DNA of 64,000 bases from Carcharhinus longimanus (Eukaryota), in contig JASCQW010000043.1 of the NCBI GenBank assembly GCA_030264375.1, forward strand, positions 60,412,789 to 60,476,788. Direction: 5' to 3'. The notes under the pieces are model-generated. The model ran no database searches and was not told the origin of the DNA. It worked only from the letters and a program-made list of their open reading frames with translations. The translations under genes were made by a program, and so were the position numbers. Positions within the stretch are counted from its first letter, which is position 1, and each line of letters opens with the position of its first letter. This document shows positions 1-64,000 of this stretch, in pieces.

Positions 1-176
1 CCATCAGTGGTGGTGGAGGCAAATTCAGTAGGGTCTTTTAAGACCCTATGTACTGGATGAATACATGGGACTTAATAGGATTGAGGGTTATAGGTAAGCC
101 TAGTAGGTAGAGACATGATCAGTGCAACTTGTGGGCTGAAGGGCCTGACTGTGATGTAGTTTTTCTATGATTCTAA
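1..176 (+). mobile_element. CR1 LINE 3' end fragment
   Basis: 'gtggtggtggaggcaaattca...tttaaga...ggatgaatacatgg...gtgggctgaagggcctg...ttctatgattct' has the typical CR1 ORF2 end and 3' tail pattern. Confidence 0.7.
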
Positions 177-339
177 GTGGAACTTGGTAGCCACCTGACA
201 ACTAAAGAGGACCACACTACTCAACACCACCGCACCCCCCCCCCCCACTCCTCCCCAGTATAAGGATGAGGCTACTGCTCCTCATACCCCTTCCTGCAGG
301 CCACAGCTGGCAGAGATCTCAGCAACGCAATCATGTTAA

Positions 340-990
340 ATTCAGGAAAAAAAAGGTGACACTGGTCACTACTGGCTCTGGAAACGTGTCCATCCACATG
401 AACAACGCCACAGTCAATAAACCTGGAACACAAATTGCTCTTGGTAGAAAGCTGGCTAGGTAGAGCATCCAGATTGCCATCCTCACCAAGACCCATCTAC
501 TTCGGGTCAGCTCAGGAAAATTGGTGCAGGTTATACATTCTTTTACAATGGCTGGGGAAAAGAAGAATGAGATGAAGCTGACATAGGCTTTGCTGTCATG
601 ATCCATCTCATCCGTAAGCTGCCTCGTCTTCCCAGAGATATTGATGATCCTCCAATAGTGCTCATCTGGCACAGCAACAGACAAGCAACATGCAGCAGTG
701 CATATGCCCCTACTGTGACCAATCCTGATGAACTCAAGAACAAAAAATTATGATGACCTCCACTCCTTGATTGCTATTGTGCCAAAATCAGACAAGCAAA
801 CCTTTCTTGATGATTTCAATGTGAGAAGAGGTCATTTGGAAAAATTAGGGTTAACAGTTGTAACAGCAATAATCTCCTCTTGCTGAAGTTGCATGCTGAA
901 CGTGGCCTCTTAATCACCAATCGTTTTCCACCTCCCTAATCACAACAAGATGTCCTGGATGCATCCTCAGTCTACGCATTGTGTTACAGA
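340..990 (+). mobile_element. RTE-clade LINE, degenerate AP-endonuclease region
   Basis: Frameshifted translations give APE-like motifs resembling 'TGSGNV', 'LARxSIQIAIL', 'GYTF', 'IGFAV', 'SAYAPTVTNPDE', 'DDLHSLIAIVPKSDK', 'DFNVR'. Confidence 0.7.
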
Positions 991-1172
991 CAGGATAGGG
1001 AATTAACTTAAACAGCCTGGATTTCTTCACTCACTACCTGTCTATAAACAGAAAGGAGTTTTTTAATAAGTAATGATGTGATAGAGAGCTGAAGGGTGAA
1101 TGATAGAAGTGTGGTGCATTGAACACTGTTGGAAGATACTGGTACAGTTGAGGATATTGCATTTTAGAATGC

Positions 1173-2023
1173 ATTCACTGATTTCTATGCAATCGCTACA
1201 TATGACACCGGAATCAGGCACTCAGGAATTGACTTCTGGCATTGACTGCAATCTTGTGCCACTGTCATTTGAACATTTACCCAAATGGTCTTCTGGTCTT
1301 CTGGCCTCCTGTGGACACAGCAGTTTTGTCATCCGGTATGCATGGGCAGCACGGTGGCGCAGTGGTTAGCACTGCTGCTTCACAGCTCCAGGGTCCTGGG
1401 TTTGATTCCCAGCTCGGGTCACTGTCTGTGTGGAGTNNNNNNNNNNNNNNNNNNNNNNNNNNNNNNNNNNNNNNNNNNNNNNNNNNNNNNNNNNNNNNNN
1501 NNNNNNNNNNNNNNNNNNNNNNNNNNNNNNNNNNNNGGGGTAGGGTCTGGGTGGGATTGTGTTCAGTGCAGACTTGATGGGCCAAAGGGCCTCTTTCTGC
1601 ACTGTAGGGTTCTATGATCTATCCTTTGTACTTCCTCCAACAAAGACGCTAATGAAATCCTTGGAGTACATGTTTGTCATACTGGGACATTCTTCAAACA
1701 TTTTTCATGTTAGAATAACTTCTATAAGGGCCTCCACTACCTGCTCCAGCCTCCATACACCTCTCCATGAAAAAGTACCAACTGGATATAATTCGTGCTA
1801 ACTCCTCACAATTTGGACACCCCATTCAATTATGCTAACCACTGCGCCACCATGCTGCCCATGCATACCGGATGACAGAACTGCTGTGTCCACAGGAGGC
1901 CAGAAGACCATTTGGGTAAATATTCAAATGACAGTGGCACAAGATTGCAGTCAATGCCAGAAGGCAATTCCTGAGTGCCTGATTCCGGTGTCATATGTAG
2001 CGATCGCATAGAAATCAGTGAAT
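1173..2023. repeat. Inverted repeat pair, arms 1173-1371 and 1833-2023
   Basis: Arms are reverse complements apart from a few substitutions and an 8-nt indel. Confidence 0.95.
1344..1620 (+). mobile_element. tRNA-derived V-SINE (HE1-like), partly in an N gap
   Basis: Pol III A/B box head 'gggcagcacggtggcgcagtggttagcactgctgc...gggtttgattccc', body 'tctgtgtggagt', CR1-like tail 'gatgggccaaagggcctc...ttctatgat'. Confidence 0.8.
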
Positions 2024-2789
2024 CATAGCATGGTTAACATTGGCTCCACAGTGAGTGAGGATTTTTCAGTGTGGTTGGTTGAAGAGGTTCACAGTTGTTT
2101 GTCCTGTTCACAAACACCAGAAATGCCCTATAGAGTGCATCACGCTGGAGCAGCCATCTGGCAATGGCAATATTTGCTCAAAAAATGCCTGGAAAGTTAC
2201 AAACGTAGCAAATGGCAGTTCTGTTCCTTTGCTGGTGATCTTCAGATCTGAGCTATTATTTGTTTTTTTTTAAAAAGGCTAAGTCATATTTTGGAAAAGA
2301 GAGTTTTGTTAACAAAGTGATTGATGAAGCATTTTGTAAATTTGAAGCTGCAACTATTGTATCAACTGCTCAAATGTTATTCATTGCTTCAATAAGCAAA
2401 AGCCCACACGCCTAATGGTTCAATAATGTCAGATTCTGTAATATCATGTCACAATCATGTAGGAAACTCGTGGATCACAAAATGAAGGACAATATTTTTG
2501 CAACACCAAGGAGATGTATGCATTTCTTTGTTGCAACAAGCTGAAGTTGTAAATAGTCCCAACAATATAGTGGAAGAGGCACTTCTATTACATATTTACA
2601 TCATTCTCAAATTGGTGGTTCTTTGGTTGAAAGTAAAATTAAGGGACCATCTAGTCTCATCTATCGGTAGGTAGAATTTTGCCAAGAAATTGTCAAAAAA
2701 AGGTTTGCAGTTTAGTGACCAGCATCAATCCCACAATGGTTGAGGGAGAGAAGAATGCGCCCAAGACTAGTATTTCAAACTTAAAGAAG

Positions 2790-4200
2790 GGCACTTAAGA
2801 GGGCATTGAAGCAGAGCTGGCTAAAGTGAACTGGCAAACGTAGTCAAGGAATAGGTTATTAGATTCAGTGCAGACATACAGAATAGATCCCTTCCAAGGG
2901 GTGGGCCCATCATTGTGCTTGGCTAAAAAAGTTAAAGGCGATATTAAACATAAACAGAAAGCATATGATTGCTCAAAGATGGACAGCAAGTCAGAAGTCT
3001 GGAAAGAACATAGAGAACAGCAAAGAATGATAAGAAGATTGATAAGGAGTGAAAATATTGAGGTACATTTGGGGTGTTGGTAATATAAAGACACATTGTA
3101 AGAATTTCTATAGATATTTAAATAAGAAAAGGGTTAACAAAGTGAGTGTTATCCTATAGGAAGTGTCTGGGGAATTGATAACAGAAAGATAACAATATCA
3201 ATTGAACAGTATTTTGTAACAGTTTTCACTGTAGAAGACATGAGTAACATCCCAGAATAGCTGTAAATCGAGAAATAGAAGGGAGGAGGAACTTGGGAAA
3301 ATTAGAATCACCAGGGAAATGATATTGAGCAAATTGTTAGGTCAACTGGCTGACAGATTCTCAGATCCAGATGGACTTCATCCTAAGGTCTTAGCTGATG
3401 CATTGGTTTTAATTTGGCAAAATTACCTAGATTTGGGAAAGGTCCTAAAGATTGGAAAAATAACAAATGTAATGCCTTTATTCAAAAAGGGAGGGGGACA
3501 GGAAACTGCAGACCATTTAATCTATCTGTCATAGGAAAAATGTTAGGAACCATTGTTAAATCTGTGATAGCAGGGCACTTAGAAAACTTCAAGGTAATTT
3601 GTCAGCATCAACATAGTTTTGTGAAAGAAAAATAATGCTTAACTAATTTATTGGAATTTGAAGAAGTTACATGTGCTGTGGTTCTACTGTACTTAGATTT
3701 CCAGAAGACTTTGTTAAAGTGCAATATCAAAGATTATTATGAAAAATAAATGTTCATGATGTAGGGGATAACATATTGGCATGGATAGAAGATTGGCTAG
3801 CTAACAGGAAAAGAGTTGTAATAAATGGGTCTTTTTGGCCTGGTGTGATGAGTGGTGTGCCACAGGGATCTCAATTTTTCACAATTTAGATAAATGACAT
3901 GGATGAAGCAGCTGAAGGTGTGGTTGCTAAATTTGCTGATGACACAAAAATAGGTGGGAAAGTCCATTGTGAAGAAGGCATAAGAAGGTTACAACGGGGC
4001 ACAGGTTAAATGAGTGGGCAAAGATCTGGCAAATGGAGTGCAATGTGGGCAAATGTGAAATTCTCCATTTTGGCAGAAAGAATAAAAAAGATGCTTATGA
4101 TCTAAATGGTGAGAGATTTCAGAGGTCTGAGGCACACAGGGATCTGGATGTCCCAGTGCATGAATCTCAAAGGTTGTTATACAGCAAGTAATTAGAAAAG
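2790..4200 (+). mobile_element. CR1 LINE ORF2 (RT) remnant
   Basis: Broken frames with 'DPDGLHPKVL', 'PKDWK', 'NVMPLFKKG', 'GNCRP', 'YLDFQK', 'SGVPQGS', 'KFADDTKIG'. Confidence 0.9.
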
Positions 4201-5595
4201 TTGTTGTTCCAAACTCTCTTACTCACACCTTTTCACTCGCACTGTTCTCAATCTCTCCAGTGCCTGTCCACTTGCATTGTTTGCAGTCTCCCCACTGCCT
4301 CACCACTTATGCTGTTTCCAGTCTCCCAACTGTGTCTCTGCTGCTGACTCCCTTGTTGTTAGGAGTGGAAGGCAATGGCTGATCAGTTGAACATATTGGT
4401 CCTTCCTGTCAGAGACTGCCTATGGCACCCATTGACTGCTCCAACTTAGTTGAGCTTATTACTCATAGCAGGTATCCTCTGTGCTGTGTTAATGCCCTGC
4501 AGCAAAACTGGCGTGTCCTCTCGAGTTCAGGCTTGGGCAAAGTTTATGGAGACCCTGGGCTGCCCAAATGTCAGGGTCCCTCTATTGACCTTTCATGATG
4601 TGTCCCAAGGACTGAAAACACTGGGACTCTGTAGCCTCCCTGTGGCATTTTTCTCAGCGGTGGGATCATCTAGTCCAGTTGTAGTCAATGGGAATTCCCA
4701 ATGAAGCCACCCCACTCTGCCGGGAAATCTGGGGGTGTGTTGTCGGCAGGCAAGAAGATCCTGCAGGAGAACCAGTTTCTGTGAGTTGCTACAAGGATGC
4801 ACAGCTGAGGACTTGTTGATAGGCTGTGTACCCTTGGAAAGACTGGCTCTTTTTTTGCATTGCTGCTACCAATGGTGTAAGCTGAAAATGAGAAACAGCT
4901 AGCATACAAAAGTGAAAAGCATGCTGTCTTCACCCACACACAAGACACATCAATCTGTTGAACGCATTTTTTTAGCATTGACCAACAACGGTAAATATTT
5001 TCTAAGTTTTGTAAATTGAGACACTCTGCCTTCCCAACAAATCTTCACACTAAAAGCCAAAAATGATCATAACTTAAATCATTCAAATTTCAAAAAATAA
5101 TCTTTATTTAATCATCTTAAATGTATGTATGTATACTGCATTATCATCTCATTCATGACTGTCACTTTCAGATCAGAATAAATATTGGATATTTTTTATT
5201 AAGTAATGTAATATAACAAAAAATAATCTCAGCTGAATTAAATAAGAATTAAATGTTATAAGAATTATAGGATGTTTAAGATAATTATTTGAGAAGATTT
5301 TATTTTAACACATTTTTCTTCCTAATACAAAACATTTAAATGGACATTGCCACTTAGGAACAACATGTTTGACCAGTTATATGTGACATTACAAAATGAC
5401 AAACTATTATGTCTGGGTATACACTGTTACAAAATGGGTTTCTAGCTATAACTAACTCTTCTAAAAAGCCAAGTTGGGGAATAATGATTAAAGCATAGTT
5501 ATTTTGTAAAACAGGTAAATACGATTATAAAATAATTTTAAAGCTGGTCTTGTGAAATAAGCTTTACATGAAGATTTTTACTTGTTGTTTTACAG

Positions 5596-6280
5596 CTGCT
5601 GTAAATTCATTCAAAGAGTGGAGACAAAAAACAGAAAAGCAGGGATTGCACAGTGCGGCTAATCTGCAAACAGACTCATTACAACAGGCCAGCCCAGAAG
5701 AAATTGCACCTGATAAAACAAATGAGGTAAAAAAGACTGAGAAAACCAAAAAAGCAGCTGTCAAACAAACCAGTGCAACAGTAAACAAATTTGAAACTGT
5801 AGCTCTGCATGAAGATAGAACCTCCATAACCCAAGCTACTGAAGTGACACGAATCCCTAAGGCTATTGAAAAAAGGTTCACCCCGTTGGGAACGCAGGAA
5901 GAATTAAAAGTTCCTAGTAAATCAGCGATTACGAAACCTATTGAAGCCGATGCCAGCGACCTGGATATCTCCGATGAAGAAGAAAAGAAGTACTTTGACG
6001 ATAGCACAGAGGAGAGATTTTACAATCAGTCATCAAGTGACGACAGTGAGGAAGATGATTTCTTTATTGGAAAGGTGAAAAGAATCAATAAAAAGAAGCA
6101 GGAATCTGATCCAACTTTTGAAAGCAGCACTGTGAAAAAAGATAAAAAGAGTATAGCAAGTAAAACAAATAAAGGAAAGAATGATCCCATGGGTTCTGGC
6201 GAAAAAAGCAGCACAAAAACAACATTTGATTCTTTATTTTGTAATAGTTTGTCTGGTTCAAAGGCTTCAAAGCAGAAGAG
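5596..6280 (+). CDS. SRFBP1: SRFBP1 (serum response factor-binding protein 1, BUD22 family), large internal exon
   Basis: Acceptor ttttacag|5596, donor 6280|gtaaga. Encodes '[11 protein letters not shown]' and '[27 protein letters not shown]', both SRFBP1-like. Upstream exons were not found in the window. Confidence 0.93.
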
Positions 6281-6411
6281 GTAAGAACCAGGTTTAATTT
6301 TGGTTTCTAATTTGTTTTTGAATTAAATTGTTCTAAATAATACAAAAAATAAATACTGTTTCTCAACAGCAAGCTAAATTAAGCTTCAAATCTTTTTCTT
6401 TGTTTTCTCAG

Positions 6412-6446
6412 CAACTTTCAAGGAAATATTAAGAACAAGAAATCAG
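6412..6446 (+). CDS. SRFBP1: SRFBP1 penultimate 35-nt exon
   Basis: Polypyrimidine tract + cag|6412, donor 6446|gtcagt. Phase 2 in and phase 1 out joins the flanking exons in frame (SNFQGNIKNKKS). Confidence 0.8.
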
Positions 6447-6829
6447 GTCAGTGATACTTTTCTTTTAATTGGCTTTTCCACGATCATTTTGACCAGTGAC
6501 CAATATCTTCTAAATATGCATGAGCCCTAATTTTGGAACTGAATTTCAAGTGGTTCAAGCTCCCCTGTGGTTGCACTAAGGTGTATTGCACCATGAAAAT
6601 TTTGTAACCAAGTAGTGAACACCCACCCAGCATGATGGAATGAGTGGTTAGGTGCACTTGTTAGAGGTGCCATAAATTGATGGGATATTGATTTGCCCTA
6701 TGTCTTTGTTGGGAAGATGCCAAGCTGGGGAGAGAGAGTTGGATTTGTGAGTAAATGGCCACTCTTGTGCACCTACAGATTTGACTGGGAAAATTCACAA
6801 AAAAGGAAAGTTAGTAGAAATACAGGAGT

Positions 6830-7020
6830 CATAGACAATCGTGAGAAATAGGAGCAAGTGTAGGCCATATGGCCCCTCCATTCAGTAAAATCATGGCTAA
6901 ACTTCTACATCAACTCCACTTTCCTGCTCTGTCTCCCAGTCACTTGATATCCTTAGAGACAAGATATATATTGATTTCAGTCTTGACTATATTAGTCAAC
7001 TGATCATCCCCAACCATCTT
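6830..7020 (-). mobile_element. CR1 LINE 3' tail fragment
   Basis: 'gaaataggagcaagtgtaggccatatggccc...ccattcagtaaaatcatggct' is the reverse complement of the CR1 tail type seen elsewhere in the window. Confidence 0.7.
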
Positions 7021-7364
7021 CATAAAAGAATAAACTAGGTCAATTAGCCCAATGTGTCTGGCTTTTCTAACAGATCATGTCAAGGACTGCTCTCAATTTG
7101 TTAAATTTTCTGATGAGGTAAATAGTCACAGATTTCTAAAATATGAAAACTAAAACTTTCCTTGCCCTTGAGGGTAAATGAAGAAAAATGTCATACTATC
7201 CACCTACACTGATTGATGCCTGAAGAGTTTTGATCCTTGAAAAGATTCCTATGAGCAGGACAGGGTGATATGTGGGGCATACAAGACATTGAAATGCTAG
7301 ATTGCACTAGACAAAACATAAAATTATATGCTTTGGGAATTTTTTTCTTCCCCTCATTTTTTAA

Positions 7365-7610
7365 ACATGTTATTTTATCCTTTGATGGGATGTAGGCATC
7401 ACTGACAAGGCCAATGATTTGTTAGCCATCCCAAATTGCCCTTGAAGTGAGTGGCTTGTGTGGGCCATTTCACGGGCAGTTAAGTGTCAGTCATAATGTT
7501 GTGGATCCGGAGTCCCATCTAGGTCAGACCAGATAAGGATGGCAGGCATCCTTCCCTAAAGAGCATTAGAGAACCAGGTGGGTTTTAATGACAGTTAACA
7601 ATTGTTTTAT
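7365..7610 (-). mobile_element. SINE fragment (same family as 37220-37550)
   Basis: Reverse complement matches 'ctggttcact..ctttagggaagga..ctgccat.ctta..tggtctggcctacatg.gactcc' and the tail of the 37220 copy. Confidence 0.7.
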
Positions 7611-8388
7611 TAGTGCAAGGAAATTCAATGCCTTCTCACTTCTGTCTTGATCATTCAATGTTGCAAGACAGTGCAGAATAAGAATCCATCTACTCTGTCT
7701 CCATCATGTGATTTAATAAAGAAAACATTCCTGTTGTACAAGTGTAAATTTATAATGCTTCAGTCTTTGTAATCTGCTGATAACCATATGAAGTTGTGGT
7801 CATTAAGACCTAGGATGAAATTAAGCAGCCCATTCCATATAAAACCTTTATCTCTGGCAAACAAAACAAATTTTCATTCCATCAGTTTCTGTCTGGATGC
7901 TAACCCATATTTTAGAACTGCAATAGTATGTTAACTCACTGCACTATCCTGGACCTGGGAAGATATTTTATGAAGAACGGATTGAACCACACTGTGGCTA
8001 TCAAAACTTGCAGACACTTTTAAAACAAAAAAAACATTCAAATTGTTATCTTTGAAATGTTCCCATTATTTTCTTCTGCAATTAAGTTAAGAGTTTAGTA
8101 AGTAGTATAAAGTTAGTTAATTTTGTAATTAATTAACTTCTCTCATTTTTTTTACTTCAGATGCTGTGTAGAGGATCAAATTTTCCCTAATGATAAAATG
8201 AGTGCTTAATTGTATAAGGCCAGTAAAATATAAAGATTGATACTTTTCAAAAGATGTAATACAAAGGGAGGATGGCATGTTGAGCTAAAATCTCTAGTAT
8301 GATATAGTTGTATAATTACATTGCACTGTAAATGAACTCTAATTGCTTGTAAATCATAATTCTTACATTGTTACTTTTGCTTGTGCAG

Positions 8389-8561
8389 ATGTTATACAAA
8401 ACAAAAGCTTGTCCTTTTGTGAGAGATCTTGTGGGAGGCCTGGTGGTGTAATTCCAAAGCCACAGCAATCACTTCATCCCTCCTGGGAAGCGAGCAGAAA
8501 GCGGAAACAGCAGACCCAAATCCTTGCATTCCAGGGGAAAAAGATCAGATTTGATGATTAG
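8389..8561 (+). CDS. SRFBP1: SRFBP1 last coding exon
   Basis: Acceptor ttgtgcag|8389, in phase. Encodes the conserved C-terminus '[25 protein letters not shown]'. Confidence 0.93.
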
Positions 8562-8854
8562 TTTTTTTAAACATTTTATTACATTATTTCGTATTCAAGA
8601 CCATTCTGTATAATGACAGTTATCACACAGACATCAAACATCTGTCCCTGTGTTTTTATGCCAAAAGCAATTGTAGAACTTATTTTAATGCAGCATATTT
8701 ATCAGAGAGTTTCCAGATTTTTCTTGCAGTTTTCCTTCTGGAAGACCAAACATTTAAAATTCATATTATTATACAATACATGATTTATTAAATAATTATG
8801 TAATATGAGATTGTTTTTTGATACATTTTTCAGACAAAATATTCAAAATATTCG

Positions 8855-8860
8855 AATAAA
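8855..8860 (+). terminator. Candidate SRFBP1 polyadenylation signal
   Basis: First AATAAA about 300 nt after the stop, followed by GT-rich sequence. Confidence 0.5.
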
Positions 8861-9854
8861 GCAAATGTTGAAGTTTGGTGACAGAATTAAATTAGGTCAT
8901 TACTTGAAGTATTTATAATTCAGTAAATGTTCTCATTCAATGTTTTGATAATTTCAAATTTGTAATGGTTAGTGTTGTAAAAAATAATTTCTTACTTTTC
9001 CTTTTGTTTGTTCCCACAACAGCAAGATCCTTTAACCTTGTGTATTTAAAGGCAACTTTTCGCTAGCTTTCAATGAGTAATGTTAGTAAGAAAAGTGGTT
9101 AATGCAAATTAGACTGTGTTTATTGGGATCCTCTGAATAAGATCTGGCAATAAATGGTAAATTTGTTGCAAATATCTTACTCTGTCTGCTCAGAAAAAGT
9201 TAATAATTGATTATAAGCCCAGAACAAAAGCTATGGATATTGTCTGGAAATTCTTGAGGAGGATTTTTATTTTTCAAATGTTGATTAACCTTTACTCTGC
9301 TAACGACTCCAGAGAATTTCAGATTGCCTTTGCCAGCAATGAACTAATTTGGGTGAAATGATGATTTATTGATTCTTGTGCAGTATCTATATTCTGGAAC
9401 ACCATTACCATACACAGCATAAAACCACCATAAGTCCTACTGTTCATCATGATCAAGTCAACAGAATCTTGTAGCTATGCTATGTTTCCTTTTTGGTGTT
9501 TTGATTCGCAATTGAGGTGTTACCACTGTTTCTGACAATAGAGTTTTGAATGATAACAGAATTTTGAATAATAAAGCACAACATAGCAGTGCAATAAGAT
9601 TATTTTGCCATAGTTAACATAATTACATTACACGTTTCTCTTAGCTCTTCTGAGGAAACATGAATATGGGGATCACAAAGCATTGTGCACCCAAGTCCAT
9701 TGCTTCCTTTCCAGACAGAGCAGAAACCTCATAAAATTATATCAGTGTGCTGCCCAATGTTAGACATGCTGTTGAGTGACTGGATACCTCAAAAGGGAGA
9801 CAAAACTCCTGTGCGGTTAGCAACATTTAAAGTTACCCTACACTACCTACACCT

Positions 9855-11900
9855 AAACTGCACCTTTTAAAGCAGCAGATGCTGAGAGTATTTGAGGAAG
9901 ACTGGTGGTGCAAGAGATGCAGAAAGCATGCTGTAAGGCCCTCAGATGTTGCACTGGAAGCCTTGGTGCAAGAGGTGGCAAGGAAGAACAACGTCTTCTA
10001 TATACAAGAGGCCCTACAGACAAACATGGCAAGGCAGTGGGACCAGGCACCCACTGTTGTCAGTGTCAACATTCCCACCCCTAAGACCTGAATGCAGTGT
10101 TGCAAAATGTTCAGTCATCTCACACAAGTGGTCAGCGAATGCATCGTCAAATGCCAGCTGAACCAGCAACCTCAGAAACTGCGCAATGCACCATACCACT
10201 GATTACTATCAATCATGACAATTATTGTTCATAGCTTCANNNNNNNNNNNNNNNNNNCACCTCACTCTCATACTTAGAACCACTGTAAGCTTGACATTAC
10301 ATCTGGAAGCTTGCATTGCAAGCCCCCAGCTAGTGAACTATGGCAGCCATGTCACCCAAATGTCTTGTACCATATTGACTGATACACTTCCCTGTCTTGC
10401 AGGACGTAATGGTGTGTAACGAGAGGCAGAAGTAGCTGACTGGCAGGGGATAGGTAGCTTCTTACTTTTATGGAAGAGATTATGCTTACCATTACTAGAG
10501 CAGCCGTGATCAAGGCTGTGACCAGTAACAGGGCTAAAACTATTAAAAACGATAGTAAGATAAAACCTAATCCTCCTACTCAAATTTTATCTTCCCCCTC
10601 ATTGCTTAATCTCTTTTGATCAACAAATATTCACCTCCAATCATGACAACCCTACTCTTCGTCGTTCTTCTTTTAGATTCCAAGGACCACAAGCTGGCCA
10701 GGCAGTGATAGAGAAGCAATTGAAAAATCAGAAGGACAGTGAAGAAGAAGAAACATGGTCACTCACTCTCACACTCGCAACAACCAGCTCAGATATTAAC
10801 ACACTACATAGATTACCAACCAAAACTAGACCAGGAGAGACTAGGCACAGATGGGCTACAACTCGGTCAGGGAATTAGGATCATACAGGTGACAATTCAT
10901 AGGAAATCAGGATTGCACACCAATTATGCTGCAATGGATTAAGCTGAGTACATCCATAGAGTGACATACAGAAGAAGGCTAATGAATGTGTACAGAGAAA
11001 TCTATGTGCATTGGCAGGTCTGCTGGAAAGTATTGATGTCGATGTTAGGAGCAATTAATCATTTGGCAGTACAGAATTTGAGTATTGTTGAAAACAGACA
11101 TGTTGAAGCTTTACGTCTGGCACTTATCAGGACATGTTGCAAGAATACCAGTATATCCTTATACCCTTAATTTTTGCAGAGCTTAATATGTTAATTGGGT
11201 TTGGAATATTTATTTGGTGATGGATTTTCTTTTAGCATTGTGGCCAAGTGTAAATGGGAATTCTGGCTGCAGTCCTGAGTGCTTTGACAAATACTTTTTC
11301 AACAATACTCAAGTTCGAAGCAATGTCAAATCTGGCATCAACTTTGTACCAGACTTTGTGCAGAACTTGGAAACCATGCTTTTCAGTTTGGAAACAGTGA
11401 TCATTTACATGAAGACACTTAAAGATCCACTCACGTTGCAGCATCTGATGGCTGATGTCTCAGCTTCCATTGGAACACAAACAGAAGTTACTCAAAGTTA
11501 GGATATTGCACTGGAAGCTCAGCTTTCTGTCGTGCAAGCTCTTACAGTTCTAATCAAAGCTCTGCCTGCTGCTATCATAGCTGTGGATACCGATGTGCAA
11601 AGTGGCTTTTTTGGTGTTGCAGCAGTTCAGTAATCTATCTTGTAATATATTGCTAAGACACCACTCTGTGGGAATGGCAGTGGCATCATGGAGCATGAGC
11701 CTGCTGTCGTTGTCTTCCCACCAGTGCCACTCCTCCCATTCCATGTTGTTGCCTGTTGTGAGATGGTGCGATCTGAAGCTTGGCTTTCCAGACCCAGAGC
11801 CAGTTGGTCATCTTGCAAGGTCATCTGCAGCTTCTCCCACTGAAATCAGCAGCCTTCCAGCAGCCATGCTCAGACTTTGAGATAGTACTTTGTGGCAAAA
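9855..11900 (+). mobile_element. Degenerate PIF/Harbinger-like transposon remnant (Myb/SANT-like accessory ORF)
   Basis: 'RKHAVRPSDVALEALVQEVARKNNVFY..RQWDQ..VSV..PKT*MQCCKMFSHL' resembles the Harbinger Myb/SANT-like DNA-binding domain. Interrupted by stops; downstream extent is tentative. Confidence 0.6.
11074..11317. mobile_element. Penelope-like fold-back insertion (family A) with a degenerate hammerhead motif and an internal 107-bp duplication
   Basis: Inverted ends 11074-11110 and 11281-11317. Minus strand reads tgtc-CTGATAA-gtgccagac-GTAA-agct-tc. Confidence 0.6.
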
Positions 11901-13239
11901 CAGCGACGGCCAAAAGCAAATGAAACACAGGTGTAAAAGGAATTCGCAAGAGTGATTGATTTTTGCGGAGCTTCATATGTTAATTTGGTTTGGAATATTT
12001 ATTTGGTGGTGGCTTTTCTTTTAGCATTGTGGCCAAGTGTAAATGGGAATTCTGGCTGCAGTCCTAGTAACACAGTCAGTTCAGCCAGAAAGGGCACATG
12101 CTTGTTGCTGCCCCCTCCTCCACTTTTTCAGCTGTTTGCTGCATACTTGGTGGCAAAGGCTGTTCCCATGTGATGACTAGATTGTGCAACATTCAGCAGA
12201 CCAAGATGAACTTTAACATATTCTGAACTTAATACATCAGGTCTCCTCAGAGCTATCCAGGCAGCTGTTGCTGATCTAATGAAAGCATTGTTTAAGCAAT
12301 GCCCTGTTCCATCTCATTTTGTACAGCAACCTGGCCTTTGTTTTATAAATATGTACTTTCCACGTGTGCATGGGTTGCGCACTGAAGCTTTGGGCTAAAC
12401 AAGTACCAAGGTTTCATAGCCCTTGTCACCCAGAGGCTACTGCCTAGTTTGTTGTTGTGCCTGAAATGTAGATGGTACAATAGACTGCCACAGATTGAAG
12501 TAATCATGACCAATGTTCCCTCGGAGGTCCATGCATGTACAGAAACACTGCTACCCAGAAGGCAAGCTGCTCACCAGTTGTCCTGTTTTAAGATAATACA
12601 CATATGTGGCTGCAATGTAAGGAACCATGCATTGAAATTAACAGGCTACTTTAAAAAGTGGGAACATTGATCACGACTGTTGTTAGATTGATGTTCTACA
12701 CCCTATGTTAAGGGAGTGCAATCTGCTTCCATTGTGCTGCATGTCAGAATTAATATAAGGGATGCAGAAAACGTGTGTGCAGTTAATGGCACCCTGCACC
12801 ATGGGGAGTCCTGCGATCGTCGCAAAGTTTCACGCTTGTTCCACCTGCTTCTGTGGTGCCTGCAGCATCACTTCAATGAGTAATTTCTTGTTCTCCCCCA
12901 CTCCCTGCACACCACACAACTCATGATGGAAAAACACACATGGCCAATTGCAGGAAATGTATCTGGCTACAGATGAGCTGAACACATAGCCTACCCCACA
13001 CAGACCAGCATTGCAATTTTACATTGTTGGCCTACATTGACCTTTCCCTAACTTGAAGAAAGCTAATGACCACAAACTTCAGTAACAGATTTTCAACAGC
13101 TGTGTTTATTTCACTGTTGCTACCCCTCAATTTAAGCAAGGCAGGTTCAGGATTACTTGTATAAATTGGAACAGTTCCCCAAAATAAATATGTTAGTCTG
13201 TATAATAAAATTAATTGCACAACAGTACTACAGAGAATG

Positions 13240-13760
13240 TGGAAAAAGGAGCTGGAATAGACTATACAGCTTCATGAGCCTGCTCTGCCATTCAATACAA
13301 TAATAACTGGTCATTTGCCTCCAGTCCACGATCATGCCCACTACCCATATCCCTTGATATCCTGAGAGATCAATAATCTATCTATCCCTGCCTTTAATAT
13401 CCTCAAAAATTCACCCACAATTTTCTGAGGCAGAGAATTCCTAAGATTCATAATCCTCAGTGAAAAAATTTCTCTTCATCTCTGTCATAAATGATTGACC
13501 CCTTTGACAACATTCTCCCAGCATTCTAGATTCCCCAACCTGGGAAAACAATATTTTATGTATCCACCTGTCAAATCTCATCAGTATCTTTAATGTTTGA
13601 AAGGGACCACTTTTCCATCTTCAAAACTCCAGAGTGCGTAGGGCTGATTTACTGAACCTCTTACCTTGCAACAACTTTTTCATTCAAGGAACCAGTCTAG
13701 CAAATCTTCACTGCACCACTTCCAAGGTGAATATTTCCTTCCTTAGATATGGAGACTTAA
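13240..13760 (-). mobile_element. CR1 LINE 3' fragment
   Basis: 'cctgctctgccattcaat', 'ggcagagaattcc', 'gaaaaaatttctcttcatctctgtc', 'cttcactgcacc' match reverse-strand CR1 3' region. Confidence 0.75.
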
Positions 13761-16619
13761 TCACCAAGCCTTTTAATTTATTTATCATATTAATCTTAGC
13801 CACTTAACTGCTCATGCTTATATAATATGTATTTATATTTAAAGCACTTACTTTGGACTCAAGTATGTCACTCTAAAACTTAATATGGGTCTGATTTTTT
13901 TCTGAGGATGGGGGCTTGGTCTCTGCCATCCAAAGCATTGGCAGAGATGTACTCTGATTGACCTATTGCCATTTTATGTTCAAATGAGTGTTGATTGGCT
14001 GTAGGTGAGACTTCTGTCTTCAGCCAGGAGGCAGTCCCAGCTTGGAGAGTTGCCAGAAGTGGTCCTCTGATGGAGACACCCTCTGCCTTTTTGCCCCAGA
14101 TCTAACTTGGATTCTTTTCAGCCTTCCTTCACAGATCTTCAATCCATCACAAGCATAGAAATTGAGGCTGGACAGGAAAAAGTGTTAAGTGATCACTAAT
14201 AGGCCATTTAAGGGCCTCAGTTGGCATAAGATCAGGTTTCTCATCCGTGGCCTTGTCCGCCCCCAACATAAAATCCTTGGAGAAAATCCAGTCCTTACAA
14301 CTTCACTCTACACCCTTGCCCTCTCAAATCCCACAGCAATGAAGCATAAAATTCAAGTCTTGGGAATTTAATTGTATTATGATCATGGCAGCATTCTGCA
14401 AATTCACTTTCCAGGCTGCCTTTGGCAGTTTGATTTGTATGTTGAATGACTGATGAGTTAACATTTTTGTCATTCCTCTGGCCAACCAGTTTCATCTTTC
14501 AGTATTCTGAGTGAGAATGCACATCTAGTTTTGTTTTTGCTTCAAAGCCAAGGGATTGTGTTGGTGATGGTCAGATGATCTGTTCTAAGGAGCAGTGTTC
14601 CATTGCACATTCTCATACCAACTCAACAAATGATTCTCATCCAGGACTGATGGTCAACTCCTACATGAGAATTTTAAACTCATTATAATGACCTTGTCCC
14701 TTCTAGAAACTCTTAGAATACATATATATGTCATAATAGAATTAATTTTTGGTTTCATCAGAGCCTGATTGACGGCTCTGGTTTCTTCAAAGTGGGTTAA
14801 GTGATTTCACTTCCATTTTGGCAGACCACTTATTTCCTTTGAATAAGCCAAAGCTGTTAATTAGGCTTAGAATCTTTGTAAACATTACAATTAGGGACAC
14901 TGAGGATACTTAAGAATTAATCAAGCAAGAAGTGAAAGGTAAATAATCAGCTGAAAGGTTTTCAATGGAATAGAGTGTGTTCAGAGTCTTCAGCTTTCTA
15001 GGAAGTCTCAGAGACTTCAAACAAAAGATGAGAGAATACATTGTGGCTGAGTGAACAGCTGTGCAAAAGGACCCCCCCCACCCACAGTGAAATTGACATC
15101 TCTCTGTCAGAGGACTTCAAAGGGATCTGATCATACCCACAACTGAGAGAAAGGGGAATCCCTGCTGTAGAACTGAATGCNNNNNNNNNNTCTCCAGGGG
15201 ACATGGAGATAAAGTGACCCAGCCACTTCAAAGTTTTCACAGCGGACAGATAGCAATGAAGGTGTTGAGAACAGAGCTGCCTAAAATCACTATGCCGTTA
15301 CTGATCTTCAGATCTACCAAGGCTAGAAAGGGTAATCCAGCTACAGGACCCTCATCCCAGGGGACAGTGTGGAGATCAACCCTTTTCCCCCAGTCTGAGG
15401 CCACCCACACCCCAGGACTCATGGAGACCCTCCCTCTGCAGCCTGGCAGCAGCAAAGGGGCAAGTGGCCACTGGACCTATCTCCTCGAACCCTCTCAGGG
15501 TCTAGCATGCCAGGTCACCCTGGTCATTACCAGCACCAGAGCCCATTTGGTGCAGTTCCCACTGGAGAGGAGGGTGAATCATGGGAGGCCACTTAATGGG
15601 CCACCCAGCCCACTAATTGTATTACAATTAGCGGATTTGCATAAAAATTAGGCTGCTCCTAGCTCTGGATGGGAACCCAATTGGGTCTGATGGGGAGGGT
15701 AAATCCCAATTGCCTTCATGCCCATTGAGAATCCTGATTTTTAGCCAAAGCCCCATTCAGCAATACATCAGATTTCCTGCTGGCCATCTCATCAGGTCAG
15801 TGAATTCCCCCGCCACCCGCACTGCCACCTTTGTAATTTTTGGGAAAGTTCCAAGATGTTGAATTTTGCACCTCTAAATTCCCCTATTCAGCAGAAAGTG
15901 TATCTCCCACCCCAAAATCTTTCAGCTGAAATTATTGTGCTAAATAGGTTTTGATGAGAGCAACAATATTGAGTTTGTGTGATTTTTATTCCCTTTTGAT
16001 CAGAGCACTTCATCTTTAGGCATAATTATTGACTCATCCTATTTTCCAAGCTATTGTATTTGTATTTTGTCCTCTTATTGTTTTGATCACGTGTTAAATT
16101 TCTATCAGCTATGGTAAAGTAGTGAAGAATTGGTGAAGCAAACATTGCTCAGGGCACCATTTTTTGCCCCTTTCTCATTCTACAAAGGTAAATGATCCTA
16201 AATGCAACTGCTTAGTCACACAAGGTGCTGATATCCAGTGGATGGGGGAAGAGACTCTGCGGGAATTACCTGTGTTCAACTTCACAACTACAACATCCCA
16301 AGAATCCATGTTCACTGCTTCTCCACTAGCCCATCATCCTACGACTTTGAGAAATGGCATGATATTGTGGTAATGAAAATGGCACCAGTGCTTTCTCATG
16401 ACAAAGATTTACAATAAGTCTGCTTCACATTTCAGCTTCTTCTATCTAGAACCAGTGTCAGGACAGATTCAGGATAGCTGCATGTAAAATCCGCTACATG
16501 GATGGCCTATGATGCCTGATGCGCACACACCAATTGTCTGAGCTATGAACATAGCTTTGCCACTGGGCTGTCTCAGTTAGGAAACGAAAGCACATTTGTG
16601 GTCCACAGTGGTAGTCTTT

Positions 16620-16865
16620 GATCTGGAGGAGGGAACCGAGTGTATGGTGTCGAAATTTGCTGATGACACCAAGATTGGTGGAACGGCAAATTNNNNNNNN
16701 NNNNNNNNNNNNNNNNNNNNNNNNNNNNNNNNNNNNNNNNNNNNNNNNNNNNNNNNNNNNNNNNNNNNNNNNNNNNNNNNNNNNNNNNNNNNATGATCTT
16801 ATTGAATGGCGGGGCAGGCTCGAAGGGCTGGATGGCCTACTCCTGCTCCTATTTCTTATGTTCTT
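16620..16865 (+). mobile_element. CR1 fragment across an N gap
   Basis: 'DLEEGTECMVSKFADDTKIGG', then the tail 'atgatcttattgaatggcggggcaggctcgaagggctggatggcctactcctgctcctatttcttatgttctta'. Confidence 0.85.
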
Positions 16866-18954
16866 AAATGCTAGAAATCAAGATGGTTGTCTCCCCTACA
16901 AAATAAATTGCTGGTGGGACAAGATCTCAGGCATCAAGTCCTCGAATAAATACAAAGGGGTAAAGACATTGATACTAACCTTGGCTAAATGCCTGATACT
17001 AGATTACCCAAAAAGGTGAGTTGAAGATTGGTTAAAGATCTGATAGTTGTCCATTCAAAAGATGCAAGGATTATCTAACGTCCATTTTGTTTTTAAAGAA
17101 AGCATCCAATCTGCCACATCGGCGCCTGATACATGACAGGAAAATATCTCAAAAGATGTTTCATGATGCCACAACAAAACTTGAATAAGATATACCCGGC
17201 TAGCCCAAAGAAAATCAGGACAATCTTGGGGCAATCTGTCATATGATGCCCTATGTGTGTTAAATCATTCCTAGCAAAAACAAAATTTTACAGTCAATGG
17301 GATTCCATAAATGACTAAATTGGATGTGAAACATAAGCTGTCCTTGTCAACAGTGAAGAACAAATCATTGTCATTAAGTGACTGCTATTGCCATCACTGC
17401 TGAACCTGGGCTGAATGTGAAACAAGATGTTTACAAAGTTCTCTATTTTGATCACTCATCATATTTTATGTGATACATTTGAAGGTGAATTAGATGCATC
17501 CAAATAAGGTCACTAAGCAGTATCACTAGTTGAAAACATTTTTATTCAAGTTAAGGTCTCACAATCAGATATAGGCAAATAACTCTGGATTATAAATCTG
17601 CAATAAACATTACATATCTACCATCTACAAATTATTACAGTAACTATAAGCTTCAAGTACAGATACAATGATTTCTAGAAATAAAAATTACCTGCAGCTA
17701 AAAATTATGAAATTCAGTATGAAGCAGATACATATGGTGAAAAGCACCAAAACAGGCTTGTAAACTTAGTGGCATTTCATTTTTTTACTTATCACTGAGC
17801 ATATTTCCAGCAATAGCATTTTCTTTGCATTTTGTATGAAACTAAGTTTTTTTTAAACGAAGTTATAAATTGAAATAGCATCCTTTGTACTAAGATGCAT
17901 ACTAATTATAGAAAATCTTTGAGAATAAAACCCATTACAATGGAAGTTGTTATTTTATTAAGTTGTAGCCCACAGCCTTTACCTTTAATTTTTGACTATC
18001 CTAAAATTATTGCATTTGTGCTAGGACTTCTTATGATTAAATATTTCCCCAAGGGCCAGTAAATATCACTCCCATTGAAGCAATATTATCTTGCATAATG
18101 ATGTTGCACTTCAGCTATAAGCAAGGATCACCAAATAAGTAACTGCGGATTTTTATCAACTATCACCATGCTAATGGAAGAAAATTATTTTTTTTCTATT
18201 TTGATTTTTTTTAAGCACTGGCCAAAAACTTTGACACAATTGTACCTGGAAAAATACATTTAGACCACATGATTAATGGACAGCATGAAATCCATCATTT
18301 CTTTATATTTCAGAGTGGTTTTCAGTATTTAGCAGGTAATTGTGATACATCTACTTGTCAAACCTTGCATTGCTGCCCTAGTGAAAAGGTAATGATGATT
18401 GTGTGACTGAAGTAGATTATTTAAGTCAATTGTGTCAAGGAAATAATGCTTAGTGTACTGTTAATATTAATTATGCCATTCCGACTAACCGTGTTAAATT
18501 GTCTAGATGTACATTCTTCGCTGGCTACTCAAATTTATGTGACCAGATTAAAAGCTTCTATGTGATTTTAAAAGTTAAGTTTTTCAAAATACTGAACCTC
18601 CTGAAATGGCACACAGACATCATGGTGAATTTTAACTGCCTGCCTATGAGTCTCTGTGGGAAACCTTAGCTGATTTTAATGGCTGGACCTCATTCACATC
18701 CTTCTTGTTAGCTGCCCAAATGAAATGGGCAGAGAGAGGCAGCTGACAAACTTAAGGTAGATCAATCTAGACTGACTCAGGGATGCCTACCGTCACCAAG
18801 GTATGTCGCAGAAGGGGAAGCTGAGACCACCTTAAAATCAGATTTAGGCCTCCTAGAAAAAGCTATGGTGATGGGAGTCGAGTGGGAATGGGGGATGTCT
18901 GCACAGCCATTTTAATGTGGAGGAGAGATGTAATTCTCTAATGTTTTCTTGAAT

Positions 18955-19520
18955 ACAAAATTCTTGGCTTTATAATTAGAGGCTTGATATAGGAAAGCAA
19001 GGCAGTTATGCTAAAGGTTTGCAAGTTGCTAGCTAGGCCTAGCTGGATAATTATGTCTTATTGGGAGCACCGCACTTTAAGAATGATGCCGAATCCATGG
19101 AGAGGGTGATGCCGAAACCATGGCATCAGATAGTTTTGTGGAAAGACTGGAGAAGGATTGGTCTCCTTGGAGCAAAGAGGAGGTTGAAAGGACATTCAAT
19201 TGAGGTGTTCAAAATGGTGATGAGGTTTGATAGATTAAAAGAGAAACTGTTTCCACTGACAAGAGAGTCAGTAAGCAAATGGCAAAAGTTAAAATAATTG
19301 GCGGAAGAATCAAAGAGGCAAGAATGCTTTATATGTGACAGGTTATGACCTAGAATGTACTGCATGAAACAGTAATGGAACTACATTCAATGATAATTAG
19401 GGAAATTGGATATATATTTGAAAATGAAAACTTGCAGTTTGTGGAGCAAAAGCAGTGGAATGGGATTAATTTGATATCTCTTTCAAAGAACCAAAATGAG
19501 CATGATAGATTAATATTATT
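18955..19520 (+). mobile_element. CR1 LINE 3' fragment, old
   Basis: 'APHFKND..MERV', 'KRRLKGHSIEVFKM', 'EKLFPL' are CR1 ORF2 C-terminal motifs. Confidence 0.75.
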
Positions 19521-21587
19521 ATGTGATCCATAATACTAATGAACCTTTAACTGACTGTTTTCCTTTTTGTCTTGAACCCTAAAGCTGGTAATACAATTCA
19601 TTTTATAGCTAGGCTATAGCAGTGCAGGTTGTCGGTTCATGTCATGATGATGTGCAATAAATACAGTAAATGAAACAAACATCATCACCTACCAATTATT
19701 TAAATTGTAGCAAATGCATCAAGGTGGATCACTATTGTTAAATAGTGTTTCAGTCATTTAAATGCAACTTAGCAACTGTACAGCATTTACACAGTACTTG
19801 AAAGGGTGGATCACTGAGTAATTTAGGTGGCACATTCAAATGAAAGTTTATTAAACTAGAAAATGAATCATTTTTATGAGTCACTTATATTGACAGTACA
19901 AAGCAACTTCGTATATTTGCTGCATACTGCATTTTGCTACGACTTCAGAATAGGCCTCCAAAAAATACATTGCCTCACTAAAATCAGTGTGCACTGCAAA
20001 TACTATACATAAACCAGAGAATTTATGCATCCTGCTTCTGCAAAACATATTGAATAGTGAGGGTTTGCTGATGCTCATAAATATCACCACGCTACATGGG
20101 GTTAGCTGTCTATAGGCTGAATTGTTTGAAGGCAACGTGGGTCTTGGCTGCCAGCTGGACAGCCAGCCAGTGTTCTGTGTCACCTCTTTACAGGAAAGCT
20201 TGCTGCATCTTGTTCTACTTGAGCCAGCAGTGGGCCTTCTCCAAAATCGAGGACCCCAAGGGTGAGTGGTGGGGGGGAGGGGAATGTAGTGGTGGCAGGC
20301 CAATTAGAGGCCAGCTGCTCTATTGAATGGCAGCACTCCCAGGGAGGTTGCCAGTGTGACACCCACCCAAAGATTGTCACTGGATTCCAGGCCAGATATG
20401 TGATGTTGGAGGCAGGGGAGGGGATACATTTCAAGAGAGAAGAGTTAGCTGCAAGGACAGGGATCGTTCAACAGGCTCCCCCTTCNNNNNNNNNNNNNNN
20501 NNNNNNNNNNNNNNNNNNNNNNNNNNNNNNNNNNNNNNNNNNNNNNNNNNNNNNNNNNNNNNNNNNNNNNNNNNNNNNNNNNNNNNNNNNNNNNNNNNNN
20601 NNNNNNNNNNNNNNNNNNNNNNNNNNNNNNNNNNNNNNNNNNNNNNNNNNNNNNNNNNNNNNNNNNNNNNNNNNNNNNNNNNNNNNNNNNNNNNNNNNNN
20701 NNNNNNNNNNNNNNNNNNNNNNNNNNNNNNNNNNNNNNNNNNNNNNNNNNNNNNNNNNNNNNNNNNNNNNNNNNNNNNNNNNNNNNNNNNNNNNNNNNNN
20801 NNNNNNNNNNNNNNNNNNNNNNNNNNNNNNNNNNNNNNNNNNNNNNNNNNNNNNNNNNNNNNNNNNNNNNNNNNNNNNNNNNNNNNNNNNNNNNNNNNNN
20901 NNNNNNNNNNNNNNNNNNNNNNNNNNNNNNNNNNNNNNNNNNNNNNNNNNNNNNNNNNNNNNNNNNNNNNNNNNNNNNNNNNNNNNNNNNNNNNNNNNNN
21001 NNNNNNNNNNNNNNNNNNNNNNNAAGCCATTTTTGTTTTGATCTGTCCTTTGTCCCTTATGTTAGGCCTGTTCTTTAGTGATTGAAATTATTTTTAAATC
21101 TACTTTTACTTTTTGCTGAAATTAATTTGTTTGTATGTAAGTGTTCAGCTTTTTATGTTCACTAATAACTTCCTTTTGCAAACGTTATAATGAATAAAGT
21201 TAAATAAAAGTTCAATCTATTTGCAGATAAGTCATGATTTTTCAGTGCGTAGAAATTAGATAAATGTAAAAATGAAAATTTACACCGACTTGATGGTTAC
21301 ATTTCATTTTCATTATTAATTTTTACACACTGCTTTAAATTATGTTATTTTTGGAGCAATATTCTTCTACAGTAAAATATTTTAGAGATGCTGTAGTTAT
21401 AGAAATTAACCATCCTTTGGACATCATTTTTAGAAATCAGAAGCCTTGAATCATAAGTTATTTTAGTCCTAAATTCTTACATTCATATTTACAGAGTTTC
21501 ATATGATAATGATTAGATTTTAGCTTCTGAATTTGTAATTCTGCTCAGCTATTACTGTAGAACAAAAAAGATGAAATGCCTTTAACA

Positions 21588-21593
21588 TTTATT
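21588..21593 (-). terminator. Candidate LOX polyadenylation signal (proximal)
   Basis: AATAAA on the minus strand about 1 kb after the stop. More distal candidates at 19847-19852 and 17541-17546. Confidence 0.4.
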
Positions 21594-22581
21594 CCACAGG
21601 AATAAATTTTAACCACTCATTGGGGAGCTTCAGATAAAGAGGTCAGGCTCAAATTTACAAAAAAGGCACACATGCCCTTAACCAACTGAATGTAGTGACA
21701 TTCAATAATGTATTATTTGGGATCAAATAGTACATAACACATATACATTAATGGGATCCTTGCTGATGAATTTGAATGCATCGCAACAGCAAATTCATAT
21801 TTCTACACTTCTTTGGTGCATAACTACACAACAAACAGAAACAATTTTAATGTTTCAACTGTAATTATAACTTTCATAGTCAAATGTGCATGGTAGCAGG
21901 CAATCATTCTGCAATGAACAAAGGATTCATTGTTTGGAATGAAAGCAGTGGAATGTAACTGGATCACTGTTAAATGTAAACACAGCATTGGTCATAACCA
22001 CATGTCTTCTTCTAACTCATCCACTTTTTTTATGATACAAGCTTTGCCCTATGATGTTCTGTTATTCATCTGGTGGTTGCTGTGACTTCCATGGTGGAAA
22101 ATGGCTTTTTTAGAGTGGATGATTTAGAATAGTCATGTGCCTATTAAATATAAAATATAAATTGTCTATTACAAGTTACATATAGTCTAATCACACCAAA
22201 CTTTTCTTAGCTCATTCAGTAATGAAATACCATTTGGCACTAATCCCACTGCAATCCTTGGTCCTGGGAGAATGCATCTATGCAAAATGGATGTTAACTG
22301 GAGACAGTGCCTTCACAATGGCAATGTGTAGTGAATGAGTTAAAGTATCAAAATTGATTCCATTGCAACAGTAAAGATTGGTTCCAGAGGTCCCAGTCAC
22401 AGTGTTACGGGTTTTAAAACATTTGTTCTCATAGATTTCAGCATCTCCTGCAAATAATACCTGTTTGGGGTTGTTTAAATTGAAATGGTGCCAAATAAGG
22501 AGACTGAAGCTTGACTTGTTTTGTATCTTGTAAATGTTACTGATTCAATCCATTCTTAAACACATCTTGTTCTCTGTGAAT

Positions 22582-22588
22582 TTAGTAT
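22582..22588 (-). CDS. LOX: LOX exon 7, coding part (7 nt, ..Q-Y-stop)
   Basis: Strong acceptor tttttttcttttcag|A TAC TAA. Completes the phase-2 codon CA|A and gives C-terminus ISQY* (human ISPY*). Confidence 0.85.
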
Positions 22589-23006
22589 CTGAAAAGAAAA
22601 AAATGAGTTCAGGTGAATTTTGCACACTATTTACCAAACAAACCTTTATCAAAGGTGTGAAGCACCTAGGAACAATTATTTATTCAAAGAGTAATACGTA
22701 TTGGAAATAAATCTGACAAACAGGCAAAGGAAAGTAATATTTTTTAATGTTTTGGGATATTAAGATGCAAAAATTTGAGTATTAAAGGGATTAGCTTCAA
22801 TAGTTTAAATGCCCTTTTGTCAAGCTTGATTTTTTTTTATGTTTGTGGAATTTAAAGATCTCAAGGAATAGATGCCACTGTCAGGCCAGTAACTATCTAA
22901 TCTCAAAGTATTTTATCAAAAAATATTAAATTTCTACGGTACCATTTGGATTATTTTCAGACTTCGAAATGTAGAGAATAGTCATTTGGTAGAAAAGAAC
23001 TTCAGT

Positions 23007-23468
23007 ATTGCTGAAAAAAGAGATCTTGTACTCTTCAGAACAGATACACAAGAACTCCAGTTGTAAAGGAAACAACACTTTATACTGACTGAGAAGACGG
23101 TGCTGATTGGCTGACAAGTGGTGGTTGATTGGCAGAAGTGTTGCCAAGGGGAATGCAAAAAGAAGCGTGTTCAATGTTGCACCTTTTTCAACTAAACAAA
23201 AGCAACCATTCACTGGTTCATTCCCCATGGCATTGCTTTGATCAATAAGAATCAATCTGTCTGGTTTGAATTTAAATAAAAGCTTGGTAGTGAAGTGTTT
23301 TCTGGTACATTCTTCATGTAAATGCCTCTAACAATTCGAGCCCACTTGCAAACCAATCAGAACTCTCTTCTCATACAGTATAATTTTTTATAATTGGTAC
23401 CCTTGTGTATCTAACCTGATGAGTGCAAGAACAAAAGCTTCACTAGCATGCATCTCTTTTCCAGCAAT
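23007..23468. mobile_element. Penelope-like fold-back insertion (family A) in LOX intron 6
   Basis: Imperfect ~150-bp inverted arms. Right arm has CTGATGA-gtgcaagaac-AAA-agct-tc, a decayed hammerhead core. Confidence 0.65.
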
Positions 23469-24123
23469 TTTTAAATACGGTGAAATTTGGCAAAAACACT
23501 ACTGATTTAGTTCAGGACTTTGCTGTAAAGAAATACGTACTTTAATTATTTACAGGAAAGTGATAGATGATCATGATTGGCGCTTAGTCAGAAACAAAAC
23601 TGCTGAAATACCTTCACAAACAAATGGAGTTGCACCTCTACAGAAGTACATGGTTACAGAAGACATTCTTCAGAGTTAACACTGACAACATGGATCAAGC
23701 CATGACTTTGAAAGTGGTGGATAATTTGTGAGTTCAAAGCAATTTTCATAACTTTAAAAATGCATGCAAGGCAAAAAAGCTTTTACTTAAGGATAGAATG
23801 AACATGGCAAATGTTAAGAAAGGCCTGTCAACTGGAGGAGGGATAGAGTTCATATTCAATAGCGGTAAACTGGGAGATGCAAATCTTGAGATTAATTTAA
23901 GAAATTTCTTTAGGACCAGAGAATGGAGGATTCAACAGATAAATTCAAATTTGATATTGGTCAGCCATTTCTAGATATCTTCTGAATTTTGTTTTAAGCC
24001 ATTAGAACCGGAGCTGAGATATTTTTCTTAAAAAGTCAAAAGGACAATTTGTTCTTTAGAAAAGCTAGCATCAAAAGGAAAGAAGGAATTGCACACCATT
24101 TCAGAGACTTATATTATAGTACT

Positions 24124-25551
24124 TCAAAAATGTCTGAAATTGCCATTGCATGTTCACTATAGTAAATCACAGAAGTATTCAAATGAAAACACAAAATTGG
24201 TTTTCAGTTACATACGTTTCTATGTGTGGTCTTTAACGATGAGATATTAGAATATATGTTTTGCTCAAAACATACAGCACATTCCCTTAAACCAGCCTCA
24301 AAAAACATCTGCCATTAGTTTGGCTGATTTCTGATTATTGTGCCATTTCATAGGAAAGGATCATAGGAATGATTGCAGAAGGGAAAAGAAAACAACAATA
24401 GTTCACAGCAACAGGCTTGAAGATTCCAAGAATCAATAAACTTGGCTCAGTATGCTTCATGTCATCAATTGTGATGAGTAAAGTTTAGAAAAGACAGTAG
24501 AACCATGAACATAAGTGAATAAAAATTAAATGGAAGAATAAGAAATGCCATGCCAGTGAGATTAACACCCACTACTTTGCTGGACATGAGTGAACATAGC
24601 AGTTGGGCCAGGGAAAATTAGCAAAGAACTCTGCAAAGAGCGTTCTTGTTGCCTAATTTGGAGTAGCATAGAAGATGTATCTTCTTTATGGTGTGATTTG
24701 TTGCAGAATAATTCTACAAAAAGTAGATATGAAATGGGAGGTAAAACCTAGAGTTGCAAATCAACAATGTAAGATTTGTATATGAAAGCAGGGTATAACA
24801 TAAGATAATCTGAGACTGTTAATTGTTGTAACTCTGGAGTTAATAGGACCATGATTTTCTAATGAATGTTGTAGTATATAGTTAGAAAAATAAATTTTCT
24901 GCGCTCAGCTGTCCTGTACCCCTTTTTCTGCTGACTGTACATAGCCATTACCTTCAACCATAATCTTTGGAATTGACAAAATGCTTATTCCTTCCACCCA
25001 CCCCCACTGCCCAGGTTCTTTCAGTTAAGTTCATCATTGCAGGATTTTAAAAAATCCATGCTGATTAAAATGCAAAACCAAGAGAAAAATGATTGTTACA
25101 ACAGCCAGGTCGACTAAGTCTGCACTGCAGTTATTTCTATAGTTCGGGCTTTCAATCCAATTGCTCTGTTAATTAATCAAGATTCAGAAATATCTGATTA
25201 ATGTCATTATAGGGAATTATTCCCAATCCTGGAAATTTGATTGTTATATCTTGCTATATAATAAGATATAGTATTAGTTCTGTCCACAGCAATTTAATGC
25301 CAGAGAATGAAATGGCACAATAATCAGCAATCAGCCAAACTAATGGCAGATGTTTTTTTGAAGCTGGTTTAAGGGGATGTGCTGTATGTTTTGAGCAAAA
25401 TATATATTCTAATATCTCATCTTTAAAGACTACACATAGAAATGTATGTAACTGATGTTACAGACACATGGGTCCAATTTTGTGTTTTCATTTGAATACT
25501 TCTGTGATTTACTATAGTGAACATACAATGGCAATTTCAGAACGTTTTTGA
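24124..25551. repeat. Inverted repeat pair in LOX intron 6, arms 24124-24351 and 25307-25551
   Basis: Arms align as reverse complements over ~230 bp, with one indel block. Confidence 0.95.
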
Positions 25552-25815
25552 TTTACTAGTATCATCATCTCTGAATTTTCCTTCTCATAAAGAAATTGAT
25601 TTAAAAACAATATCTATTTGATTTCAACATTTCACTAGTCTAAATAAAACAGATCAAGCATTAGTGCATTCCTTATTCATTTAGTATCTTTCTGCTAAAA
25701 TCGCAATATATAACAGCATATTTTATACCAACTTGGATGTTTTATGTATGTAAGAAGACTTGTTTTGTCCTCAAAATTGATAAATTATCTATTACTTAAT
25801 TTCATGAGCACTTAC

Positions 25816-25931
25816 TGTGAAATCCTACAGCCTGAGGTATAAGCATGGTGGCCTGTATAGCGAAGGTCACAACGAACAACGTTATTACTGTAGTCAGATT
25901 CTGGTACCAAATAGCCTGGATTTACTGCAAC
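25816..25931 (-). CDS. LOX: LOX exon 6 (116 nt)
   Basis: cag|GTT...TCA CA|gtaagt; [38 protein letters not shown]. Confidence 0.97.
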
Positions 25932-26012
25932 CTGTAGAATAAGGAAATTTACGTTAGTAACAATCCCTGTGGTGTCATTCTTATTCCGTGATAACTGTTT
26001 AACTTCACTTAC

Positions 26013-26108
26013 TTTCAGTATGTAGTTTCCTGCCTTAACATCTGTAATATCGATCCATTGGCAGTCAATATCAGCATTGTAGGTATCATAACATCCTGGA
26101 CTCAATCC
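26013..26108 (-). CDS. LOX: LOX exon 5 (96 nt), contains the LTQ tyrosine
   Basis: cag|GGA...CTG AAA|gtaagt; [32 protein letters not shown]. Confidence 0.97.
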
Positions 26109-28769
26109 CTGCAAATTAATTGAATTTTTATGAGAAAACTATGAAAGCATTTTGAAAAATCTGGAAGTTTAATAAGTAGTTTGATGACAAATTACTCCCA
26201 TTCATCAGTCCAGCCTAAATCAGTTTATCCTTTAGGGATGTTTTGTTGTCAGTAGAATCTTTCTTGATTCTTGGGATGTTTTACTGCCCATTCCTATTTG
26301 CCCTGGGAGAACTCATCTAAAATCACATGAGTAGCTGTTTCCCAAAGGGCATTAGTGGACTAGTTAGCTTTTTAAAACAACCAGGCAACTTTGATAGCCA
26401 TTTTACCTAGTGGTAGATTTATTTCTAATTTGAGAGGATTTATGTCTATGACCTCTGAACTGTTAATTCAGTCAAATAAATGCTAAACACTCATACATTT
26501 GACTTTGTCACTGTGTGATCAGACTTACTTGACTGAGTGTGCATGCAATTTGTGCAAGCATGATTCGATGGGTCATTTTATGTTAACTTATTAAATAATT
26601 TTAATGACCTGATCAACATTTCAGTAAAATATGCATTTTTCAGTCATTTTGGTTTAAAAGTCCACATCAAACAACTTGAATGACACTATTTATGAAAGGG
26701 CCTTCAGTACTATTCAACAGTGAAGTTTAGTTCAAAGAAATTTCATATAAATATTTTTCTGTTTAATATCATTTGATGCATATGATCCTTATGGAATATA
26801 ATGTTCCATGGGACTTTTTTTCCCAATGGTGACAATATGTAACATCCATGGGTGTACTTGCAATGATCGGATACAAACCATAGTTTCAAAAACATTCACA
26901 CCAAAACCAGATCATGAGTTGTCCACAAAATGCAAATAAATGTGATGCCCTGTTGCTACCAGTGGTTATTTTAGATTAGCAACAGAAGCAAGTAGATTTG
27001 CTGGTGTACAATTCCTTCCCACTGTGCCATAAACTGCTGAGTCAGTACATCAGGCCAGGTATCTTATAGCCATACTGAAGTTGAAGAAATTTTGCAAGAC
27101 CTCTAAGAATTTTGCTATCACTAATTTGTTTGGATCTTACCCACCCAATGCTAAATGGTTGCAAATACAAACTTTAAAACAATCTTCATGTGCATGAACA
27201 GATACATTGAATTTAGAAGGACAGAATCTGCCTAAGTAATTGCTAACTCTTTTCAAAATATTAATTCCCATTTCAATTGTGGGAAGGCCTATTATATTGT
27301 AAAATTAATGACTCAAGTGTAAATGAAATGAGTCACTGCTGTAAAAGTTAATCTACATTATAAATGTGGTACTTTTTACCTCAGTAAAGTAAGTCAGCAC
27401 TTCAGAACTGTGGGGCTGTAACATAAATATTTTTCTGTTCCAAAGAACATGATGCTTTACTGATGTTTGGAATTCCTAGAATTAGCTTGATTTATTTCAA
27501 TATTAAATCCCCTTAATCATTTTGACTTAGATCTCATGCTAAATGCATAAAATAAAACAAAAGCGTGCAAAAAATAAGTGTTACAAATACAATTTATTAT
27601 AATAACAAGGGTACTTTGAGAAATGCTAAACTCCAAGTAATAAATATACTACAATATTTATGTAATATAAATACTTACTGCCATGCTTACATGGTCTAGC
27701 CTACATGTGACTCCAGACCCTCAGCAATGTGATTGACTCTTAACTGCCCTCAGTTCAACAAATGCTCATGAAAAAAAGGAAAATTAAAAAGGAAAACAGA
27801 AAATCAGCAATTCCCCAACTCCTCTGCATTCCTTGTTTCCAATCGTTGGTATTTGGCATTATTTTTCCGGCATCCTTACATATATATCCTTCAAAAAGTT
27901 CCTACTGTATATAACTGAAGCTTGAAACTTATTCATTCATTCCTTATCCCTACTTCAGTAATGTTGGTGGATGGTCTATTTACAAAACTTTATCAAATGC
28001 TTTTGGAACTCCAGATGCACCAAGTCCACTTGAGATGCCATTTCATCACAAAAGTCAAGAATCCATCTTGATTGTTGTTTTACCATCTTAACAATTGTAC
28101 CAGTAATCTTCAGGTTTACCTCTCATAGTTGATTCTGTCACAGCAAGTGCAACTTAGTAGCCTTCGTTGGTTTTATTGTCCGAAAGTGACTACTAAGTTT
28201 GCCAGATTTTAACTTACTGGTGCTTCCCTGTGTTCAACACATTCATGATGGCTCATAACCTTTGCCCTATGTTTTGTAAAGCTCTGGGTTTAGNNNNNNN
28301 NNNNNNNNNNNNNNNNNNNNNNNNNNNNNNNNNNNNNNNNNNNNNNNNNNNNNNNNNNNNNNNNNNNNNNNNNNNNNNNNNNNNNNNNNNNNNTACCATC
28401 TACCTCTGCTTAGTTTATTTGAACCCTTAAGCTTGTCTGACATATAATTTCATTTATATCACCTTTCTTTCCAGTTGGGTTATCGCTACGTAAAGAGATT
28501 ACGTTGCTTATGCCTTCCCTTGTATCAAGCCCGCAATTAATCATTGTTTGATTATACAGTCAGATTGATAGAAAATTACAACCCAGAAAAAAGATCATTC
28601 ATAGGTAGTGTTTTTTTTCCGTTTTTAAAAAAGGAAGCCTTTTTTTGGAAACTATCGTGACCACGGAATCTGTCAAAGCAATTTACAGCCATTTAAGTAT
28701 TTTAAATTTTATTCATTGTTGTAATTGTGGTCAAAGACTTGGAATCCTGGGGTCACCTCCTGACCCCGC

Positions 28770-29303
28770 AAAACCTATCCACCTTCTGCTAGGCACAAAT
28801 CACGAGTATGATGGAATAGTCTCCTCTTGCCTGGATGAGTGCAGCTTCAACAACACACAAGAAGCTTGCTACCATCCATGACAAAGCAGCCCACTTGATT
28901 GCTCCCCTTCCACAAACATTCAATCCCTCCACCACCAATGAACAGTGGCAGCAATGTGTACCACCTACAAGATGCATTGGAGGAACTCATCAAGGTTCCT
29001 TAAGCAGTACCTCCCAAACCCATGACCACTACCATCTAGGAGGACAAGATACCTGAAAATATCACCATCTGGAAGTTTCCCTCCAAACCACTCACCATCC
29101 TGACTTGGAAATATATCGTTGTTTCTTCATTGTTGCTAAAATCCCAGAACGCTCTCCCTAACAGCACTGTGGGTGTGCCTACATTCAGTGACTGCAGTGG
29201 TTTAAGAAGGCAACTCATCACCACCTTTTAAGGGCAACTAGGGATGGGCAATAAATGCTGGTCTCGACAATGACACTCACATCTAATAAATGAATTTTAA
29301 AAA
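28770..29303 (+). mobile_element. CR1-like LINE 3' fragment (second family)
   Basis: 'LSTFC*AQITSMMEXSPLAWMSAASTTHKKLATIHDKAAHLI'. Tail 'gggcaactagggatgggcaataaatgctgg...cacatc' is shared with the SINE at 37220. Confidence 0.75.
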
Positions 29304-29324
29304 TATAGGAAATACAGAGGCTAA

Positions 29325-29640
29325 CTTGCACATAAACAGCAATATAACAAGCAAATGTTCTGCTTTTTAAAAATATTGATTGAAGGATAAATATTCACCA
29401 GGACACAAGGGATAACTCCACTATGCCTCTTCAAAATAGTGCAATGGATTTGTTTGCATCCACCTGAGAAAGGAGACAGGCTGTCTGTTTAATTCTAAAC
29501 CGAAAGACAGTATCTCTGCCAATGCTGCACTCTCTAAATACTCCACTGGATTGTCAGTCTTGATTTTTGTTCTTAAGACCTGGGACTTGAACCCACAACC
29601 TTCTCGCTCAGATGAATGTGCTACTAACGGAGCCACATAT
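29325..29640 (-). mobile_element. Deu-SINE-like (SacSINE1/AmnSINE1-type) copy
   Basis: Reverse-strand tRNA-like head 'gtggctccgttagtagcac..ggttgtgggttcaagtccca' and Deu-domain-like 'ctcaggtggatgcaaacaaatccattgcactattttgaagag'. Confidence 0.65.
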
Positions 29641-29727
29641 GACACACAAAAGAGCAAATTAGTCTAATTCATTTGTAATATGAATATTGGTTGGCAGCTG
29701 TGTAATATTAAATTGTGTTTTACATAC

Positions 29728-29884
29728 CTGTGAATGTGCTGTGCAAGCATATCTTCTGTAATATCCATAGTCACAAGAGGTATCCTCCAGACAAAAACTG
29801 GCCTTATGTCCTTCAGCAACTTTTCTATGAGTGCTGGCGTCCAGGAGGTCATAATGGCTAAATTCATCCATGCTGTGGTAGTGC
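29728..29884 (-). CDS. LOX: LOX exon 4 (157 nt), Cu-binding His residues and LTQ lysine
   Basis: cag|G CAC TAC CAC AGC ATG...CAG|gtatgt; [52 protein letters not shown]. Confidence 0.97.
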
Positions 29885-30540
29885 CTGTGATTTAAAACAA
29901 AACAGAATTGTTATTACTGTGCTTAGGTACAAACAACATGTTGTTACAGGAAGCTCACTGGTACTGTGGCTGTGGATATTAACTGGTTAAACTACCAACT
30001 GTACTTCTGCATCCATTTGGGATTTTAAACCTTAGCTTTGTCAACCTTGCCTAAATTCTCCAGGTTTTAGTTAATGGGATGTGCCACTGTAAAGACAGAT
30101 TTCATACTCTGTATCTAGCAAATATGAAACTCTACCTGGGTAGGTTTTTCAGTAGGTTAGTTTGGAGACTCTGAAACTTGATGGTGAATTTCTTGGTGGT
30201 GCATGTTAGCCAACTAACTGACCAAAAACATTTACAGTGTTGGCTTTGTAATTATTGTATATTCAACTCCAATGATTATACAAAGGAAGTAGATAAAATG
30301 AGGATTAATATAAAACAGAACAGGAATAATGAATAAGTAGATTTGAAATGGTGATCTGGCAAGTGAGGCAACATGGGTATGTCAAATAAGTTGTGAAAGG
30401 AAATGTCATTGTTTGCTTTGGCTAAATAGCTTGCCAACTCAACAATTTGCTAATTGGTTAGAAACATTCATAGTCTAAGTCATTTAGCAATTTAGTTATA
30501 AAGTTGAATACTTGCATTTTATATCAGATCTTTTAATAAA

Positions 30541-30680
30541 AGACTTGCATTTGTATAGCACCTTTCACAACCTCAGGACGTCCCAAGGTGGTTTAAGTCA
30601 ACATAGTACTGTACTTTTAAAGTGTAGATGCTGTTGTAAAGTAGAAGATGTGGCAACCAATTGTGCACAGCAAGTTCCAT
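30541..30680 (-). mobile_element. Deu-SINE-like 3' tail fragment
   Basis: 'acttgcatttgtatagcacctttcacaacctcaggacgtcccaag...ggcaaccaattgtgcacagcaagttcc' matches the tail of the 39712 copy. Confidence 0.6.
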
Positions 30681-30989
30681 TAATATGTTAAACACAGAAA
30701 TAGGGTGTTGATTTAATTTTGGGTGATTTTATGTAGAATAAATTGCTTATATTCTGTTACAATCTTCTCCATAACTATTAATGGTATCTTAAGAGTTCTT
30801 TTGACAAATATAACTGTATAATGCAAACCTTTAACTCCCAACTGCCTAGCCTTTGCTTTTCAGTCTGTATTAATGTCATGGCAGCTGTTAATATGTTTAC
30901 CAGTCATTCACCTCCACCTTTTGATACCCTCCTTCATAGCAAAGTGATGACCATCACACATCCTAGTCATTCCACTTGATGCAGCTTCC

Positions 30990-31340
30990 ATTTGAGTCAG
31001 AAGGTTCTGCAGGACATCAGCACAAGATGTTAGGCTGATGCTTCACTGCAGTATTGAGGGAATGGCTGCACTGTCAGAAGTGTCGTGTTTTGAACGAGAA
31101 GTTAAATACGGTCCCATCTGCCCTCTCAAGTTGACCTAAATTATGATATTATTTTGAAGAGCAGGGGAGTTAACCATCATGTCCTGGATAAGATATATCC
31201 TTCAATGGACATCAGAAAAAGAAACAAATGATCTGGTGATTATCACACATCCATTTGTGGGAGTTTGATGTTGGCAATTTGGTAGCACATTTTCTACATC
31301 ACAACAGATTTGCTTTCATTGTGCCAAGCTCTATGGGATA
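30990..31340 (+). mobile_element. Deu-SINE-like copy
   Basis: 'gcagtattgagggaatggctgcactgtcagaagtgtcgtgttttgaacgagaagttaaa...ttttgaagagcaggggagtt' matches the other copies in opposite orientation. Confidence 0.6.
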
Positions 31341-31596
31341 TCATTCTTCCCTCATCAAAATCATTTACTCAAAAACACGTACTACTTAAGGATCATTAAA
31401 AACTATGCTTAAACCTCTATCTACCCAAGCGCTGAATTTCATCTCCTACCTCAAGCCTTCTCCATTTTAACCAATCCATGAGACCAACTTGCTCTCTTGA
31501 CCCAATTCCTACTAAACTGCTAACCAACCAATTTAAGAAGACTTGAAAACTGCCATAATCAACTCTTAAAAAAATCCACCCTTGACCCCCCCCATG

Positions 31597-31697
31597 TCCA
31601 CCAAAGGGTCATCTAGACTCAATGTTAGCTCCATTTTCTCTCCATAAATGCTGTAAAACCTGCTGAGATTTTCCAGCATTTTCTGTTTTTGTTTTAG
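31597..31697 (+). mobile_element. Penelope-like pLTR fragment (family B)
   Basis: 'aagggtcatctagactc(g)aatgttagctcc...cctgctgagattttccagcattttctgtttttg' is shared with the 39183 and 54250 copies. Confidence 0.6.
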
Positions 31698-34600
31698 AAA
31701 AACCTGTTCTTCTGGATTTCCTGATGGCATAATAGCATCTCCAGGCTCAGAACTCACCCCCAGATTAACATCCAGATTCTTATTCCTTGCTCTCAAGCAA
31801 CACCATTATATATAATCTTCTTCAAGATTGCATTAGGGGCTTTTTTAAGAATGACATGATGATGAGGAATGTGTATGGTAATTAGGTTTATTTATGAGAT
31901 CATAAGATAACAGTTACAACATCAAGTTATTCTCTTGTGTGACATTACTGTCTAATGCAGCATGGAAATTAAATGTTATTTAGTAGTGGTGTAACTCCTT
32001 ACGTAAGATAAGCTAAATTGTTTCCTATTATATCAAAATAAATATGTTATCAATACAGCAATTAGCTATTATTCTATCACTAGAAACAATTCAAAATGCT
32101 GCTGTAGAATTGCAATTTCCTGCCCTCTCCTGCACAGGCAGTCAATCCAAATTGCACTGCATATGAACATGGTATAAAGTACACCTGGAGCACCATTCCG
32201 AGGCAACAGTAGAAGTGCTAAATGGCTTACTGCTGTGTTCTTGTTCACGGGTGTAGATGCCTTCAGTCAACTGCTGGGGGCCCCAAGATACTAAGATCAT
32301 TGTTGGGAGAGGGTAAGGTCAAAATAGAGTTATTGCTACTTGCCCTGTGAACGTTAATGTTGCCCCTCCGAACCAGTTTCTTCAGGTATTCTTCCACTTA
32401 CGTACCCAATAGCCTTGTCAATCAACACTCATTTGAGAATAAATTGGTTGCAAGGCAGTCAGAGTCGGGGGGGTTCAGGAGGTGAGCCCCTGCCATCTGA
32501 AAAATTCAAACCATATTGCCTTGACATGGTATGATTCAAGTTCAGTTTCCATACCAATCATTTCTTAATCTTAAATTACTTTTTGTGAGCTATAAACTGG
32601 ATAATTTGCTGAACAAATTATTTTGCATTTGGATGGAGAATCACCCAGATCACTTTTAGCAATTACTTAGTGTAGCAGAGGTTTCAAAACATGCCTCTAT
32701 CTTGGCCACACCTGGTATAAGACTAGAAAGACAGAATTTGAACAAAGGTTGGAGGAGTTTACCCTGATTATTTTTTAAATAGATGGATTGGCTTTAACCT
32801 ATGCCAAAACAAACTGCTGACATATTAAAACCTTAGTACATTAGCACCCTCTTTGTCACCATTGCCAAATCAACCGATTCATCTTTATGCACAGCTGATT
32901 TATTTTTCCATTACAGGTGCCAGCAGTACTGAATCCAAGAGCTGTAATTTTAATTGTTGAAATTTTATTCCAGAACAATTAGTCTCCCAGTGTTCTCACA
33001 CATGGAATATTTTATTCTGATTATATATTTAGCAACTATATGGGAAAACTACTTTTTCCACCTGTGAAGGGCTTTTGTCAATCAGCATATTAGAAAAGCT
33101 AAGCCACGAGTGCACAAACAAGACCAAAGCTAATGAGAGATAGTATAGATATTAATAGTCCATTTTCCACTGTTTCCTATATTGTATTTAGTTTGTCCCC
33201 TCGTCCAACCATTAAAATCCCCTCATTTTACCCTACTATGTTAATATTACTAATAATGGAAACTGCATAATAAGAATGAACTTGCAGACATCTTCTTCAA
33301 CAATTTTTTCAAATACCTCAGAAAATAATTATCATTTAACTCAATATTCATCTAACCATTAAATTGGTAACCACTTTATGATCCCGGTCACTAATATTCT
33401 TTCTCATCAATAATGTTCTTTCTCATCGAAATTGAGCTAACTTCCCATTTCTAAAAAATATCAACCGACTAATCTCAGTGCATGTTATTAAAATGTACAT
33501 TTCTGTTAAATGAAATGTTATGATACTAGGAAAATTAAACTCAATCATGGCACATTGATAATATTGATCCAATAATGCTTCTGAAGCAAAAATGCTCCAG
33601 TGTCAAAATCCAGTAATTCAACGCAGAGTTCACAACGCTTGTGTGAAATGGCTGAGGAATAAATTCAAGAAAAATACTTTTCCCATGAGACTCTTCTGTC
33701 ACTGCTAAATGACCGTGAGAAATAGAAACATGAAGCAAGTCACACCTTGTGTATTTGTGCAAGAAATGGGCCTGAATTTTCAGAATGACAACGAACCTCT
33801 CACATGTTGCAAAAAATGGTGAAAGAGGCTAAAATCTGCAAGTCCACCCATCATTTTCACAGGGGCAGGAATGGGGCTGGGTTGGGATTTGCACATGTGC
33901 ATTAAACATCAGCTGCCTCGAGTCTTGTCTGGTTTTCATTAGCTAGGAATGGGAAACACAATATGTGCAGACTATACTTGATAAGAACAGATTGAAACTG
34001 TGTGAGTCTTTTGGAGAGATGAGCTACCCTTTTGGAGAGATATAATATCGCTTTGAATATGGTCACAGGGCACTTTTCAGAGAGATAAGATGATCTTTGA
34101 GATTGTTAAAAGTGGATATGAATGTGCATAAATTCATTGGAACTGTCAAGAGAAACTGTCAAAAGCAACTATCAAGGCATTTAAAATTCCTAACCAATAA
34201 ATCTTTGTAAAATCACAGTGAAGTGTATAAAAAATTGCTTGCTATTTCACTCTCTCTATTGACATTAGCCTGCTGATTATCATTATTGATTCCACAATGT
34301 TGCATTATCACAATGGAGTGCCTTCTATTTCAGTTTGACCAACTGCTCCAAGTGGTTATAGACTCTTTGAAATATGAATTTCAATAGCTATTTTTATAAG
34401 GGATCAAGGACATGAATTAAATATTTTTCACAAGGGATTTGAATGAAATGTTTCTTTTTTATAACGATGTAGTTGGCTAAATGCAAATGTAGTGAATGGA
34501 TTTTTATTAATGAGTGTTCAAAAAGGAAGTCTATAATAAACACTTTTGCCCACCACGGAATCCGAGCGGATGAGGGGCAGACAACAGAAATGTCCGTTGG

Positions 34601-36299
34601 CCTTGGGCGGGAATTTCCAGTCTCACTCGAGTGAGGCTGTAAAGTCTCACCCTATGAATTTTATTTAACCTCTGCATAGATCCTGAGGGCTGGCCATGGT
34701 AGATACTGAGTGAGGTGGCATGGAGATCTGAAGGAAAAGGCTGGTGGATAGGTGGCATGAGTTGGCACTTAGTTGGTATAGGGGCTATAAGGGGCCATGA
34801 GGGCGCATAAAGAACATACGTTAGCATGGAGGGTGTGAGGAGTTATGAGCAGGGGAGGAAGACATAGTTTGGCATAGTGTCTATAAATGGCAATGAGGGT
34901 GACTGGAGGCATAGTTTGATATGGAAGGTGTGAGAGGTTATGGCGGTAGATGGAAAGGCAGAGATTAGATTGGAGGGTACAAAGTGTGATGGGCATGGTT
35001 AGAGAGCATGAAGTGGCATGGTGGGTATGAAGGACTATGAGGGTGGATGGCAACAAGTTGACTTAGATGGGGCATAGAGAGTATGTGAGGGCTGTTTTTT
35101 GTTTTAATGCTTTTGAAAAAGTATTGGATAATTGCCAGTGCACCAAGACAGACCTTCTGCCCACCTGCTTCCACATCACGGTCACCAGAAATCGCTACAC
35201 TCCAGAACAAAAATCCTAGTTTCCAGAGTACTTCCTCCTGGGTTAGGTTTTCAGAGTACTGACTTTGCTCCCAGCCTGGGGTGAATATTCAAGCCATAGG
35301 CCGTAATGTTACCGGAATGGGCAATGAGCGAACCAGGGAAAGGTCCATTGATCTCAGACATGCTTTTATGGTTTCAGTATGAGCGAGGCTGTAAAATTCC
35401 ACCCATAGTGTTAGACAAAGACAGGGGAAGAATAAAGAAATTTGATAAGAAAAGGCAGGCACCTCCAGTTGAAAAGACTGGATAACAGACAAAGGTATAC
35501 ATAAAGTGAAAATGTCAGGAAGGGCAAGAAAATGTGACACAGGTGGAAATGAGGGATACAATACATCTGGAAGTGAGGAGTATAGTAAAACAAAAGTGAG
35601 AGCTGTCATTGGCACATGCATTTTATACACAAAATTATATCCTGGAAGTTCTTAAACACACCGGTAAACGAATAAAACAATAGAAACATTAGCCTGTTTC
35701 CACTCTGTTCCAAACAGTGCTCCAAGCAATCCATTACACACTGATAATATTGTGAACTCTACCTCAAAAAGCTGAGTTGCATATAATATAAATTCTTAAT
35801 ATCTAGTTCTATCAGTAACCACAATGGAAGTCCAGAAGAAAATCTGGGTAAATTGTCTTCATGTTGTTAAACAGTCTTATTATTTGCATATGTTTATTTT
35901 GCAGGGAGAAGTTTCCTCTTCCCTTCCTCAGTATTCAAATCACAGCCCTGTGCACTTGAGGTCAGTCCATCCCCACTTTGCAATGTTGTTTCAAGTTAAT
36001 AAACAAAATAAAAGATAATCCATGTATGACAGAATCTGCTGCATAAACAGCTATTCAATGAAGTAATACATATAATCCTATTATTTAAGAAATATGGGAG
36101 AGCAAAAACAGAATGCTGTTTTAGCCTAATATCAGTACACAAGAAATATAAGCAGGAGTGGGCCACCAGACCCTTAAAGCCTGCCCACATTCAATACGAT
36201 CATAGATGATCTATGCTTATCACAATTCCTTTTCCATGCCATTTCTCCATAGCCCTCTATCTACCACTACTTTGAATGTTTTTAATGAAGCAAAACGTT

Positions 36300-37030
36300 G
36301 GAATTTGTTATTTGGGATGCTTGCATTCAAAAAGACCTAGATGTCCTTGTAAATAAATAATAGAAACTTAATATACAGGTACAGCAAGCCATTAGGAAGG
36401 GAAATTATATGTTAGCTTTTGTCACAAAGGCAGAAGGGCATAACTACAACTACACAGAGCATCAGTGAGGCCACATCAGAGTACTGTGTACAATTTGGTA
36501 CACAGTACTCTAGATGTGGCCTCACTGATGCCATAAAATTTGGAAAGACATACTTGGCCTAGAGGGAGTGCACCAAGGGTTCTCTAGACATACCTGGGGT
36601 GAGGACATTGTCCTGAGAGATTGGGCCTATATTTCCCAGAATATAGAAGAATGTAAGGTGATCAAATAGAAACATAGAACATTTTTCAATGGCTTGACAG
36701 GGCCAGTGCTGAGAAAATGTTTTCCTTCTTGGGGAATTTGGAATATGTAGTCACAATACTAGAATTAGGAGCTGGCCATTTAGGACCAAAATGAGAAATT
36801 TCTTCTCATAGGTTTGTGAATCTTTGAATTCTCTACCCCAGAGAGCTATAGATGCTAAGTCATTGAATATATTCAAGCCGGAGGTCAGTAGATTTTTGGG
36901 CATGTTGGGAATTAAATGACTTGGATATAGTGCAGGATGGTGGAGAAAAGTTAGGAAGTCAGCCATGTTCTGTTGAATGGTGGAGCAGGGTCAAAGGGTA
37001 GAAACAGCTTATACCTGTATCTTTTTCTCT
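36300..37030 (+). mobile_element. CR1 LINE 3' fragment containing a snap-back hairpin at 36459-36531
   Basis: 'caggtacagcaagccattaggaagg', 'gaggccacatc.gagtactgtgtaca', 'gaattctctaccccagagagct', 'gaatggtggagcagg'. Confidence 0.8.
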
Positions 37031-37219
37031 TGTTCTTTGATCTTTAAAGGATTGAAAAATTGTTATTTTACATTTTTTTTAATACAACTTTCTTCAGATT
37101 ACATTTGTGATAAGAACTTTTGTTTAAAATATCATGGGTATTTAGGAATGGTGTTTGGATTTACTGTAAATCTGAACATAGTACCTGAATCTGTCTTTAT
37201 TCCTTTATTTCAAGGTTAA

Positions 37220-37550
37220 AGGGAGGCAGTGGTGTAGTAATCCAGAGGTCCATGGTAATGCCCTGGGGACCTGGATTCAAATCTCACCACGATAGATGGT
37301 GAAATTTGAATTGAATAAAAATCTGAAATTAGATATCTGATGATCACCATGAAACCATTTTTGGCTGTCATAAAAACCCATCTGGTTCACTGGTGTTCTT
37401 TAGGGAAGGAAACCTGCCATTCTTACCCGGTCTGGCCTACATGTGACTCCAGAGCCACAGCAACATAGTTGACTCATGAATTTGCTCAGCGATGGACAAT
37501 AAATGTTGGCCCAACCAGCGGCACTCACATCCCATAAATGAATTAAACAA
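37220..37550 (+). mobile_element. tRNA-headed SINE with CR1-like tail
   Basis: Head 'gggaggcagtggtgtagt..ggattcaaatctcacc', tail 'gatggacaataaatgttggcc..cactcacatcccataaatgaatt'. Other copies at 7365, about 27680 and 48155. Confidence 0.75.
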
Positions 37551-39182
37551 ATTCCAATGATCGTACCTCAAAATGGCCTAAACCTTAAAAAGACTAACCC
37601 TAAGTCTGAATTTTCTGACTTTCTCCTACTCTTAAATAATGCACAAGTTTTTTCATAATTCATCTCATGTTCTATTAATTTTCCTAAGCCCCTTTTTGGA
37701 CAGGAGCATTTTCAGAAGGCTGAACTGGGCCAAATTATCCATAAGTGTTTATTATCCATAGTATTTATTTATCATCTTATTGTGTTGGAATGTCTACATT
37801 TTTCCCAAGATTGTTTGAGGAGAGTATGAACCTACTTTTTATATTCATTTTGGTAAGTCTCTCACTGAGGTTCTCAATTTTATTTCTTGACATCATTGAA
37901 TCCTTACATTAATTTTATATATTTAGCTTTATATANNNNNNNNNNNNNNNNNNNNNNNNNNNNNNNNNNNNNNNNNNNNNNNNNNNNNNNNNNNNNNNNN
38001 NNNNNNNNNNNNNNNNNNNNNNNNNNNNNNNNNNNGTGGGTAATATCAAGGCTTCAGTCTGACAAAATTGTTTGCTAATGCCCTCAAGTCACTTTTTTTT
38101 TCCGCTTGAGTCCAACACCCAACAACATAACAAGGTAGGCACTTTATTAACCATTTTCAGCAATAATGCTCGCTTTCTTATTAATTCATTTGTACCCATT
38201 ACTGTAAAATTAAATATTTAATCCTCTGACTGCTTTTCATTTTGGAAATTATTGGTGCTTAATGGCAATACAGTAAAACTGGGCTGCTTTCATAGGAAAT
38301 TGCAGCATTCAATTGTACTTTGCGGCTCCGCTCATGAATAGTGAATCCTTTAATGCTAAGATACTTCATTTTTACAGTAGCCTGCTCGTGTTAATTTGCC
38401 TGCGATTACTGCTTTTGAGTGTAATATATTATGTGCGGATATTCTTGTTTAAATTGAATAGAGGGGCATATGTATTCTGTGCAACTCCTCCAATACCCCT
38501 CCTCCCCATCACAATCCCCCCCCCCCCAACAACAAAGTGGGTGAAGGATTGGTGATCACTGGGGTTTGGAACCATGAGCTGTAGCCTGAATAAACACTGT
38601 CCAAGATGACAGCCTTGGCTCATTCACAATCCCATCTGCAGCAGTAGGGGAATCCATTATTTTTATAATCCCAAGGGAGAGAGAGGTCTCCAGCATCATT
38701 ACTTCTAGGGAAATGTAACTGACTTCACAGCACACCCTAATTTGCTCACCGTAATTATAGGTCATGCACTCCTTTGTAATTTATAAAACCTTTGTTCTTA
38801 TCAATAATGAATGGCCATTGCCAAATCATACAACTATAATATTTTTATATTATGAAAATGTTAAGAATTCATCACTCATGTTAGCAGTATAGGCACGTAT
38901 AATAATGAAACATATTGTTTATTTTTATTATAATGTGCTAATGAATAAACTCATTCCCTGACACAGATGCATATTTTCACAACTACTGACTGGACTGAAG
39001 AAAAAGTGATAGGGTCACGAAAATAAAACCCCAAAGAAATGGATGTTGTTTTTCAGTGATAAAGACAGGTACTAAGGGTTATAATATAAGTTGAGTCTTT
39101 ACTTCGGAAGAAGGAAACTAAATATATAATTGCCAATCAGTGTTCATGTGTATACCCAATTAGGAGGAACTGACTTATTTCT

Positions 39183-39372
39183 AAAACAGAAAATCTCAGC
39201 AGATCTGACAGCATCTGTGAAGAGAGAATAGAGCCAATATTTTGAGTCTGGATGGCCCTCAATGCTTCGATTAAGGCTCTATTCTCTTTCCACAGATAAT
39301 TTTAGACCTGCTGAGATTTTCCAGCAGTTTCTGTTTTTGTTTCAGGTTCCAGCATCCTCAATATTTTGACTT
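39183..39372. mobile_element. Penelope-like fold-back insertion (family B) in LOX intron 3
   Basis: Left arm 'aaaatctcagcagatctgacagcatctgtgaagagagaatagagcc' is the reverse complement of right arm 'ggctctattctctttccacagat...gacctgctgagatttt'; 3' extension 'ttccagcatcctcaatattttg'. Confidence 0.7.
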
Positions 39373-39711
39373 ATATCTCACATTGATAGAATTCTACATG
39401 TCATTGGGCATTAATGTTATCTGACCACACTGCACATAGTATGATGTTGTCATGCTACACTATAATAACAAGAACTGCCATTAGAGCAATCCTTATTCTG
39501 TTGACCTTGTGTGCTGTAAATGTTCTGGGTTTTTTATGTCCATATTACTCAAGCTCTATTGAATTTGCATGTTATAGTCCTGATAATGATACTATTGCTT
39601 TACAAGCATTGTAGAACTCGTAGAAGTTCTGCACTGTTGTAGTTTGGAACAGATTAATATTGACAGTGTAGCTGTCTTAAATGGGGGGGGGGGGGGGGGT
39701 GAAATCCAAAA

Positions 39712-40060
39712 AATTTGCATTTATATACTATTTTTCATGACCACATGACATCCCCAAGTACTTTTCAGCCAATGAATGACTTTAGAACAATGACTAGACT
39801 ACAATAATGTAGGAAAATGGCAGCCAATTTGCACACAGCAAGCTCCCAGAAACAGCAATAATATTGACCAGATAATCTATTTTAGTGAAGTTGCATGAGT
39901 CACAAATGTTGCTCAGGACACCAGGGATAATCCCTCTGCTCTTGTTCAAAATAGTTTTTATGTCCACCTCAGTATAAAGTCTCGTCCCAAAGAGTGCACC
40001 TCCAACAGTGTAGCACCTCTCCTGTACTGTGCCAGAATCTAAACTTGGATCCTGGGCTCA
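39712..40060 (-). mobile_element. Deu-SINE-like copy
   Basis: Matches 29325-29640 ('caggacaccagggataatccctctgctcttgttcaaaatagt') and the 30541 tail. Confidence 0.65.
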
Positions 40061-40314
40061 ATTCCGTTTGAGCACGCCACTGTAATGAAGTCCCTCTCAT
40101 GCTCCTCCAGCTTGCCCCCAGTTGGATAAGAGCTCAGGTGCAAGAAAATGAAGGAAGAACAAAAAGAAAAAAATGGGAAAATTGGCTGCAAATAAGAGGG
40201 TGATGTTAAGAAAACAAAGTAAAATAATCATTGATATGTCGCTGGGCAATCCACAAATCTGTTTGAAACTTGATAATGGAACCAAGTGCAGATTATCCTG
40301 CAGTTCTCACTTAC

Positions 40315-40452
40315 CGATGACAGCTATGCCATTCCCATGAATAACGAGGTCTGCTTGGTAAGAAATCTGCTGTGCCTTGGTTCTTGACTCTCTGCGGGAA
40401 TCTTAGCAACACTCTCATATCATAGTCCCTGACGTCCGCACTGTAGGCTGAA
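40315..40452 (-). CDS. LOX: LOX exon 3 (138 nt)
   Basis: tag|T TCA GCC...TGT CAT CG|gtaagt; [45 protein letters not shown]. Not in the supplied ORF track. Confidence 0.97.
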
Positions 40453-41252
40453 CTACAAGGAAACAGTGTAGAGAGAGAACCATCACATACTAAACATCAT
40501 TTTAATATAAAAAAACACTCATTATATCTCAATGGATGAACAGACATGTTCAGGCTAACCTGGTGTAAGCTGAATCGAAAAACCAATGGCTGTTGTGAAA
40601 ATCTAAGTTTCAGACGCGTAAAAGCTGCCACGGTTACATTTATAATCTTTATTTGAATTGTACTTTGAAAGTGGCTAAGTTTTGGAAAACCAAGCGAATT
40701 TTTTTCATATCCTCAAGTCTTCATTTCTATCACATGGATAAGTCAGAAGAAATGATTCAAATGTATTCAGTTATTTCGCGTTCTGTTAAAGCCAAATGAT
40801 AGAAATGCGATCTTCTAAACTTAAAATATGTCGTTGCAAGAATTGTAGTCCTCTACACGTACACAGAAAATACAAATCCAGAAATGGGGGCTGGTATTGC
40901 TCCAAAAGTAATCTAATCCAATCCAGTCGTGCACACTATGCTCATGCTGCACTTTGCCGAAACCTCTTCAGCTCCGGATTCCGAATGCCCGCTGCTGCAC
41001 ATAGTTAACATTTACACCAAATTCAAAACCACTTCACAACCACATTACAGCTGATGCGCCAATACAGCTGCTAAGATTACTACTTTCTGTGACTGTTTTC
41101 CACTATAAGAGGCTGTCTGAGATCTTCCTTGTGCAGGCAATCTGGATGAGGTCGGGCAGGGAATTAAATAGCTAAAATGTCTTGAGGGGTTGAGAGAAGC
41201 TGCCGGTAAGAATTACAGTGCAAAGGAAGGAAACGAGTTAAGGGTGCAGTTA

Positions 41253-41441
<189 letters not shown>

Positions 41442-41565
41442 TTAATTAGGCATCAAAGCAAGCATAAGGGTGTATTTTCAATCGATTAACTGTTCCTATT
41501 TTCAGAAATTAAAAAAAGACAATGTTCTTTTCTAATAAATTCTAGGTTTTAGTAATAGGGCTTAC

Positions 41566-42334
41566 CATGCTGAAAGTACCTGGTACCGTACCCAGGTCTG
41601 CGGGGTCGAACCCTGGGTCTCTCGTATGTATCGTAGTAATTGTAGTAGGGATTGTCATCAGTTTGCTTATAGGGGTTATAAGGATCATCTCCGACCATGA
41701 CATCCTCATTGGCAGCCCTGCCAGGACTCTGGCCCGATGTGTCCTGGCCAGTTGCAGGTGGCTCCCTGCTACCTGGGTTGGTGGAGGAAGCGGCTGGGGT
41801 CTCCCGAGCCGCCTGCCCGGGTACCCCGCTGGCCCGAGCCCTAGCACCGGAGGGGTTCCGGGCTCCCGAAGACCTGGCACTATTGCTACTTGTGCTTTGC
41901 CACAACCGGCTGGCAGCTGTCCGCCTGGCGCCGGAGGTGCGCTGCTGGGATGTGGATGAGGGGGAGTCTCCCTGCTGTCGGGCGGCCCGGGCACCGGAGC
42001 TTCTTTGGGGGGACTGGGCTGAGGATGGGGCTCTCCTCCGGGAGTCCCTGGCGCTGTCGCTGCCCACCGTGCTGTTGGTGTCACTGTCACTCAGCAGGAA
42101 GAGGCTGTTGCTGCCGCTTGAGCCCTGGGGCGGCTGGTACTCGGAACCCAGGCTCAGCAAACTATAAACGCGCCCGTTGTTTCGCCATTGAATTCGCTGG
42201 CGCCAAACAGCCGCCGCCGAGCTCTCCCCTTCCTCCTGCTGCTGCTGCTGCTGTTGTCCATCGACGTCTCGAGCCAGGCAAGTCAAGTAAAGACCAAAAA
42301 GTTTGATTAAAGACATTAACGTTGGATAATTCAT
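41566..42334 (-). CDS. LOX: LOX exon 1 coding part (769 nt): signal peptide, propeptide, start of mature enzyme
   Basis: Hydrophobic N-terminus, 'WRQRIQWRNNGRVYSLLSLGSEYQPP', BMP1 site 'MVG/DDPYNPYK', 'DDNPYYNYYDTYERPR..RPGYGTRYFQHG'; donor G|gtaagc. Convergent neighbour SRFBP1 supports LOX over LOXL1/LOXL5. Confidence 0.96.
42236..42256 (-). repeat. CAA(CAG)6 coding microsatellite (Q7)
   Basis: Plus strand (ctg)6 ttg, just after the predicted signal peptide. Confidence 0.9.
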
Positions 42335-42524
42335 CTTTTTAAATCAAGGGAAGCGGGGAAATTGTAATTCCCCAGAAAATTTTTTTCAAATATATTTTAA
42401 ATGTAAAAGTCAATGTGATTCTTCAGAACATTATATATATATGTGCACACAGAATATAGCGAAGAGGATCAAGAGCCGGCTTGCCAAAAGTTGCAGCTGT
42501 ATAGAGTGCCTCACATTTTCTTGG

Positions 42525-42700
42525 TACTGTCTGGAGTGGAGAAGGAGGAAGGGATTTTAAAGTTGCTGGCACATTCGCAAAGTTACACAACCTGCTCCCA
42601 GGCTACTCGCTATTTGTTCACGTAATGCCTAAGAACGTGCAGTTTGACAGTTCCCCTCCATCCTCGCTCCCTTCCTCCACTCCAGCCGACACGAAGGAAT
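42525..42700 (-). promoter_or_regulatory. LOX core promoter / 5' UTR element with two RCGTG (HRE core) motifs
   Basis: TACGTG (minus, 42619-42624) and ACGTG (plus, 42635-42639). The minus-strand sequence resembles the 5' end of human LOX mRNA as recalled. Confidence 0.65.
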
Positions 42701-44867
42701 TTCATGGCCCCAGACAACCATCCGTTTTGCGGCTCGCCAACTAACCGGTGGGTTGTGCCAAAGTATGCACACACACAAAAAAATTAGATCATCATGCGGA
42801 ACAGCATGCCGATCCAGGCAAAACTTAATAACACATGGCGCGGAGGTTTGAGGGAGTTGAAGGGTGCCTCAGGGCGGCTGTGATTGAGGTTTGATCGCCG
42901 CATGTGCCATGTTATGTTGTCTTGCCATCAGAAAGCAGAACACCAGCCAGAGAANNNNNNNNNNAATTAGAGACGGAAAACAGTATGTGGTCGTCTTGTG
43001 GTTTATGTACCTTAATTTTAAAGCAAACCCCGTTTCACTCATTTCTAAGGGGCGGGGTTGTGTCTCTAATTTCAAGTTTAGTCTAGTTGAAGAATTTAGC
43101 TTCTCATCGATGCCAGTGGACTTACCATCACCTTAATTATGTTAATTTTACTGTAAAGACCCAGATATATACAAGCTATTTAGGATCTTAATGTGTATCA
43201 AATATTTTAGATCCCTACTGTTACATCTGAAAACAGATGTTAAAATTGACTGGATGGGACCTGTGTTAGTGTATGAAATGGGGAACTCATTACAGATCTC
43301 ATCAAAGCAAACTTTAGGCCACCTCAGTTTCAATTAACATCTAATCATATAAACTCTGAAGTTAGATAAGTAATTAATGGTCGTCTGAAGACCGTTACTT
43401 AAATCTGAAAACAAATTTGATTCTGGATGAAGTGAGGTTTTGCCTTTACGAGCGTGGTTATAAATTCTTACGTTTTGGAGAAAAAAACCTGTTGACTTTT
43501 AGTGATATTTGTCATTTTGAGACATGGGCGCCTCTGACCAAATTATCTAAATGTTTTTCCCCATTTTTAGAATTGACATGTTTTTGTAGGGAGTGCCTGC
43601 TTTCTACAGGGACAGAAAATGATCAGTTACAAAATGTGGAATATAATTGGTTACTGTTTATGTCTGAAACCGTAAATAGCACAGGACAAATAACTATCTG
43701 GAAAATGCCACACGGGTCAATATTTGTGTCTTCACTTTTCATTTGAATACTGTAATTCAGTTTAAAGAACCGCCAAAATAACCCTGATGAAAGTCATAAA
43801 GTGAAGCTGAGGAAACCAGTGCGGTCTCGTGTGGAAATTAATGTCGAAAGATTTGTTTGATTAAGGATGACTGAAACAGTTTCTAGCGGTATTAATGTTT
43901 TCAGAAACTCATCTATAACACTCATAGACAGTACACTTCCACACTCCCCCAATACAACCAAAAAGTCATGTGTGATTTTATCAATTCTTTTCGATATAAT
44001 TCAGACCAATCTTCAATCTTTAAACTCTCTTTGAACGGTATTTTAGCGGTTGAAGTCTCCGGGTTACATGTTCTCTCCGCTGTGGAAAAGAATTTCGCTG
44101 GGCAAGTTTTCGTTCGGAGAAATCCGAGACCTTTCATTAAAATGAATTCATTGCTCACCGCGATTCCTCCAACTTTTGTGTAAAGAAAACTAAATTCCGT
44201 TCAAACATGATCAGTCTTAGCTCTGCGCTAATTGAACCGTCACCCATCCAAAACCACCTCAGTAGTCACTAGGATACAATATATATTAAAGTAGATTAAA
44301 GTAGTAAATATATATTCAAGTAGTTTATATTACAGTTTTGTCAACTACGGTTAGAAGTGTAAATCTGAACCGGTTCCAGCCAGTATCTTCGCTCAGAGAC
44401 GATTTCACTGCATTTCCTCATTCTCTCTAACTGGTGTGTGTGTATCCGCGTTTGCGCCACACAGTGTCTCACTTCAGTATTACTTTCCTGGTGCCCCCGT
44501 TTCCATTATGTTGACGAGACCAGATCAAAACATGTTCGTTTCAAACACTTCATTTATAGCTGTGAAACTTGACGTAAGTTTATTGCACAATAAACAACTG
44601 ACAGCATTCGTTAAACATCCATTTCCCCCAAAAAAACATTATTTGTAACGCTCCAGTAATACAAAAGCATCAGCAGACATGTGAAGCCAGATTTTTTTCC
44701 CTCGATTTGCTTCTTGTAACTCTGTACAACAATTCCCAAAGGAATTGTGGCATTTTTGGCACATCAGTTATCCGCAGCAGCCATTCGAAATTGTATACCC
44801 CGGAAACACTTAGAAATCCGAAGTGTTGAGTAATTTGCAAATACATCTGACTGCAGATACTTCTATT

Positions 44868-45195
44868 TGGGAGGCAGCGTTGTTGTCCTTTGCTTTTAAC
44901 AGTTCTGGTAACATTTAATGACTTTGGGTCTTGGATTCGACTCGTTTGCTACTACTGGGGTTATTTAACCGCATTTTACATTGTTTCTTTTGGATCATTG
45001 TCTGTGTGGAGTTTGCACGTTCTCCCCGTGTCTGCATGGGTTGCCTCTGGGTGCTCCGGTTTCGTCCCATATTCTGAAGGACGTACTGGTTAGGTGGCAT
45101 TGACCCAAACAGGCACTGGACTGTGGTGACTAGGGGAATTTCACAGTAACTTCATTGCAGTGTAAGCCTTACCTGTGACTAATAAATTAACTTTA
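44868..45195 (+). mobile_element. V-SINE copy
   Basis: V-domain 'tctgtgtggagtttgcacgttctccccgtgtctgcatgggtt.cctctgggtgctccggtttc'; tail 'cacagtaacttcattgcagtgt..gtgactaataaa' is shared with 58663. Confidence 0.8.
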
Positions 45196-45212
45196 AACCT
45201 TTTAGATATCTA

Positions 45213-46040
45213 GCTAAGAAAGCCCATCAACTTTTTCAGAAGACTAAGGAAATTTCGCATGTCAGCTATGACTCTCATCCCATTTACAGATGCACTATAG
45301 AAAGCATTTTTTCTGGTTGTATCACTGCTTGGTATGGCTCCTGCTCTGTCCAAGACTGCAAGAAGCACGCACAATCTCACATTTCTCAGGCCAAGATAGA
45401 AGAATCATTCATGTGTGGGGATGGAATTAAATATATCCTTTATGTTTATGAGATCACAGAATTACCACTGATAGGAAAACCAGTTTGCTCATCTGATCCT
45501 ATTGACCCCAGAAAGACTCTATTGTTCTCCATCACACCACATAACTGTTTCATTTTTAGGTAGTCACTTGATGTTGAGAAAAGAGACATGCTGCAGAAGT
45601 TTTTCATCTTGCACTCATCAGGATAGATTCACAAGAATTTTAGTATTCTTACAAATCTGTCATCATGAATGTAGCCCAATCCAACATGCAAACCAGCTCC
45701 CATCCATTGACTTGATCTACACTTCCCGCTGCCTCGGCAAAGCAGCCAGCATAATTAAGGGTCCCACGCACCCCAGACATTCTTCCACCACCTTCCTTCG
45801 GGAAAAAGATATCAAAGTCTGAGGTCACGTACCAACTGACTCAAGAACAGCTTCTTCCCTGTTGTTGTCAGACTTCTGAATGGACTTATCTTGCATTAAG
45901 TTGATCTTTCTCTAGCTATGACTGTAACACTACATTCTGCACTTTCTTGTTTTGTTCTGTAAGAACAGTATGTTTTGTCTGTACAGCGTGCAAGAAACAA
46001 TATTTTTCACTGTATGTTAATACATGTGATAATAAATCAA
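45213..46040 (+). mobile_element. Rex1/Babar-type LINE 3' fragment, interrupted at 45366-45665
   Basis: 'RRLRKF.MS', 'YRCTIESIFSGCITAWYGSCSVQD', then 'LPSIDLIYTSRCLGKAASIIKGPTHP', 'LKNSFFP'. Confidence 0.8.
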
Positions 46041-46691
46041 ATTAATTTCGTTGCTGCTTAGTGTGTGCCATCTAGTGTCGACTGACATATTAGTCTTCCA
46101 AGTTTCAGGTGAAAATAAATTCTACACGATTCATTCATTAATGCTTCTACTTTGAGTGTATGTGTATTACTGATTCCCGGTGTCAGCCAGAATTCTCGCA
46201 ACAAACTTTGTACAATTCTTCAGCTAAAAACAATCAATGGAAATTATAACTCAACCACATTCATGTTTATGAAGTTAATCTCTGCATCTTCAAATCTACC
46301 GAATATTGTTGTTATAAAGTATCAGCATTTATATTTGGATGCTTGCAGCAGGATTATCCTCTTGCCTTCTTACACACATAATCTCACATTCTCAGACCAA
46401 GATAGAAGAACCATTTATGTCTGGGGATGGAATTAAATATATCTTTTGTATGTTGATGAGATCATAGAATTACTACAGATAGAAAAAACAGTTTGTTTAT
46501 CTGATCCCACTGACCCCAGAAAGACTCTGTGGTTCCCCATCACACCACATAACTGTTTCATTTTTAGGTAGTCACTTGGTAGTACAGCATTGCTGAGAAA
46601 AGAGATATGCTGCTGAAGCTTTTCATCTTGCACTCATCAGGATAGATTCACAAGAGATTTTGGTGTTCTTACAAATCAGTCATGATGAGTG
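45366..46691. repeat. Direct repeat pair of ~305-320 bp, 45366-45671 and 46373-46691
   Basis: Colinear alignment throughout; each copy ends in a family A Penelope-like hairpin. Confidence 0.95.
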
Positions 46692-46706
46692 CAAGATGGA
46701 AAGCTT
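46589..46706. mobile_element. Penelope-like mini fold-back (family A) with hammerhead-like core
   Basis: Minus 46640-46615: CTGATGA-gtgcaagat-GAAA-agct-tc; inverted partner at about 46677-46706. Confidence 0.65.
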
Positions 46707-47329
46707 TTTTGGGATATTTAATTTTTGCTTACATTCATCAAGGTAAGGGATGCAGGTACCAGGTCTTTTGTCCGTGCACCTGCTTGCACTGGTGATGTAT
46801 AGCACAATCAGGTTTAGAATAATGCACCTCCTAATCTGCTCCAACAACATGGCACAACCTTAAGATCAGGAGAATCACCCCGCCCCATGAGCTTTTTTAT
46901 ACCAGTGTAGCATCTTGTTTGCTATTCTAGATTTGCACATTTGTGCTGCATTGAAGGCAATTTTGTGCTGTAGGCAAATAGCCACTAACAGCTAGATTAA
47001 GAATACCTAAACAGATTTCACATGAATTCTTTTACATTCCTTTTATTTTTTGAATTATTTTAAGGCTTTTGCTTCTGCTATCCTATCTGGAAGTCATATT
47101 CCATATATTGATTACTATTGGTGAAGTATTTCCTGACATCGTTTTCAGTTTCCTCAATTTGAGCAAACATTTACGCACATTTGCTCCACATGTCACCCAC
47201 AAAAATCTATCATTCTCAGTTTCAAAATTAACAATTATAAATTGTCATTTGCACTTTAATTGCTCATTGCATGAAGAAGTATTTCCTAATTTTACCCAAG
47301 ACCTTTCATTAAAATGTATTCATTGCTCA

Positions 47330-47700
47330 CCAATGGTAATTTTTTGACTATGACACCCAGATCCCCAATTATTCGAATTGTTTATTCCAATGGAACTTAT
47401 CTGTTTCTCTTAATATCCTGAAAGTTATGTTCAAATCATCATCCCTTATTGTTTTAAGTATCAGAGAGTACAAACCTAGTTTGTTTAATCTCTTCTCACA
47501 TTTGATTCTTGAAGTCCAGGTGTCATTCTGGTAAATCTGTGCTGCACTCCCTTTAAAGGCAAAAGTATCTTTCCTAAGGTTTGGTATCCAGACTGATCAC
47601 AGTACATTAGATGTGGTCGAATCAGGCTTTGTATGGTTGAAGTATGACTTCTCCCCTTTGTATTCTATTCCTCATGATATAAATGAGCCTTTTGATTATC
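47330..47700 (-). mobile_element. Old CR1 fragment
   Basis: 'agagagtacaaacctagtttgtttaatctcttctca', 'tcattctggtaaatctgtgctgcactccct', 'ccagactgatcacagtac'. Confidence 0.7.
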
Positions 47701-48154
47701 TTCTGTCCTTGCTTGATTTTTTTGGTTGTTTGTTTGAGCTTGTAAACTTGACAATTTGTTATGGCTTAATAGAAGTAATATTTACCTTTCCTGATTTAAT
47801 TTTATGAGTAGTGTGCAGTTAAAGATTTGAGAGGCTGGATTGTTTAATTTAATAAATACATTCAAGGTTATTGCTCAATTATTCTCTATGGACAAATGCT
47901 CAAAAATTAAAGTACCAAAATCTGGTCATTGTGGCCAGTTGTTAGTTTTATTCAAGAGTAATCCAGATATATTGCTTACTTTTTGATTTTGTATTGCATT
48001 TTGTAAACTGAGTCTTAAGCAATTTATTTCAAGGCACATTGTCAAAATTGAAAACTTCTTGTTACATTTTAGGGTTTGTGAGGTTATCTTATCAAATTCA
48101 GTATTATCAGTTGCTCCTGTGAACGACCCATGCTTCTTGTTCTTATAGGTTGAC

Positions 48155-48410
48155 TCTTTTTTGTATTTATTCTTTCATGAGTTGTAGGCATTGCTGGCAA
48201 AGCCAGCATTTGTATCCATCCCTATTGGCCCTCAAATTGAGTAACTTGCTCAGCTATTTCAGGGGGCATGAAAGAAGCAATAACATCTGGAGTTACATGT
48301 AGGCCAAACAAAATAAGGGTGGCGGATTTCCCTACCTACAGGATATTAGTGAACCAGATGAGTTTTTACAGCAATCAATGGTAACCGTAATGGTCAACAT
48401 TACTAAGACT
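48155..48410 (-). mobile_element. SINE fragment (37220 family)
   Basis: 'tgtaggcattgctggcaaagccagcattt', 'tctggagttacatgtaggcca', 'attagtgaaccagatgagttttt'. Confidence 0.7.
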
Positions 48411-49199
48411 TCCCTCATGAAGCAAGATAGATATTCCTGCCTTTTTATGTGAAAGACATTTTTAACTTTATATTCTTTAACAAAAACTTGAGGTTGTAAC
48501 TTCCTCAGAGTGGCAATCGGCATCAGATTGCTACTCTATACCCACTTATCTGCACCAAGTTTTTTCCATGTCTGTCTTGCCAACCTTCCTGACTCAGACT
48601 GACAAGATCCAGACAGCACAGTTTCACCNNNNNNNNNNNNNNNNNNNNNNNNNNNNNNNNNNNNNNNNNNNNNNNNNNNNNNNNNNNNNNNNNNNNNNNN
48701 NNNNNNNNNNNNNNNNNNNNNNNNNNNNNNNNNNNNNNNNNNNNNNNNNNNNNNNNNNNNNNNNNNNNNNNNNNNNNNNNNNNNNNNNNNNNNNNNNNNN
48801 NNNNNNNNNNNNNNNNNNNNNNNNNNNNNNNNNNNNNNNNNNNNNNNNNNNNNNNNNNNNNNNNNNNNNNNNNNNNNNNNNNNNNNNNNNNNNNNNNNNN
48901 NNNNNNNNNNNNNNNNNNNNNACAGGATTTGTACAAAACTGGGGCTTGAGACCAGGTCAATTAAATCCAGAAGACAAACTTTACAGCTTCTCCCGCCGAC
49001 AGAAACTCTTGTTCCTGCCAAAGCCAATGAATGGAGTTTTGAATGGCTCGCTGCATTTAACGGCCTTGCCCGTCCCACAACGGGACCATAAAATTCTTCC
49101 CATAGACTGTAAAACAGATTCCTGGAACATTCCAGCATTTCAACAAAGAAGATTTTATGTTAGATTTTACTATAAATTATTGGGAAATCTATATGAGTA

Positions 49200-50700
49200 T
49201 CTTTGAGGCTCAGCTCTTTGTTGAAAAGGAGGATGGAGTCACCCCTGAAATAGTTGAGAAAAGATTATTTAAAAGCTGTAACAGAGTACATGGAGATGAA
49301 CATAAGATCAGGAGGTAAAAAAGATTGGACCCTCAAAGATCCGCCAGGCACCTGGAGCTCAAGGAAGGAAGGACCAGTTCTGTGAGTGATTGAGTATAAC
49401 TGGCCAGAATCAAAAAAGAAATAGAAATAATAGATTTAGATTTAGAAAGAAATTAGCAAGAAAGAAAATGAAGAAGGAGATAGGGAAAGAGATAAAGAGA
49501 TGAAAAAACTCAATTTGAATGAGTTCAAATACAAGAATTTGATTTGATGAGAAGAGGCCAGGCTAATTCTTAATTTTGATTGGGCAAAAAATTTTTCCTT
49601 CATACCTAAATGTTGTGAGGAGGGAGAGGAGATGTGTAATTCAAGCAAATTGCCACAAATTGGAATTGGTCAAAAGAATACTGGGCTATGCTCTGGCAAA
49701 GTGTTTTGGGAGAGAAGGTTTTGGAGTGCACACACCTCTTTCAGCAAAACATTTGTGTGATTACAAGGGAGTATAAGAGTACAGTCAATGCTTCTGAGTT
49801 ACTGCTGGAGCCTACAGGCAACATTTAGAAATTTGATAACAAGAACAGGCCAGAACAATGTAAAATTTGCTAGGGAAAAGAAAATGGTCTTAGATTGGTG
49901 TATGTTGATGGAAGTGGAGGAATTCAAAAGTAGTGTCCCTTCGGGGTTAAGGATTTGCCTGGTTGACCACAAGATGGCAAATGATTATGAGTTAGCGCAT
50001 AATATAATTAGTGACAGGTCCCAGTTTGGGAACTTCAGGAGAAACTGGGATGAGAGGAAAGTTGTCGATGAGAAGTGGTCAGACGTTGCTGCGAAAGGGG
50101 AAGAAGGTAAAGAATCAGGTCCTTCTAGGGTTAACAGAAGTGAAGGATCACAGGATAAGTATAGTTAAAGAGAATTACTTTCATCACAAGAAAGGACATG
50201 CGATGGCTGAATATAGGACGTGGAAAAATAAACCTGGAGCAATTATAAAGTTGCACAGTGCTCCGCCACAAAAAAAGTGTCCTGGTAGGTAAAACCTATG
50301 GCAAGTAGGTTTCTCCCATGTTCACTGAGGGAATGAATCTGGGAACAGGAGATTATAGGAGTGAGGGTAAAAGGTATCCAGTGAGGCAGGCAAGTCAATT
50401 GTTATCCTTAGGGACATGGGGACAACACAATTACTGATGTTGGTCAATGATGAGGTATTACCCTCAGATAATTTGTTGAATGCTAAGGTTCAGGGAAATG
50501 AAAACTAATCACCCAGACTCCTGTGTAGAGTTAATTTAAGATGTGCCTTAGTTACTGGTCCTGTAATTGTTGGTCTTGTTCCTAATTCACCTGTTGATTA
50601 TGTGCAGATTTCTTATTCGTAAATAACTTGGCTAGGGATGTGGTTGTTGCCATCTGCAATGGTTTCAGAAAAGCTCGCTGAGGCGTTTGAAACTGGAGTT
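49200..50700 (+). mobile_element. Degenerate Gypsy (Gmr1-like) LTR retrotransposon gag-protease region
   Basis: SCAN-like 'FRNL..GQNNVKFAREK..LDWC..VEEFKSSVPSGLRI', knuckle remnant 'YFHHKKGHAMAEY', protease-like 'IVILRDMGTTQLLML' and 'LVTGPVIVGLVP'. Confidence 0.7.
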
Positions 50701-51627
50701 GTACAGGCAAAGTAGAGTGACTTAAAAGAGTCTGTGGGCAGGATTTTCCACTGCATCGCCCCAAAGCCAGAAGATCCCACCCGAGTTCAATGGACCTTTG
50801 CATGATCCGTGTCCTGCCCACTATAATTCCCATGGTGGTGGGGGAGCGAACCGTGAAAATTCTGTCATGTGACTTTTTGTAAATCTGCAAAAGTTAATAT
50901 TACAATTAAATATGTCTTTACAGAGCCAGAAACTCAACCAGTTGATTTAAAAATTACATTGGAGCACCAGACTGCAAAGGAAAGGTTAATGGCAGTTGGA
51001 GATGATGTAAAGCTAATTGAATTAAAAATGTAGAAAAGCTATGAATAAGATGAAGCAAAGCAGCTAGTAACAGTACTCAGAGTTAATGTTGAAAAAAAGG
51101 GAAATTGTCGGTGGAAAAAGGAAGTCCAATGTGAGCAATATAGAGTTGTAAGCTAAGATACATTTTCTGTACTGTAAATTAACGCTTCAAAACTAAGAGC
51201 CAATTGTTGCTATAATGGAATTAGATAAAGCTTAAAGAAGGAGGATAAAAAACCAAAGAGAAATTAAGGAAATTTGGGAATTAAATAAAAATAATATCAA
51301 GCTTTCTTAGGTGAATGACCTGAGTAAAGTTTTTAATACAGCTAAAGAGGATTTTACTCAACAGAAAAATGAAATTCTTGCACCGAAGTAGGCAGTGTTA
51401 AACCCGTGACTCCTGAAGGTGAAAACTAAAGGTTTAAGAAATGCAAAGAACTCAAAATTAAAAATGATCCTAAATTGTAAAGGGATGTTTGAAGAGCACT
51501 TTCATGGGCTTATTTGTATTATAAACAAATCAATTGTAATTTTGTTGGATAAGAAATACTGGTCCACATTACACAGCAAACCTGGACCTTGAAGCAGTGC
51601 CAATAGAAAGGAAGCTAAAAAAGAAGT

Positions 51628-52875
51628 TGGCAGACACAAAGGAGAGCTGCAGATGAAAGGGGACCTACAAGTAGTGGAGCTGGAGAATGAAGGCAGTGGT
51701 GCAGACACAAAGGAAAAGCAGACATACAGAAAGAAAAACACACAGAATTCTTGTGAGGAAAAGAAGAAAAACAGTCTCAGGAAGACGTCAGTTTTTCAGT
51801 TTGGCAGAAAAGGAGACAGAGCTTTATAACGTATTGTGCAAGCTGGCTAAAAGGTGCAAAACTTGGAAAGCTGTGTGAATAGTTCAGAGATGTTGAGGAT
51901 GTTTTCCCAGAAGTGGCCAAAATGTGAATCAGGTTATGATTGGGTTGATTGAATAGGAACTGTGGACATCTACATCATCAGGACAGCTGTGGCCCAATGA
52001 AAAGAGGCTTTGTGAAAGTGCATCTTGCTGATGATGATTGTACCTGTGAAACCCAAAGCAAAAGCTGTTGTCAGACAGCACAGACTTATCTGCGTGAATA
52101 AAGAACATCATACTGTGGAACAGTAAAGCACCAAATTTGCCTGGGGAGTGTTGCAAATGTTCGTGGTTGCATCAAATGTGTCTTTGTTGTAATGACTGTT
52201 CACAGTACAATTTATCTTTTCATTTGCAGTACTATTTGCATGTGTGGAGTATTTGAAAAGGACATTTCAGAGTTTCAATCACTTGAAAAGAAACTGTTGT
52301 AATTTGCTTAGTTAATAAGAAATATTAGTTCCTGTGACCTGGTGATCCTTGACCTCAAAATAGTACCAACAGGAAAGAAATTAAGAAAGAATTGCCACGT
52401 GGCTGACAGACAAAAGGAGAGTTACAAACTGAGGAGCAGGACGATGAAGGCACAGATGTAGACACAAAAAGAAAGCAGGCAGAGATATAAAGAGGAACGC
52501 ACACAATTCATGTAAGAAGAAGAAGTGAGCCATGGCAAAAAAGGAGACTTGCAGGTACTATATGAGCTAATTAAAAAGGTTTAAAATATGGAAAGCTGTG
52601 TGAATAGCTCAATGATGCTAGAGAGAGGGTGTTTTTGAAGAAGTGTTCAAACTGTGAACCAGAGTGTTATTGGTTTCTTGGTTGAAAAGGATCTCTGGAA
52701 GGTTACCTCATGAGGATTGTAGTGCCTTGGGGAGAGGTGGTTCATCAAAGTGTAATTTGCTGATGATGATCACATCTGTGACATTCAAAGATGTCAGATA
52801 GGACTCCTAACCTACCTTGTTTGCATAAATAAACACATTTATAGAATTGTGCAGCTATGATGTGCCACACTTTGC
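51628..52875. repeat. Diverged direct repeat, ~500-bp units at about 51628-52155 and 52403-52875
   Basis: Shared ordered blocks 'cagac..aaggagag', 'gaaggca..cagacacaaa', 'tggaaagctgtgtgaatag', 'aaagtg..at.ttgctgatgatgat'. Confidence 0.8.
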
Positions 52876-54249
52876 GGGGGGGGGGGGGGGGGGGGGGGGC
52901 TGGGAATGCTGGTGGTGTTACTGNNNNNNNNNNAATTTTTGTTGGTTCTGATTTGTGTTGAAGAAAAAGTTGGTAATTTCTTCATATGAGTGTCATCTGT
53001 TAACTTTAGTTATTTTGGTTCATGTTTACCCCATGGGGATCATAACAGTATTTCCATGCAATTTTGCTTGACCCCAGGAAGCTAGAAATTTCAGAAGTGC
53101 TCTACAAGCAGAGATTTGCACTTGAAGTAGGTTCAGAAAACTCATTCCTACGCAATGAGACAGATGTGGTGTCGACATAACTTTTAATTGGGCAAATTAT
53201 AAAGCTTAATCTTTGCTACCTGCTCTTATGTAGGGAAACATTATTGGAACTTGATAACTCTTACAATCAGGCCTCCAATCTTTATACCCATTGTACAGCT
53301 CTGCTTATAGTGCAGAAAGTCAATACTGACTTGAATGTACATGTCACTGGCTCCTTTTCAAACTACTTTATTTTTCAGAGATCAAGTGCATCACTGCATA
53401 CATCAGGGTATCAGTGCAATGACTGTCAGGGCAAAAACTTCCATTCAATCATTTCTTAAGGACAAAAACCAAGAACAAAAGAGAGCTCTTCACTTTTTTC
53501 AAAAATATTGCCTGCCCAAGAATTTAACTAATAGAAACCATGTAGTCATGTAGCTTTTTAAATCAATTCTATGGTATTTCCATCAAACACTGAACTGTAT
53601 CTGATCATTTGAATGTTGCCACAATTAATTTATTCTATACCAGTCAACACTCATGTCATTATTTCAAGGATTTTTGCCCTGAATGAAAGGATCTTGGACA
53701 TTGCATAAGCTGTGGTTAATAACACCAGTGTGAATTTAAAAACTGCAGTAGAAAGAAAGTAGAAGAAGAACAATGCTGTCATAAGGAACCATTTGGAATG
53801 TGCTCTGGATGGGTCCAGAGTATCATAGGACCAGAAGTAGGCCATCTAGTTTCTTGAACCTGTATCAACATTTAGTGAGATCATGGCTGATAATTAGAAA
53901 AAAAAGATAGTTTTAAAGGTTTTATTTATACTTTGTATTGGTAAACATTGGAAATGGGTTTAAGTTAATGTTTCAGAGCCTCGAAGGGTAAAATCTATAG
54001 CTATACTCAAACTAGACAAAGGTATTGGTATGTGTAGGGGTTGCTTCAGTTCCAACTGTGTTTCTACTGGCTTAGAGAGGCTACGGTGTGACAAGTAAAT
54101 AAATTAGAAGTGGTCGCTTAGCAACATGGTGACATTTTCTAGAGGAAAGGGATTTCCTTTGTAAGTTTTAGCTGAATTTGTTGGCAGTGGAAACAGGACA
54201 CCAGGGATTGAATATCTTTCAACGTTGCCAAAAGAAAGAATGGACAGTT

Positions 54250-54430
54250 AAAAGCAAAATACTGCGGATGTTAGAATCTGAAACAAAACTCGAAAATGCT
54301 GGAAAATCTCAACAGCTTTGACAGTGTCCGTGACGATCTGATTTAGAGCTGACTCGAAATGTTGGCTCTATTCTCTCCCCACAGATCCTGTTAGACCTGC
54401 TGAGATTTTCCAGCATTTTCGGTTTTTGTG
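54250..54430. mobile_element. Penelope-like fold-back insertion (family B)
   Basis: 'gaaaatgctggaaaatctcaacag' pairs with 'ctgctgagattttccagcattttc'; contains 'gactcgaaatgttggctc'. Confidence 0.65.
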
Positions 54431-54894
54431 AAAGATTGATTAGGACTGGAGCTGCAAAAAAACATGCATCCAAGAAATAGTCTGGATAACCAGGAAATCG
54501 AGACAAAACTAATGTCCCACGATGACTGAAGTTAAGAAAATAGAGACCAAGGTATTGTTCAGAAGAATTCAAGGAAGAGTAAACAAAGATTACTCAGAGT
54601 TAAAGAGACAATTGCAGGAACCAGATTTAAAGTGGAAAAGTGGTCTTCAGAGGTAAATCAAAACTTTTATGCCATTTTAATGGATTCTGAGAATAGGGAG
54701 TTAAAGCAATTGTGAACAATTTGTACAGCAGTCAAGACAGAGAAATTTAAAGGGGGTGATGTTGAACCTGGTCTAGATTCACTATTAAAAGTTGAGTGGA
54801 AGCTTTGTTTAAGAGATGCATTTGGAAAAACTGAAGAGGGAGTACAGTTGGCAGTAGAAAGCAAATGTAATACTTAGGGGATAAACAGATAGTT

Positions 54895-55315
54895 GAATAA
54901 ACTAGGATTGTTTTCACGGAAAAGATAGAAGCTGACGGGAGACCTGACAGAGGTCGACAAAATTATGAGAGGCAAAGACAGGGTGGATAGTCAGAGGCTT
55001 CTTACAAGAGTGGAAATGTCAATTACAAGGGGGCACAAGTTCAATGTCAGAGGGGGAAAGTTCAAGGGAAATGTACAGGCGAGGTTTTTCACACAGGGTG
55101 ATGAGTGCCTGGAATGTGCTGCCAGGGGAGGCAGTGGAAGCAGGCACATTAGCAACATTTAAGAGGCATCTGGATGAGTACACGAATAAAGAGGGATTTG
55201 AGGAATACAGACTGAGTCAGGAGCAAAGGTTTTTTTTAGTTTAGTTAGGGCATTATGATTGGCACAGATTTGGAGGGCAGAAAGGCCTGTTACTGTGCTG
55301 TATTTTTCTTTGTTT
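54895..55315 (+). mobile_element. CR1 LINE 3' end
   Basis: 'MRGKDRVDSQRLL..TRGHKF', 'WNVLPGEAVEAGTLATFKRHLDEY'. Confidence 0.85.
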
Positions 55316-57967
55316 AAAAAGCCACCCAGCTCAATTCCAAAGCATTAAGTTCACCTGTAAAGAAATTGGACCTCCTGATAAAGCAGCCAAGAGTGTCTGA
55401 CTTCACAAGCAGCTGAATATTCTTCTTATAGAAGGAATCCTGCAACAACCCTGAAATCTGACCCCAGCTACCCAAGTTTATTGGAATTACAATTCAAGAG
55501 TGGGAAAGAGCTTCTTTCTTCACTGGACCTGCAAAGACAGGTGGACTGTTGACAATTTTTTAGTTTATACATGTAGAAGTGTACCATCTTCTTTAAAGGT
55601 ATCTTTCTTGTGTGGTTGATATAGCATTTAGATTTTTTGAGATGAGTGTATGGATAAATTAACCTCTTTGTTTAAACCCATAAAAGTTTGTGCTTGTACT
55701 TTTAAAATTGGCCACATACTAACAGGGGTGTAGAAACACACTCTTTATTAAAATTAAACCACACTGATTATAGACGAAGAGAAAAGGGATAGGGATCTCA
55801 GTCTATCTGTTTTTCCCCTAAGTATTTGCTTTCTCCTGCCAACTGTACTTCTCCCTCTTCAGCCCTGGTCCAAACTTCAATCTAACACTGAATCTGAATC
55901 AGCAGAGCAGACAATCCTGACCTGATGATTGTAGCTGCTCAGTGTTGTAAGATGAAAGCTCCACATCATCTCATACTGCGGGCAGGAAACATGATGGGAA
56001 GTAGTGTTTATTGCCATTGGCTAGATGCTCTTTAAAACACATGTCGTGAAGTGAAATATTTCATGTTATGCTGGCGTAGGTTTACTGCTGACGGACTGTG
56101 TGGTACATTGATAGAGGATTAAAAGAAGTAACATAGGGGATATTTGGCTATCCTCATTGATCCATTGAGTGCCACCTCATAATCTCCGAGCTTAATTATT
56201 TCAAGTCGATTAAGAGTTTAGATTGGTATGCGGCCACCAGTTGCTAAGTCTCTTCCTTTGCCTGTGGGATTCCTATTTCTGCAATCATAAATAAACTAGT
56301 AATGTGCTGACTGTTTCACAAACTCTCCTCTTGCTGTGCAATTGGCCACAGTGTCTCCCAAAATAAACCATGCATAAGAGGAGCAGCATAAAATGTAACT
56401 TCAAATAAGGTGCCAACATGTTGAATCTAAAACACAGGACTGCACACATGCTAAACAGCAGAAACAGTATAAAGACAGACTTTCACTTTTCAACTAATAA
56501 TGCATCAGTCCTGTCACATCCAATTATGAATGGTTGTGGACAATTAAATAACTAACAGGAGGAGAATACTCCATTAATATTCCTATCCTTAATATTGACA
56601 TAAATCAGCACATGATTCCTATAGAAGGCTTGAAGTATTTGCAACAGCATTAAGCCAGAAGTATTGAGTGGATGATCTATCTTAACCTCCTCAAGGGTTT
56701 CCCAGCATCACTTAGTCAATCTTCAGGCAACTCAATTCATTCCATTTCCATATTAAGAAATAGCTGGACATGCTTGATACACTAAAAGCTATGGTCATCA
56801 ACAACATCCTGGCTGTGGTGCTGAAAATCTGTGCTCCAGGATGAACTGTGCTTGTAGCCAAGCTGTCCCAATACAGCTACAATACTGACATCTACCTGAC
56901 AAGAGAAAAATTGCTCAAGTATGTCCTGTCCACAAAAGGTAGGACACATCCAATCTGAGAAAATTACCACCCCACCAGTCTACTTCACAATCATCAACAA
57001 AATGATGAAGGTGACGTCAATCATGCTGTCAAGCAGCACTTACAAACCAGTGACCTGATCACTTACGCTCAGCTTGGTTCTTTCAAAACCACATTACAAC
57101 CTTTGCCCAAACATGGACAAAAGAGCTGAAATTGAGAGGTGAGACTGATTGCCCTTGACATCAAAATAGTATGTGACTGAGGGTGTCATTAAGGAGCTGT
57201 AGCAAAACTGAAGTCAGTGTGAATCAGGGAAAGACTCCAATGTCTGAAATTATACTGAGCCCAAAGGGAGAGGGTTGTTGGAAGCTGATCATCTCAACTC
57301 CCACTCTACTGCTGCAGGAGCTCCTTAGGGTAGTATCAGCACCTTCAGTTGCTTCATCTATAATCATTCTTCATCAGACCAGAAGTGGTAATGTTCTTTG
57401 ATGGATTGTAGTGTTCAGTTCCTATTGTAACCCTTCAGATAACAAAGTCTGTGCCCACATGTAGCAAGGCTTGGACAATATTCAGATATGGACTGCTGTG
57501 CCAAGTAACATTCATACCACTCAGGTGTCAGGGAATAGGCAGTAAGAGAGTTTAACCATCTACCTTTGCTATCTAACCACATTACCATTGCTGAATCCTC
57601 CCACCATCAACATCCCACAATTTACCATTGACCAGGAGTATAGCTGGACCTGCCATATAAATACTGGGCCTATAAGGGTAGGTCAGACATTGGATAGTCT
57701 GCAATGAGTGACTCAGCATCTGACTCTCCAAAGTTTTTCCATCAACTATAAGACACATCAGGAATATTTAGAATACTTTACATTAACTGGGCAGGGACAC
57801 CTTTAATAACACTCAAGATACTTCACACCATCCTGGCTAAAGCAACCTGCCTGACTGGCACCCATCCACCACCCTAAATATTCATTCCCAGCGCCTGTAA
57901 CTTCAGTGTGTACTATCTACAATACATGTTCTAGCAATTCACTAAGGTCTCTGACATCAACTCCCAA

Positions 57968-58256
57968 AGTAAAAAGTCTGACAACACCAGGTTTTAGTCC
58001 AAATTATTTATTTGATAATATACTCACTAGCTTTCGGGTTAGACCCTTCGTCAGGTGAATGGAGAGTTCTGGCCTCAGACANNNNNNNNNNNNNNNNNNN
58101 NNNNNNNNNNNNNNNNNNNNNNNNNNNNNNNNNNNNNNNNNNNNNNNNNNNNNNNNNNNNNNNNNNNNNNNNNNNNNNNNNGAATGGAGAGTTCTGGCCT
58201 CAGACAGAGCATATAAAGCACAGACAGTTTAGAGATTACTGATTAGAATGCGAATC
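57968..58256 (-). mobile_element. Penelope-like pLTR insertion (family C) with minimal hammerhead motif, spans an N gap
   Basis: Homologous to the 62113 element; flanked by 'ctcccaaa'/'atcaactcccaaa' duplications. Confidence 0.7.
58023..58059 (-). ncRNA. Minimal type I hammerhead ribozyme motif
   Basis: UUCAC-CUGACGA-A-GGGucuaaCCC-GAAA-GC-UA-GUGAG: stem I UUCAC/GUGAG, stem II GGG/CCC, palindromic AGCU in place of stem III. Confidence 0.55.
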
Positions 58257-58662
58257 CTCCCAAATCAACTCCCAAATCCATGACTGTTACCAACCAATAA
58301 AACAAGACCAGCTAGTATATGGGAACATTATTGCTCCCAGGTCACACACCATCCTGACTCTTGACATTGTTTTATCATCACTAAGTCATTATCCTGGAAT
58401 TTCCTACCTCAGAACACTGTGAAAGCACCTTCACCATAGGGTTTGCAGTAGGGGCTGAAAAAGGTAGCTCACTACTACCCTTTCAAGGTCAATTAAGGAG
58501 TATGCAAGCTGGTCTTACATGAGTCTTTTATGGATCTCCACCTTTGAAGGAATGTTTAGTTGTAACATGAAGGTTGCATCATTCATGAATAGTCATTGCC
58601 TTATGATGCCTTAAATTGGACCACCGAGTTCCCTAGAGATGAGAAACATCGCATTTCAGATA

Positions 58663-58965
58663 GGTGGCTCAGTGGCATAATGATTAGCACTCCTGCCTCA
58701 CAGCACTAGAGATCCGGGTTTGATTTCCAGCTAGGGTCAACGTCTATATGGAATCTGCATGTTCTCCCTGTATCTGCAAATTTTCCTTTGGGTGCTCTGG
58801 TTTCCTCCCACAGTTCAGAAGATGTGCTGGTTAGCTGCGTTGACCCAAAAAAAAATTCTCCCTCAGTGTACCCGAACAGAGGCCAGAGTGTGACGAGTAG
58901 GGGATTTTCACAATAACTTCATTGCAGTGTTAATGTAAACCTACTTGTGACACTAATAAATAAAA
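58663..58965 (+). mobile_element. V-SINE copy
   Basis: Head 'agtggcataatgattagcactcctgcctcacagcactagagatccgggtttgattt', V-domain, tail shared with 44868. Confidence 0.8.
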
Positions 58966-61900
58966 AACAGGAGGCTAATATGGGAGCATGTAGGGTTGCC
59001 ACACAAAACCAAAACACTGGAAAGAGTTAAACTCAGTAGACATTAATACTGTCAAATTTCTTTGAAGTGTTAAACTTCTGCATGGCAAGGATGATTCCCT
59101 GAATTCAGAAGCTGCATTTACCTGAGAAGGTTGCATCTCTGAAGTCAAAAATAAAAACTATTGTCAGGTTCATCTCTGAGCATAATTTTGACAGCCCTAT
59201 TTCTAGATCATTGAGAGCTCCTTGACAATAGAAACAAGCAGTAAGCTGTTTGTGTTCATAGCAAGAACGTGCATATATCCCTTTACCTGATATTCTGCTT
59301 CTCATACACTCCGCTCTCCCAGCACATTTTACAATTGATGCAGAGATTATTGAATCGTTATTTATATGAGACCAGGTGGTCCTCTTTCTGAACCTACAAT
59401 GCTAACATGAAATTAGCCCAATAATCTTTCCTGCAGTTAGATGTTGTGCTTATTATAAATCTGATTTATAGATGTCAGGCACATGGAAGGTGCTAACTGC
59501 ATTGCTGCAAAGTTTAGAAAATACATTAGTAAACAATTATATAAACATATGAAGGTGTAAGACAGGGAAAGACCAGCTGTTCCACTGGACCTGTCCTATA
59601 TTGTCACATCACCTGCCTATCATTCCCCACCATCCACAAAGTCTCTTAAGGGAGGCAAAAACCTTAGGCCAATTTCAGAAAAAGAATCATTAGTGAAAAC
59701 AAAAGCTATTAATAAAAATTGTATAGTGGTGTCATGGCTGTAGTTAGCTCCCAAAATGTTTGTTTGCATAGCTGGCTCTCTCACAATGGAGTGATTTCTC
59801 ACTCTGAAGCCCAATTGGCTGCACAAGCCATGTGACCCTTACTCTGCTGTGTTGTCTTGAAAGGGACAATCACCACATCTAATACTCAGCTGCCTTCCAT
59901 TTGAGATTATGTTGTCCATACTCAGGAACTCATTCAGATCCCTTTTAAATACTTGCAGTGAATTGCATTCATTTCATGACAGAAACTAATTTCAAAAGTT
60001 GGCAACCATTTTCTCAAAGAAGTACTTATAACATTTAACTTAGTTCAAAGTTGACATTTGTGTTTCCTGGTCCTCTCTAATCTATCTCAAATAGCATATC
60101 TATATGGATTAAGCTGAGTTCTTCCATTATTGTAGAACAACAAGCAAATATCCCCAAAGTTTACAGTTTTCTAGTGTGGAAAGCTTTAGCTCTTTAAGTT
60201 TATTGTGATAACTGAGAACTTCTAAGCTAGGTATCAGTGCAGTCTAGAACCTTTCCACAAGTTGAGGTCTTTGAGCCCCCAGATATAAGTATATTTCAAG
60301 GACAGCACTTAGAGCCCATTTGTTTCCTCTACAGCAGTCTTTACCTATCTTAATCACAAATACTTTTCAATAGAAAAACAAGAGAAAGACAGATTTACGA
60401 ATAGTGACTACTTTATAATTTTTTAGTGCACAGCTGCCATCAATATCAATAATAGCCACTAAGTAGCGCTATTGTCTTTTAATGTAGCTTGAATGTAGCG
60501 TGGATTTGGAAATTTTAAGCGTTTAAACATCTCTGTTCATCTGTCTCTGTCCATCCATCTGTCTATCTTGTATCAATAGGAATTTTTTGAAGCCACAATG
60601 ATGCCATTCACTTGGATATCATCTTGTCCGCACAACATAAATTTACAGCCAGCAAAGAATAGTTTCTATTCTCAATGCAGCTATTGGGCTGGCCTTCTGC
60701 TGGCAAGTATTATTATTTTGGTATTAACTCTTGTGGTTTTGCAAGCATGCTAACGTGAAAAATCATGAGTACTGCAAAGTAGTAGGGAAGGAAGCACATC
60801 TAAACCTACAGTGGAGTACAGGACAAATATAAAAAGATTTTTCCTTGAACTTGCATTTGATTGCTATATAAATAAATACCTGGTTCCTGCTCCAGTGAGG
60901 CTGTGCCTCCCACAAAAACCACAATGAAGAATGTTGGTAACCACAGTTTTCTTGCCTTTTTCTTGGGTTTCCTTTGCCAATTTACTCCCACTGCTAAAGG
61001 AACTGATTTTTGCTAAATATGATTACATCAAAACAGGCAGCCTCTTCTCCACCTTGCTCACATAGCCATTTTTCATTTGGACACTAGAAATGACTATTGA
61101 TATCTGTTCATTCTGGAGCATGTCCTCATGAGAACTAAGCCCGTTTTTGTTCTTGTCAGTATCCATACATGTGCACTACACAGCAAAAGTCACAAATATT
61201 ATAAAAACGTAAGCTACACTTCATTACCCAACATCACCCATTGCCAGGGGTTAACATACAGTGCAGTTTTAAGGAGTGACTTTAGAAGCCTGATGTTGAA
61301 TCCTGAAATTTGACTTTATAAAGCCTCGCTGACAGAAGGTGAAAATTGTGAATTTGGGAGCACAAACATACAGAATAGAGTTGTTGCCCATTCACCACAG
61401 GCATAAACAGCTTAAAATAACTCCACTTGATTCAGACTAGTTCCGTGCTATGGGCGAGGTGGAAACTCACTTGGAGGAGTTCCCAAAGAGAGTTGCAGAA
61501 GAGATAAATATGGATCTTGGGGATGACTATGCATTCATTGCTTTTAGAGAGGAAAAGTGGTCAGAGTTGAGGCAATTGCTGGCAAAAGCAAAGCAGTCAA
61601 CTTTTGAAGAGGGGTTTGACGTTCGAGGTTTTGAAAGAATAGTGGATAGTGCCAATTAGCTTACCATATGTATGCTCGTAGAAAATATTTTGCATTATTA
61701 CTTCAGGAGTCTACCAAGCTAAATAACACAGATTGACAAATTTCACCCTGCTATGCACTAGCCTCAGCACTAGTTGTTATTAATATGTTTAGTATCAATA
61801 AGTATAAGATAAACAAAGCCCACAGTTTAAAGAAGATGCATACTTTCTGCCCCTGATATTACTCAGCATAGGATCATAAGAAATAGGAGAAGGAATTGGC

Positions 61901-62112
61901 CCAATGTAAACCACCATTTGATAAGATCATGGCTAATTTGATTATAGTTTAATTCCATTTTCCTGCTTGCCCCCTCATAACACCTAATTCCCTGGTCAAT
62001 CAGTCTTGAATATATTTAATGATTCAGCCTCCACTCCTTTGTGTGAAATAGTATTCCAAAGACTAATGACCCTCAGAGAGAAGAAAGTCCTCATCTCTGT
62101 CTTAAATGGGAG

Positions 62113-62346
62113 AAACACAGTAAAAAGTCTGACAACACCAGGTTTAAGTCCAACCGATTTATTTGATAGTAAACTCACAAGCTTCCGGGGTTAGTCCCTT
62201 CATCAGGTGAAAGGTCATTCACCTGACGAAGGGACTAACCCCGAAAGCTTGTGAGTTTACTATCAAATAAATCGGTTGGACTTAAACCTGGTGTTGTCAG
62301 ACTTTTTACTGTGTTTACCCCAGTCCAACGCCAGCATATCCACATC
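62113..62346. mobile_element. Penelope-like fold-back insertion (family C): 99-bp inverted arms, 30-nt extension, 11-bp target-site duplication
   Basis: Arms 62113-62211 and 62218-62316 differ at 2 positions; TSD 'taaatgggaga' at 62103-62113 and 62348-62358. Confidence 0.8.
62218..62255 (+). ncRNA. Minimal type I hammerhead ribozyme motif
   Basis: UUCAC-CUGACGA-A-GGGacuaacCCC-GAAA-GC-UU-GUGAG; predicted cleavage after 62250. Confidence 0.55.
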
Positions 62347-63309
62347 CTAAATGGGAGATCCCTTGTTTTTAAACTGTGTCCCTTCATTCTAGATTCCCCG
62401 ACAAGGGGATGCATCTACCCTGTCAAGCCCCTCAGAATTGTATATGTTTCAATAAGATCACTTTCATTATTATACTCTAATGAATATCAACCCAACCTGC
62501 TCAACTTTTCCCCATAAAGCAACCCCTCCATCCAAGGAAGCAGTCTAATGAAACTTCTTTGAACTGCTTCCAATGTAACTATAGTCCTTCTTAAGTAAGG
62601 CAACCAAAAATTTACACAGTAATGCCCCGTGCTTTAGCAAGACTTTCTTGCCTCAGACCTCCTTGGAGCTTGATTTCTCAATTAAAAACATTGGCCAGAA
62701 TGTTATAGCCATTCACGTCAGTGGGATTTTCCCATCCCACTGCAGTGAACGGAGATTTAGCTGGGCACCAAATTCTCCAATTTCGCTGCAGCGGAATCAT
62801 GGCATGAATAGCCAGTAAGATCACGTGCATTAGCCTCATTAGCAACAAGTTGGAGTTGTTTTTTGCCCCCTAAATAGCTCCGAGGCTGCCACATGCAATA
62901 CAATTTTGGTCCATACTGGACAGTCACACTTGATATCCCATACCAAACCACTTCTGACATTAAAATGCCCTAAATTGTGTTTCTGCCCTAAAAGTGAACA
63001 TAGAATTTCTTCTGTCCCTGGCAAGTGAAACAGTTCTGGAAGATTTGCAGTTGATTTCTACATATTCATGAGGACATGCATTTGTATTTTAATTTCCACA
63101 GACTCCTCAATCATTCTGCAGCCCAACATACATCAGAGAATGAAATATGCTGTAATCACACAAGTTATAATTTGAACTGTAATTTCTGTTACTCTCAGCA
63201 ACAACTTAAAGTCAAGTAATTAACACATTGCAAACGACAGCACCACAAACCTGCACACACTTCTAGATACATATTACAAAATTATGAAAATGTTTTTCAT
63301 ATCTTGATT

Positions 63310-64000
63310 TGGTACAGATATGGTACAGATGATGAATGGGATGGATAGGATAGAGGTGGAGAGACTCTTCCCGCTCAGAAAGGATAGTAGGACTAGGGGG
63401 CACNNNNNNNNNNNNNNNNNNNNNNNNNNNNNNNNNNNNNNNNNNNNNNNNNNNNNNNNNNNNNNNNNNNNNNNNNNNNNNNNNNNNNNNNNNNNNNNNN
63501 NNNNNNNNNNNNNNNNNNNNNNNNNNNNNNNNNNNNNNNNNNNNNNNNNNNNNNNNNNNNNNNNNNNNNNNNNNNNNNNNNNNNNNNNNNNNNNNNNNNN
63601 NNNNNNNNNNNNNNNNNNNNNNNNNNNNNNNNNNNNNNNNNNNNNNNNNNNNNNNNNNNNNNNNNNNNNNNNNNNNNNNNNNNNNNNNNNNNNNNNNNNN
63701 NNNNNNNNNNNNNNNNNNNNNNNNNNNNNNNNNNNNNNNNNNNNNNNNNNNNNNNNNNNNNNNNNNNNNNNNNNNNNNNNNNNNNNNNNNNNNNNNNNNN
63801 NNNNNNNNNNNNNNNNNNNNNNNNNNNNNNNNNNNNNNNNNNNNNNNNNNNNNNNNNNNNNNNNNNNNNNNNNNNNNNNNNNNNNNNNNNNNNNNNNNNN
63901 NNNNNNNNNNNNNNNNNNNNNNNNNNNNNNNNNNNNNNNNNNNNNNNNNNNNNNNNNNNNNNNNNNNNNNNNNNNGATTCTATACCCTTTTCTAGTTGTA
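63310..64000 (+). mobile_element. CR1 3' fragment, mostly N gap
   Basis: 'MMNGMDRIEVERLFPL..SRTRGH', then the gap, then 'gattcta'. Confidence 0.6.

Follow-up and report, generated by a model that had tools for sequence, protein, structure and literature searches.

Structure of the insertion

The window in the present study, i.e., the whole 64,000-nt stretch of contig JASCQW010000043.1 from the shark Carcharhinus longimanus, carries a short palindromic insertion that splits a decayed repeat (Table 1). The palindrome described in a previous inspection of the letters only (hereafter, the sequence-only reading) was recovered by recomputation of the window sequence: two 99-bp arms (62113-62211 and 62218-62316) with two mismatches (62185 and 62202) around a 6-nt spacer. 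The hairpin is highly stable (z = -24.5), with 0 of 200 shuffled sequences being equally stable, and the insertion itself has no ORF. The same reading placed the start of each arm exactly at a hammerhead stem I. The plus arm is indeed 5'-truncated just before stem I, but not exactly there, as its family match begins at 62216, which leaves just four of the six spacer bases as non-element sequence. The intact CUGACGA/GAAA core reported for the plus motif and the GGAA of the minus motif were both found as described.

Table 1. Features of the palindromic insertion and of its surroundings in the window
Feature	Position	Strand	Remark
Left TSD	62103..62113	+	11 bp, exact
Inverted tail-less pLTR arm	62113..62211	-	Outer end coincides with the inner 3' end of the family
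Minimal hammerhead motif, minus copy	62174..62211	-	GGAA in place of the core GAAA; likely inactive
Head-to-head junction	62212..62215	no strand	4 non-element bases; junction found once among 50 listed of 173
Sense pLTR arm	62216..62316	+	5'-truncated just before hammerhead stem I; 94% identity to the L127 pLTR
Minimal type I hammerhead motif	62218..62255	+	Cut predicted after 62250
PLE tail, 31 nt	62317..62347	+	In longer copies, the start codon of the ORF begins at its end
Right TSD	62348..62358	+	
Host repeat, decayed LINE-like coding fragment	61850..62640 (approximate limits)	-	Split by the insertion
Second family copy	57965..58256	-	Direct, tail-less, longer 5' side, split by a 100-N gap

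The insertion is flanked by an exact 11-bp direct repeat, base 62113 being counted in both the arm and the TSD, and a 14-bp repeat with one mismatch fits too. In four of four sequencing runs from other organisms, host-repeat contigs without the insertion cross a single copy of the 11-mer into left-flank-like sequence, and the loose-end consensus of uninterrupted host-repeat copies lies at 62348. Since these uninterrupted copies hold one copy of the motif, the 11-bp duplication is a real TSD that was made at insertion. The TSD of the sequence-only reading therefore stands, whereas its 30-nt extension is a tail of 31 nt.

The host repeat may be related to CR1 in that its translated flanks resemble the CR1 C-terminus. 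A protein search gave zero matches in support of this assignment, and no informative copy was present among the fetched loci.

The insertion was also claimed to be young. The divergence of its arms is low (2/99), as this claim would have it, but lies within the range of the family: the difference from the 5.3% pooled over family arm pairs was not significant (p = 0.18). Moreover, the right junction is just bridged by a contig that covers 62317-62430 and whose flank has 12 differences in 319 nt; it comes from a run labelled as another organism. A further contig, an ambiguous match, covers the tail and flank with 7 differences in 59. A contig from yet another organism aligns from 62344 onward and then diverges from the tail; it resembles an empty site and may be a paralogue. 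The whole insert was spanned by none of the contigs compared, and its interior is without independent confirmation. The insertion is probably common to close species and not a fresh polymorphism.

The second family copy in the window (57965-58256) has a duplicated flank, and the sequences on either side of its 100-N gap overlap, because of which the gap looks like an assembly artefact. At 62700-62800, the start of another high-depth repeat with short inverted repeats was observed.

A coding Penelope-like family

The genome-wide copy count proposed in the sequence-only reading was performed with one 25-mer from the arm, which had 22,683 exact matches (control, 0); this number counts arms, not insertions. 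An arm search returned 1,968 first-look candidates, 40 of which were scored. Downstream of the tail, longer copies run into an ATG and a reading frame of the Penelope type, the best database relative of which is a Mustelus asterias protein (92% identity). Upstream, other copies pass through approximately 210 nt of non-coding 3' UTR into the end of a reading frame. At locus L141, a gap-free run leads from a cysteine linker and a GIY-YIG-type frame through the 3' UTR of approximately 210 nt to a pLTR that is approximately 91% identical to the arm. At L127, the pLTR matching the window sense arm (Table 1) continues upstream into the end of an endonuclease frame, and shorter endonuclease ends are present in L127, L129, L130, and L144. 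The pLTR is found after the EN (L141, L127) and before the ATG (L066, L049, L092). In L154, a tail-bearing arm in inverted orientation and a broken RT frame are separated by a gap from a pLTR with 92% identity to the arm in the window.

Regarding the encoded proteins, the L141 peptide is 73% identical to the shark protein P0014, which matched PF01541 below the curated cut-off (E 2.5e-4). The homologue P0027 matched both RVT_1 (E 4e-6) and GIY-YIG (E 8e-4) in a single chain, again below the curated cut-offs. When the peptides of the family itself were compared with the Pfam cut-offs, L141 had no match, L154 matched RVT_1 at E 0.014, and four N-terminal proteins had no match. An ORF with an RT plus, at its C-terminus, a GIY-YIG was consequently found in pieces, namely, as the RT-like frame of L154, the GIY-YIG-type frame of L141, and both together in P0027. 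The exact subfamily yielded no copy that is intact, gap-free, and full-length; of the 30 endonuclease matches ranked best, only one had a directly adjoining pLTR at least 90% identical to the arm, and most represented a sister subfamily with approximately 80% identity in the pLTR. A CX2-5CxxC linker, a CCHH with two cysteines inside the core, and a DKG motif were recognized by eye in P0014/P0027 and P0002, and the last cysteine of the L141 linker is changed. These motifs fit the Neptune or Nematis clades as defined in the accessible text of PMC8557442.

On these sequence grounds, the arm belongs to a high-copy, ORF-coding EN+ Penelope-like family. The Penelope-like identity originally proposed from the inverted pLTR, tail, TSD, and minimal hammerheads is thereby confirmed, the family being continuous with GIY-YIG and RT-like frames. 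Regarding the autonomous GIY-YIG/RT partner that was to be sought, coding frames were present within the same family. Tandem tail matches on two contigs were also considered, neither of which contained a full element.

Six loci (L066, L069, L072, L077, L085, and L093) have approximately 90-170 nt of the ORF start joined to a 5'-truncated 3' UTR and pLTR at a point that differs in each, and may be partial tandems or deletions. Both L141 and L127 have a TATA-like run upstream of the pLTR hammerhead, which could be the start site of the element. Its distance of 27-33 nt from the base that precedes stem I is a promoter spacing.

Hammerhead motifs

The plus motif consists of a 5-bp stem I, an extra A after the core, a 3-bp stem II, and a palindromic AGCU that replaces stem III. 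Among 59 motif copies, which are related and not independent, the core positions except N7 were kept in 53-59, GAAA was present in 47, and H17 was not G in 58. Stem II covaried in these copies, with G-C in 46 and A-U in 10 at pair 2 and G-C in 31 and A-U in 19 at pair 3. The motif thus combines the features of a minimal type I hammerhead, i.e., the core, the extra base, G10.1-C11.1, the palindromic AGCU, an H17 other than G, and covariation in stem II. An Rfam scan of the window gave no match to a hammerhead family, only weak matches to miRNA hairpins; hairpins with such matches, all below the threshold, lie at 36457-36536, 39210-39300, and 54296-54416.

The two motifs of the insert are located on opposite strands, which excludes pairing as a cis dimer. 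In whichever direction the insert is read, transcription reaches the antisense arm first, and forcing a hammerhead in the full insert is predicted by folding to cost 57 kcal/mol relative to the hairpin. Both hammerheads are accordingly predicted to be buried in the hairpin, and cleavage at this insert appears unlikely from the folding model. Because opposite strands bar a cis dimer and read-through RNA is predicted to bury the motif, we regard the hammerheads as passengers here. No RNA dataset was listed as containing the sequence.

Ends, pairs, and junctions of family copies

Positions in the family are hereafter given relative to q1, which is window position 62218. Loci were sampled in the order of the genome; removal of 2 duplicates from 90 left 88 loci, whose 107 gap-free 3' ends fell into two groups, with 60 at an inner site (q90-104), 47 at the tail end (q127-138), and none between. 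These two fixed ends agree with Poseidon of Anolis, in which the tail is set by two internal RT start sites, as described in the accessible text of PMC11167929. In L066, the equivalent of window 62274-62332 is predicted to form a stem-loop that encloses the inner 3' end, and the AC-rich tail end lies just behind it, as in the Anolis start-site hairpin.

Across all fetched loci, 60 gap-free head-to-head pairs were obtained: 36 were tail/tail-less, the commonest form and that of the window copy, 4 were tail/tail, 7 were tail-less/tail-less, and 13 ended elsewhere. Mixed pairs exceeded the expectation from independent choice (36/47, p = 2e-4), and when conditioned on one tail, double tails were fewer than expected (4/40 vs 28%, p = 0.008). 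This excess is suggestive, the loci having been drawn by several differing queries and most family copies having assembly gaps. Of 39 complete pairs, 22 showed a TSD and 17 showed none; among 113 controls, such duplications numbered 6. When the two arms of each insertion were compared, 14 of the 132 family-variable sites disagreed (a single locus accounted for 4), whereas random copies disagreed at 44%; the value for other non-CpG sites was 4.2%. We considered the use of two different RNA templates per insertion, and the low disagreement points mostly to one lineage, although it is not decisive.

The sequence-only reading raised the question of whether fold-back points cluster at the ribozyme. 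Genome-wide, 571 fold-back patterns were counted just upstream of q46 (control, 79), 79 at q34 (2), 173 at q1 (1), and 15 at q-14 (0), with anchors that differ in conservation and long palindromes that assemble poorly. In 100 arms anchored inside the hammerhead, the 5' ends spread from q11 to q-226; across the family, the start of the arm varies between 226 nt upstream of it and 90 nt within it. A broad excess was noted in these 100 arms from q8 to q-15 (47 ends in 1346 nt vs 18 in 1566 nt further upstream, p = 3e-5), which did not recur in the second sample, where 98 arms had 1 end in 395 nt of the same zone. A sharp peak at stem I had been hinted at by approximately 11 of the 28 top BLAST matches as counted by eye, but was not confirmed in the 100-arm sample (13 ends in 263 nt vs 34 in 1083 nt beside it, p = 0.19), and at the predicted ribozyme cut, where the second sample had no peak, 2 ends were counted in 170 nt, with no excess. 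Clustering at the ribozyme was not established, with the ends being scattered.

The junctions themselves recur at short palindromes. WAGCTW junctions numbered 17 among the 50 fold-backs listed, according to a hand count that includes one probable assembly duplicate, and a 7-nt hairpin seam was present in 8 among the 50 listed of 173. Seven stem-II variants are represented among the eight copies with this seam, and the two arms in any one insertion are mostly alike, which indicates that the seam arose repeatedly and was not copied as a unit. The 50 fold-backs listed near the cut center on the AGCT palindrome. Micro-palindromes explain the repeating junctions. In L285 (G000:C1:45842391), three re-copyings of the junction sequence have left a 34-nt tandem, which points to template slippage that took place repeatedly at the seam.

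Origin of the palindrome

We consider the palindrome to be, with high probability, two pLTR ends, each 5'-truncated, from an ORF-coding Penelope-like retrotransposon of high copy number, which were placed head to head, likely in one target-primed event, and have likely been inert since. The observed parts of this explanation are the family membership, the continuity with GIY-YIG and RT-like frames, the two fixed 3' ends, the TSDs, the scattered micro-palindrome junctions, and arms that are usually of the same sub-lineage. The protein of the element would cut both target strands 11-14 bp apart, and reverse transcription would start inside the RNA, from the tail end on one side and from the inner site on the other. 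Both cDNA copies would halt after approximately 100-130 nt, and their ends may then be joined at a short self-complementary or untemplated seam, which would be the four non-element bases in the present copy. Alternatively, one cDNA may snap back, as proposed in the accessible part of PMC3846280, with the tail being trimmed afterwards. We lean towards priming at two sites; snap-back of one cDNA followed by trimming is credible, but held with some doubt.

A different possibility concerns the source RNA, which may be a short non-coding pLTR transcript, either from a solo or internally deleted copy or as the 5' head of the full mRNA, that is mobilized by the family protein; 5' ends would then pile up just before stem I, and the palindrome would form at insertion. 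The scarcity of long coding copies of the subfamily is consistent with this possibility, as are the TATA-like run described above (if it acts as a promoter), the fall in fold-backs from 173 to 15 over the 15 nt between q1 and q-14, and the broad 5'-end excess seen in one of the two samples, which begins 8 nt inside stem I and extends to 15 nt upstream of it. Non-autonomous PLE derivatives have also been reported in the accessible texts of bioRxiv 10.64898/2026.07.22.740005 and PMC8557442 (MRC1). On the other hand, the lack of a sharp peak at stem I and the near-empty zone of the second sample argue against it, gaps in short-read assemblies favor copies that end near the anchor, and the ORF-start-to-pLTR copies have different joins, with no single deleted master seen among them. 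We regard this possibility as improbable.

The sequence-only reading preferred a minimal non-coding unit mobilized in trans, in which the 204-bp palindrome with its two hammerheads is itself transcribed, cut, and copied. The exact recurrence of some junctions, the conservation of the motif core, and compensatory changes in stem II across copies are in favor of such a unit. However, recurring junctions sit on different sub-lineages, that of the window is single among those listed, the variable starts make its arm boundaries one of many truncation points, and the ribozymes are on opposite strands and predicted to be buried. Furthermore, copies sharing both ends and the internal junction, which an amplified unit predicts, were not seen among the 50 listed of 173 stem-I fold-backs, and the family is continuous with an RT/GIY-YIG ORF. 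A search for an ADAR-type scar found none, in that the A-to-G strand bias that marks a hairpin RNA intermediate was lacking (12 vs 10 between strands). The proposal is largely refuted and, in our view, very improbable. An origin of the palindrome as an artefact of short-read assembly or as a MITE-like DNA transposon has a chance close to negligible: many assembly gaps and some duplicated joins do occur at such repeats, but the arms differ at two sites, the TSD is confirmed by uninterrupted host copies, the tail is carried by just one of them, and the arm belongs to an RT/EN element.

Relation to known elements

The novel system for which the sequence-only reading saw its best candidate is not supported, the layout having already been published (PMC3846280, PMC8557442). 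In the accessible parts of the literature, EN+ PLE insertions have an inverted 5'-truncated pLTR, a 30-40-bp tail, and a TSD (PMC3846280, PMC8557442, PMC8969392), which, similar to the minimal hammerhead, are known PLE features. The present family shows the same combination, i.e., an optional tail of 30-40 bp, an inverted 5'-truncated copy, and a TSD of variable length (11 bp here). The resemblance extends to head-to-head pLTRs, a tail on just one of the arms, which measures 31 bp in Pen2a_Av and 31 nt in the present copy, a TSD of approximately 10 bp, and palindromic seams, which were interpreted in that work as self-priming. The published examples compared differ in that they keep an ORF or captured DNA; the window copies are too short for this and have no ORF between them. 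We regard the window insertion as an ordinary and likely dead stub that derives from a shark Penelope-like family; a new mobile unit is unlikely. No account of this family by name was found in a literature search that lacked most subscription journals, Dfam, and Repbase.

The motif is similar to the minimal type I hammerheads of metazoan PLE pLTRs in the accessible text of PMC4209133 in its core, the extra base between 9 and 10.1, G10.1-C11.1, the palindromic 15.2-16.2, and the lack of a real stem III, and differs in that its stem II has only 3 bp and a mismatch. Motif pairs on opposite strands 100-700 bp apart, as well as single motifs from truncated PLEs, were described in that study, in which minimal hammerheads cut weakly and only as dimers; its accessible text makes no mention of sharks. 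In Poseidon from Anolis carolinensis, two internal RT start sites define the tail, both target strands are cut and extended, and hammerhead cleavage in the pLTR was dispensable for insertion in vitro, according to the accessible text of PMC11167929. The Poseidon ORF starts inside the hammerhead with a coding tail, whereas the ATG lies at the end of the tail here, and the shark protein has the linker cysteine motif that PMC8557442, in its accessible part, assigns to Neptune/Nematis and not to Poseidon. Animal non-LTR retrozymes, which are short, non-coding, hammerhead-bearing, PLE-related, and present in one cartilaginous fish, are described in the accessible text of bioRxiv 10.64898/2026.07.22.740005 (see also PMC7229834) as head-to-tail tandems with same-strand ribozymes; the window insertion is a single head-to-head pair with no tandem.

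A single insertion is of little weight; the family represents a large natural sample of PLE integration products. How inverted pLTR structures form was termed undefined in the accessible text of PMC8557442, a question to which the recurrence of junctions at micro-palindromes and the surplus of tail/tail-less pairs are relevant. It is conceivable, albeit unlikely as a whole, that the shark stubs, in their tens of thousands, record an integration in which two internal start sites, one for each target strand, are coordinated on short RNAs from a promoter just before the hammerhead, with the cDNAs being joined at micro-palindromes that include the ribozyme AGCU. If this coordinated process is true, the subfamily spreads mostly as non-coding pLTR heads.

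Pieces of the retrotransposon ORF occur in five shark gene models (P0004, P0006, P0020, P0026, and P0028), the names of which include chitinase-like, septin, and PP1 regulatory subunit; these models are probably annotation chimeras.
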